From NCBI GenBank assembly GCA_052390515.1, contig JBQTGV010000118.1, forward strand, positions 1 through 43,360: a stretch of DNA of 43,360 nt. Reading direction: 5' to 3'. The translations under genes were made by a program, and so were the position numbers. Below the pieces are notes generated by a model. That model was not told where the DNA came from. It saw nothing but the letters and a program-made list of their open reading frames with translations, and searched no databases. Numbering within the stretch: position 1 is the first letter of the stretch; every line of letters starts with the position of its first letter. Source of the DNA: Candidatus Eiseniibacteriota bacterium (GTDB taxonomy: Bacteria; ARS69). Below are positions 1 to 43,360 of this stretch, in pieces.

Positions 1-670
1 GCTGGACCGTACCCTGGAGGTCGCGCACCTGTACGAGGACGCGTTGGCGCTGAACCCGCGCGACGGATCGCTCCGCCGCGCCGCGGCCACGCTCCGCACC
101 GTCCTGGGCATCGAGTACTCCAGCAAGGGCTCGTTCACCGCCTCGTACTCGCAGATGCTGCGCGCCGTCGAGACCGACCCGACGTACGCCGAGGGATTCG
201 CCAACCTGGGGCTCCTGCTCATGGACAACGAGGACTTCGACTACGCGCTGGTGGTGACGAACCAGGCGATCGACCTCGCCCCGGACGACGACCTGCTGCA
301 CCACCAGATGGCGCGAATCTGGAAGCGACGCACGTACTTCAACCGGTCGGTCCCGTACTACCGGAAGGCGATGGAGATCAACCCGCGCAACGTCGAGGCG
401 GCGATGGGCTACAGCGACGTGATGCTCTCCATGGAGACCGTCCCCGACATCGCCGGGGGAATCTCGTTCCTGGAGAGGTACCTGGCGATCGAGCCCGAGA
501 ACGAGGAACTGCACTACCGGATCGAGAAGCTGCAGCGCGCGCTCGCGAAGGGGGAGGCGGCGCCTCCGCCGGAGGAGGCCGGGGACCAGACACCGCCGCT
601 CCTGAAGGAGACCGAGGAGGAAGCGCAGGCCGAAGCGCAGGCGCGCGCGGCTTCCGACGACGGCGCCTGA
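1..670 (+). CDS. TPR-repeat protein, C-terminal part (5' truncated by window)
   Basis: Frame is open from position 2 (LDRTLEVAHLYEDALALNP...). TPR-like units such as AVETDPTYAEGFANLG, AIDLAPDD, AMEINPRNVEA and YLAIEPENEE are followed by an acidic low-complexity tail. TGA at 668-670. Confidence 0.8.
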   Translation, partial: LDRTLEVAHLYEDALALNPRDGSLRRAAATLRTVLGIEYSSKGSFTASYSQMLRAVETDPTYAEGFANLGLLLMDNEDFDYALVVTNQAIDLAPDDDLLHHQMARIWKRRTYFNRSVPYYRKAMEINPRNVEAAMGYSDVMLSMETVPDIAGGISFLERYLAIEPENEELHYRIEKLQRALAKGEAAPPPEEAGDQTPPLLKETEEEAQAEAQARAASDDGA

Positions 671-671
671 G

Positions 672-2564
672 TCAGGGGCTCGGACCGAGCTCCTCGAGCG
701 CGCGGCGAAGGATGTCGCGGCTCTCCCGATCCAGCCGGGGCAGGAGGAGCGCGCGCTCCCAGCGCTCGCGCGCCGCCTCGGGACGACCTTCCCGCACGTC
801 GCAAACGCCCAGCTGGAAGTGCGCCTCCGGGTCGAAGGGCGCCGCCTCGAGCACGCGCTCGTATCCCCTGCGGGCTTCCGCCATCCACCCCAAGGTGACG
901 CACGCGTTCGCGTAGCGTACCGCGCGGCGCACCGCGGCCATCGACGGATCCTTCGCTACCATGCGGTGCAGCGGCTCCACCACGAAGGCGAGCGCGTTCC
1001 CGGCCCCCGGCGCCGGACCGCGATCTTCCGCGAGGATCCGCGTCCACGTCGAGTCCGCCGGGCGGAGGTCGGCGCGCGCGGGCCCGAGCGCGCTCTCCAC
1101 GAACAGCACCGCCTCGGGCGAGACGTCGGCGAGCGACCATCTGCGGTCGCGCAGGTGCACGAGCAGGAACGCGGCGTTCCCCCGCGCAGTGTGCTGCAGC
1201 AGCAGAGCCCGCGGCCTCCAGCGCTGCAGCACGCGCTCCCAGACGGCGGGATCCTCGTGCGCACGCACGTAGGTCTCCAGCCACTCCGCTCCGGCGACCT
1301 CCAGCCGCCCGTCGATGAACGAAGGCCGCGACGGCTCGCGCCAGGTCAGGTAGCCGCCGAAGTCGAGATCGTGGAACACGGGCCCGGACACGCCCCACTC
1401 GTCGAGCTCGGCCAGGCTCTCCTCGGGGAAGAGGCCGGCCTCGATCACGAGTCCCGGATCGCGGTAGATCCCGAAGAGCGTGGGCGCGGCTCCGCCGAGC
1501 ACCGCGGTGCCGAGCACGGCCGCGGTCGCCGCCGTGGCCAACCCCGCCGTCGCCCCCGGAAGGGAGACGCGGAATCGGCGCGCCGCCTCGGTGAGGTTCA
1601 CGGCGAGGACCGGCGCAGCGGCGACGGCGAAGAGAGCGACGTTGCGGCGCGCGAGCAGGGCCAGCAGCAGGAACGGCGCGACGGCGAGCAGGCGCGTCAG
1701 CGGCACGCGGGGGAGCAGAGCCGCGAACGACAGCGCGAGCACGCCGGCGAAGATCCAGGCGAAGAGCAGCGCCGGATCCGCCGGCGAATCGAGCGGGCGC
1801 GCGAATTCCAGGATGCGCCCGAAGACGTCGACGTCGCCGCGGATCCGTTCGAGCAGCGTGCGCGGGAACTCCAGCGCGCGCCAGCCCCAGGGGTTGACCA
1901 GGATCGCCGCGGTTCCGGCCACCCCGACGAGCAGCAGCGCGCCGGTGCTTCCGGGCACCACGGCGGGGTCGCGGAGGCGCTCCGGAAGGCGCGGCTCCAG
2001 CGCGTCGAGGAGCGCGTGCAGCAGCAGCACGCTCGCCCCGAGGAACGCCAGCGAGTGCAGGTTCGCCCACAGCGCGAGCATCGGCGGAAGAGCGGAGAGC
2101 AAGCGCCTCCGGCCCGAGCGGACGCGGTGCACCACGAGCAGAGTGACCGCGAGTCCCGCCCAGGAGAGGATCTCGGGGCGGACCTCCATCCGCTCGGCGC
2201 CCGCCAGAAGCGCGAGCGAGGAGGCGAAGCCGGCGGCGGCCGCGGCGGCGCCGGCGGCCCGTGCGGCGTACACCAGGGCGACGGCGGTGAGCATCACGCA
2301 GGCCGCCGCGGCCAGCACGAGGGCGCCCGGTCCGGCCCATTCCCAGAGCCGCACGAGCGCGACGTCGGTCAGCCACTGTAGATTCATCCACTCGTGTGCG
2401 GTGGTCGTGTACGAGAGGACGTCGTGCCTCGGAACCTCGCCGTGCTCGACGATCCACCGGCCGGAGGCCAGATGCCACCACAGGTCCGGCGTGGAGACGG
2501 GATGCAGCGCGCACGCTGCGGCGAGGAAGGAAGCCGCGGCGGCCTGGATCCTGGTGCCGGCCAA
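672..2564 (-). CDS. Multi-pass membrane protein of probable GT-C fold with C-terminal TPRs
   Basis: N-terminal PDLWWHLASGRWI loop, many hydrophobic helices, periplasmic FGGYLTW...FIDGR segment, C-terminal TPR (YERVLEAAPFDPEAHFQLG). Start reassigned to TTG at 2564, just downstream of the dehydrogenase stop at 2573. Confidence 0.7.
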   Translation of the reverse strand: MAGTRIQAAAASFLAAACALHPVSTPDLWWHLASGRWIVEHGEVPRHDVLSYTTTAHEWMNLQWLTDVALVRLWEWAGPGALVLAAAACVMLTAVALVYAARAAGAAAAAAGFASSLALLAGAERMEVRPEILSWAGLAVTLLVVHRVRSGRRRLLSALPPMLALWANLHSLAFLGASVLLLHALLDALEPRLPERLRDPAVVPGSTGALLLVGVAGTAAILVNPWGWRALEFPRTLLERIRGDVDVFGRILEFARPLDSPADPALLFAWIFAGVLALSFAALLPRVPLTRLLAVAPFLLLALLARRNVALFAVAAAPVLAVNLTEAARRFRVSLPGATAGLATAATAAVLGTAVLGGAAPTLFGIYRDPGLVIEAGLFPEESLAELDEWGVSGPVFHDLDFGGYLTWREPSRPSFIDGRLEVAGAEWLETYVRAHEDPAVWERVLQRWRPRALLLQHTARGNAAFLLVHLRDRRWSLADVSPEAVLFVESALGPARADLRPADSTWTRILAEDRGPAPGAGNALAFVVEPLHRMVAKDPSMAAVRRAVRYANACVTLGWMAEARRGYERVLEAAPFDPEAHFQLGVCDVREGRPEAARERWERALLLPRLDRESRDILRRALEELGPSP

Positions 2565-2572
2565 TCGCCGCT

Positions 2573-3709
2573 TCAGGCGGGTGCGGCGGACCGCACGCGG
2601 GACGCGATCGCCCTGGCCATCTCCGTGGTGCTGCTCGAGCCGCCCATGTCGTAGGTCCGCACCTTGCCCTCGGCGAGCACGTCGGCGACCGCCTTGCGCA
2701 CGCGTTCGGACGCCTCCTCTTCGCCCAGCCACTCCAGCATCATCTGGGCGGAAAGGATCATCGCGGTGGGGTTCACCTTGTCCTGACCGGCGTACTTCGG
2801 CGCGGAGCCGTGCGTGGGCTCGAACACGGCGTACTCGTCACCGATGTTCCCGCTCGCGGCGAACCCCAGGCCGCCGACCAGCTGCGCGCAGAGGTCGGAG
2901 ATCACGTCACCGAACAGGTTCGAGCACACCAAGACGCCGTAGTGCTCGGGGTTCTTGATGAGCCACATCGCCATGGCGTCGATGTTCGTCTCCTGCAGCT
3001 CGATGCCCCGGAAGTCCTTGGCCACCTCCCGCGCCACGCGGACCATGAGGCCCGAGGTTTCGCGCAGCACGTTGGGTTTCTCGACCAGCGTGACCGTGGG
3101 GTACCCGCGCTCCTTCGCGTGACGGAACGCGTCGCGCACGATGGCCGCCGCCCCCTGACGCGTGATGATGCGACAGGTGATGGCCATGTCGCCGGCCGCC
3201 ACGGCGTCGAACTTCTTCATCGCCGGGCTGGCGTCGCGCAGGGCGGTGCGGACACCGTTCGGAACGGGGTGGAACTCCACTCCCGCGTACATTCCCTCGG
3301 TGTTCTCCCGGAACACGACCAGGTCGATCCCCTCCCGGAAGTTCAGCGGGTTCCCCGGGAACGCGAAACAAGGGCGCAGGTTCGTGCGCAGGTGGAACTC
3401 CTGCCGCAAGCGCACGATCGGGCTGCGGTACACGAGCCCCTTGCCGCGCAGCTTCGCGTCGAGCGCCGCCTCCGCCTCCTCCTTGGGAAGCGAGGTGATC
3501 GCGCCGAACAGAGCCGCATCCGTCGAGCGGAGCACCGCCAGGGTGCGCTCCGGAAGCGGGTTCCCCTCGGCGCGCCAGAACTCCCAGCCGATGTCCGCGG
3601 GAACGTACTCGGCGTCGAGGCCGACCGCGTCGAGTACGAGCCGGGCCGCCTTCATCACGTCCACTCCGACGCCGTCGCCCGGCATCCATGCGATCCTGTG
3701 CTTGGCCAT
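2573..3709 (-). CDS. Isocitrate/isopropylmalate dehydrogenase family (possibly homoisocitrate dehydrogenase)
   Basis: PGDGVG, RENTEGMY, KPNVL, NLFGDVISDL, FEPTHGSAPKYAG and NPTAMILS motifs. ATG at 3709 (MAKHRIAW), 378 aa. Confidence 0.92.
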   Translation of the reverse strand: MAKHRIAWMPGDGVGVDVMKAARLVLDAVGLDAEYVPADIGWEFWRAEGNPLPERTLAVLRSTDAALFGAITSLPKEEAEAALDAKLRGKGLVYRSPIVRLRQEFHLRTNLRPCFAFPGNPLNFREGIDLVVFRENTEGMYAGVEFHPVPNGVRTALRDASPAMKKFDAVAAGDMAITCRIITRQGAAAIVRDAFRHAKERGYPTVTLVEKPNVLRETSGLMVRVAREVAKDFRGIELQETNIDAMAMWLIKNPEHYGVLVCSNLFGDVISDLCAQLVGGLGFAASGNIGDEYAVFEPTHGSAPKYAGQDKVNPTAMILSAQMMLEWLGEEEASERVRKAVADVLAEGKVRTYDMGGSSSTTEMARAIASRVRSAAPA

Positions 3710-3726
3710 GTGAGAACCCCTCGCGC

Positions 3727-5214
3727 CTACCGCGCGATGATCATCTTGCCGGTCTGCTGGAACCCGTCCGTGGACTCGATATAGAAGATGTAGATGCCCG
3801 GGGCGATATGCTGACCCGCGTCCGACACGAGGTTCCAGGTCGCGCTCGTGGGCGAGGTGCTGATCGACTGACCCGGCCCGTGCTGCAGCGTCGCGACGTG
3901 GTCGGCCGCCTCCGAGAAGATCCGGATGGAGCAGGTCGGCGGCAGGTTGGCGAAGACGATCTTCGCTTCGTCCTCCTCCCAGGCCGCAGACCGCTTGTAC
4001 GGGTTCGGAACCGCGTATGCCACGCGGGAGGAATCCCGGACCGGGATCGCCGGATACACGTTCTGCTCCACCTTGGCCAGCGCGCTTTCGAACACGAGGT
4101 TCTGCCGGTTCCCCAGGAACCCGATGTCGAACGTGGAAACGGCGTAGCGATACGGGAAGTCGTCGTGGAGGTCCCGATCGATGATCCGGAAGGACCGCCC
4201 CGCGGGATCGTAGTCGAGCACGATGCTCAACTCGTCGACCTCGTCGGGGTCGAGGAGATTGAAGTCGAACTTGGACGCGCACTGGCGGATCTCGCCGAGG
4301 AGGGTGAAGTCCTCGACGTCGGGGAGATCGGAACGCCAGACATGGTAGCCCTCGAAGGCTTCCAGGTTCGCCTCGATCTTCGACCCGAGCGGAAACACGT
4401 GGCGGGCGGTCCACGTGGTCGTGTCTCCCGGAGCGGTCGAGCCGAATCCGAAGGTGAGGAACATCCCGTTCATGATCTTCACGGGCACGTTCGCGGTGTG
4501 CACCGTCATCAGGGAGTCGAACGCGGTCACGCCGGGCGGCAACGCGTCGAAGGGGCCGGTGACGCGCACCGCGATGGAGTCCCCTCCGCCGGCGCTGAGC
4601 GAGCCGTTCGACTCCGCCGTCACCATGTAGTTGCGAATGGGCGATGCGCCGGTGTTGAGTCCGGAGATCGTCACCGGGATCGTGCCGAGCGGTCCGCTCG
4701 GCGCGTCGATGTTGGAGCCGGTGACGGTGACGGACAGACCGAGCGCGCCGACCACCTGCGGAACGAGGGGCACGGACACGTTCGGCTGTCGGATATCAAC
4801 GAGTGCCTCCACCAGAGGCGCACCGATGTTGGATGTGTTCGTCCACAGCTGGTACTTGAGGATGACGCGGACGTCGCGGCCGCCGGGCAGCGTGGGAGTG
4901 GGCAGCTGGTCGAAGCCGCCGGTCGGCTCCTTGGTCACGCGCAGCAGGTAGTCGCAGTCCGACTGGTAGATCCCGGTGAGGCTCACTGCGGGGCTCAGCG
5001 AGTCGAACCCGGCCAGGGTGAACCCGGTGACGGCACGCCCGGCGTCTGCCGGGATCTCGCCCCAGGTGAGCACCGCGGTGCGGCTCCCCGGAACCAGGGA
5101 GATCTCGGGTACGGGAAGCTCGATGTTCTGCGCACCGGCCGCCGGAGCGAGCAGCGGCAGGAGCACGCAGATCGCGCGCGCGAGCGACACCGTGGACGCC
5201 GACTTTGGACTCAT
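3727..5214 (-). CDS. Exported beta-rich protein with FN3-like module and T9SS/FlgD-like C-terminal domain
   Basis: Sec signal peptide (ICVLLPLLAPAAGA-Q). FEGYHVWRS...YRYAVSTFD module. C-terminal YAVPNPY...IRIFS...WNL...IAPGIYIFYIE...GKMIIAR. GGAGG upstream. Confidence 0.7.
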   Translation of the reverse strand: MSPKSASTVSLARAICVLLPLLAPAAGAQNIELPVPEISLVPGSRTAVLTWGEIPADAGRAVTGFTLAGFDSLSPAVSLTGIYQSDCDYLLRVTKEPTGGFDQLPTPTLPGGRDVRVILKYQLWTNTSNIGAPLVEALVDIRQPNVSVPLVPQVVGALGLSVTVTGSNIDAPSGPLGTIPVTISGLNTGASPIRNYMVTAESNGSLSAGGGDSIAVRVTGPFDALPPGVTAFDSLMTVHTANVPVKIMNGMFLTFGFGSTAPGDTTTWTARHVFPLGSKIEANLEAFEGYHVWRSDLPDVEDFTLLGEIRQCASKFDFNLLDPDEVDELSIVLDYDPAGRSFRIIDRDLHDDFPYRYAVSTFDIGFLGNRQNLVFESALAKVEQNVYPAIPVRDSSRVAYAVPNPYKRSAAWEEDEAKIVFANLPPTCSIRIFSEAADHVATLQHGPGQSISTSPTSATWNLVSDAGQHIAPGIYIFYIESTDGFQQTGKMIIAR

Positions 5215-5283
5215 CCGATCGAAGCCTCCGAGCCTGGACCTCCCGGCAGGGGCTGGCTAGTGGGAACGACTTCCGTCGCTATG

Positions 5284-7332
5284 TCAAGGGGGGGTCATCA
5301 CTTCGCCGAACTGGGTCAGCACCGCGCGAACCAGTTCGCGGAAGGCAGGCCGCTCCACCCAGTACGGATGCAGACCGACGAACACGGTGTTCCCGTTCGG
5401 GCCGGGCGTGGTCAGTCGACGAACGCCGCAGGCTAGGTTGGTGTCGTTCACAGTGTAGATCACCTCGGTGCCGGAGTTCGGCATGGGAACGATGTCGCGG
5501 TCATAGTACCCGAAGCCGCGCAGCGACGGCCCCTGCGGCCAGGTCAGCGGGTCGAAGACGAGGTCGGGATACTCGGGCACCTGCGACCGGGCCCTCGCCA
5601 GCCGGACTGACGCGAGGCCGCCCGTATTCGTGTTGCCGATGGACTCGTTGACCCGGGCGATTCCGAAGTGCGTCGCCATCCAGTGCGGAGCATAGGTGGT
5701 GTCCGTCAGCGTGATCGAGAACACCACCGGATAGTTCTGCAGCGAGGGGACCGGCTCCTCGACGCGCTCGAAGTAGCGCAGCGCCTGCGACGGCTGGACG
5801 CCGACGAGGAACAGATTCCCGCCGCTGGCCACGTACGAAGGCAGCGGGTTGGGCGGATCCTGGTGGTAGCTGTTGATGACCGCCGCGTCCGCGTCGTTGA
5901 CCGCGCCGCTGAGCAGCCAGACAGTGGACGTCGCGCAGTTCTGGTAGGAGACCGCCACTTCCTCCTGGCCCCGTGTCTCGAACACCTGGTAGCTGTACCC
6001 CTCGAACCAGTAATCGATCAATGCCCGCTCGACGATCGAGTAGTTGATCGGCACCACGCTGCTCTGCTCGAGGGAGCCCACCTCGGTGTCCAGCACCACG
6101 AGGAGGAACTGAGCGGTCTCATCGCAGAACTGCGGGCCGTCGAAGATCTCCAGTCGGGCGGCCAGCGCGGTGACGAAGCCGCCGAGGTCGATGGCGCGGA
6201 CGAAGAACGCGTGCGGCCCCTTGTCCGGGAACCAGAGCGCCTCGGGATCGCCGGGAATCTGAGGCGGCCACTCCGTCGAGCTCAGCGAGAACGGCGACCA
6301 CTCCGAGGTGTCCTCGACCGCGAAGCTGTAGCCGGCGACGGGTGCGCCGCTCTGCCCCGGTACGGCGCGCCAACGGAACCGGAGGCCGCTGCCGGCGATG
6401 ACCCCCCGCGCGTCGGCCGGGCTTCCCGACCCCCACCGCCCGGCGGTGTTGGAGGTCAGGAAGATGCGCGGGCCGTTCAGGTTCGTCTGCACCGAAAAGA
6501 TCCGTGCGTTCTCCGGCACGGTGATGATGCGCTCCTCGGCGCCGGCGTCGTCGACGGCGCGCACCGCGAAGACGTACAGGTTCTGCGCCCCGGTGTCGTC
6601 GAAGATCGGAATCTCCGGATACACGACGGAGTCGACCGGGGTCGCCTCCCAGATCAGCGAGTCCTTGTACTGCCCCGGACCGATGGGCACGTAGGTCAGG
6701 GTGTCGATCCAGCGCAGGAACTTCTGCGTGGTGTACGGGCTCTGCCCGTCCCACACGAACTGCCGGGCGGTGGCCAGCGCGCGCCTGTACGAGACGACCA
6801 CTCCGTCATCGTCCTCGCCGGTCCACTCGAACTCCACCGACGTCCCCCACGATCCACCGCTGCGTGGTCCGAAGTCGATCGTGGTGACCGGAGCGATCGT
6901 CTTCGCGTTGAAGCTGCGGACCGCGGGAGTCGGATCCTCGATGCCGTCGTTGTCCACGGCGCGCACGAAGAACGTGTGGAACTGCTCGTAGATCGAGTCC
7001 CGGTAGTCGGTGCCGAAGTCGGGCAGGGGGTCGACGCAGCAGCTATCCGCGGCCTGGACGATGAAGAGGCTGTCATTCGTGAAGATCGGCGTGAGCCACT
7101 CGTCCGGTGTCTCCCACGCGATCTCGTAGTGGTCGATGAACCCGTCGTCGTCCCATCCGAACCAGAACAGGTTCACCGTGTATCCCGTGTCGGTCGCCTC
7201 CGGCGGGCCCGCGGAGATGCGCGTGTTGGGTTCCAGATTGGGAGTGAAGTCCGTGGGCTCGTCGCCGCAGGACGACCACAGCAGGATGCAGGGGAGGAGC
7301 ACCGCGAGCCGCGGCGCGAAAGGCCGAATCAT
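5284..7332 (-). CDS. Lipoprotein with three Ig/FN3-like repeats and a C-terminal GATase-like alpha/beta domain
   Basis: Lipobox LWSS-C. Repeated W-x-G-x-D-x-D-G ... F-x-VRAVD modules. C-terminal LPSYVASGGNLFLVG. ATGA overlap with the upstream gene. Confidence 0.7.
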   Translation of the reverse strand: MIRPFAPRLAVLLPCILLWSSCGDEPTDFTPNLEPNTRISAGPPEATDTGYTVNLFWFGWDDDGFIDHYEIAWETPDEWLTPIFTNDSLFIVQAADSCCVDPLPDFGTDYRDSIYEQFHTFFVRAVDNDGIEDPTPAVRSFNAKTIAPVTTIDFGPRSGGSWGTSVEFEWTGEDDDGVVVSYRRALATARQFVWDGQSPYTTQKFLRWIDTLTYVPIGPGQYKDSLIWEATPVDSVVYPEIPIFDDTGAQNLYVFAVRAVDDAGAEERIITVPENARIFSVQTNLNGPRIFLTSNTAGRWGSGSPADARGVIAGSGLRFRWRAVPGQSGAPVAGYSFAVEDTSEWSPFSLSSTEWPPQIPGDPEALWFPDKGPHAFFVRAIDLGGFVTALAARLEIFDGPQFCDETAQFLLVVLDTEVGSLEQSSVVPINYSIVERALIDYWFEGYSYQVFETRGQEEVAVSYQNCATSTVWLLSGAVNDADAAVINSYHQDPPNPLPSYVASGGNLFLVGVQPSQALRYFERVEEPVPSLQNYPVVFSITLTDTTYAPHWMATHFGIARVNESIGNTNTGGLASVRLARARSQVPEYPDLVFDPLTWPQGPSLRGFGYYDRDIVPMPNSGTEVIYTVNDTNLACGVRRLTTPGPNGNTVFVGLHPYWVERPAFRELVRAVLTQFGEVMTPP

Positions 7333-8840
7333 GGAGTTGCCTCCTCTCGACGCGCGGCCGGCGAGCGAGGAACTGTCACCGTGATCGTGATCATGTCCGG
7401 CGCCGATTCCCGCACGGAGCCGCTGACGTCCTGCGCCCAGACCTGCAGCGTCACCACGCCGGCTTCCGAGGGCGTGAACGCTCTACGCACGAACAGGCTG
7501 TCCGGATGGAGGCTCGCCGGCTGGGTCCCGGAGATCTGGTCGTTGAACTTCCAGCGGTAGCGCAGGCTCGTAGGATCGCTGTCCTTGTCGTCTCCGTCGA
7601 ACCAGAAGTCGACGGGAGCACCGGTGACCACGTTCTGCTGGTCGGGTCCGGTGAACTGCACCGTCGGCTGGAAGTTCACGTACATGAAAACCGTGTCGGG
7701 GCGCCCTTCGGCGTTCTCGTAGACGTCGATGCCCTTGACCAGGAACGGGATGCCGCGGCCCGTATCGGTGACGTTGAGGCGCTCCGGCGTGGGGCACGTC
7801 GGGCACGGCGCGCCCGGATCCGGCAGCCCGGTCGTGTCCGTGCTCACGCAGCCCGCGGCGGTCTGTCCGTTCAGCTCGCCGAACGTCCAGCTGTAGCGGA
7901 TGATCGGACCGTCGATGTCGGTGGCCGTCCAGCACATCTCGAGGGTGGAGTTGATCGGCAGCGAATCCAGCTCGGCGAGCCCCGGTCCGACCACCAGGTC
8001 GCTGTCCGGGGAGGGTCCGAGCCAGGGCCTCGGCGCGCGGGCGATGATCGAGCTGACGTCGATCGTCGTGAACGGATCGAAGTTCGAGAAGACGCGGATC
8101 CGGGCCACGTTGGAGGACTTCGCCCCGGCATCGTCGACGGCGCGCACCGTGACCACGTGCAGGCCGGGGCTCAGGTCGTCGAACGAACGGCAGACATCGT
8201 CCGCCTCGTGGAACGTCCACGCCGTCTCGTTGTCGAACTTCGACTCCCACCCGACGATGAACCCGTCCTCGTCGCTTCCGCACCAGCAGACCTCGATGTC
8301 GCTGAAGACCTCCACCGTGTCCCCGGAGGTCAGGTCGTTGATCTGGCCCAGCGTGGGGGAGACGGCGTCGACGGTCACGCAGCCCAGGTCGATCAGCGGC
8401 GCCGCGAGCGTGAAGGACTCGAAGCGCAGCGTGTCCGGCGAGGCATCCTGCTTGCCGAGGTCGTCCACCGCGCGGATCAGGAAGAGATGCTCCTTCGCCC
8501 CGATGTCCCCGACCTCGAACCGGAAGATGCTGTCGGTCTCCGTGGTCCACTTCCACGCGCCCGGGTCGGTCGTGTCGTCGACCGCCCAGCGGAACCCTCG
8601 AACGGTGCCATCCACGTCTTCGCCCCGCCAATAGAGATGCGCGCGGTAGTACAGGTCCACGGGATCGTCGGGGTTGGCGGACACATCCGGACCCAGCGTG
8701 ACGAAAGTTTCCGGGGGACGGTTCCGGTCCACGGCGATCGTGTCATCCCGCCTGCACCCGGCCGCGAGGGCGAGCGCGAGCAGAACGAAAAAGGCCACCC
8801 AGTGGAGGCGACCCGGGCCGGCGACGCGCCACAACTCCAT
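7329..8840 (-). CDS. Lipoprotein with four Ig/FN3/PKD-like repeats
   Basis: Lipobox LAAG-C. Modules WRGEDVDG...IRAVDDLG, WCGSDEDG...VRAVDDAG, WTATDIDG...VKGIDV and FDGDDKDSD...VWAQDVSG. Confidence 0.72.
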   Translation of the reverse strand: MELWRVAGPGRLHWVAFFVLLALALAAGCRRDDTIAVDRNRPPETFVTLGPDVSANPDDPVDLYYRAHLYWRGEDVDGTVRGFRWAVDDTTDPGAWKWTTETDSIFRFEVGDIGAKEHLFLIRAVDDLGKQDASPDTLRFESFTLAAPLIDLGCVTVDAVSPTLGQINDLTSGDTVEVFSDIEVCWCGSDEDGFIVGWESKFDNETAWTFHEADDVCRSFDDLSPGLHVVTVRAVDDAGAKSSNVARIRVFSNFDPFTTIDVSSIIARAPRPWLGPSPDSDLVVGPGLAELDSLPINSTLEMCWTATDIDGPIIRYSWTFGELNGQTAAGCVSTDTTGLPDPGAPCPTCPTPERLNVTDTGRGIPFLVKGIDVYENAEGRPDTVFMYVNFQPTVQFTGPDQQNVVTGAPVDFWFDGDDKDSDPTSLRYRWKFNDQISGTQPASLHPDSLFVRRAFTPSEAGVVTLQVWAQDVSGSVRESAPDMITITVTVPRSPAARREEATP

Positions 8841-8882
8841 GAAAAATCGTCAGTTAGGGGACTGGTGAAAAAGAGCCTACGT

Positions 8883-8911
8883 ACCTTACCAAGAGGACCC
8901 CAGGGTGTCAA
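8883..8911 (-). promoter_or_regulatory. Sigma70-type promoter TTGACA-N17-TAAGGT for the lipoprotein operon
   Basis: Perfect -35 at 8911-8906, 17-nt spacer, -10 at 8888-8883, in an AT-richer gap upstream of the ATG at 8840. Confidence 0.7.
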
Positions 8912-8998
8912 GCGTGGCAACCTCAGCTCGGCAGGACGCAACTCCTTGTGGATTCGAGAGATAGACCGATCCGGACAAGCAGCTGAGCGGCGCCGGCC

Positions 8999-11161
8999 TC
9001 ACAGCCCGGCCGGCAGCTCGACCTCCCAGATACGGATCTCACCGACGGCCCAAGGGTCGTCGTCGAAGCCGATCTGGTCGAAGCCGTTGTCCGGGCAGGC
9101 GCTCAGGGCGACGAGAAGGCGAAGATCCCCCGGGACCGAACCAGACGCCCAGCGCGGGTGGAACACGCTGCGGTCGCAGTCCAGGTTCACCGTGGTTCCG
9201 GGCGTGGCGACCTCGAGCGGCGCGCCGTCCCGCTGCCAGCTCACCAGCCTCTGCACGTAGATCTTCCATCTTCCCGTCTCGTTCCCGGCGTAGGCGATGT
9301 AACGCACGCCCCCGGCGAACTCCGAAGTCAGCGCGGGATTCTGCAGCAGCGCCTCCGATCCCAGGACTTCCGAAATCGGCGGACGCTGCACGCTGGCCGG
9401 GTCGAAGTCCATCCGCCAGAGGGTCCCCTGGTCGCCCTCGGCGCGGAACGGCGACGCCAGCGCGCCAGGCGTGCCCGCCCGGGCAGCCTCGCGTCTGGCG
9501 ACCCGCACGTCCGGGACGAGGAATGCGCGCCCGCCCACCGGAGCCGCCGCGACGGAGCGCGCGCGCGCGGGGGCGGGCCCAGGCATGAGCGTGATGACGC
9601 CCAGCGGGTTGTCCACCAGCGCGGTAACCGCGACGCCGCTCACGACCGCGTCGGTGTACCCGGTCGCGCCCGCAACGATGTCGAAGGTGCCGGCGGGCAC
9701 GTTGAAGACCCGGAACGCACCGGTCGAGTCGGAAACCGTCGACGAGATCAGGTCGGCCGTGCCGGGCAGGAAAACCTCGACGAGCGCCGGCGGCAGCATC
9801 GGCGGGTTGTCGGAGAAGCTCAACGTGCCCGACACCGTCCCCGGCGGGAACAGGCTCACCCGCGTCGTCTTGCCCGGAGCGACCACCACCCGCGCGGTGT
9901 CGCGTAGCGAGGCCCGCGCGCCCGAGACGATCAGCGTCTCCTGCACCGCGGTGTCGATCGACTCGTCGGGGTTGACCGCGAACGGCATCAGGCACTCGAA
10001 GAGCATCTGTTCGCCGATGTTGTCCAGGCGCGTGTCCGAGGTGTAGTCCGTGATGATCTCGCGCACGTCCTTCCGGGTCCAGAACACGTCGGTCTGGGAG
10101 ACTCCGGACTCGATCAGCAGGCTGCCGCGGATGAGGTGGAAGTAGTAAGAGAGCGTGTCCGAATCGCCGGGCTGCAGGTCCGCGGCGATCACGATCGTCG
10201 TGTCGCAGTAGGTCTCCGTTCCCGCCGGGAGCAGGCTCGAGTCCAGCCGCACGCCGATCCGGAACGTCCCGCCGCTCCCCACCGGCAGCGAGCGAAGCAG
10301 CGTCGGAGTCCGCAGCGTGTCGATCCCGATGAAGACCGGATACGTCGGATCGTCGGCCGTGGGACTCTGGTAGCTCAGCCACGCCGCGGTGGAGGCGGTG
10401 TCCGGCGGAAACACGCTGTCGTCCACCTCGAACGCGCGCACCAGGGCGTCCGCCACGTTCTGCCGGCCGATCGTGTTGAAGACCCCCCCTCCATCGGGGG
10501 CGAAGAACGGGTGTCGGTCCACGAAGGTCTCGGTGGACGAAAACGGCGGCGGATCGAAGGTCAGCTGCCTCGGCGCGCCGGTCGGCGGTCCCGGCGCCGC
10601 GGGAATGTCGAGGGCAAACAACTTGTCGTCTCCGGAGAAGACGAGGGTGGTCTCCGTCGCCCAGGTCACGTCGCGGCCGTTGCGGGCCATCCGCTCCGGC
10701 AGGCCCAGCACCGGCGCCCCACCCGGCGCCGCCGGCAGCGTGACCGGCATTCGCCAGACCTCGTACGCCCCTCCGGCCGTCGTGTGCACGAACGCGATCT
10801 GCGTACCCGACGGAGACCACGTGGCGCCGAAGTTGTCTCCGGTGCCGAGCGCGTCGTCGGTGACCTGCCACTTCACGCTGGAAGCGAGATCCGCGCCCCT
10901 CTCCAGCAGCCAGACGTCCTCGTCGGTGTCGCGGTCCGCGTCGGGAGCCCCGGGCGTCTTCTCCACCGTACTGAACAGCATCCAGGTCGAGCTGGTGGGA
11001 TGCGCCTCGGGAAAGCGGCCGAGCCCCGGACTCACCTGGCTCCAGAACTCGCAGTTCTCGCAGATCGGCACCTCGTCGTCCGTCGCGCAGCCGGCGGCGA
11101 CCAGGAGAACGAGCGCCGCGAGCCTTTCCCAGCCCCGACGGTGGAAGCGAACCTGGCTCAT
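8999..11161 (-). CDS. Lipoprotein with TolB/PD40-like beta-propeller blades and a carboxypeptidase-regulatory-like domain
   Basis: Lipobox VAAG-C. ATWSPSGTQIAF, HPFFAPDG and FHPRW blade motifs. GTVSGTL...SDSTGAFRVFNVPAGTFDIVAGATGY prealbumin-like domain. Confidence 0.72.
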   Translation of the reverse strand: MSQVRFHRRGWERLAALVLLVAAGCATDDEVPICENCEFWSQVSPGLGRFPEAHPTSSTWMLFSTVEKTPGAPDADRDTDEDVWLLERGADLASSVKWQVTDDALGTGDNFGATWSPSGTQIAFVHTTAGGAYEVWRMPVTLPAAPGGAPVLGLPERMARNGRDVTWATETTLVFSGDDKLFALDIPAAPGPPTGAPRQLTFDPPPFSSTETFVDRHPFFAPDGGGVFNTIGRQNVADALVRAFEVDDSVFPPDTASTAAWLSYQSPTADDPTYPVFIGIDTLRTPTLLRSLPVGSGGTFRIGVRLDSSLLPAGTETYCDTTIVIAADLQPGDSDTLSYYFHLIRGSLLIESGVSQTDVFWTRKDVREIITDYTSDTRLDNIGEQMLFECLMPFAVNPDESIDTAVQETLIVSGARASLRDTARVVVAPGKTTRVSLFPPGTVSGTLSFSDNPPMLPPALVEVFLPGTADLISSTVSDSTGAFRVFNVPAGTFDIVAGATGYTDAVVSGVAVTALVDNPLGVITLMPGPAPARARSVAAAPVGGRAFLVPDVRVARREAARAGTPGALASPFRAEGDQGTLWRMDFDPASVQRPPISEVLGSEALLQNPALTSEFAGGVRYIAYAGNETGRWKIYVQRLVSWQRDGAPLEVATPGTTVNLDCDRSVFHPRWASGSVPGDLRLLVALSACPDNGFDQIGFDDDPWAVGEIRIWEVELPAGL

Positions 11162-11239
11162 GGGGGGGATACCGTCTCCCTCCGTGCTGCGAGAAGAATG
11201 GCGGGATCGAAGCGACCAGGGTCGGGAAAAGCGGACCTG

Positions 11240-11268
11240 ACTATATGCAGGCCCCCCGGGGGTGTCAA
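11240..11268 (-). promoter_or_regulatory. Sigma70-type promoter TTGACA-N17-TATAGT
   Basis: -35 at 11268-11263, 17-nt spacer, -10 at 11245-11240, upstream of the ATG at 11161. Confidence 0.75.
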
Positions 11269-11336
11269 GCGGACCGGCGCCACCGACTTGTCGTCTAACT
11301 TTTCTCGCGACAATCGTTTGCGCCGATCGATGCGGC

Positions 11337-12644
11337 TCACTCGACGTATCCGAGAGCTTCGACTTGCTCGCGGATTTCGCGCGCGACGGGCGACTCCGGA
11401 GCCTCGCCCGCGCGCGGCAACGGCGTCGTCTCCCAGGTCGGCACCGTCCGGGGCGCGCGGTCGCGCCCGCCTTCCGGTCCCAGCAGAGCGATCGCCACCT
11501 CGCCGTCCAGATCCTCCCCGACCGGAAGGTCGAGCGCGTGCAGGAGCGTCGGGAGGATGTCCTGGACGCGCGCTCCGGTTACCACCGCCCCTTCCGCGGC
11601 CGCCCAGGGACCGGCCAGGAGCACCGTCCCCAGCTCGCGGTGCATGTAGATGCCCTGCCGCGCGGACTGGTCGATTCCCACCCGGGGCCCCTGGAAGCCG
11701 TGATCCGAGACCAGCAGGACCGACGTCCGGCGAAGATCGATCTCCCGGAGGATCCCGCCCAGCAGACGGTCTGTCTCTTCGAGGTAGCGGTCGACGGTCT
11801 GCCCGAAGAGGCGGGTGGACGCGGTCGTGTCGCCCTGCGCGACGCGTTCCCGATCGCCCCAGAACTGGTGGCACACCGCGTCGGGTCCGCGCAGGTACAC
11901 CGCCATCACGTCCTCGGGGCGGTTCCGCAGGAACTCCCTCGCGACGGCGGCGAAAGTGAGGTCGCCGGCCCAGATCCAACGCAGCGCGTCCATTCCTTCG
12001 CGCGCGCCGCGCGGCGGCTCCGCGCCGATTCCCTCGCCGAGCAGGACACGCAGGCTCTCGTCCGCGATGGAGTCGGCGCGCACGACCAGCGGCTCGATCT
12101 CCTGCTCCAGCTGCGCGGGATGCGTTCGCCCCGTCGTTCCCGCGCCCTCCGCACCCTGCGCGACGAAGTACTTCACGTAGTCGGTGACGATCGTGCCGTT
12201 CACTTCCTCCGCCGGCCAGGTCTCGAGCCACCCCAGCACCGACACGCTCAGTCCGGCCTCGGACACGATGTTCCAGAACGCCCGCGTCGTCCGGTGCCAC
12301 GCCGTGTAGACCTGCCGCGCCGCTCCGTCCTCGCCCTGCGCGGGCACCAGGAATCCGCGCCCCTTCTCCGCCGGCAGCCGCCCGGTCGCGATCGTCGTCC
12401 AGATCACCGGCGACTTCTCCAGCGGGACGAGCGTGAGCAGGTCGGCCCGCGTCCCGCGGCGCAGAAGGTCCGCGAGCACCGGCATCGTGCCCCGCTCGAC
12501 GAGCGGATCCACCAGATTCCAGTCGAAACCGTCGATGCCGATGATCACGACGCGCGGCGGCGCGCGACGCTCCGGCCCCGCGCAGCCCGGGCCGAGCAGC
12601 AGGGCGAACGCCAGGAACGACGCTGTCCCGCGCGCGATGCTCAT
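11337..12644 (-). CDS. Alkaline phosphatase superfamily (phosphodiesterase/NPP-like) lipoprotein
   Basis: Lipobox LGPG-C. IIGIDG, SPVIWTTIATG, PDAVCH, SDHG and HR motifs. C-terminal ALGYVE. ATG at 12644 overlaps the upstream stop (ATGA). Confidence 0.85.
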   Translation of the reverse strand: MSIARGTASFLAFALLLGPGCAGPERRAPPRVVIIGIDGFDWNLVDPLVERGTMPVLADLLRRGTRADLLTLVPLEKSPVIWTTIATGRLPAEKGRGFLVPAQGEDGAARQVYTAWHRTTRAFWNIVSEAGLSVSVLGWLETWPAEEVNGTIVTDYVKYFVAQGAEGAGTTGRTHPAQLEQEIEPLVVRADSIADESLRVLLGEGIGAEPPRGAREGMDALRWIWAGDLTFAAVAREFLRNRPEDVMAVYLRGPDAVCHQFWGDRERVAQGDTTASTRLFGQTVDRYLEETDRLLGGILREIDLRRTSVLLVSDHGFQGPRVGIDQSARQGIYMHRELGTVLLAGPWAAAEGAVVTGARVQDILPTLLHALDLPVGEDLDGEVAIALLGPEGGRDRAPRTVPTWETTPLPRAGEAPESPVAREIREQVEALGYVE

Positions 12645-15034
12645 CCGCCGGCCCGTCCGGTCCAGTGCGCGCGTCGCGCCTGCAGGACGGCGGCGTCCCC
12701 CCCGACCTCGCCGAACCGCGCGAACCAGCGCCCCGCTTCCGCCGCGTCTCCGCGCAGCCGCTCGTGCACGAGGCCGAGCTCGAGGTACGCATCCGGATGG
12801 GTGGGGTGGCGGCGAACCTCCTCGGTCAGCTGCGCCACTGCCGTGTCCACCTCGCCGCGGCTCGCGGCCATCTGCGCGAGCGTGATCCGCACGCCGGGGA
12901 AGCCCTCGTCCTCGGCCAGCGCGCGGCGCAGCGCGTCCTCGCTGCCTTCGCGTTCGTCCATCGTGGAGAGGATGCGCCCCAGCACGGCGTACGCCTCGGC
13001 GCAGTGCCCGCCGGCCTCGAAGTACATGCGCAGCACCGCGAGCGCTTCCGGGATCCGCGCGCGGATCCGTGACACCTCCGCGAGGCGGAACAATCGGTCT
13101 TCGAAGCAGGCGCCGCGACCCGACGAAGCCAGGCGCCGGCGCTCCTCCAGGTACGCCGCCCACTTCCCGCTCTGGGCCCGCACCGTCTCGTGCTGCTGGG
13201 GGTCCCAGCGGCCGTCGTACTCCAGAATTGCCGAGAACTGCGCCGCCGCGCTCGCCGTGTCACCGGCGACGAAGTGCATCTCACCGAGCGCCAGCCGCGC
13301 GACGAGGTAGCGCGGCTCGATCTCCACCGCACGCGCGTACGCCAGCAGCGCTTCGTCGTGCCGCCCGAGCTCTTCGAGAACCGCGCCGCGGTTGTACGGC
13401 GCCCGCGAGTACGCGGGATCGAGACGCTCCGCCTCCGCCAGATGCAGCAGCGCCTCCTCGTGCCGTCCGACCCGCGCCAGATCCACGCCGAGGTTCAGGT
13501 GTCCCTTCTCGTAATCCGGCTTCAGCGAGAGCGCCTCCTCGTACTTCGCGATGGCCGCGTCCCAGGCCTGCCGCGAGTCCTCCACGATTCCCTGCCGGTA
13601 GATGATCTGCGCGATGCCCTTGGACTCGTCGATTCCGTAGAAGTTCGCCTGCATGAGCCACGCGCACGCCGCCGCAGAACCCGCCGCCCCTCCGACGAGC
13701 TTCCAACGCCGCGCGCGCACCGCCGACACGATCTCGAGGGCGGCGAACGCCGCGAACAGCAGGAGCGCGGGGAGGATGGGGAGCCGATACCTCGCCACCA
13801 CGAAGAACAGGACGATCGACGTGGAGTAAGCGATGGTGAAGAGGTAGGGCAGCAGCCAGGGCCGCGCCCGGCGAAGCGCCAGGGCCATGCCCACCACTGA
13901 CAGCGGCCCGATCACGCCGAAGGTGAGCGCCGGACCACGCAGCGGCATCGACCAGCGCCGGAAGTACTCGAAGTGATCGATCTGGGGAATCTCGTACGTG
14001 CTCCAGAAGTGCACGAACTTGCGCACCAGCCCGGCGGCGAACGTGCCCGGATGCCGCCGCACGTGCTTCATCGTCTCGTCGAACCAGAACGAGGACACTT
14101 CGCTGTACTTCATGGCGCGTCCCGTGGCCAGTTCCGCCTCCGTGCGACACTCGACGTCCTTGGTGAGGTCGGCCTCGATGGCCTGGACCGATCCGTCGGG
14201 ACGCTCCAGGTACAGGACCGGCGTGAGGTGTCCGCCGTTCGCCATGGGACCGTTGCCGATGTAGAAGTTGAGTCCGCCGTTGGTGGTCAGCAGGACGGGA
14301 TCGCCCGCTCTCCAATTGTGGATCGTCGCCGGCAGGATGAAGAGGAGCGTCCCGAGCGCCAGCGCCAGGCCTCCCGGCAGCGCCTTCCGCCACTCCGCCC
14401 TCGACGTCGTCGGTTCGAGCACGCGCCCCCACGCGGCCAGCAGCCATAAGAACGCGAGCGGGGCGAAGATGAGGATAGCGGCGTTGCCCAGCGCGTAGGT
14501 GCCGAGCACCGCCCCTGCGGCGAAGGCCCAGCGGCTCGATCGCCGATCGGCGGCCTCGAAGAGCAGCAGGAGGAGCGCCGTCGAGAGGAAGATCAGCAAC
14601 GTGGGATACAGGATCGAGACCGACTCGAACACGTAGGGGCCGTACACCGCCGCGGCTCCCGACGCGATCATCGCGAGCGTCGGTCCGGCCAGGCGACGCG
14701 CCAGTAGGTGCATCAGCGCCACGGACGCGACGGATCCCGCGACCTGCAGGTGGCGAACGGCGTCCAGGCTCGGACCGAAGACCTTGTAGACCGCGGCGAG
14801 CAGGTACGGGTACAGCGGCCCCATGAAGAAGGGATCCTCGGCCTGCAGGCCGTCGCGCAGGATACGCTTCGCCCACTCGTCGTAATACAGGGCGTCGAGG
14901 CCGAGGAAGTCGAACCAGGCGTACGGGGCGAAGCTGTTCCAGTGCAGCAGACGCATCGCCCAGGCAACGATCAGCGCGCCGGCGAGGAACCTGCGTTCGA
15001 GCATCGTCCAGGGCGCGACGGGGACGGCGCTCAT
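12641..15034 (-). CDS. ArnT/PMT-like (GT39/GT83-type) membrane glycosyltransferase with C-terminal TPR array
   Basis: LDALYYDEWA, PFFMGPLYPYLLA, NGGLNFYIGN and VARYRLP motifs, many TM helices, then several TPRs (ALSLKPDYEKGHLNLG, AERLDPAYSRAPYNRG). Start ATG at 15034. Confidence 0.82.
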   Translation of the reverse strand: MSAVPVAPWTMLERRFLAGALIVAWAMRLLHWNSFAPYAWFDFLGLDALYYDEWAKRILRDGLQAEDPFFMGPLYPYLLAAVYKVFGPSLDAVRHLQVAGSVASVALMHLLARRLAGPTLAMIASGAAAVYGPYVFESVSILYPTLLIFLSTALLLLLFEAADRRSSRWAFAAGAVLGTYALGNAAILIFAPLAFLWLLAAWGRVLEPTTSRAEWRKALPGGLALALGTLLFILPATIHNWRAGDPVLLTTNGGLNFYIGNGPMANGGHLTPVLYLERPDGSVQAIEADLTKDVECRTEAELATGRAMKYSEVSSFWFDETMKHVRRHPGTFAAGLVRKFVHFWSTYEIPQIDHFEYFRRWSMPLRGPALTFGVIGPLSVVGMALALRRARPWLLPYLFTIAYSTSIVLFFVVARYRLPILPALLLFAAFAALEIVSAVRARRWKLVGGAAGSAAACAWLMQANFYGIDESKGIAQIIYRQGIVEDSRQAWDAAIAKYEEALSLKPDYEKGHLNLGVDLARVGRHEEALLHLAEAERLDPAYSRAPYNRGAVLEELGRHDEALLAYARAVEIEPRYLVARLALGEMHFVAGDTASAAAQFSAILEYDGRWDPQQHETVRAQSGKWAAYLEERRRLASSGRGACFEDRLFRLAEVSRIRARIPEALAVLRMYFEAGGHCAEAYAVLGRILSTMDEREGSEDALRRALAEDEGFPGVRITLAQMAASRGEVDTAVAQLTEEVRRHPTHPDAYLELGLVHERLRGDAAEAGRWFARFGEVGGDAAVLQARRAHWTGRAGG

Positions 15035-15036
15035 CG

Positions 15037-16569
15037 CTACTGCACGTAGCCCAGCGCGCGCAGCTGTTCCTCGACGCCTGCGTCCACTCCCACGGGAGCG
15101 GTCGTGCCCGGCCGGCGCAGCTCCACCCGCGAATCGCCGCTGAACAGCATCGGGCGCTCCACGAAGTACGTCGCCGGAAAGACCTTGCGCGGGAAGTTGT
15201 GCAGGTAGCGGCGCGGCACTTTCTCGCCCAGCACGTGCAGCGCCACGGCGGGTACGTCGGCGAGGTCCAGGTCGCGGACCGGACCCGCCACGATCGGCGG
15301 ACCGCACGCCGCGAAGTAGCCCAGGCGGCGGTGATAGGCGGAGAAGCTCCGCGCCGGCATCACGCCGGTGAGCGCGTCGGCGGCGGAGTTCCCCGGAACG
15401 AACACGAAGCCCTCGGCCTCCTCGGCGACGATCTCGGGGCCGAGATCCCGCCCGTATCCGCGCGACGCCTCGCTCCGCGTGTCGTGCACGCGCTGCACGA
15501 GCGGCCGGCCGCGATCATCGCGGAGACCCTCCAGTCCACGCGCGAAGGCCGCGCGGCGCGTCGAGTCGGCGCCGCCGAGCCAGAAGTCGCCACCGAAGAC
15601 GTTGCGCGTGCCCGCGCCCGAGGGCACGGCCTCCCCCAGGTCCGCGAGCACGCGTGCCTTGGAGATCCCCCAGTAGGCCGGACCGAACCCGTGGTCGGAG
15701 AGGACGAACAGCACCGCCTCGTCCGGCAGGCGATCCCGCACCTCGCCGAGCACGTCGTCGCAGAACACGTAGCTCTCGCGCACCGCCTCGCGGAGAACCG
15801 CCGGAGCGGAAGCGTCGTGCCGCGGGTGCTCGGGATCGTGGAACTTCCAGAGGTGGTGCTGGATGCGGTCGGGCGCGGTGAACACGATGAACGAGAGATC
15901 CGGCCGACGCTCGAAGAGCAGGTCGAGACCCACCTCGCGCTGCGCGCGCGCGATGGCCTGCACCTGCTGCAGCCACTGCTCCTCCCGGCCGGGCTCGGGC
16001 GCGCCGCCGTACTGGTCGCGGAGGTACCCGCGCCGCAGGATGTCCGCCTCGAGATCCGGCGGGAAGGTGAGCGGCGCTCCCTCCGGGTAGGGGAATCCCG
16101 AGATCAGGAAGCCGTTCACCGAGTCGGGCGGCGACGTCACGGGGACGTTCACGATCCCCACCGTGCGGCCCGTCGTGGTCAGGTCCTCCCAGATCGCCGG
16201 AGCGAGGCGGCAAGTCGCATCGACGTAGCGACCTCGCGGATCGTCGCCCTGGGGAAGCCAGAAGCTCCAGATGCCGTGATCGGACGGCGGCACGCCGGTG
16301 ACGACCGTGGTCCAGGCGGGCGGCGAGATGGAGGGAATCGTGCTGCGAACGGCGCCGACGGCGCCCTCGCGGCGGAGCGCGGCGAAGTTCGGCAGCAGAC
16401 CTTCGTTCTCGAAGCGCGCGAGGATGCCGGGATCGATCCCGTCGAAGCCCAAGATGAAGACGGGCCGCGGCGCCGCTGCTTCGGCCACGGTCGGCTCACG
16501 CGGATCCGCGGCGCAGCCGCCGAGGAGCGGCACGAGCAAGACCGAGGCGAAGCTGCGTACGCGGGACAT
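15037..16569 (-). CDS. Alkaline phosphatase superfamily (phosphodiesterase/NPP-like) lipoprotein
   Basis: Lipobox LLGG-C. ILGFDG, STIPSISPPAWTTVVTG, PDRIQHHLW and SDHGFG motifs. C-terminal LRALGYVQ. Start ATG at 16569. Confidence 0.85.
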   Translation of the reverse strand: MSRVRSFASVLLVPLLGGCAADPREPTVAEAAAPRPVFILGFDGIDPGILARFENEGLLPNFAALRREGAVGAVRSTIPSISPPAWTTVVTGVPPSDHGIWSFWLPQGDDPRGRYVDATCRLAPAIWEDLTTTGRTVGIVNVPVTSPPDSVNGFLISGFPYPEGAPLTFPPDLEADILRRGYLRDQYGGAPEPGREEQWLQQVQAIARAQREVGLDLLFERRPDLSFIVFTAPDRIQHHLWKFHDPEHPRHDASAPAVLREAVRESYVFCDDVLGEVRDRLPDEAVLFVLSDHGFGPAYWGISKARVLADLGEAVPSGAGTRNVFGGDFWLGGADSTRRAAFARGLEGLRDDRGRPLVQRVHDTRSEASRGYGRDLGPEIVAEEAEGFVFVPGNSAADALTGVMPARSFSAYHRRLGYFAACGPPIVAGPVRDLDLADVPAVALHVLGEKVPRRYLHNFPRKVFPATYFVERPMLFSGDSRVELRRPGTTAPVGVDAGVEEQLRALGYVQ

Positions 16570-16614
16570 CCGGGCTCCGAGGGCTGGCCGACCTCGTCGG
16601 GGGCAAGGCCTTCG

Positions 16615-16643
16615 AGTGTAGAGGACCGGTTCCGGGGCCACAA
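16615..16643 (-). promoter_or_regulatory. Possible sigma70 promoter TTGTGG-N17-TACACT
   Basis: -10-like TACACT at 16620-16615 and TTG-initiated -35 at 16643-16638 with 17-nt spacing, in the only large gap of the cluster. Confidence 0.4.
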
Positions 16644-16730
16644 GGTTCCGCGCCGCGGGGGTGGTGAGTCACTTTGGGACGTGCGCGCCGTGCGAGGTCG
16701 AGGGCCGGGGCACCGGGCTAGAACAACCCT

Positions 16731-16877
16731 CGCGACGCAGCGCCCCGAGGATGGGGCCCGCGCGAGTTCCGCAGCGGGTGCGCAGGCCGTGCGAAACGAC
16801 GACGCGCGAAGAGGAACCTCTGCGCACCCGCGAGGACTGTCTGAGCCCGGGCCCCGTCCTCGGGGCGCTGCGTCGCG
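16731..16877. repeat. Long intergenic inverted repeat (147-nt hairpin; REP/MITE-like element or small RNA)
   Basis: 16731-16760 and 16848-16877 are reverse complements over 30 nt with one mismatch (a G-U pair on the + strand). Inner perfect 12-bp stem 16774-16785/16820-16831. Confidence 0.85.
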
Positions 16878-16909
16878 GCGGGAAACCGCGGCGCACCGCG
16901 CGTCGGCCC

Positions 16910-19324
16910 TCAGTCCTCCCGGGCGACGGCGAGCGCCGTCCCGGCGAGCGCCAGACCGAGGCAGGACAGCGCCACCCCCCACTCGAAACCCGGCGGAACG
17001 TAACGCATGCGCACGACGTGATTGCCGCGCGGCACCACGATGCCGCGCACCACGCCGTACACGGGAAGGATCTCGACCGAACGGCTGTCCACGGAGGCGC
17101 GCCAGCCGGCGTCGAAGGAGTCGGCGACCACCAGCACCGCCTCCGCGCCGGTCCGCACCCGGACCTCCAGCTCGTTCCACGAGTCGGTGACCACGCGCGC
17201 GCTCCCCGGATCCGCCGTGGCCGCCCCGCCCGCCGTACCGGTGCCCACCCACAGCGCTTCGCCACTCGGATCGATCCGGCCTCCGCGAAGATGCGCGGCC
17301 ATCTCCCCCGCGCTCACCCCGCGCCCCGCGGCCGCGAGCCTCACGCGCGGCTGCGCCTCCGTGTTGAGCCAGAGCCGGAACCCGGACGACGGCACCGCCA
17401 CCCAGCCGTCCGCGTGGAACGGCTCGCCGCTCACCGCGGCCCGTACCGCCAGCGCGTCGAGCAGCGGATGCTCCATCGATTCGCTTCGCTCCGGTTCGAC
17501 GATCCTCCGCCCCGTCCAGATGCCGTGCGAGAACACGTTCTCTCCCCACGCGGTCTCGAGCGCGTCGCCGAGCTTGCGGTCGGCCAGCGCGTTGTATCCC
17601 TGGAGGTCGCGGAGCGCGTACGGCACGTTCGTCGACGGCGGCAGCACGCTGGAGAGCGCGTACGGCCGGATGGGCATGTCGCGCCCGAAGCGCACGAAGC
17701 GGCCCCCGCCGGCCGCCGCGTCGGCGTCCAGCAATTCGCGGAGGCGGTCGACGCCCGCCGCCCTGGGGAACGCGTCCTCCGGCCTGCGGTCCAGCCGGTA
17801 CGGCGACGCGAAGAGGAAGAGCTGTGCGGCGGCCAACAGCAGCGGGAGGCGCGCCGCGAGCGGCGAGGGCCGCAGCAGGAACGATGCCCCGCCCGCCGCG
17901 GCGAAGGCTGCTGCGGTCACCGTGCGGCGAACCACGCGCGCGGCGGTCTCCGGATCGAGCGTTCCGCCCGGCAGCAGCGAGAGATCCGCTCCGAGCAGTG
18001 CGGGCAGGTTCGCGGCGGAGACGGCGACGAATCCCGCGCCGGCGGCGGTCAGCACGATGACCGCGGCGCCGAACACGCGCCGTGCCCGGCCGCCGGCCTG
18101 CGCGAGCTCCGCCGCGGCCAGCGCCGCGGGGACGATCTGGGCGAGGATCGCGAGGCTGCCCACGCGATCGATGCGCGCGATGCGGAACCCGGGGAGCACT
18201 TCGTACGCCACGCGCGCCAGCGGCGAGCCGAACGCGAGCAGCGCGGATACGACGAAGAGCGCGGTGAACGGGAGGGCGGTCCGGCGCGTCTTTCGCGCCG
18301 TCATGCCGTAGAGCGCGAGCAGGAAGACCGGGGTTCCCGCGAACACCGAGTTCAGCTGATTCCTGATGTAGAAGCCGTCCCCGAGCGGGAAGAGAACGCT
18401 CCACTCGTCCTCGGTGAGCGGCGAGCCGAAGAACTCCGGCACGGCGAAGCGGATGATCTCGACCGGATGGAGCGCTCCGGAGATGACCGACGAGTAGGGG
18501 AGATCGGCGCGCGACGACAGCTCCGCGAGCGCCCGCGTCGGCAGCAGCTGCGCGGCGACGAGGATCACCGCGAGCGAGCCGGCTCCGCCCAGCGCGAGCG
18601 CTACGCGACCGAGGGGCGGCCGCTTCCCTGCGCCCTTGGCCACGGCTCGCTCGACCACGACGACGAGCGCCGCCGCGTACGCCGCGTGCAGCGCGAGCTG
18701 CGGCTGTCCGGCGAGGAACGTCATGGCGCCGGCCAGGGCGAGACGAGCGCTTCGCCCCGGCCCGAGACGCCGGGACACGTCCAGAGCCAGGTGCACGACC
18801 CACGGCATCCACGCCGCCGTGGCGAGGAAGGTCGGCTGCCCGTAGTGCTTCGCGAAGTACCCGTTCATCGACCAGGCCACGCCCGCGAGGAACGCGACGC
18901 CGCGCGGGACACCGAAGCCGCGAGCCAGCACGAACACGCCCACGCCGGCCCAGGCCGCGTGCAGGAAGAGGAACCAGCCGAGCTGGCGCGCGGGTTCGAG
19001 CGGCAGGAGCAGCCAGTTCGGCGGATAGAGGACGCCGGCCTGCACGTCGGCCAGGAACGGCGTCCCGCAGAACGAGTAGGGATTCCAGAACGGCAGGATC
19101 CCCTCTCGCCACGCGCTGTGCATCACCGCGCGACGCGGCCAGTACGAGAGGTTGCAGTCCAGACTGACGGAAGGCGCAGCGCGAGCCTCGGCGCCGACCG
19201 TCTCGGCCCACGGCCGCCAGCGCGCGATGTTCCCGGTCACGGCGACACGCCCGCCGACGAGCTCGGGCGCGAAGAAGACGGCCGATACGGCCACGATTCC
19301 GGCGGCGCCGAGCGGGAACCTCAA
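16910..19324 (-). CDS. YfhO-family membrane protein (GT-C fold glycosyltransferase)
   Basis: PFWNPYSFCGTPFLAD...LYPPNW N-terminal signature, many TM helices, LQGYNAL, and C-terminal LVVADSFDAGWRASVD...GIVVPRGNHVVRMRYVP. TTG start overlaps the upstream stop. Confidence 0.85.
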   Translation of the reverse strand: MRFPLGAAGIVAVSAVFFAPELVGGRVAVTGNIARWRPWAETVGAEARAAPSVSLDCNLSYWPRRAVMHSAWREGILPFWNPYSFCGTPFLADVQAGVLYPPNWLLLPLEPARQLGWFLFLHAAWAGVGVFVLARGFGVPRGVAFLAGVAWSMNGYFAKHYGQPTFLATAAWMPWVVHLALDVSRRLGPGRSARLALAGAMTFLAGQPQLALHAAYAAALVVVVERAVAKGAGKRPPLGRVALALGGAGSLAVILVAAQLLPTRALAELSSRADLPYSSVISGALHPVEIIRFAVPEFFGSPLTEDEWSVLFPLGDGFYIRNQLNSVFAGTPVFLLALYGMTARKTRRTALPFTALFVVSALLAFGSPLARVAYEVLPGFRIARIDRVGSLAILAQIVPAALAAAELAQAGGRARRVFGAAVIVLTAAGAGFVAVSAANLPALLGADLSLLPGGTLDPETAARVVRRTVTAAAFAAAGGASFLLRPSPLAARLPLLLAAAQLFLFASPYRLDRRPEDAFPRAAGVDRLRELLDADAAAGGGRFVRFGRDMPIRPYALSSVLPPSTNVPYALRDLQGYNALADRKLGDALETAWGENVFSHGIWTGRRIVEPERSESMEHPLLDALAVRAAVSGEPFHADGWVAVPSSGFRLWLNTEAQPRVRLAAAGRGVSAGEMAAHLRGGRIDPSGEALWVGTGTAGGAATADPGSARVVTDSWNELEVRVRTGAEAVLVVADSFDAGWRASVDSRSVEILPVYGVVRGIVVPRGNHVVRMRYVPPGFEWGVALSCLGLALAGTALAVARED

Positions 19325-21312
19325 CGGCCGCGGTCCGCGCTCGGCTGGCTCGCCGCCGCGTCTCGCAGCGACCGCAGCCGCGCCAGCGCCGAGACGACCG
19401 CGGGGTCACGCGGCGCCAGACGTTGCGCTTCGCTCAGCTCCCGCTCGGCCGCGTCGAGCCGCCCGAGCTCGAGCAGGGCCATGCCGAGGTTCCGGCGCAG
19501 CAGCGGCTCGGGACCCTCTTTCGCTGCAGCCAGCGGCTCGAGCACGGCCACCGCCTCCTCGAATCGACCCGCGGACAGGTACACCGACCCGAGCGCGAAG
19601 CCCGCGTCGGGATGATGCGGGTCGAGCCGCAGGACCTCGCGGAGATGGTGGATCGCCTCGGTCCACTCCCGGGTCTGGATCGCGCCGATTCCCGCGACCC
19701 AGTGCACTCGCGGAGCCAGCTCGGGAGAGATGGCCATCACCCGGTCGAACTCGCGGGCGGCTTCGTCGCTGCGGCCGAGTCGGGAGAGCAGCGAGCCGAG
19801 ATTCAGTCCCACGCGCGGGTCCTCGGGATGCTCCGCCGCCGCCGCGCGGTACTCCGCGATCGCGCCCTCCAGGTCGCCCTCCTGCTCGAGCATCACGCCG
19901 AGATTGTAGCGGTGGAAGGGCGCGTTCGGGAGCGAAAGGTCCAGCACGCCGATCCGATCGAGGAGCCGCTCGTTCGTCGCCGCGAAGAGTCCGGCGAGCA
20001 GCACGACCGTTCCGGCGAGGGCGCCTCCCCGCGCGGAGCGAACCCGATCCACGAGGCCGACGACGCCGGCCGCGGCGAACGGCAGCAGGAGGGCGGTGAC
20101 CGGCTGACGGAAGCGAGAGCACACGAAGAACGCGGTGATGGACACCTGGTACACGAGGATCGTGGCGACCAACAGTCGTGTCTCGCGCGGCACGCCGCGG
20201 AAGAGGAGCAGGCCGAGGATCGCGAACGGCATGATGATCGAGAGCTGCGGCAGGAACACGCGGAGGATCGGAGTGAAACGTTCGGCCTGATCCTCGAGGT
20301 CCACGTTGTTGCTGTTCTCGAGGCCGCTCCAGCACAGGATCGCCTTGCGCGCCATCAGCACGGCCGCCGCCTTCGGATCGGAGCGCATCCAGGCCTTCGC
20401 CCTGTCCACCCACCAGCCGTTGATCTCGGACGCGGACAGATCCCGTCCGGTCTCGCGCTCGGCGATCTCCTCCGCCGCCACCTCGAAGAGGTCGCGATAC
20501 TCCGCGGTGACGTAGTCGGCCTCGACCCTGCCGGGAACCAGCGACGTGCGGCCGTCGGCCTCCGCGTTGTTGCCCACGTAGAAGTTGATGCCGCCCTGCG
20601 TGGCGATGAGCACGAAGTCGTCGGATGCGAGCCAGTTGCGCCAGGTGGTGAGCGCCACCGGCAGCGTGACCGCCACGGTCAGCGCCGCGAGCCGCGTGAC
20701 CAGCGGACCGCGAGGACCCGCGCGGCCGACCCACCACATCCAGAAGAACGCTGCGGGCGCCACGGCGAGCGCCGTGGCGTGGGTCACCGCGGTCAGACCC
20801 AGCGCCAGCCCGCCGGCGATGGTCCGGGCCGTCGACTCGCGCCGGCCGGCGTCGAGCAGCAGCAGCACGGACGCGGTCTGCAACGTCACTCCCAGCGCGA
20901 CACCGAGTATCTCGCCTTCGTGGTAGATCAGCATCCCGTAGCCGGCGGCGAGGAACGCGGCGACGTCGGCCACGCGCTGCCCGTGCGTGCGCAGCGCGAT
21001 GCTTCTCACCAGCACGACGGTGACGAGGCCGAGCAGCATCTGCGCCAGCCGCGGCGCGAGCAGGCCTTCCGGAAAGAAGAAGCGGACCGCGGCGAGGAAG
21101 AACGGATAGAGCGGCGCGCGGAAGCTCCCCGGATCGGCCTGGAGCGGGTTCCCGTCCAGGATGTGCCTCGCGGCCTGCTCGTAGAATACGCCGTCGAGCA
21201 CGAGGATCCGCCCGATCGGCGTGCCGGAGAGCTCGCGGAGGTACTCCGCGCGAAGGAGCACGCCGAAGAGGATCGCGAGCCAGAGCCAGCGGCTCCTCAG
21301 CTCACTGGACAT
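19321..21312 (-). CDS. ArnT/PMT-like membrane glycosyltransferase with C-terminal TPR array
   Basis: LDGVFYEQAA, FRAPLYPFFLA, QGGINFYVGNN and CSRFRQP motifs. TPRs (YNLGVMLEQEGDLEGAIAEY, LRLDPHHPDAGFALG). Paralog of 12641-15034. Confidence 0.82.
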   Translation of the reverse strand: MSSELRSRWLWLAILFGVLLRAEYLRELSGTPIGRILVLDGVFYEQAARHILDGNPLQADPGSFRAPLYPFFLAAVRFFFPEGLLAPRLAQMLLGLVTVVLVRSIALRTHGQRVADVAAFLAAGYGMLIYHEGEILGVALGVTLQTASVLLLLDAGRRESTARTIAGGLALGLTAVTHATALAVAPAAFFWMWWVGRAGPRGPLVTRLAALTVAVTLPVALTTWRNWLASDDFVLIATQGGINFYVGNNAEADGRTSLVPGRVEADYVTAEYRDLFEVAAEEIAERETGRDLSASEINGWWVDRAKAWMRSDPKAAAVLMARKAILCWSGLENSNNVDLEDQAERFTPILRVFLPQLSIIMPFAILGLLLFRGVPRETRLLVATILVYQVSITAFFVCSRFRQPVTALLLPFAAAGVVGLVDRVRSARGGALAGTVVLLAGLFAATNERLLDRIGVLDLSLPNAPFHRYNLGVMLEQEGDLEGAIAEYRAAAAEHPEDPRVGLNLGSLLSRLGRSDEAAREFDRVMAISPELAPRVHWVAGIGAIQTREWTEAIHHLREVLRLDPHHPDAGFALGSVYLSAGRFEEAVAVLEPLAAAKEGPEPLLRRNLGMALLELGRLDAAERELSEAQRLAPRDPAVVSALARLRSLRDAAASQPSADRGR

Positions 21313-22888
21313 AGCCCAGCGTCTCCAGCACTTCCCGCGACCCTTCGGGAATCTCCGCGGCTTCCTCCGCTCCCATCACCGCGCGCTCCTCGCTCCGGCG
21401 CACCGGGCGCGCGGCGAGCGCTTCGCCCCCGACGAGCTCCGCGGGCACGGCTCCGTCCAGGTCCGCGGGCTGCGGCACGCGGAAGAGCCAGTAGATCGTC
21501 GGCGCGATATCGAGCAGCGAGAAGGTGCGCCGCTCCGGATCCGCGGCGAAGTCAGGCCCCGCGGCGATGAGGAACCCTTCCGGCCGGTGGTAGCCGGAGA
21601 AGGAGTAGCTGGCCGGACCGAAGAGGGGGTGCTCGGGCTTGCCGAGCTCGATCGTGCCGCGTCCGGCGAAGCCGCCGCGCGTCTCTAGGAAGACGACGTC
21701 GGGCGCGTTCTCCACCCAGGGTCCGTCGTAGAGCTGCTCGCGCATCCACACTTTCTCGACGAACTTCCCGCCGGACACCGGATCCACGAGCGCGGACAGA
21801 TCGGCGACGAGCCGTTCGCGCACCTCCGACGCTTCACCGCGCGGGATCTGCCCGTTGGGATCGCGCCCGGCGATGGACACGCGCAGCGCGTCGGCGAAGG
21901 GGCCCGGCGGATACGCCTCCAGCCAGTGCCGGCCGCCGCCGGAGGTGTCCGGACGGAAGAAGCCGCGCTGGCGCAACCAGTTCCACATGCGCAGCTCACG
22001 GTACACCGGACCCATGCCGTGATCGGACATCACGATCACGTTCGTCTCCGGACCGGCGATCTTCAGCATCTCGCCGACCACGCGGTCCGCGCGGATGTAG
22101 AAGTCGCGGATCACCGGTCCGAAGTGCTCGGCGAGACCGGCGTCGTAGTCGGGATGCTCGGGGTCGGAGAACTTCCAGAAGAAGTGCTGGGACTTGTCGA
22201 TCCCGGTGAACACCACCCAGAAGAGATCCCAGTCCTCCTCGACCAGCAGCCGCTTCGCCTCGGCGGCGTGCCGGTCGAACGTGTGCACCAGCTGATCGAG
22301 GAACGGCTGCTCGCTTCCGGCCACGATGCCCTCGCCGAAGGGATCGAGCGGGTACGGCTGCAGCTCCCGCTCGAGCTCCGGCGGCCAGGTGTACCCGGTC
22401 GACTTCGCCCCGTAAGGGAAGCCGGAGATGAAGAAGCCGTTCACGGAGTCGGGCGGGAAGGTCATCGGGATGTTCATGATGCCGGTGCGGTAGCCGGCGT
22501 TGTTCAGGAAGCGCCACACCGGATGGGCGCGGCGGTCCCGCGACGTGTTCAGGATCCCCTCGGTGGACGAGACCGCCATGCGGTAGAAGTCGTAGATGTT
22601 GTGCTTCCCGGGGTTCACCCCGGTGATCGCCGTGGCCCACGCGGGAGGGGAGACCGAGGGCAGCGTGGATTCCAGCACGCCCCCCGCGCCCCGGGCGCGG
22701 AGCGCGGCGAGGTTCGGCAGGAGCCCCTCAGCCATCAACGGATCGATGCGGTCGAGGGTCGCGCCGTCGAGTCCGATCACCAGCACCCGCGGCGGATGCT
22801 CGCGGCCGGCGCAGCCCGCGGCGACGAGGCAGGCGGAGAGCGCGGCGAAGAGCGCGGCGAAGAGCGCGGCGGAGCGCGTCCGGGTCAT
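21302..22888 (-). CDS. Alkaline phosphatase superfamily (phosphodiesterase/NPP-like) lipoprotein
   Basis: Lipobox VAAG-C. VIGLDG, STLPSVSPPAWATAITG, IDKSQHFFW, SDHGMG and GYHR motifs. C-terminal LETLGYVQ. ATG at 22888 (ATGA overlap). Confidence 0.85.
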   Translation of the reverse strand: MTRTRSAALFAALFAALSACLVAAGCAGREHPPRVLVIGLDGATLDRIDPLMAEGLLPNLAALRARGAGGVLESTLPSVSPPAWATAITGVNPGKHNIYDFYRMAVSSTEGILNTSRDRRAHPVWRFLNNAGYRTGIMNIPMTFPPDSVNGFFISGFPYGAKSTGYTWPPELERELQPYPLDPFGEGIVAGSEQPFLDQLVHTFDRHAAEAKRLLVEEDWDLFWVVFTGIDKSQHFFWKFSDPEHPDYDAGLAEHFGPVIRDFYIRADRVVGEMLKIAGPETNVIVMSDHGMGPVYRELRMWNWLRQRGFFRPDTSGGGRHWLEAYPPGPFADALRVSIAGRDPNGQIPRGEASEVRERLVADLSALVDPVSGGKFVEKVWMREQLYDGPWVENAPDVVFLETRGGFAGRGTIELGKPEHPLFGPASYSFSGYHRPEGFLIAAGPDFAADPERRTFSLLDIAPTIYWLFRVPQPADLDGAVPAELVGGEALAARPVRRSEERAVMGAEEAAEIPEGSREVLETLGYVQ

Positions 22889-24603
22889 TCCTTCGATTCT
22901 AGACGATCCGCCGGAACCTCGGACCACGCTTCCGTGGTGCCTGGAACTCCGAGCCGGTCGAGTCTCCGCGAGAGCGACTCCGCCGCCTCGAGAGCCGGGT
23001 CGCGCTCCAGCGCCTTGCCCACGAACGCGCGCGACTCCTCCGGCGTGTGCGCCATCAAGGCGCGAAGCAGCCAAGTCCATGCGAGGTCGGCGTGGCGGCT
23101 CTCGGCCAGCATCCGCGACGCTTCCTCGTTCCTCCCGCGGGACGCCTCCACCGTCGCGAGCATCCAGGCCTGGCGCTGCGTTCCCGGCAGCGGAAGCTCG
23201 CGGCCGGCGGCCAGCAAGCGGGCCATGCCGGCGTGACGCGGACCGGGGTGCACGTACAGTCCGCCCAGGATCGGCCACACGCTGATCCACGCGACGACGG
23301 CGAGCGCGGCGACGGGCGCGCCTCGCCGGACGAGCCGCCGCACGCGCGATGAGTCGCCCGTGCCGAAGAGGAACGCGGCGACTGCGAGCAGGAGCACCGG
23401 CACCAGCGGCTGGTGCATGCGGCTGTGCCCGTACGCCATGCCGTGCACGGACAGGTACACACCGATCCAGGACAACGCGAGCGAACGGAAGCGCGACCGC
23501 GAGAGCGCGACGAGCGCGGCGGGCCCGGCGATCAGCGCCACCGCGGAGGCGGCCCAGGTCAGCACGGTGAGACCCGCGGCGAGCGCCGGAGGTGTTGGAC
23601 CGTACCAGTCGCGGAGCAGGTGCCGCGGCAGGAAGAAGTCCGGCGCCCAGAACGCGGCGAGCTTCTTCGGCAGGCGGTGCAGGAAGCCCAGGGGATCCCG
23701 GCGAAGCTCGCGCCGCGCCTGATCGCGGTACCAGGCTGCGCCGTCGGGCCCCTGCGCATCGGTGACGCCGGCCTCGGCCATGCGCACGGGCACGTCCCGC
23801 CGGAACGCATCGTCGGGGTAGTAGGCGAGGAAGCGTGCGTCCAGCCCGTTCTCGAGCGGCAGCCCCAGCGCCCACACGCCCTGCAAGTCGGCCGGGATGT
23901 ACTCGTTGTTGCCGCTCCACAGGTTGAAGCTGTCGTTCACGTCCGTGACGACGAGCCGCCCCGCGCGCACCGACGCCTGCATCGTCCAGGGAAGCACGAC
24001 GACCGCGGCCGCCGCACAGACGACCGCGGCGCGGAGCACACCGGTCCGGCCGCGACCGAGCGCGAGCCAGGCCGCCGAAGTGACGAGCAGCACGAGGCCG
24101 GTCGAACGGGTCAGCGTGGCGAAACCGAGCGCCACCCCGGCGAGGAGCAGACGCCCGCGGCCGCCGCCTTCGTCCGCGGCGAGCAGCCGCTCCAGCGCGA
24201 GCACGGTGAGGAAGCCGTAGAGCGTCTCCGACCACAGGTAGTGCGAGAACGCCACATGCGACGGGTAGAAGGCGACCGCCGTTCCGGCCCAAAACGCCGC
24301 GCGTTCGCCGGCGACGCGCCGCCCGATCCGGTAGACGAGCGCGGACGCCACGACGGACAGCACGGCCTGCAGCAGGCGCACGCCGAGCAGCCCTCCGCCG
24401 GTGAGCGCCGACGCGTACGCCACGAACCACTGGTAGAGCGGCGCGCGCCACAGCCGCGGGGGCTCGCCGTCCTCGCGGATCGCCCGGGCGAACTCGACGT
24501 ACTCCGTCTCGTCGTAGCGCGGCGGGAGATCGGCGAAGACGACCGCCAGGATGATCTTCAGCAGGGCCGAACCGACCAGGACGTAGCGGAAGGCGGGGCT
24601 CAA
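22885..24603 (-). CDS. ArnT/PMT-like membrane glycosyltransferase with short TPR-like tail
   Basis: YDETEY acidic loop, WRAPLYQWF, WSETLY, FNLWSGNN and HSRMHQP motifs. Start reassigned to TTG at 24603 (TTGA overlap). Confidence 0.8.
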   Translation of the reverse strand: MSPAFRYVLVGSALLKIILAVVFADLPPRYDETEYVEFARAIREDGEPPRLWRAPLYQWFVAYASALTGGGLLGVRLLQAVLSVVASALVYRIGRRVAGERAAFWAGTAVAFYPSHVAFSHYLWSETLYGFLTVLALERLLAADEGGGRGRLLLAGVALGFATLTRSTGLVLLVTSAAWLALGRGRTGVLRAAVVCAAAAVVVLPWTMQASVRAGRLVVTDVNDSFNLWSGNNEYIPADLQGVWALGLPLENGLDARFLAYYPDDAFRRDVPVRMAEAGVTDAQGPDGAAWYRDQARRELRRDPLGFLHRLPKKLAAFWAPDFFLPRHLLRDWYGPTPPALAAGLTVLTWAASAVALIAGPAALVALSRSRFRSLALSWIGVYLSVHGMAYGHSRMHQPLVPVLLLAVAAFLFGTGDSSRVRRLVRRGAPVAALAVVAWISVWPILGGLYVHPGPRHAGMARLLAAGRELPLPGTQRQAWMLATVEASRGRNEEASRMLAESRHADLAWTWLLRALMAHTPEESRAFVGKALERDPALEAAESLSRRLDRLGVPGTTEAWSEVPADRLESKE

Positions 24604-25328
24604 ATCCTTCCCCGGACGTGAATGTCGGTCCACATCTGGACGACCTCGGCGAGCGTGTGCAGCACGTGGCTCGGGCGGACCGTGGACTGACCGGCGGTCC
24701 GGGGATAGTGGCGAACGCCGATCTCGGTCATGCGCAGCCCGAGCTTCGCCGCCTTGGCGAGGATCTCCGTGTCGACGAAGAACTTCTTCGATTCGATGTG
24801 GATCCGATCGAAGATCTCGCGGCGGAACAGCTTGAACGCGCAGTCCACGTCGCGGACCCGGATACGGAAGATGACGCGCACGAGGAGGTTGTACCCCCAG
24901 GAGAGGACCAGCCGCGAGAAGGGATCGAAGCGATAGATGCGGAAGCCGCTGACGATGTCGTAGTCGTCGATCGACGGGAGCAGGTTCTTGAGCTCGCGCA
25001 CGTCGAACTGGTTGTCCGCGTCCGTGTAGAACACGAGCGGCATCCGCGCCGTGGTGAAGCCGGTGCGGAGCGCCTTCGCGTAGCCCTGATTCGTCTCGTG
25101 CACCAGCACGCGCAGCTTCGGCACACCCGCGGTCATCGCCTGGGCGATCTCCCGGGTGCGGTCGCGGCTGCCGTCGTCCACCACCAGGATCTCGTAGTCG
25201 TCGAAGCGCATGTCGCGCAGCACGTCGTCGACGCCGCGAATCTGGCGCTCGATGTTGTCCTGCTCGTTGTACGCCGGGAGCACGACGGAGATGCGCCGCC
25301 CGATGCCCGCCGCGGGAACCTCAGCCAA
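24600..25328 (-). CDS. GT2 glycosyltransferase, DPM1-like polyprenol-phosphate sugar synthase
   Basis: VVLPAYNE, VVDDGSRD, YTDADNQFD (DxD), DVDCAFKLFRR and FVDTEIL motifs. 242 aa, soluble. Confidence 0.88.
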   Translation of the reverse strand: MAEVPAAGIGRRISVVLPAYNEQDNIERQIRGVDDVLRDMRFDDYEILVVDDGSRDRTREIAQAMTAGVPKLRVLVHETNQGYAKALRTGFTTARMPLVFYTDADNQFDVRELKNLLPSIDDYDIVSGFRIYRFDPFSRLVLSWGYNLLVRVIFRIRVRDVDCAFKLFRREIFDRIHIESKKFFVDTEILAKAAKLGLRMTEIGVRHYPRTAGQSTVRPSHVLHTLAEVVQMWTDIHVRGRI

Positions 25329-26994
25329 GGTAGCCCATCCTTTTCAGCCGCTCGCGGATCTCGCGCTGCTCCTCGGCGGTGAGCGGACTCTCCGCGCCGG
25401 TCCGGCCGGGGACTGCCCGCGGCTCGACGACGCGCACCGGGCGGGCGGCGCGCTCGCGGTCGGTGAACGCCTCGGCGAGCACGCGGCCGTCGAAGTCCGA
25501 CGGAATGGGCATGCCCAGCCAATGCAGGATCGTCGGCGAGACGTCGATCAGGCGTGCGCCTTCCAGTCGTTCGCCCCGGCGGATGCCTTCGCCGCGCAGG
25601 AGCAGGATGCCGTTCATGCGGTGGTCTCCGGAGTTGCCGTAGGCCCGCTCCACGAACCGGTGCGAGGTGAAATCCACCGTGCCCAGCGCCTTGTTGCGCA
25701 TGTCCGCCGGCAGGAACGTGAGATCCGGTGCTCGATCGAGGAACGGTCCGTGGTAGAGCTGCTCCTTGCGCCACACGTCGCGGACGAGAGCGCCGCCGGT
25801 CTCCGGATCCCGGATCTCCCGGAGGGCCGCGGATACCTCGTCGAGCATTGCGTCCGCCTCCGCTCCCGGGTGCACGATGCCGTGCGGCTCGCGGCCGGCG
25901 AGGTTCAGGAAGAGCTGTCCGTAGTTCCCCTTCGAGTACACCCGCGTGCGCGACCAGTCCACGTCCGAGAGCGAGAGGAACACCCGGTTCACCCGGTCCA
26001 GGAGCCGCCGCCGCGTGCCCACTCCCGCGGCCAGACGCATCCGCGCGAACCCGAGCTTCATCGCCGCGCGGTATCCGAGCGCGGGAGAGATCCCGAGCTC
26101 GAAGAGCGTTCTCTTCACGAAGGTCGCCGCGTTGCGCCTCAAACGCAGGTATCCGCGCTGCAGCAACCATACGTTGAACACGAGGAAGTGGTGGATCGGG
26201 CCGAAGCCGTGGTCGGAGAGCACGACGTGCACCGCATCCGGCGCCTCCGCGATCCACTCGCCGACGACCTCGTCCACCTTTCGCCAGTAGGCCCGGCAGC
26301 GGTCCGAGAGGATCAGCGTCTCGGCCGGGTCGTGCGCGGGATGCGCCGCGTCCAGCACGTGCCAGAGCTCGTGACCGTACCGGTCGGTGCCCCACACGTG
26401 CAGCATGGCGAAGTCCCACTCCTTGTTCCGGAGCAGCCAGAGGTTCGCGCGTCGATTCGCCTCGAGCACCCGGTCCAGCTCGTCCAGCACGATCCGCCCG
26501 CGTCCCGGACGGTACACCTCGACGTGGTACAGCTGGTACGGACCGGTCGCCGCCTCGATCTCGTCGAGAAGACCGGCGGGGTAAGTGAAGTCCCGCTTGC
26601 CCATGGGTGTCAGGAAGTCGCCGACCAAGCATCCGTCGACCGGCGTGGGCGGATACGTCACCGGCACGTTGACGACCAGGACCTTCTTCCCGCTCTCGCC
26701 GATCAGCTCCCACAGCGTCGCGCCGGCGCGCGTGCTGCTGCTCACCGGGATCTCCTCGAAGCCACCCGGCTCGCGCAGGAAGAACTCGAAGACGCCGTGC
26801 TTCGCCGGGTTCTTCCCGGTCATGAACGAGCACCAGGCGGGCGCCGTCACCGGCGGGAGGATCGAGCGGAGCGGGCCCGACACGCCCTCCGCCCGCAGCC
26901 GGGCGAGGTTCGGCATGGAACCGTCGTCCAGCCACGGCCCGATGAGATCGAAGGTCGTGCCGTCCAGCGCGATGACGAGCACGCGGCGCGACAT
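25321..26994 (-). CDS. Alkaline phosphatase superfamily phosphodiesterase-like protein, no signal peptide
   Basis: Starts directly with RVLVIALDG. SILPPVTAPAWCSFMTGKNP, TDRYGH, SDHGFG and GDHR motifs. C-terminal LKRMGYLG. Confidence 0.88.
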   Translation of the reverse strand: MSRRVLVIALDGTTFDLIGPWLDDGSMPNLARLRAEGVSGPLRSILPPVTAPAWCSFMTGKNPAKHGVFEFFLREPGGFEEIPVSSSTRAGATLWELIGESGKKVLVVNVPVTYPPTPVDGCLVGDFLTPMGKRDFTYPAGLLDEIEAATGPYQLYHVEVYRPGRGRIVLDELDRVLEANRRANLWLLRNKEWDFAMLHVWGTDRYGHELWHVLDAAHPAHDPAETLILSDRCRAYWRKVDEVVGEWIAEAPDAVHVVLSDHGFGPIHHFLVFNVWLLQRGYLRLRRNAATFVKRTLFELGISPALGYRAAMKLGFARMRLAAGVGTRRRLLDRVNRVFLSLSDVDWSRTRVYSKGNYGQLFLNLAGREPHGIVHPGAEADAMLDEVSAALREIRDPETGGALVRDVWRKEQLYHGPFLDRAPDLTFLPADMRNKALGTVDFTSHRFVERAYGNSGDHRMNGILLLRGEGIRRGERLEGARLIDVSPTILHWLGMPIPSDFDGRVLAEAFTDRERAARPVRVVEPRAVPGRTGAESPLTAEEQREIRERLKRMGYLG

Positions 26995-26997
26995 CCG

Positions 26998-28464
26998 CTA
27001 TTCCGGAATCAGGTACACCGGGCTCGACCAGGCCATGCCGCCGGACTGGTCCACGCCGCGCAGGTAGACCCAGGTCGGCGCGTCGACGGGCGGCGTCGTG
27101 GCGGTGAGCTCGATCACCTCCGCGTCCGGGCCTTCGGGCGTCAGCGTTCCGACGGGTCCTGCCGGACCGATGAACTCCAGGCGCACCCACTGGGTCGTCG
27201 AGCCGAGCGCGCCGTAGAGGTTCGCGCGGTGCCCCTTCGGGACACGCAGCTCCGATCCCATCGGGGCGCCGTCCACCGTGAATTCCAGAAGGTAGCGGAG
27301 GCCGGTCGTCGCGTAGCAGCGTCGCGCGCGGAGCGCCTCCAGGATGGCCTCGTGAGTGAGCTCCTTGGCCAGCACCGCGGTGAGCCCGCCGGCGTAGCGG
27401 TGATCCTCCATGGTGAACCCGCGCGGGTTGCCCGGCGTGGAGAGCCGCGTGTCGCTCGTCCCGACGACTCCGACGCGCAGACCTCGGGCGAGCAGGTCGT
27501 GGAAGAAGGCGCCGGCGGTCTCCCGGGTCGTGGGCAGCGTCGATCCGGGCGCTTCGAAGCACCCCAGCGAAGAGTAGATCTCGACGAGCTGCTCGGAGCC
27601 GATCGAAGCCGGATCCACCGCCGGAGCCATCGCCGAGCCGGAGGGATGCGCGACGGTAGTCACCGAGCCCGGCGGAAGCGCCGCGGCCAGCTTCGCCGGC
27701 GTATCGATGCCCGCGGCCACGGTGGGGAGCGCGGCCGGCGGAGTGGAGAAGATGACCAGGCGGTTGCCGTACTCCTTGGACGTCCACTCGAACCCGACGA
27801 ACCCGATGAATCGGCCGACCTCGGTGTGCTCGTCCGAAACCGTCTTGGTGATGTCCGAGAACGCCACGTCGTCGAGGACCTTCTCGAGCGTCGCCTCGCG
27901 GTCGTTGTCCGTCAGCACGGCGAAGTCGATCAGCCCGACTGCCTTCCCGTACCAGAAGAAGACGCCCGGAGCCTTCATCCCCGAGGAAAGATCCGAGTGT
28001 CCGTTGAGGTCGCCCCAGAAGATGCGGTACTCGGGGTTCTCCGTGACGTTGAACGCGTTGGCGAGCGACTGCACCGTGTCGCCGGGCACAGAAGCGCGGA
28101 GGAAGTGCACACCGGTCTCGGGGAAGACCACGTCGGCGATGCGGAACCAGCCCTCCTTCATGGGCTCCACCGCCATGTCCTCCGCGAACTGCACGCTCGC
28201 CGGCTTCGTCTCGATGCGGAACGCGCCCTCGAAATCGTAGTCGGGAAGGCCGGCCTGGGTGAGCACGCGCAGCCGGACCTCGGTCTTCTCGCCGCGCACG
28301 ACCACCGAGGGCATGACCACGTGGAGATAGGTCCCGCGCTCACCCGGCGCCTCCTCCGGCGCGGCCTCGCTCTCGACGTTCTCGGCGTCGCCGCCGCCGC
28401 CGCCGCAACCGGCCAGCAGCGGTAGGAACGCCAGCGCGGCGAGTCTCCCGCGGACAACCCTCAT
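26998..28464 (-). CDS. Lipoprotein with PHP-like (CehA/McbA / DUF3604-like) domain, degenerate metal ligands
   Basis: AGGAGG then ATG at 28464. Lipobox LLAG-C. FWGDLNGHS, DFAVLTDN, GFEWT, LVEIYS, GGLTAVLA...EALRARRCYATTG and AWSSPVY motifs. Confidence 0.75.
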   Translation of the reverse strand: MRVVRGRLAALAFLPLLAGCGGGGGDAENVESEAAPEEAPGERGTYLHVVMPSVVVRGEKTEVRLRVLTQAGLPDYDFEGAFRIETKPASVQFAEDMAVEPMKEGWFRIADVVFPETGVHFLRASVPGDTVQSLANAFNVTENPEYRIFWGDLNGHSDLSSGMKAPGVFFWYGKAVGLIDFAVLTDNDREATLEKVLDDVAFSDITKTVSDEHTEVGRFIGFVGFEWTSKEYGNRLVIFSTPPAALPTVAAGIDTPAKLAAALPPGSVTTVAHPSGSAMAPAVDPASIGSEQLVEIYSSLGCFEAPGSTLPTTRETAGAFFHDLLARGLRVGVVGTSDTRLSTPGNPRGFTMEDHRYAGGLTAVLAKELTHEAILEALRARRCYATTGLRYLLEFTVDGAPMGSELRVPKGHRANLYGALGSTTQWVRLEFIGPAGPVGTLTPEGPDAEVIELTATTPPVDAPTWVYLRGVDQSGGMAWSSPVYLIPE

Positions 28465-28552
28465 CTCGGTACCTCCTGGCCGCAAGGCCGTTCGTGTGCG
28501 GGCGCCCAGCGCGCCCGCAAGCATAGAGGACGACCCCGGCGTCGTCGACGGC

Positions 28553-30648
28553 TCAGACCCGCTGCTCCTCCGGCACGGCCAGGCGGGAGAGATCGGCCAG
28601 CCCCTGCACGCGATCGACGATGCGCCCGAGCAGACGAAGCCGGTTCACGCGCACGCGAGGATCCTCCGCCAGCACGAGCACGTGGTCGAAGAAGCCGTCG
28701 ATCGGGGCTCTCAGCGAGGCGAGCCCGGCAAAAGCGTCGGCGTAGCGGTGCTCGCGCTCGGCCTCGGCCACGGCGCTCTCCACCGCGATCCAGGCGTCGA
28801 ACAGCGCCCGCTCGGCGCGCTCGGACAGGAGCGCCGCTTCCGGAGCGCCCTCCGCCGAGTCCTTCTTGAGAATGTTGCGCGCACGCTTGAATCCCGCCGC
28901 CAGCGCCTCGAAGTCCTCGCGGCGCGCGTCGCGGAGCTCGGCGAGCGCCCGCGCGCGAGCCAGAGCATCCAGGGGATTCGGGTCGGCCGCAGCCAGCACC
29001 GCGGCGACGACGTCCGCGGCGATGCCGGCCTCGTCGACGAGCCAGCCGGCCAGCCGGTCGCGCACGAAATCCGCGCACTCGCCGACGACGGGCTCGGGCA
29101 CGACGACGCCGTACCCCTCGGCCGCTCTGGCGAGCAGGCTTCGCACCGACACGTCGCGGCGCCGGTCGGCGAGGATGCGGATGATCCCGAGCGCCCCTCG
29201 GCGGAGCGCGAAGGGATCCTTGGATCCGGTCGGCTTCTGGCCCGCGGCCCACACGCCGATCATCGTGTCCAGGCGGTCGGCCAGCGCGAGGCACGCTCCC
29301 GCTTCGGTCGCGGGCAGCGCGTCCCCGGCGAAGCGCGGCCGGTACTGTTCCTCGAGCGCCGCGGCGACCTCTTCCGGTTCGCCCTGGCGTAGCGCGTACT
29401 CGCGGCCCATCACGCCTTGCAGCGCGGTGAACTCCTTTCCGTCCCGGATCATCGCGCAGACGAGATCGGCCTTGGCGAGCAGTGACGCCCGCTGGACCGC
29501 GGCCCGCGTCTCGGCAGGCAGCCGCTCCGCCAGGAACGCGGCGAGCTTCGCCACGCGCGCGGACTTGTCGCCCAGCGAGCCGAATCCCTCCAGCCACACG
29601 ACGCGCTGGAGCGAGGGCACCTTCGCCTCGAGCGTCGTCCTCAAGTCCTCGTTCCAGTAGAAACGCGCGTCGTCGAGGCGAGCGCGGAGCACGCGCTGAT
29701 TCCCGTCGGTCACCCTCGGTGCGGCCTCGGGTGCGCCGTTGGAGACGGCGAGGAAGTTCGGCAGCAGCTTCCCGCCCGCGCCGACGACCGCGAAGTAACG
29801 CTGGTGGCTGCGCATGGCCGTGGTGATGACCGGCGCGGGCAGCTCCAGGAACTCGCGGTCGAACGTGCCCGCGATCACCGAGGGCGTCTCGACCAGGAAC
29901 GAGACTTCCTCCACGAGGCCGGGGTCGGGTACGAGCGTCCCGCCGACCTTCGCCGCCGCCTCGACGAGAGCCGCCTCGATCCGCGCCGCGCGTTCCGCGG
30001 CCACGAGGATGACGCGGCCGCGCCCGAGAGCGGCGGGATAGTCCGCGGCGCTCGCCACCGGGAACGGACCGCGGGCGAGGACTCGATGACCGTGCGTGAT
30101 TCGGTCCGAGGAGACTCCCTCGATGGCGAACGGGATCACGCGGTCCCCGAGCAGCGCGAGGATCCAGCGGATCGGGCGGGGGAAGCGGAAGCGTTCCGTC
30201 CCCCAGCGCATGGTCTTCGGGAACGCCAGCTTCGCGAGGATTCCGGGCAGCGCTTCCGCCAGCAGGTCGACGGCGGGCCGGCCCTCCACCTGCACGGTCG
30301 CGCCGGCGTACGGGCCGCGTTCCGTCTCGATCGGGCGAAGGTTCTCGACGGAGAGACCCTTCCCCCTGGCGAATCCTTCCGCGGCCTTCGTCGCCCTTCC
30401 GTCGGGGCCGAACGCCGCCTTCCACGGTGGACCGGTCACCACCTCGGTGCGGTCCTCCTGGCGCTCGGGAACCCCGCGCGCGAGAAGGACGAGGCGTCGA
30501 GGCGTCGCGTGGGTCTCCAGCGCGGCGGGCTCCAGCCGGGAGGCGGCGAAGAACGCCTGCGCCTCCGAGCGGAGCTGCTCCACGGCAGGCGGAAGGTAGC
30601 CCGCGGGGACCTCCTCGGTGCCGATCTCGCAGACGAGATCGTGACGCG

Positions 30649-30652
<4 letters not shown>
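28553..30652 (-). CDS. glyS: Glycine--tRNA ligase beta subunit
   Basis: [57 protein letters not shown] motifs. GTG at 30652 overlaps the glyQ stop. Confidence 0.97.
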
Positions 30653-31536
<884 letters not shown>

Positions 31537-31595
31537 TCCGTCTCCGGTGCCGGGAAGCGGGGCCTGCCGCGCTGCGGGGCGAATCGAGGGCAGGA

Positions 31596-31658
31596 AGTAT
31601 AGCCCATCCGAGCCTGCCCGGCAGGCGCGTTTCCGGGGCGGCGGTTCCGTGCTATCTT
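31596..31658. promoter_or_regulatory. Divergent -10 elements for glyQS (TATACT, minus) and the PTS-IIA operon (TG-c-TATCTT, plus)
   Basis: Minus-strand TATACT at 31601-31596. Plus-strand extended -10 with TG at 31650-31651 and TATCTT at 31653-31658. These are the only AT-rich hexamers in a GC-rich gap. Confidence 0.5.
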
Positions 31659-31697
31659 GCCTGCGAGACTCCCTCGAGCGAGGAAAACCCGACCGGC

Positions 31698-32174
31698 ATG
31701 ACCCCACCCGCCGCGAACCTCCTGGCGTATTTCGACGAGAAACGGTTCATCCCGGCGCTCCGCGCGAAGAGCAAGGCCGGCGTCCTCAAGGAGCTGGCGG
31801 TGTGCATGGCCGAGAACGGCGACATCCGCCATCCGGATCTGCTCCTCGACGCGATGCTCTCGCGGGAGAAGCTCGGCTCCACCGCGATCGGCAAGGAAGT
31901 GGCGATCCCGCACAGCCGCACGCTCTCCGTGCCGAACCTCGTGGCGCTGGTCGCCCGCTCCAAGGCCGGAGTCGACTGGGGTGCGGCCGACGAGAAGCCG
32001 GTGAAGCTGTTCTTCCTCGTCGTCGCGCCGCCGCAGGAGCGGCAGAACACGTACCTCCCGCTGCTCGGCGCCCTGGTGAGCGCGATGCAGCGGAAGAAGG
32101 ACCGGGACCGCATCCTCGCGGCGAAGGACTTCGCGGACGTCGAGTCCGCGCTGGCGGAGTCGTTCCGTGGCTGA
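31698..32174 (+). CDS. PTS EIIA domain protein (fructose/nitrogen type, PtsN-like)
   Basis: [17 protein letters not shown] (phospho-His) and [17 protein letters not shown] motifs. Confidence 0.9.
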
Positions 32175-32502
32175 CGCCATGCAGAAGCTGGCTGCGCTGC
32201 AGGACATCGACCTGATGATCCGTGAGTACAAGAACGAAGAGGAAATGGGCTTCGACACCAGGGGGCTGGAGACCCTGGAGAAGGCGCGCGCGCGCCTCGC
32301 GGCGGAGATCGACGGCCGCTGGCTTCGCCTCTACGAGCGCCTGCGCCAGAAGCACGACCGCGCCGTCGTGCCGGTGATCGACCACACCTGCCTGGGCTGC
32401 TCCATGGCCGTCCCCACCGCGAAGCGCAAGAGCGGCGAGGACCGGTCTTCCAACATCATGGTCGTCTGCGAGAGCTGCGGGCGAATCCTCTTCTTCGTCT
32501 GA
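32167..32502 (+). CDS. Short C4-type zinc-ribbon protein (DUF164-like)
   Basis: LQDID N-terminus, LYERLR, CLGC...CESCGRIL. Overlaps the PTS gene by 8 nt. Confidence 0.8.
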   Translation: MADAMQKLAALQDIDLMIREYKNEEEMGFDTRGLETLEKARARLAAEIDGRWLRLYERLRQKHDRAVVPVIDHTCLGCSMAVPTAKRKSGEDRSSNIMVVCESCGRILFFV

Positions 32503-32524
32503 CCCGGTCCGCGCGCGGAACGCC

Positions 32525-33910
32525 GTGAGCCCCTCGTTCGTTCCCTTCGAGGCGAAGATGCGGAAGGGCGGCGTGCCCGAGGCGGCCATCCGCGCGTTCC
32601 GCCACTACTGGGAGCAGCTCGTCGCCGGGGAGACCGGGCTGCTCTCCGAAGCCGAGATCATCCCGGTCGAGCATCTGCCCGACTCCCGCGACGTCGCCGC
32701 CTGGCGCGATCGCGGCGCCGAGGCGCTGGCCGGGACCGTGGTCATCAAGCTCAACGGCGGACTCGGCACCAGCATGGGCATGACCCGCGCGAAGTCGCTG
32801 CTCGCCGTGCGCGGTGACTCCACGTTCCTCGACTTCACCGCGCGCCAGATCCTGCATCTGCGCCGCGAGCACGGCTGCCGGCTGCCGCTCGTGCTCATGA
32901 ACAGCTTCCGCACGCGGGACGATTCGCTGCATGCGCTGCGCGCGTACCCGGAGCTCGATGTCGGACTCCCGCTCGACTTCCTGCAGAACAAGGTGCCCAA
33001 GGTCCTCGCCGAGGACGGCTCGCCCGCGTCGATGCCCGGCGACCCCGAGCACGAGTGGTGCCCGCCCGGTCACGGCGACATCTACACCGCCCTGGTCACC
33101 TCGGGCCTCCTCGCCTCCCTGCTCGAGCGCGGCTTCGAGCACGCGTTCGTCTCCAACTCGGACAACCTCGGCGCCGTGCTCGATCTGCCGGTGCTCGGCT
33201 GGTTCGCCGGGGAGAACCTGCCCTTCCTCATGGAAGTCTGCGAGCGCACCGAGGCGGACAAGAAGGGCGGCCACCTCGCCGCGCGCCAGGGCGGCGGGCT
33301 CGTGCTGCGCGAGGTGGCGCAGTGTCCGGAGAGCGAGATGCGCTCCTTCCAGGACATCCGCCGCTACCGCTTCTTCAACACGAACACGCTGTGGGTGAAC
33401 CTCGTCACGCTGCAGCGCGTGCTCGGCGAGCAGCAGGGGTTCCTGCCCCTGCCGCTCATCCGCAACGCGAAGACGCTGGACCCGACGGACGACACGAGCC
33501 CCCGCGTGTTCCAGCTGGAGACGGCGATGGGCGCGGCCATCTCCGTGTTCGAGGGCGCGCGGGCCATCCTCGTCCCGCGCGAGCGCTTCCTGCCGGTGAA
33601 GACCACGAACGACCTGCTGGGGATCCGCTCCGACGTCTACCGCACGACCGAGGATCACCGCATCGTTCCGGTCGAGGGCCGCAGCGTCGGGGACCTCGTG
33701 GTCGATCTGGACGCGCGCTGGTTCCGCCGCGTCGACCAGCTCGAGCAGCGCTTCCCGTTCGGGCCGCCGTCGCTCGAGCGCTGCCGGCGTCTCACCGTCC
33801 GGGGCGACGTGCGCTTCGGCCGCGGCGTCGTCTGCCGCGGCGAGCAGGTCTCGGTCGTGCACGAGGCCGCCGGCACGCTCTCCATCCCGGACGGCGAGGT
33901 GCTGGGCTGA
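32525..33910 (+). CDS. UTP--glucose-1-phosphate uridylyltransferase, eukaryote-like UDPGP family
   Basis: KLNGGLGTSMG, LMNSF, WCPPGHGDIY, SNSDNLGA, DKKGGHL, FFNTNTLW, QLETAMGAAI and RFLPVK motifs. Confidence 0.93.
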   Translation: MSPSFVPFEAKMRKGGVPEAAIRAFRHYWEQLVAGETGLLSEAEIIPVEHLPDSRDVAAWRDRGAEALAGTVVIKLNGGLGTSMGMTRAKSLLAVRGDSTFLDFTARQILHLRREHGCRLPLVLMNSFRTRDDSLHALRAYPELDVGLPLDFLQNKVPKVLAEDGSPASMPGDPEHEWCPPGHGDIYTALVTSGLLASLLERGFEHAFVSNSDNLGAVLDLPVLGWFAGENLPFLMEVCERTEADKKGGHLAARQGGGLVLREVAQCPESEMRSFQDIRRYRFFNTNTLWVNLVTLQRVLGEQQGFLPLPLIRNAKTLDPTDDTSPRVFQLETAMGAAISVFEGARAILVPRERFLPVKTTNDLLGIRSDVYRTTEDHRIVPVEGRSVGDLVVDLDARWFRRVDQLEQRFPFGPPSLERCRRLTVRGDVRFGRGVVCRGEQVSVVHEAAGTLSIPDGEVLG

Positions 33911-35055
33911 GCGCGAAGCCTGCGGACCGCCCGCTACGCGGCGCTCGCCGCCTCGCGTTCCTGGCTGCCGGAGTCGCCGTCTTCCTGATCCACCTCGCGC
34001 TCGCGAAGGCCCCGGGACTGGCCGAGGCCGTGTGGGGACGTGCCGGGCTCGCCGTGGCCTGGGGGCTCTCCCGAGTGACCGGACTCGTACCGTGGTCCGT
34101 CGCCGAGGTCCTGATCCTGCTGGTGCTCGCCCTCTTCCTGACGCTGCTCGTGCGCGGGGTCGCCGACGTGGCCCGCGGCCGGCGCCGCCTCGTCAACCTG
34201 CTCGCCGGCGGAGCGCTGCTCGGTGCGCAGGTCACCGGCCTGATCGTCGGCGGCTTCTACCTGCTGTGGGGATTCGGGTACTCGCGCCCGCGGCTGGAAG
34301 AGCGCTTCGACTGGCCGTCGGGCGCAGCCGCTTCGCCCAGCGAGCTCGAGGGCCTCGCCCGGGAGATGCTCGACGCGACGAACCACGCGTACCGCGACGT
34401 GCACGGCACCGACGACGCCCTTGCACCGACGGCGCTCGACCACCCCGCCGTCCTCGAACCCGCGCTGGAGGAAGGCTGGCGGCGGGCGGCGCGGGCTGCC
34501 GGCCTCGGCGGACTCCCCGAGCGTGGCGAGTACGGGCGCATCAAGCGGCCGCTCGTGCTCTCGCTCGCGCTGGACTGGCTGGGGATCTCCGGTTTCTATC
34601 TGCCATTCACCGGCGAAGCGAACGTGAACCGAGGCCTGCCGGCGGCGAGCTACCCCATGACCGCGGCGCACGAGAAGGCCCACCAGAGGGGCTTCAACCC
34701 GGAGAACGAGGCGAACTTCTTCGGCTTCCTCGCCGCGGTCAACTCTCCCGATCCCCTGGCGCGCTACTCCGCGCTCCTCTTCGCCCAGCGCCAGCTGCTG
34801 ACCGCGCTGGCCACGCTGGACGAGGAGCGCGTCGGGTTGCTGCTCCGGCAGCGGCTTCCCGGCGTTCAGCGCGACGTCGACGACATCCGCGACTACTGGG
34901 CGCGGTTCGAGGGTCCGGCCCGGGAAGCGAGCCGCCGCACGAACGACGCGTTCCTGCGCACCAATCGCGTGGAGGGAGGGGTGGCGAGCTACGGGCGCAG
35001 CGTGGAGCTGCTCGTCGCGTGGGCGCGGGAGCGCGGTGGCACACTCGCGCCGTGA
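33907..35055 (+). CDS. DUF3810-like membrane-anchored zincin (HEXXH) protein; start uncertain
   Basis: PWSVAE, LWGFGYSR, GISGFYLPFTGEANVN and AHEKAHQRGFNPENEANF motifs. Start placed at the in-frame CTG overlapping the upstream stop. Confidence 0.75.
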   Translation: MSAKPADRPLRGARRLAFLAAGVAVFLIHLALAKAPGLAEAVWGRAGLAVAWGLSRVTGLVPWSVAEVLILLVLALFLTLLVRGVADVARGRRRLVNLLAGGALLGAQVTGLIVGGFYLLWGFGYSRPRLEERFDWPSGAAASPSELEGLAREMLDATNHAYRDVHGTDDALAPTALDHPAVLEPALEEGWRRAARAAGLGGLPERGEYGRIKRPLVLSLALDWLGISGFYLPFTGEANVNRGLPAASYPMTAAHEKAHQRGFNPENEANFFGFLAAVNSPDPLARYSALLFAQRQLLTALATLDEERVGLLLRQRLPGVQRDVDDIRDYWARFEGPAREASRRTNDAFLRTNRVEGGVASYGRSVELLVAWARERGGTLAP

Positions 35056-35105
35056 CCGCCCTCTCAGGAATCGAATCGCGAAGATCGCCTCGCGGCGTGC
35101 CAGTC

Positions 35106-37571
35106 CTACCCCGCGGCCTTCGCGCCATCCAGCGCGTCGCGCACCTTCCGGGACAGCGCCTCCAGCGAGAACGGCTTCTGGAGATAGGACGCTTCGGCGT
35201 GCGCGACGCCGTACTTCACCGTGGAATCCTCGGCGGTGTAGCCGGACATGTAGATCACGCGCAGGCCTTTGCGAACGAGCTGCGCGCGCTTGACGAGTTT
35301 GCCGCCGCTCATGCCCGGCATGATCACGTCGGAGAGCAGCAGGTCGATCGCGGGCTCCGGCTTCGCCAGGATCTCCAGCGCGGCCGGACCCGATCCGGCC
35401 TGCAGGACGCGGTAGCCCATGCTCTCGAGAACCTCCACGGCCATCTCGCGCACGTCGATCTCGTCCTCGACCACCAGGATCGTCTCGGTCCCGCGCGGGA
35501 AGTCCGTGCGCAGCGCCACCTCCTGGATCCCCGACGAGCTCTTCGCGTAGACCCGCGGGAAGTGGATGTAGAACGTGGTGCCGACGCCGCGCTCGCTGAC
35601 CACGTCGATCGTGCCGCCGCTCTCTTTGACGATGCCGTACGAGGAGGACAGGCCGAGCCCGGTGCCGCGGCCCTGGCCCTTCGTCGTGAAGTACGGCTCG
35701 AACAGTCGGTTCCGTGTCGACTCGTCCATGCCGCAGCCGTCGTCACGGACCTCGAGCAGCACGCGTCGCGAGGCGGCGTTCGGCCCGCTCGCGTCGCCGG
35801 AGGGTGCTTCCACGTCGGCGCGCGCCACCTTGATCCACAGGTGGCCGCCGTCCGGCATCGCATCCCGGGAGTTGACCGCCAGGTTCATCACGACCTGCTC
35901 GATCTGTCCGCGGTCGCCTTCGATCCGGCAGGCCCTCTCGTCCAGCAGGATCTCCAGCGCGACGTCCGCGCCGACCAGGCTCTTGAGCATCGCCTCGATC
36001 CCGGCGACGACGTCGCGCACGTCCAGCACCTCGGTCTTGTGCACGTCCTTGCGGCTGAACGCCAGCAGCTGCCGGGTGAGCAGCGAGCCGCGGACCGCGG
36101 CCTTGCGGACGCTCTCCACCGTGGTGCGCAGCCGATCCTGGCCGTCCAGCCGGCTGATGATGAGCTCACTCTGGCCCTGGATCACCGCCAGCAGGTTGTT
36201 GAAGTCGTGCGCCACGCCGCCGGCCAGCCTGCCGATGGCCTCCATCTTCTGGGAGTGGCGCAGCTCGGCCTCGAGCCGGCGCTTCTCGGTCACGTCCTGG
36301 AACTCGACCAGCACCACCGGCGCGCCGTCGAGATCGAAGCGGGCCGCGCTCATGTTCACGACCAGCTCGCCTCCCGAGGCGGAGCGGAGCACGCGCTCCG
36401 ACGTGGGCGGGCGCTCCCGGGCGAACGCGCGCGTGTACTCTTGCCACGCCGCCGGCCAGTCGCGCTCGTCGTGCAGCCGCTGGACGGGCAGCCCGACCAG
36501 CTCGGCGAGCCCGATCAGGCGGCACGCTTCGGGATTGGCCAGCACGACCTTCCACGCCTCCGGCTCGACCATGAGCATCGCGTCGGAGCTTCGCTCGAAG
36601 AGCAGCCGGTACCTCGCCTCGGAGCGGCGCAGCGTGTCCAGGTTGCTGAGGTCCTGGATGAGAACGAGGATCTCGTCGGGTCGGCCGTCCGGCCCCTTCA
36701 CCGGCAGCGCCGTCAGATACAGCGTGCGTCCTTCCCCCGCCACCGTGACCTGGAACTCCTGGTGCACGATCTCGTTTTCGCGGAAGGCCCGCGCGATGGG
36801 ACAGCGCCCGCTGCCCGGGTCCGGCCCGGAGAGCCCGATGCGTCGCCACACTTCCTGCAACGGCTGCCCGATCCAGCTCGGCGGTCCTCCTGCGCCGCTC
36901 AGGCGGTCCGCCGTGGCGGTGTTGGTCCAGTGCACCGTGTAGCTCGCGTCGACGACGACCGTGTACGTGTCGCTCTGGTTCACCACGGCGACGAACTTCT
37001 GCCGCTCGCGGTCGAGCATGCGCAGCTGCTGGTCCAGCGTCTTGAAGTAGCGCTCCTGCTGTTCGCGTTCGGCGCGCAACCGCCCCAGGTCCTGGACGCA
37101 CCCGAACCGACCGCCCACCAGGCGAAGGAGCTCGCCGAGCGCCGCCGTGTCCGAGGGATTGGCCAGCGGGCTCGAGCGCGGCGCGGCGAGACACACGGCG
37201 AGGAGCGCGGGGGCGGAGCCGCTGGACCACGCGTGGCACCATACCAGGTGCCGGTCGGCACCCGGAGCGGTCTCTTCCAGCACCGGCTCGCCTCTCTCTC
37301 GCGCGCGTTTCACGACGTCGACGAAGCGGCCGCGCAGCTCCTGGCGGAACGTCTCGTTGGCGGGGTGCCAGAACTCGTCGGCGACGGTTCCGTCGGCGTG
37401 CAGGCGGAACACCGCGGCCAGCCCACCGGACGCGCCCGCGAAGAGAGCCGCCGCGCGGGTCAGCACGACGCCCGGCTTGTCCGCCTCCAGCACCGACGCG
37501 ACCGATGACAGCAGCTCCTGCGAGCTGCCGGAGCCGTTCAGCGCGATGGCTCGGAGGCCGGTGGAGCTCAC
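35106..37571 (-). CDS. Hybrid sensor histidine kinase (GAF-like, two PAS, HisKA, HATPase, receiver; CckA-like)
   Basis: SQKMEAIGRLAGGVAHDFNNLL H-box, NLAVNSRDAM, DDGCGM, FEPYFTTK, GTGLGL. Receiver ILVVED...LLLSDVIMPG...KPF. GTG at 37571 (GTGA overlap). Confidence 0.93.
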   Translation of the reverse strand: MSSTGLRAIALNGSGSSQELLSSVASVLEADKPGVVLTRAAALFAGASGGLAAVFRLHADGTVADEFWHPANETFRQELRGRFVDVVKRARERGEPVLEETAPGADRHLVWCHAWSSGSAPALLAVCLAAPRSSPLANPSDTAALGELLRLVGGRFGCVQDLGRLRAEREQQERYFKTLDQQLRMLDRERQKFVAVVNQSDTYTVVVDASYTVHWTNTATADRLSGAGGPPSWIGQPLQEVWRRIGLSGPDPGSGRCPIARAFRENEIVHQEFQVTVAGEGRTLYLTALPVKGPDGRPDEILVLIQDLSNLDTLRRSEARYRLLFERSSDAMLMVEPEAWKVVLANPEACRLIGLAELVGLPVQRLHDERDWPAAWQEYTRAFARERPPTSERVLRSASGGELVVNMSAARFDLDGAPVVLVEFQDVTEKRRLEAELRHSQKMEAIGRLAGGVAHDFNNLLAVIQGQSELIISRLDGQDRLRTTVESVRKAAVRGSLLTRQLLAFSRKDVHKTEVLDVRDVVAGIEAMLKSLVGADVALEILLDERACRIEGDRGQIEQVVMNLAVNSRDAMPDGGHLWIKVARADVEAPSGDASGPNAASRRVLLEVRDDGCGMDESTRNRLFEPYFTTKGQGRGTGLGLSSSYGIVKESGGTIDVVSERGVGTTFYIHFPRVYAKSSSGIQEVALRTDFPRGTETILVVEDEIDVREMAVEVLESMGYRVLQAGSGPAALEILAKPEPAIDLLLSDVIMPGMSGGKLVKRAQLVRKGLRVIYMSGYTAEDSTVKYGVAHAEASYLQKPFSLEALSRKVRDALDGAKAAG

Positions 37572-38041
37572 GTTCCCGCGACCTGTCGGACGCGGTAGGC
37601 GTGCGCCAGCACGTCCGCGACTCTCTGCACCTTGTCGACGCAGGATTCGCCGAACGCGTTCACGGTGTGGCTGTCGATGTCGATCTGCGCGAAGATACGG
37701 TCGCGGTCGCGGATCAGGATGACGAGCTCTGAGCGGGTCTCGGCGCTGCACGCCAGGTAGTTGGAGACCTCGCGAACGTCGGGGATGTTCAGGTTCCGCC
37801 TCTCGGCGATCGCCGTCCCGCACACTCCCTGACCGACGCCGATGAACACGTGATCGGTGGGCGCGCCGACGAACGGTCCGAGGCGAAGCGTGTTGTCGGG
37901 GAAGAGCTCGTAGATCCCGGTCCAGTCGAAGCAGGGCTCCATCTCGTGGAGCTCCTGGACCGCGGCCTCCAGGATCGCGGAGAACTCGTCGCCGCCCTCC
38001 ACCATGCGCTCGAGCTTCGCCACCAGCTCGTCGATCGTCAT
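37568..38041 (-). CDS. GAF-domain protein, free methionine-R-sulfoxide reductase (fRMsr/MsrC)-like
   Basis: WTGIY, LGPFVG, GVCGTA, YLACS..TRSELV and IDIDS motifs. Confidence 0.85.
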   Translation of the reverse strand: MTIDELVAKLERMVEGGDEFSAILEAAVQELHEMEPCFDWTGIYELFPDNTLRLGPFVGAPTDHVFIGVGQGVCGTAIAERRNLNIPDVREVSNYLACSAETRSELVILIRDRDRIFAQIDIDSHTVNAFGESCVDKVQRVADVLAHAYRVRQVAGT

Positions 38042-38133
38042 TCCTTCCTCCCCGGGGCGGAGGTCGGCAAAAGCCCGCCCGGATGCGCGGCGCGAGAGAT
38101 TCCTCGTTGTATCGACAGGCCCCCGGGAGGGGC

Positions 38134-38502
38134 TTAGCGGTCAGCCAGGCCGGACGGAGGCCCCTCGGAGAGCTCGTCCAGGATGGCCCTGGCGTGGCGG
38201 AGGTGGGGGATCACGATGGATCCGCCGACGATCAGGGCCACGTCGAAGGCCTCGGCGAACTCCGGCTCGGTGACGCCGGCCTTCCGACACTCGATGACGT
38301 GGTAGGTGATGCAGTCGTTGCAGCGCAACACCATGGAGGCGACGAGACCGAGCAGCTCCTTCGTCTTCGCGGGCAGCGCGCCGTCCCGGTAGACGGCGCC
38401 GTCCAGCTGGTAGAAGCGCTTCGTCTCGCGCGTCCCCTCGGCGAGGATCCGCTCGTTCATCGCCGTGCGGAACTCGCGGAACGCGTCGAGCTTCTTTCCC
38501 AC
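38134..38502 (-). CDS. Carboxymuconolactone decarboxylase / AhpD-like protein
   Basis: GALPAKTKELLGLVASMVLRCNDCITYH (CxxC) and VGGSIVIPH motifs. GGAG upstream of the GTG. Confidence 0.88.
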   Translation of the reverse strand: MGKKLDAFREFRTAMNERILAEGTRETKRFYQLDGAVYRDGALPAKTKELLGLVASMVLRCNDCITYHVIECRKAGVTEPEFAEAFDVALIVGGSIVIPHLRHARAILDELSEGPPSGLADR

Positions 38503-38538
38503 GGCTCCTCCCGGGCGGCGGCGTTCAGTGACGCGGCC

Positions 38539-39324
38539 TCAGCGCCAGAGCTCGTCGAGGAAACGGAGGCTCCGGAGCGCCGGCCGGCCGCCGTGATGGT
38601 ACTCCAGCACCGCCTCGAGCGCCGCGCGGGATTCGAGGATCGCGCCGGGCCCGGGAGCGCGCGCTCCGGACAGCGGCGCGGAGACTGAGCCGAAGAGCGA
38701 TGCCCGCAGGAAGTCGACCGTCTCCGGGCCGAGCCGCCGCCCGCCCTCGGCCGCGCGACAGCGCCGGCACAACAGCCCTCCCCGCCGCGCCGACAGCGAC
38801 GACGACCCGCCCAGGTCCGCGTTCCCGCAGGCCACGCAGCCGGTGAGCTCCGGCGCGATGCCCAGCGAGTCCATCAGCTTCATCTCGAAGGCCACCGGCA
38901 GGGCGACGGCGCGAAGCTCCTCGCCCCCGGGGAGCGGCGAGGTCTCGGCGAGCGCGGAGATCGCCTCGAGCAGCAGATCGAAGATCTCGGTGGAGGACGC
39001 GCCGTCGGGGACGATGCGGTCCACCAGCTCGGCGCACACGCCCGCGGCGGCGTACGTGAACACGTCGTGGGAGAGTCGGTCGAAGCTCGTGCGCAGCTCG
39101 CAGGCGTCGAGGAACACGAGCTGGCCGTGGGGACGCGCGCGGTAGCGGATGCGGCTCAGGTTGAACAGGTCGAGCCCCGCCCCGAAGCGGCTGCCCGGCT
39201 TGCGGCTGCCCTTCGCCAGCACCGCGACCTTGCCGCTGTCCCGCGCGAACAGCGTCACCACGTGGGAGGTGTCGCCTTGCTTCACGTGGCGGAGGACGAG
39301 TGCGTCGCTCTCGAACCAGGTCAC
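38539..39324 (-). CDS. recO: DNA repair protein RecO
   Basis: ALVLR...GDTSHVVTLF...GKV.VLAKG.RK OB-fold start, FEMKLM..LGIAPEL, and Zn finger CVAC...CRRC. Confidence 0.92.
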   Translation of the reverse strand: MTWFESDALVLRHVKQGDTSHVVTLFARDSGKVAVLAKGSRKPGSRFGAGLDLFNLSRIRYRARPHGQLVFLDACELRTSFDRLSHDVFTYAAAGVCAELVDRIVPDGASSTEIFDLLLEAISALAETSPLPGGEELRAVALPVAFEMKLMDSLGIAPELTGCVACGNADLGGSSSLSARRGGLLCRRCRAAEGGRRLGPETVDFLRASLFGSVSAPLSGARAPGPGAILESRAALEAVLEYHHGGRPALRSLRFLDELWR

Positions 39325-39325
39325 G

Positions 39326-40279
39326 TCAGAGGTCCGCCTCGCGGATCTCCAGGAAGTCGGCTCCCAGGAAGAGCCAGTGGATGTGCCGGCCGGAGGCGCG
39401 GACCGGCCGCCCGTAGATCACCAGCCGCGAAGCGACGACGCCGCGGTCGATGGACCGGAGGCGAAGATCGGTACGCTCCCCGGACGCCCGCACCACGCGG
39501 ACGGAGAGCTCGTGAGGGAGGAGCAGGTCGCCGTCGGAGTCGCTGCGCACGGTCTGGGCCGGGCGAAGGAGCACCGCGGCGGTCCCGTCGCCCACCGCGT
39601 CGAGGAACTCGCCGTCCTCCGGACCGGCCAACGGCGTCGACTTCGCCCGGTCGCGGAGCTCGACCGAGCCGTCGGGAAGCGGGATCGGTCGCGGGCCTTC
39701 GCCGAAGCCGATCCCGGAGACGGCGCGCACGATCTGGTCGGCGCTCGGGACCAGCCCGTCGCCCCGCGACCAGAGCGGGAAGGTCGCGCCCTCGGCCGGT
39801 GCGTACACCCCGGCGAGAGTGCCGTCGGTCACGACGCGCCACAGGTCCAGCATCTGGAAGTCCGCGCGGAGCCGCGGATTCGCGGAGGAGACGGGGGGCA
39901 GCGCGCGGCCGGTCGCGAGATCGAAGAGGAAGAGCTCGGCGGTGAAGCGGCCGTTCTCGGAAGGGCGCCCGGCGACCAGCAGGCTCCCCGAGGCCGCCAT
40001 GTCCTGGACTTCGGCCACGCCCGGACCGAAGGGGAAGTGGTGCAGGATGCGGTCGCCCTCCAGCACGAAGATGCCGTCGGACTCGGGGACGTGCAACGCC
40101 ACGCGACTCGTGCCGGGGATCACCGTGAACGGCGACGGCACGCGGATCGTGCCGCGCTCGTCGGGGTCGACGGTCACGGCGATGTGAGCCAGCGTGCGGC
40201 CTTCGAGGGGCGGGGCGGGGAAGGCCGGCGCCGCCGCGAGCGCGGGCAGGAGGAGGACGATCGGGAAGAGGGACCGCAT
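39326..40279 (-). CDS. Exported hypothetical protein, beta-rich (propeller-like)
   Basis: Signal peptide MRSLFPIVLLLPALAAAPAFP. Fills the gap between AmpG and recO. No recognisable family. Confidence 0.6.
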   Translation of the reverse strand: MRSLFPIVLLLPALAAAPAFPAPPLEGRTLAHIAVTVDPDERGTIRVPSPFTVIPGTSRVALHVPESDGIFVLEGDRILHHFPFGPGVAEVQDMAASGSLLVAGRPSENGRFTAELFLFDLATGRALPPVSSANPRLRADFQMLDLWRVVTDGTLAGVYAPAEGATFPLWSRGDGLVPSADQIVRAVSGIGFGEGPRPIPLPDGSVELRDRAKSTPLAGPEDGEFLDAVGDGTAAVLLRPAQTVRSDSDGDLLLPHELSVRVVRASGERTDLRLRSIDRGVVASRLVIYGRPVRASGRHIHWLFLGADFLEIREADL

Positions 40280-40326
40280 GGCCGGATGGTATGCCGGCAT
40301 GCCGGCCGGGACCAGAAGGCGGGCGC

Positions 40327-41562
40327 TCACTTCCGCCGCGCCACCCACGGCAGGAGCAGCATCCCCGGCACCCCGGCGGCGATGCTCCAGGCGAAGAACG
40401 CCGCGTAGCCGGCCCGCGCGACCAGAAAGCCGGTCGCCGCGCCGCCGATCGAGCCGGCCACGGCCACCAGGCTCGCGAGCAGCGCGTACTGCGTGGCGGA
40501 GTGCTTCGGGTTGCACAGGCTCATCAGGAAGGCGACGAATCCCGCGGCCACGAAGCCGCCGCAGAGGCTCTCCAGGGCGATCGCCGCGAGCAGCAGCGCC
40601 TTCGACGGCGGCTGCAGCGCCAGCACGCAGAAGCCCGCGTTGGACAGGGACTGCAGCACGCCGAACACGACGAGCGAGCGGAACAGCCCGAACCTCGCCA
40701 CGAAGGCGCCGCCGAGCAGCGCGCCCACGATCGTGATGGCGAAGCCGACGAACTGCCGGATCACGCCCACCTCGCCCGGCGAGAACTGCAGGTGCTGCAG
40801 CAGCAGCGGCATCGTCATGCGCGCGGCGAGCAGATCGGGCAGGCGGAAGAGCAGGATGAACACGAGCACGAGCGCCGCCCTCCGACCCTGGCGGCGGACG
40901 AAGTCCACGAAGGGGAGCGCCGCCGCCTCGGCCAGCGTTTGCGGCCGGGACACGGCCCGCGCCGGCTCGGGAGCGAACGCCGTCGCCGCCGTGCTCGCGA
41001 GCATGAGGACGCCCATGCAGGCGAATGCGGCCCGCCAGCCGACGTGCTGGGCCAGGAGCAAGGACAGCGCGCCCACCACCACCATCGCTGCGCGGTACCC
41101 GCTGACGAACACCGCGGCGCCCGCGCCCAGCTCCTCTTCCTCGACGACGTCGGCGCGGTAAGCGTCGGCGACGATGTCCTGGCTGGCGGAGAGCACGGCG
41201 AGGGCGACGCAGAGGATGGTGAGCGCCCGCAGCGAATCGGAAGGCCCTTCGGGACCGAGCGCCGCCAGCGCGAAGAGCGCCGCCCCCAGCGAGACCTGCA
41301 GCACTACCAGCCAGCCGCGCCTTCGCCCCAGCACCCGGGAGAACGCCGCCCAGCGGTCCATCGCCGGCGCCCACAGGAACTTGAGCGTGTACGGCAGCGT
41401 CACCAGGCTGAAGAGGCCGATCTTCGCCACGTCGACCTGGATGGCGGACAGCCACGCGCTCAGCGTGTCGTTGACCAGCACGTACGGCAGGCCGGACGCG
41501 AAGCCGATCCCGGCGAGCGCCGCCATCTTGCGCCGGCCGTAGACTCCGAAGAACGCGCTCAT
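40327..41562 (-). CDS. ampG: AmpG-family muropeptide MFS transporter
   Basis: GFASGLP, LPYTLKFLWAPAMD, GRRRGW, SASQDIVADAYR and ATQYALLAS motifs. ATG at 41562 (ATGA overlap). Confidence 0.88.
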   Translation of the reverse strand: MSAFFGVYGRRKMAALAGIGFASGLPYVLVNDTLSAWLSAIQVDVAKIGLFSLVTLPYTLKFLWAPAMDRWAAFSRVLGRRRGWLVVLQVSLGAALFALAALGPEGPSDSLRALTILCVALAVLSASQDIVADAYRADVVEEEELGAGAAVFVSGYRAAMVVVGALSLLLAQHVGWRAAFACMGVLMLASTAATAFAPEPARAVSRPQTLAEAAALPFVDFVRRQGRRAALVLVFILLFRLPDLLAARMTMPLLLQHLQFSPGEVGVIRQFVGFAITIVGALLGGAFVARFGLFRSLVVFGVLQSLSNAGFCVLALQPPSKALLLAAIALESLCGGFVAAGFVAFLMSLCNPKHSATQYALLASLVAVAGSIGGAATGFLVARAGYAAFFAWSIAAGVPGMLLLPWVARRK

Positions 41563-42824
41563 GCCGGTGCTGCTCCCGATCCGGAGGGCCGCCGGTAGAA
41601 GAACTCGAGCAGCGGCGTCGTCGCCAGCGTGGTCACGAGCGCCATGACCACGAGCATGGCGAAGAGCGCCGGCGAGAGCAGCCCCAGATCCAGCCCCACG
41701 TTCAGGACGATGAGCTCCATGAGACCCCGCGTGTTCATCAGGACGCCGAGCGCGACCGCCTCGCGCCAGCGGACGCCGGTGAGGCGTGCCGCCAGTGCAC
41801 ATCCGCCGAACTTCCCGGCGGAAGCGACGAGGATGATGATGGCGCAGATCAGCCAATCCCGCACTCCGCTCAGGAGCCCGATCTCCGTGCGCAGCCCGGT
41901 GAACGCGAAGAACGGCGGAAGCAGGAGCACCACGACCATGTCGTGCAGCTTCTCGTGGAGAGCGCGCGCCAGGCCGGAGGCGTGGGGCACCAGCGCGCCG
42001 AGCAGGAACGCGCCGAACAGCGCGTGGATGCCGATCAGCTCCGTGGCGAGCGAGGAGACGAGCAGCGCGACGCAGACGACGGCCATGGTTCCCTGGGTGA
42101 GCGTCCCGCGCGCCTCGTGCGTGCGGACCAGCCGCCGCGCCAGCGGCCGCACCAGCACGAGCATCGCCGTGATGTAGGCCACGGTGAGACCCGCGGTGAG
42201 CAGCGCTCCACCCGGCCGCGCGTGCACGAACCCCACCAGCAGCGCGAGCAGGCACCATGCGCTCACGTCGCCGACCGCGGCGCAGGCCAGCGCCATCGCG
42301 CCGAGCGGGGTCCGGTGCAGTCGCTGGTCGGTCAGGATTCGCGCGAGGACCGGAAACGCGGTGACCGACATCGAGACGCCCATGAACAGCGCGAAGATCG
42401 TGAGCGACGCGCCCGGGGCCGCGAAGCGCGGGTAGAGCCAGAAGGCGAGCGCGGCCCCGAGCAGGAAGGGAACGAGGATGCCCGCGTTGGACACGGCGAT
42501 GGTCTCACGCGTGCGTTGCCTGAGATGGCTCGTGTCGAGCTCGAGCCCCACGAGGAACATGTAGAGGATGATCCCGACCTGGGAGATCACCGCGAGGCTC
42601 GGCGCTACTGCCGGCGGAAAGACGTAGGCGTGGACCTCGGGAGCGACACGCCCCAGGAGCGATGGTCCGAGCAGGATGCCGGCGAGGACCTCGCCGATGA
42701 CCGGCGGCTGACCCAGGCGCCGGAACGCCGCGCCGACGAGCCGCGCGACGACGATGACCACGGTGAGCGCGAGCAGGATGTGCAGCAGGGAATCGCTCGC
42801 GGGTGGGGGAGCCGCAGGATCCAT
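41559..42824 (-). CDS. Cation:proton antiporter (CPA2, Kef-type membrane domain)
   Basis: QPPVIGEVLAGILLGPS, MFLVGLELD, SVTAFPVLARIL, FFAFTGLRT and MNTRGLMELIVLN motifs. Confidence 0.92.
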   Translation of the reverse strand: MDPAAPPPASDSLLHILLALTVVIVVARLVGAAFRRLGQPPVIGEVLAGILLGPSLLGRVAPEVHAYVFPPAVAPSLAVISQVGIILYMFLVGLELDTSHLRQRTRETIAVSNAGILVPFLLGAALAFWLYPRFAAPGASLTIFALFMGVSMSVTAFPVLARILTDQRLHRTPLGAMALACAAVGDVSAWCLLALLVGFVHARPGGALLTAGLTVAYITAMLVLVRPLARRLVRTHEARGTLTQGTMAVVCVALLVSSLATELIGIHALFGAFLLGALVPHASGLARALHEKLHDMVVVLLLPPFFAFTGLRTEIGLLSGVRDWLICAIIILVASAGKFGGCALAARLTGVRWREAVALGVLMNTRGLMELIVLNVGLDLGLLSPALFAMLVVMALVTTLATTPLLEFFYRRPSGSGAAPA

Positions 42825-42830
42825 CGCGGC

Positions 42831-42840
42831 ATTGTAGCAT
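42831..42840. promoter_or_regulatory. Overlapping -10 elements: minus TG-c-TACAAT (leaderless antiporter mRNA) and plus TAGCAT
   Basis: TACAAT at 42836-42831 lies 6 nt before the ATG at 42824 with no SD. TAGCAT at 42835-42840 is on the + strand. Confidence 0.5.
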
Positions 42841-42846
42841 CGAGCG

Positions 42847-43360
42847 GCGCGCGCGTCGCCAGCGGTTCGGCGGGCGAAGGAGGCCTCGGCGAACGCCGGT
42901 CACCACTCGCGAGAGGTGGCACTACCGGCGTCCCCGAGCTCGATCCGTCGCGCTTCGGAGAGCCCTTCCCTTTCGCTCCCCTGGTCACGAAATGGCCCGG
43001 CGGTCCCCGGAGTGGGGTAGGGACACCATCCCGCCGGCGGCGCAGGGTTCACCGGCCCGAAAGCCGATGAGTGGGACGGCGAAGGGGCGGTCAGCGTTTC
43101 CGAGGGTCTCGGCTCCACGACCGCCCCTCACCCCTTGCGCCATCCGGCGTTCCCCGGATGGAATCCTGTGCCGACCGGGTCCAGGTCGGGCCCGCCTCGC
43201 AGCGACGGACGCTGTGCTTTACGCAATCGACGTACCACTTCGCTGGTGCGCGGGGAACGGCGTCGAAACGTGTCGGAGAGGGGCTTCCCCGGCGTTTCGC
43301 CGCTCGCGCGGTGCGGAGGCCGAATCGCCGCGCCGCGGACCTGTCCAGCCGCCTGGACAC
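42847..43360 (+). ncRNA. Candidate large structured non-coding RNA (family not recognised; may continue beyond the window)
   Basis: No credible ORF. More than ten nested or adjacent helices of 5-10 bp, G-U pairs mostly on the + strand, and GCGA/GAAA-type loops. Confidence 0.5.

Follow-up and report, generated by a model that had tools for sequence, protein, structure and literature searches.

A conserved, covarying 332-nt RNA behind a sigma-54-type promoter in an uncultured bacterial lineage, probably the product of an activator-controlled gene

The 43,360-nt window analysed here (the whole stretch of contig JBQTGV010000118.1, from a Candidatus Eiseniibacteriota bacterium) ends in a region that the preliminary description took for a plus-strand structured RNA of about 500 nt, filling 42847-43360. 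The conserved element is smaller and lies on the opposite strand: it runs from 43213 to 42882 on the minus strand, about 332 nt, while positions 43214-43360 lie outside the RNA and comprise a sigma-54-type promoter and a palindromic site of the activator type. The features at this end of the window are:

39326-40279, minus strand: beta-propeller protein gene (signal-peptide-like N-terminus; AF2 pLDDT 90.3; generic propeller matches)
40327-41571, minus strand: MFS transporter gene (Pfam MFS_1, E 4.2e-24)
41559-42824, minus strand: Na+/H+ exchanger (antiporter) gene (Pfam Na_H_Exchanger, E 2.3e-58)
42882-43213, minus strand: the structured RNA
43223-43237, minus strand: sigma-54-type promoter TGGTAC-N5-TTGC, with the -24 GG at 43235-36 and the -12 GC at 43223-24
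43342-43359, no strand assigned: palindrome TGTCCAG-N4-CTGGACA, a putative UAS for a sigma-54 activator

Assignment to the minus strand rests on fold energy, an excess of G.U pairs and the oligo(A) that ends one RNA-library contig on its low-coordinate side. Over 42847-43360 the MFE z-score is -3.83 on the minus strand (0 of 100 shuffles fold as well) and -1.57 on the plus strand (7 of 100), so that the claim of more structure than chance stands for the minus strand and falls for the plus strand, for which it was made; the exact transcript, 42882-43213 on the minus strand, reaches -6.21, again with 0 of 100 shuffles folding as well. The consensus fold has an energy of -81.15 kcal/mol on the minus strand versus -50.17 on the plus strand, and its helices contain 91 G.U cells, legal only on the minus strand, versus 18 A.C cells, the reverse of the earlier statement that G-U pairs favour the plus strand. 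The proposed plus-strand -10 element TAGCAT is not among the hits of a sigma-70 scan, which gave 0 sites. On z-score, consensus energy, G.U count and the oligo(A) end alike, a plus-strand RNA is rejected.

The view that the region matches no known RNA family is upheld: Rfam 15 gave 0 matches at the gathering score in the whole window, 0 at E<=10 in 42700-43360 and 0 at gathering in nine homologous loci, and no description of the 332-nt RNA was found in the literature searched. The reported lack of a credible reading frame is likewise borne out, the ORFs called in 42847-43360 being of the spurious type that high GC predicts. No ATG-ORF is common to the 12 known homologs, on which ground a small ORF was rejected, and five of the 12 contain no ATG-ORF at all. 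RNase P, tmRNA, 6S and SRP RNA resemble the present RNA in being free-standing, structured and 100-400 nt long, but the first two and SRP RNA score above cut-off in all five genomes tested (that of the window and four relatives), and 6S RNA does so in two and falls below cut-off in the rest; since each is found elsewhere in all five, the RNA is none of these and a divergent housekeeping RNA is rejected. An rRNA-operon leader at the contig end is rejected as well, relatives' contigs running on to both sides without rRNA.

Twelve copies of the RNA are known, ten of them in a small, deep lineage, where nine of the 12 genomes have it, and two on metagenome contigs. The window locus is single-copy in its own genome (G000), stands at a contig end and is syntenic across nine genomes; one relative (G002) has two copies, the RNA having been duplicated together with the propeller gene. 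All homolog searches used one covariance model, R1, which scores 257.5 bits on 42866-43213 of the minus strand, and an R1 search under stricter filters found no match in 139 genomes from other families. A two-block pattern matched at least 120 metagenome stretches, of which 80 were examined; two of these 80 listed matches are true homologs and the other 78 unrelated sequences, so a wide distribution is rejected. A three-block pattern gave 0 matches in metagenomes, and a Trebonia match from the genome collection is a chance one (10.9 bits).

In the alignment 83 of 376 columns are invariant, while the flanking proteins are only 40-57% identical. It holds 12 sequences of one narrow clade, with an effective number of 2.08, and because it was fitted to the model the pairing counts that follow are inflated. 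The search for homologs and covariation suggested at the outset yielded these 12 copies and 21 pairs that change on both sides, versus 1-7 such pairs when the partners are slid. The 13-helix consensus has 94.4% of its cells paired, versus 36-54% with slid partners, and 0 of 500 shuffles match it in any of five measures. It begins with a hairpin at the 5' end and finishes with a long terminal hairpin at the 3' end, and between them two long-range helices close a central domain; its helices, all on the minus strand, are:

P1, 43204-10 / 43190-96: the 5' hairpin, which holds the invariant GUCCGU (43205-10); 97.6% of cells paired, one pair changing on both sides and three varying between G-C and G-U or U-A and U-G
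P2, 43188-89 and 43183-85 with 42968-70 and 42963-64: long-range helix that helps to close the central multi-helix domain
P3, 43175-81 / 42994-43000: long-range helix that helps to close the same domain; four of seven pairs change on both sides, 93.8% of cells paired
P4, 43152-62: small hairpin adjoining an invariant GGGGAA; three pairs with C-G/U-G variation, 91.7% paired
P5, 43138-45 / 43074-81: encloses P6 and a variable apical hairpin (span 43074-43145); 90.4% paired
P6, 43118-26 / 43085-93: inside P5; 94.4% paired, three pairs changing on both sides
P7, 43063-71 / 43048-56: hairpin of nine pairs, four changing on both sides; 95.4% paired
P8, 43043-47 / 43031-36: hairpin of four pairs, two changing on both sides; 95.7% paired
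P10, 42987-90 / 42973-76: hairpin flanked by the 3' arms of P3 and P2 (42963-43000); 87.5% paired, no compensatory change
P11, 42926-38 / 42885-98 plus a variable apical stem: the 3' terminal hairpin (span 42885-42938), 13 pairs, six changing on both sides; 96.8% paired

Four stretches are invariant, namely GUCCGU in P1, GCCGUCC at 43074-80 within the P5 region, the 13-mer ACCAGGGGAGCGA (42973-85), which is presented by P10 and identical in 12 of 12 copies, and CUCGCG (42908-13), which caps P11. The apical loop of P11 has the self-complementary UCGCGA in nine of 12 copies, a sequence that could mediate loop-loop dimerisation. An invariant local hairpin, 43171-76/43184-89, competes with the long-range P3.

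Several of the helices first proposed reappear in this fold in minus-strand form. The pairings 42885-89/42934-38 and 42893-900/42924-31, with the 'GCGA-capped' stem above them, agree with the covarying terminal hairpin P11, whose cap is what the plus strand reads as GCGA; 43083-92/43119-28, with 43100-12 inside, agrees with the covariation-supported model, and 43053-66 is the apical part of the hairpin 43048-56/43063-71. The remaining proposals fare worse, with 75.7% of cells paired against 94.4% for the model: 42997-43003/43031-37 is paired in only 54%, the long-range 42944-51/43202-09 in 75-81%, with its 3' arm falling in the well-supported local 5' hairpin, and 43171-89, although 94% paired, is invariant and competes with a covarying long-range helix. 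Those at 43227-31/43262-66, 43232-49, 43307-16/43328-37 and 43342-59, together with the arm 43278-85 of the supposed pseudoknot, fall beyond 43213, ahead of the point at which transcription is predicted to begin and in a stretch over which the homologs are not alignable, and the supposed stem at 43342-59 is the TGTCCAG/CTGGACA palindrome itself.

The RNA is present in assemblies from RNA libraries. Metatranscriptome contigs 100% identical to it span 42882-43037 and 42890-43040, and the first of these carries, in RNA sense, ten non-templated A's after 42882 (one contig from one run), so that a 3' end is observed at 42882, 3 nt past the P11 hairpin; transcription is predicted to start at about 43210-43213. 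RNA-library contigs from two runs (X4 and X5) cover the RNA without the adjacent antiporter gene, a gene that is covered in a DNA run (X1), though missing cover in X4 and X5, for the antiporter gene and for the RNA's 5' half, is no proof by itself. These expression data consist of assembled contigs at a depth of 2-3.2 (exact matches), from which strand and level are not readable alone and in which carry-over of DNA is possible. With conservation, covariation, transcription and a place outside Rfam together, the suggestion of a novel large non-coding RNA is supported.

Upstream, the -24/-12 consensus of sigma-54 promoters is well established, and a motif of this type, (T/C)GG(C/T)(A/C)C-N5-(T/A)TGC, stands 11-14 nt before the conserved CGTCCGT in all 12 copies. 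As a motif alone it is not rarer than chance, strict matches genome-wide numbering 8 versus about 11 expected; rpoN is present in all five genomes tested. The palindrome at 43342-43359 precedes the RNA start by about 130-147 nt, and TGTCCAG/CTGGACA half-sites occur 130-230 nt upstream as a pair in ten of 12 loci and singly in the other two (L007 and L008). The full palindrome has one occurrence in the 4.27-Mb G000 assembly, versus 623 single half-sites.

A gene for a TPR-domain sigma-54 activator (domains TPR, Sigma54_activat and HTH_8) lies directly upstream of the RNA in eight of the 11 loci other than the window's. It is 3.7 kb upstream in one genome (G010) and on another contig in a second (G007), and a hybrid kinase takes its place at the second G002 copy. 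In the window's genome the activator gene sits past position 43360, across a small assembly gap: the ortholog is cut at the edge of a second contig (C214), and no exact end overlap joins that contig to the window's own (C118). A protein gene was thus located after 43360, as had been anticipated, and it encodes this activator, not the protein of a mobile element. A DUF502 gene lies upstream of the activator in relatives and was not found in G000 (tblastn, 1e-5).

On the other side, orthologs of the propeller gene are directly downstream of the RNA in nine of nine relative loci and in the locus L066, and wherever the flank is available the RNA is upstream of this gene and co-oriented with it. 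In one complete genome (G004) the neighbours of the RNA are the activator and the propeller gene. Only in G000 is the Na+/H+ exchanger gene next downstream; there it and the MFS gene, unrelated genes, lie between the RNA and the propeller gene, yet the RNA is fully conserved. RNA, orthologous activator and propeller protein co-occur exactly, in the same nine of 12 genomes, and form one inherited module. In the window and in L006, L009, L011, L012 and L066, the start codon of the gene that follows the RNA is preceded at 6-9 nt by a TAnnnT hexamer. The window has TACAAT (42831-36) 6 nt before the exchanger ATG, which may be that gene's own promoter, and TACCAT 6 nt before the propeller ATG (40279). 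At such a leaderless distance these hexamers suggest that the downstream genes have promoters of their own.

Intrinsic terminators with U-runs follow the fold by 20-50 nt in L005, L006, L010, L013 and L066, with weaker ones in L007 and L008, so that six to seven of the 12 copies have one, in non-conserved sequence; the other five, the window's included, have no recognisable terminator, and read-through is likely there.

We think it probable that this is a new structured-RNA family and that the minus-strand element is a discrete RNA gene under activator control. In the mechanism we propose, the enhancer-binding protein with TPR domain, whose gene lies just upstream in the same orientation, would act through the TGTCCAG/CTGGACA palindrome, and transcription would be driven by the RNA's own sigma-54 (-24/-12) promoter. 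The transcript would stop at or just past the terminal hairpin, behind which roughly half of the lineages have an intrinsic terminator as a distinct element, and would work as a signal-induced riboregulator whose invariant loops may interact with other RNAs or with a protein. Base pairing between the RNA and the region around the start of the propeller mRNA was rejected, with z-scores of -0.9 to +1.1 in six loci other than the window's and differing RNA segments.

The main alternative, possible though on balance unlikely, is that the RNA is a cis-acting 5' leader of the riboswitch or attenuator type, which detects a ligand or protein and governs whether transcripts begun at the sigma-54 promoter run on into the propeller gene. 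Its constant position upstream of that gene in the same orientation, their exact co-occurrence and their joint duplication in G002 would suit a leader, as would a size and complexity within the range of large riboswitches and a conserved local hairpin that is mutually exclusive with P3, as in a switching RNA. The presence of a terminator between RNA and gene in six to seven of 12 copies and its lack elsewhere could likewise mean conditional read-through. However, the terminators lie 20-50 nt beyond the fold in sequence that is not conserved, and their 3' arms pair with the RNA (a search for antiterminators, the invariant loop included) no better than do shuffled arms at seven of seven loci. 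The apparent promoters of the downstream genes also speak against a leader, no design for sequestering a Shine-Dalgarno sequence is seen, and in G000 the first gene downstream is an unrelated antiporter, with two genes intervening before the propeller gene, so that read-through there would enter an antiporter-MFS-propeller operon. The RNA-library contigs end at the terminal hairpin, though terminated leaders would look alike. Large riboswitch leaders and attenuators resemble the present RNA in preceding a gene read in the same direction, in folding intricately, in having terminators behind about half of the copies and in conserving two helices that exclude each other; they differ in having an expression platform that overlaps the fold, and no known aptamer matches here.

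More speculatively, the RNA may be no ordinary base-pairing sRNA but a large one with a tertiary fold and a job of its own, as a ligand or protein sensor, a ribozyme or a self-assembling scaffold, switched on by the TPR sensor and sigma-54 together with an exported beta-propeller protein; we regard this as doubtful.

Conservation for a reason other than RNA function, whether because the stretch behind the promoter regulates at the level of DNA or because it encodes a small protein, seems very improbable. The invariant blocks could be binding sites for proteins on DNA, and CTCGCG(A) is nearly palindromic as DNA, but 21 helix pairs have changed on both sides in compensation and stems vary in length between fixed blocks, both of which argue for function at the RNA level, and the lack of a common ORF (or, in five of 12 copies, of any ATG-ORF) and the presence of the region in metatranscriptome assemblies point the same way. 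Slimmer still is the chance of the plus-strand RNA of a mobile or retro-element first suggested (group II intron domain I, IS110 bridge RNA, IS200/605 omega RNA or an RT-associated RNA), for which the contig-end location, where repeats often break assemblies, and the C-GCGA-G hairpin cap, a GNRA tetraloop on the plus strand, could be cited, since the locus is single-copy in G000 and syntenic in nine genomes, the gene past the window end encodes a sigma-54 activator, a scan of neighbouring genes found no transposase, TnpB or RT, no intron covariance model or HEARO entry in Rfam matches, the plus strand folds like shuffles with a much weaker consensus and the unfavourable G.U to A.C ratio given above, and the oligo(A) end fits a minus-strand RNA.

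Among known systems the closest in design is Pxr/Nla19 of Myxococcus and relatives. There, pxr lies downstream of the sigma-54 regulator gene nla19 and has its own sigma-54 promoter, with a spacer of 262 nt and an RNA of 108 nt (PMC5568312). The present locus shares with it a non-coding RNA whose gene comes straight after that of a sigma-54 enhancer-binding protein and is read in the same direction, a spacer of a few hundred nt that leads to the RNA's own sigma-54 promoter, and a transcript of several stem-loops (PMC5568312). Against the three stem-loops given there for Pxr, the RNA described here is, at about 332 nt, three times larger and has 13 helices, long-range ones included (PMC5568312). 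Nla19 has a response-regulator receiver domain where the present activator has a TPR sensor, the lineages are unrelated, and the present RNA has no Rfam match and is strictly linked to a propeller-protein gene.

GlmY, with GlrR in enterobacteria, is likewise a regulatory RNA that needs sigma-54 and a dedicated activator, and so, reportedly, is Qrr with LuxO in Vibrio, although here the dependence is read from sequence. Qrr and GlmY are proteobacterial RNAs of about 100-200 nt with a simple fold, of the Hfq or protein-decoy type, and no similarity in sequence or structure to either was detected. The promoter, the adjacent activator and rpoN that go with Pxr, Qrr and GlmY are found here; their short simple fold with its own terminator is not.

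OLE, GOLLD, ROOL, raiA and HEARO are large orphan structured bacterial RNAs, presumably all in the Rfam release searched. Like them, the present RNA is several hundred nt long, has many covarying helices and invariant loops, is restricted to a lineage and has a function not evident from context. Unlike them, it comes with a recognisable sigma-54 promoter and an activator devoted to it and with a protein gene as constant partner, and no Rfam entry matches at E<=10.

The case also shows how synteny can explain an apparently orphan region at a contig end, where the strand call made from reading the sequence had been wrong. The RNA adds a well-supported new family to the short list of large, intricate bacterial RNAs without known function, and it is unusual among these in having an explicit regulatory handle, with a sigma-54 promoter of its own, an activator that has a TPR sensor and an activator site that is unique, as well as a fixed protein partner, so that its biology is testable by heterologous reconstitution even though the lineage is uncultured. 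With it, the order of activator gene, sigma-54 promoter and ncRNA familiar from Pxr and Qrr is seen in a remote lineage of phylum rank and with an RNA of far greater size. If the sensor, ribozyme or scaffold reading were true, the RNA, its activator and the propeller protein would be the three parts of a signalling module confined to one uncultured lineage that branches deeply.

The DNA between 42847 and 43360 carries a conserved, structured non-coding RNA of a new family, which we place on the minus strand at 42882-43213 (about 332 nt) and whose transcription is partly shown. The region is single-copy in the source assembly (G000; 4.27 Mb in 223 contigs), the only further matches being 59-64-nt stretches at 75-78% identity, and, because the window takes in contig C118 from end to end, it abuts the contig end and the sequence past 43360 cannot be read directly. 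Rfam returned no match at gathering score in the window, none at E<=10 in 42700-43360 and none in nine homologous loci, ARAGORN found neither tRNA nor tmRNA, and a literature search, which covered papers without their supplementary files, found no description of this RNA. With no Rfam family and a conserved fold, the novel structured RNA of the preliminary description holds up, as does the lack of a credible ORF (none is conserved among the homologs, and five of the 12 have no ATG-ORF at all); the strand given for it was wrong, and one end was drawn about 180 nt too far out.

Features of the locus
43342-59: palindrome TGTCCAG-N4-CTGGACA, 130-147 nt upstream of the RNA start
43237-43223, minus strand: predicted sigma-54-type promoter TGGTAC-GTCGA-TTGC, fitting the -24 GG / -12 GC consensus
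42831-42836, minus strand: TACAAT, 6 nt before the antiporter ATG
41559-42824, minus strand: Na+/H+ exchanger gene, adjoining the RNA region
40286-40291, minus strand: TAnnnT hexamer before the propeller gene
39326-40279, minus strand: propeller protein gene, the G000 ortholog

In 40 other genomes searched by BLAST, the central ~290 nt recurred at 71-77% identity in eight of the 11 from the same family and in none of the 29 from other families. Family, order and phylum, in the taxonomy used, comprise an identical set of 12 species genomes, and the lineage is therefore small, deep-branching and uncultured; nine of the 12 carry the RNA, one of them (G002) in two copies. A three-block pattern scanned across a collection of 185,579 species genomes matched ten stretches, nine identical to known copies and the tenth, titled Trebonia, a chance match at 10.9 bits. 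The same pattern had no match in the metagenome collection; a looser, two-block pattern matched at least 120 stretches there, and two of the 80 examined fit R1, our covariance model of the RNA (copies L066 and L073, at 139 and 188 bits), the other 78 being unrelated sequences. R1 run under stricter filters against 139 other-family genomes gave no match. Because the genome, metagenome and R1 searches added only L066 and L073, the family total stands at 12 copies. Their alignments consist of invariant blocks with stems between them that vary in length and sequence, which, as judged from the alignments, is a non-coding pattern; the proteins flanking the RNA are only 38-57% identical among loci.

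The plus-strand placement in the preliminary description is contradicted by fold energies, by the kinds of pair in the helices and by the predicted promoter on the minus strand. Folded in the plus sense, the interval 42847-43360 is not above chance (MFE z -1.57, with 7/100 shuffles equally good); in the minus sense none of 100 shuffles is as good (z -3.83), and the 42882-43213 transcript reaches -199.2 kcal/mol against -167.7 +/- 5.1 in shuffles (z -6.21). In the minus sense the consensus fold comes to -81.15 kcal/mol with 71 pairs (covariation term -2.95), in the plus sense to -50.17 kcal/mol with 59 pairs (+0.2), and the consensus helices hold 91 G.U cells, legal in the minus sense only, vs 18 A.C cells, a count biased toward the sense used for structure prediction. 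The source of the strand error is probably the invariant hairpin cap, which on the plus strand is C-GCGA-G, a GNRA loop, and in the RNA sense CUCGCG, within near-palindromic sequence.

R1 has 343 positions and 71 pairs, and each of the 12 copies can be aligned to it, with scores of 139-290 bits. Covariation is seen on this alignment, which holds 12 sequences of one clade (effective number 2.08) and is fitted to the model: standard pairs fill 94.4% of 843 cells vs 36-54% with the partners shifted 1-3 columns, pairs changed on both sides number 21 vs 1-7 in the shifted controls, and none of 500 column shuffles reached the observed value on any of five measures.

Helices (P1-P11) and invariant runs of the RNA
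43204-10 with 43190-96, minus strand: P1, 5' hairpin, R1 consensus
43188-89 with 42963-64 and 43183-85 with 42968-70, minus strand: P2, long-range, R1 consensus
43175-81 with 42994-43000, minus strand: P3, long-range, compensatory in 4/7 pairs
43160-62 with 43152-54, minus strand: P4, R1 consensus
43138-45 with 43074-81, minus strand: P5, encloses P6, R1 consensus
43118-26 with 43085-93, minus strand: P6, inside P5, R1 consensus
43063-71 with 43048-56, minus strand: P7, four compensatory pairs
43043-47 with 43031-36, minus strand: P8, R1 consensus
43016-17 with 43005-06, minus strand: P9, R1 consensus
42987-90 with 42973-76, minus strand: P10, R1 consensus
42926-38 with 42885-98, minus strand: P11, 3' terminal hairpin, six compensatory pairs
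43205-10, minus strand: invariant run GUCCGU
43074-80, minus strand: invariant run GCCGUCC
42973-85, minus strand: invariant run ACCAGGGGAGCGA
42908-13, minus strand: invariant run CUCGCG

Among the helices drawn earlier, those matching P11 and P6, and the apical part of P7, recur here; the others have 75.7% of cells paired and show no clear covariation, 42997-43003/43031-37 reaching only 54%. The hairpin 43171-76/43184-89, also drawn earlier, is 94% paired, invariant and mutually exclusive with P2 and P3. This fully conserved local hairpin, CCGACC/GGUCGG (43171-43189), excludes the covarying long-range P3 (43175-81/42994-43000), and it may be a co-transcriptional folding intermediate, an alternative conformer or a switch. 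In nine of the 12 copies the invariant apical loop CUCGCG has an A directly after it, which makes the self-complementary UCGCGA (the window reads CUCGCGAG), a loop that could permit loop-loop RNA dimerisation.

From the runs containing some of the window, three metatranscriptome runs (X4, X5 and X9) and one DNA run (X1) were compared, all as assembled contigs, which are silent on level and, save for an oligo(A) end, on strand. RNA-library contigs, two of them matching at 100%, lend modest support to transcription at the RNA. A 166-nt contig of X4 corresponds to 42882-43037 without a mismatch, and its other ten letters are T's before 42882 (plus strand) that differ from the genome; read in the minus sense, they are an oligo(A) tail attached 3 nt past the terminal hairpin. 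A 151-nt contig of X5, from the same study, lies on 42890-43040 with no mismatches, and in X9, a separate study, a 188-nt contig of a close relative lies on 42938-43128 with five mismatches and three gaps. The evidence, with depths of 2-3.2 for the exact matches and a single tailed contig, is modest and fits a minus-strand RNA with its 3' end at about 42882. The other X4, X5 and X9 pieces on the window are short (19-55 nt), and each one in the antiporter gene has 2-6 mismatches. The antiporter gene does have coverage in the DNA run X1. The relative's RNA contig in X9, a soil metatranscriptome, has a word depth of 51 and other X9 pieces 2-4.6, which only hints that the RNA can be abundant because contig depths cannot rank expression. 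Several DNA runs (among X3, X6-X8 and X10) from different habitats share the same small fraction (0.10-0.15) of the window's 31-mers.

Past the conserved fold, by 20-50 nt, L005, L006, L010, L013 and L066 carry a strong GC hairpin with a U-run, and L007 and L008 a GC hairpin with a poorer one; no terminator hairpin past the fold was found in the window, L009, L011, L012 or L073. The 3' arms of the terminators had no alternative RNA partner better than shuffled arms in 7/7 loci, and there is therefore no sign of an antiterminator.

At the other end, conservation stops sharply at 43212-43213, and 11-14 nt before CGTCCGT, the conserved block that comes first on the minus strand, all ten genomic and both metagenome copies have (T/C)GG(C/T)(A/C)C-N5-(T/A)TGC, the sigma-54 consensus being TGGCAC-N5-TTGC with -24 GG and -12 GC. 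This predicted promoter would place the start of the RNA at about 43210-43213. Since a single match is not rare (eight strict matches in the genome vs about 11 expected from base composition), the promoter case rests on the fixed distance in 12/12 copies amid unalignable flanks. The sigma-54 gene rpoN (Sigma54_DBD) is present in all five genomes tested. The stretch 43214-43360, earlier counted as RNA, lies upstream of the start in this model and holds the promoter and the palindrome instead. TGTCCAG/CTGGACA half-sites occur 130-230 nt upstream, paired in 10/12 loci and single in L007 and L008; the full palindrome is found exactly once in the assembly and isolated half-sites 623 times. By its form and its position, which agrees with the typical location of such sites, the palindrome is a putative enhancer-binding-protein site.

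A sigma-54 activator (Sigma54_activat plus HTH_8; 820-910 residues at full length, with MalT-like TPR repeats N-terminal) is encoded upstream on the RNA strand in L006, L007, L008, L009, L010, L013, L066 and L073. The exceptions to its lying directly upstream are G007, G010 and the second G002 copy, which follows a hybrid histidine kinase gene. The RNA-plus-propeller pair occurs twice in G002, on contigs C34 (L005) and C11 (L013): the TPR-activator precedes one pair, a hybrid histidine kinase/response-regulator gene the other. A single orthologous activator was found in G002. In L011 and L012 (G007 and G010, both of genus g8) a DUF4143/AAA_14 ATPase gene lies between activator and RNA promoter, the activator being 3.7 kb further upstream in G010 and on another contig in G007. 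The G000 ortholog, on the 4.5-kb contig C214, is 57% identical over residues 147-822 of 909 and runs off the contig edge, its last ~87 residues absent; because of this truncation, there is most likely an assembly gap past 43360, a few hundred bases long, followed by the activator gene's 3' end, and no exact end overlap between C118 and C214 was found. Beyond the window there is probably this activator gene, and not the protein gene of a mobile or RT-associated element that was proposed earlier.

Downstream of the RNA one conserved protein without a Pfam match is encoded in all nine relative loci and L066, directly after the RNA in each. Members of its family are few (5.8 billion sequences yielded 20 clusters, every one unnamed or 'hypothetical'); the N-terminus is signal-peptide-like, as judged by eye, and the structure, predicted at high confidence, is an all-beta propeller (pLDDT 90.3, pTM 0.89) with generic likeness to WD40, NHL, YVTN and BamB propellers (TM 0.4-0.53, 7-13% identity). 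In G000 only, two transporter genes (Na+/H+ exchanger and MFS/AmpG-like; 40327-42824, minus strand) separate the RNA from the propeller gene, and the two appear to have been inserted into the module. A RecO gene follows the propeller gene in G000, G011 and L066. Past the module (35106-38502, minus strand; L169) synteny extends to the genes for RecO, for CMD-family and GAF-domain proteins and for a PAS-rich hybrid histidine kinase; G004 has the GAF gene at its locus too. The RNA co-occurs exactly with the propeller protein (present twice in G002) and with the orthologous TPR-activator (48-93% identity, E<=1e-108): all three are in the same nine of the 12 genomes. The three module-less genomes (100, 82 and 73% complete) all have rpoN; two have only activator paralogs of 25-28% identity, and G005 has no match.

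In myxobacteria, pxr lies downstream of nla19 in the order found here: activator gene, spacer, sigma-54 promoter and ncRNA (PMC5568312). The present RNA is three times larger than pxr, with long-range helices and a multi-helix core, and its activator is TPR-type, not receiver-type. The Qrr RNAs with LuxO show a looser form of the arrangement, as does GlmY with GlrR. The RNA shares a design with Pxr, Qrr and GlmY, not a family, and matches no Rfam model. OLE, GOLLD, ROOL and raiA are orphan large structured RNAs, which the present RNA resembles in size and intricacy. By kind it belongs either with the activator-linked sigma-54 ncRNAs or with these large orphans.

We favour, with some reserve, an activator-driven RNA of about 332 nt that exists as a separate species. 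A signal sensed by the TPR region would activate the enhancer-binding protein, which on the TGTCCAG/CTGGACA site would cause sigma-54 polymerase to fire from the -24/-12 promoter; the RNA would be made and take up its 13-helix fold, the fold being shown and transcription partly shown. The transcript would end at the terminal hairpin, or at the terminator if present, with some read-through if absent, and the RNA may build up as a discrete species, its invariant single-stranded elements perhaps acting on protein or other RNAs in a pathway shared with the exported propeller protein. Rather unlikely, in our estimate, is that the same transcript acts in cis as a regulatory leader for the propeller gene, a reading whose strongest points are the exact co-inheritance of the two, their co-duplication and the competing conserved helices. 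TAnnnT hexamers, which have the form of -10 elements, stand 6-9 nt before the propeller start codon in the window, L006, L009, L011, L012 and L066 and 31-37 nt before it in L005 and L007, and suggest separate promoters for the downstream genes, with leaders short or absent. Variants before start codons are TACAAT, TACCAT and TACATT, that of the propeller gene being nearly constant (TACCAT) across genomes. The discrete RNA and the leader are compatible, not mutually exclusive. A plus-strand or mobile-element RNA and a non-RNA explanation are, even jointly, very improbable, and a housekeeping RNA is rejected: RNase P, tmRNA, SRP and 6S RNAs all lie elsewhere in G000 and four relatives, the first three above family cut-off in 5/5 genomes and 6S above it in 2/5 and below in the rest.

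Within a single small and uncultured lineage, the RNA is linked to a propeller protein and to a dedicated sigma-54 control system; its distribution is narrow, its anatomy solid and its control logic testable.
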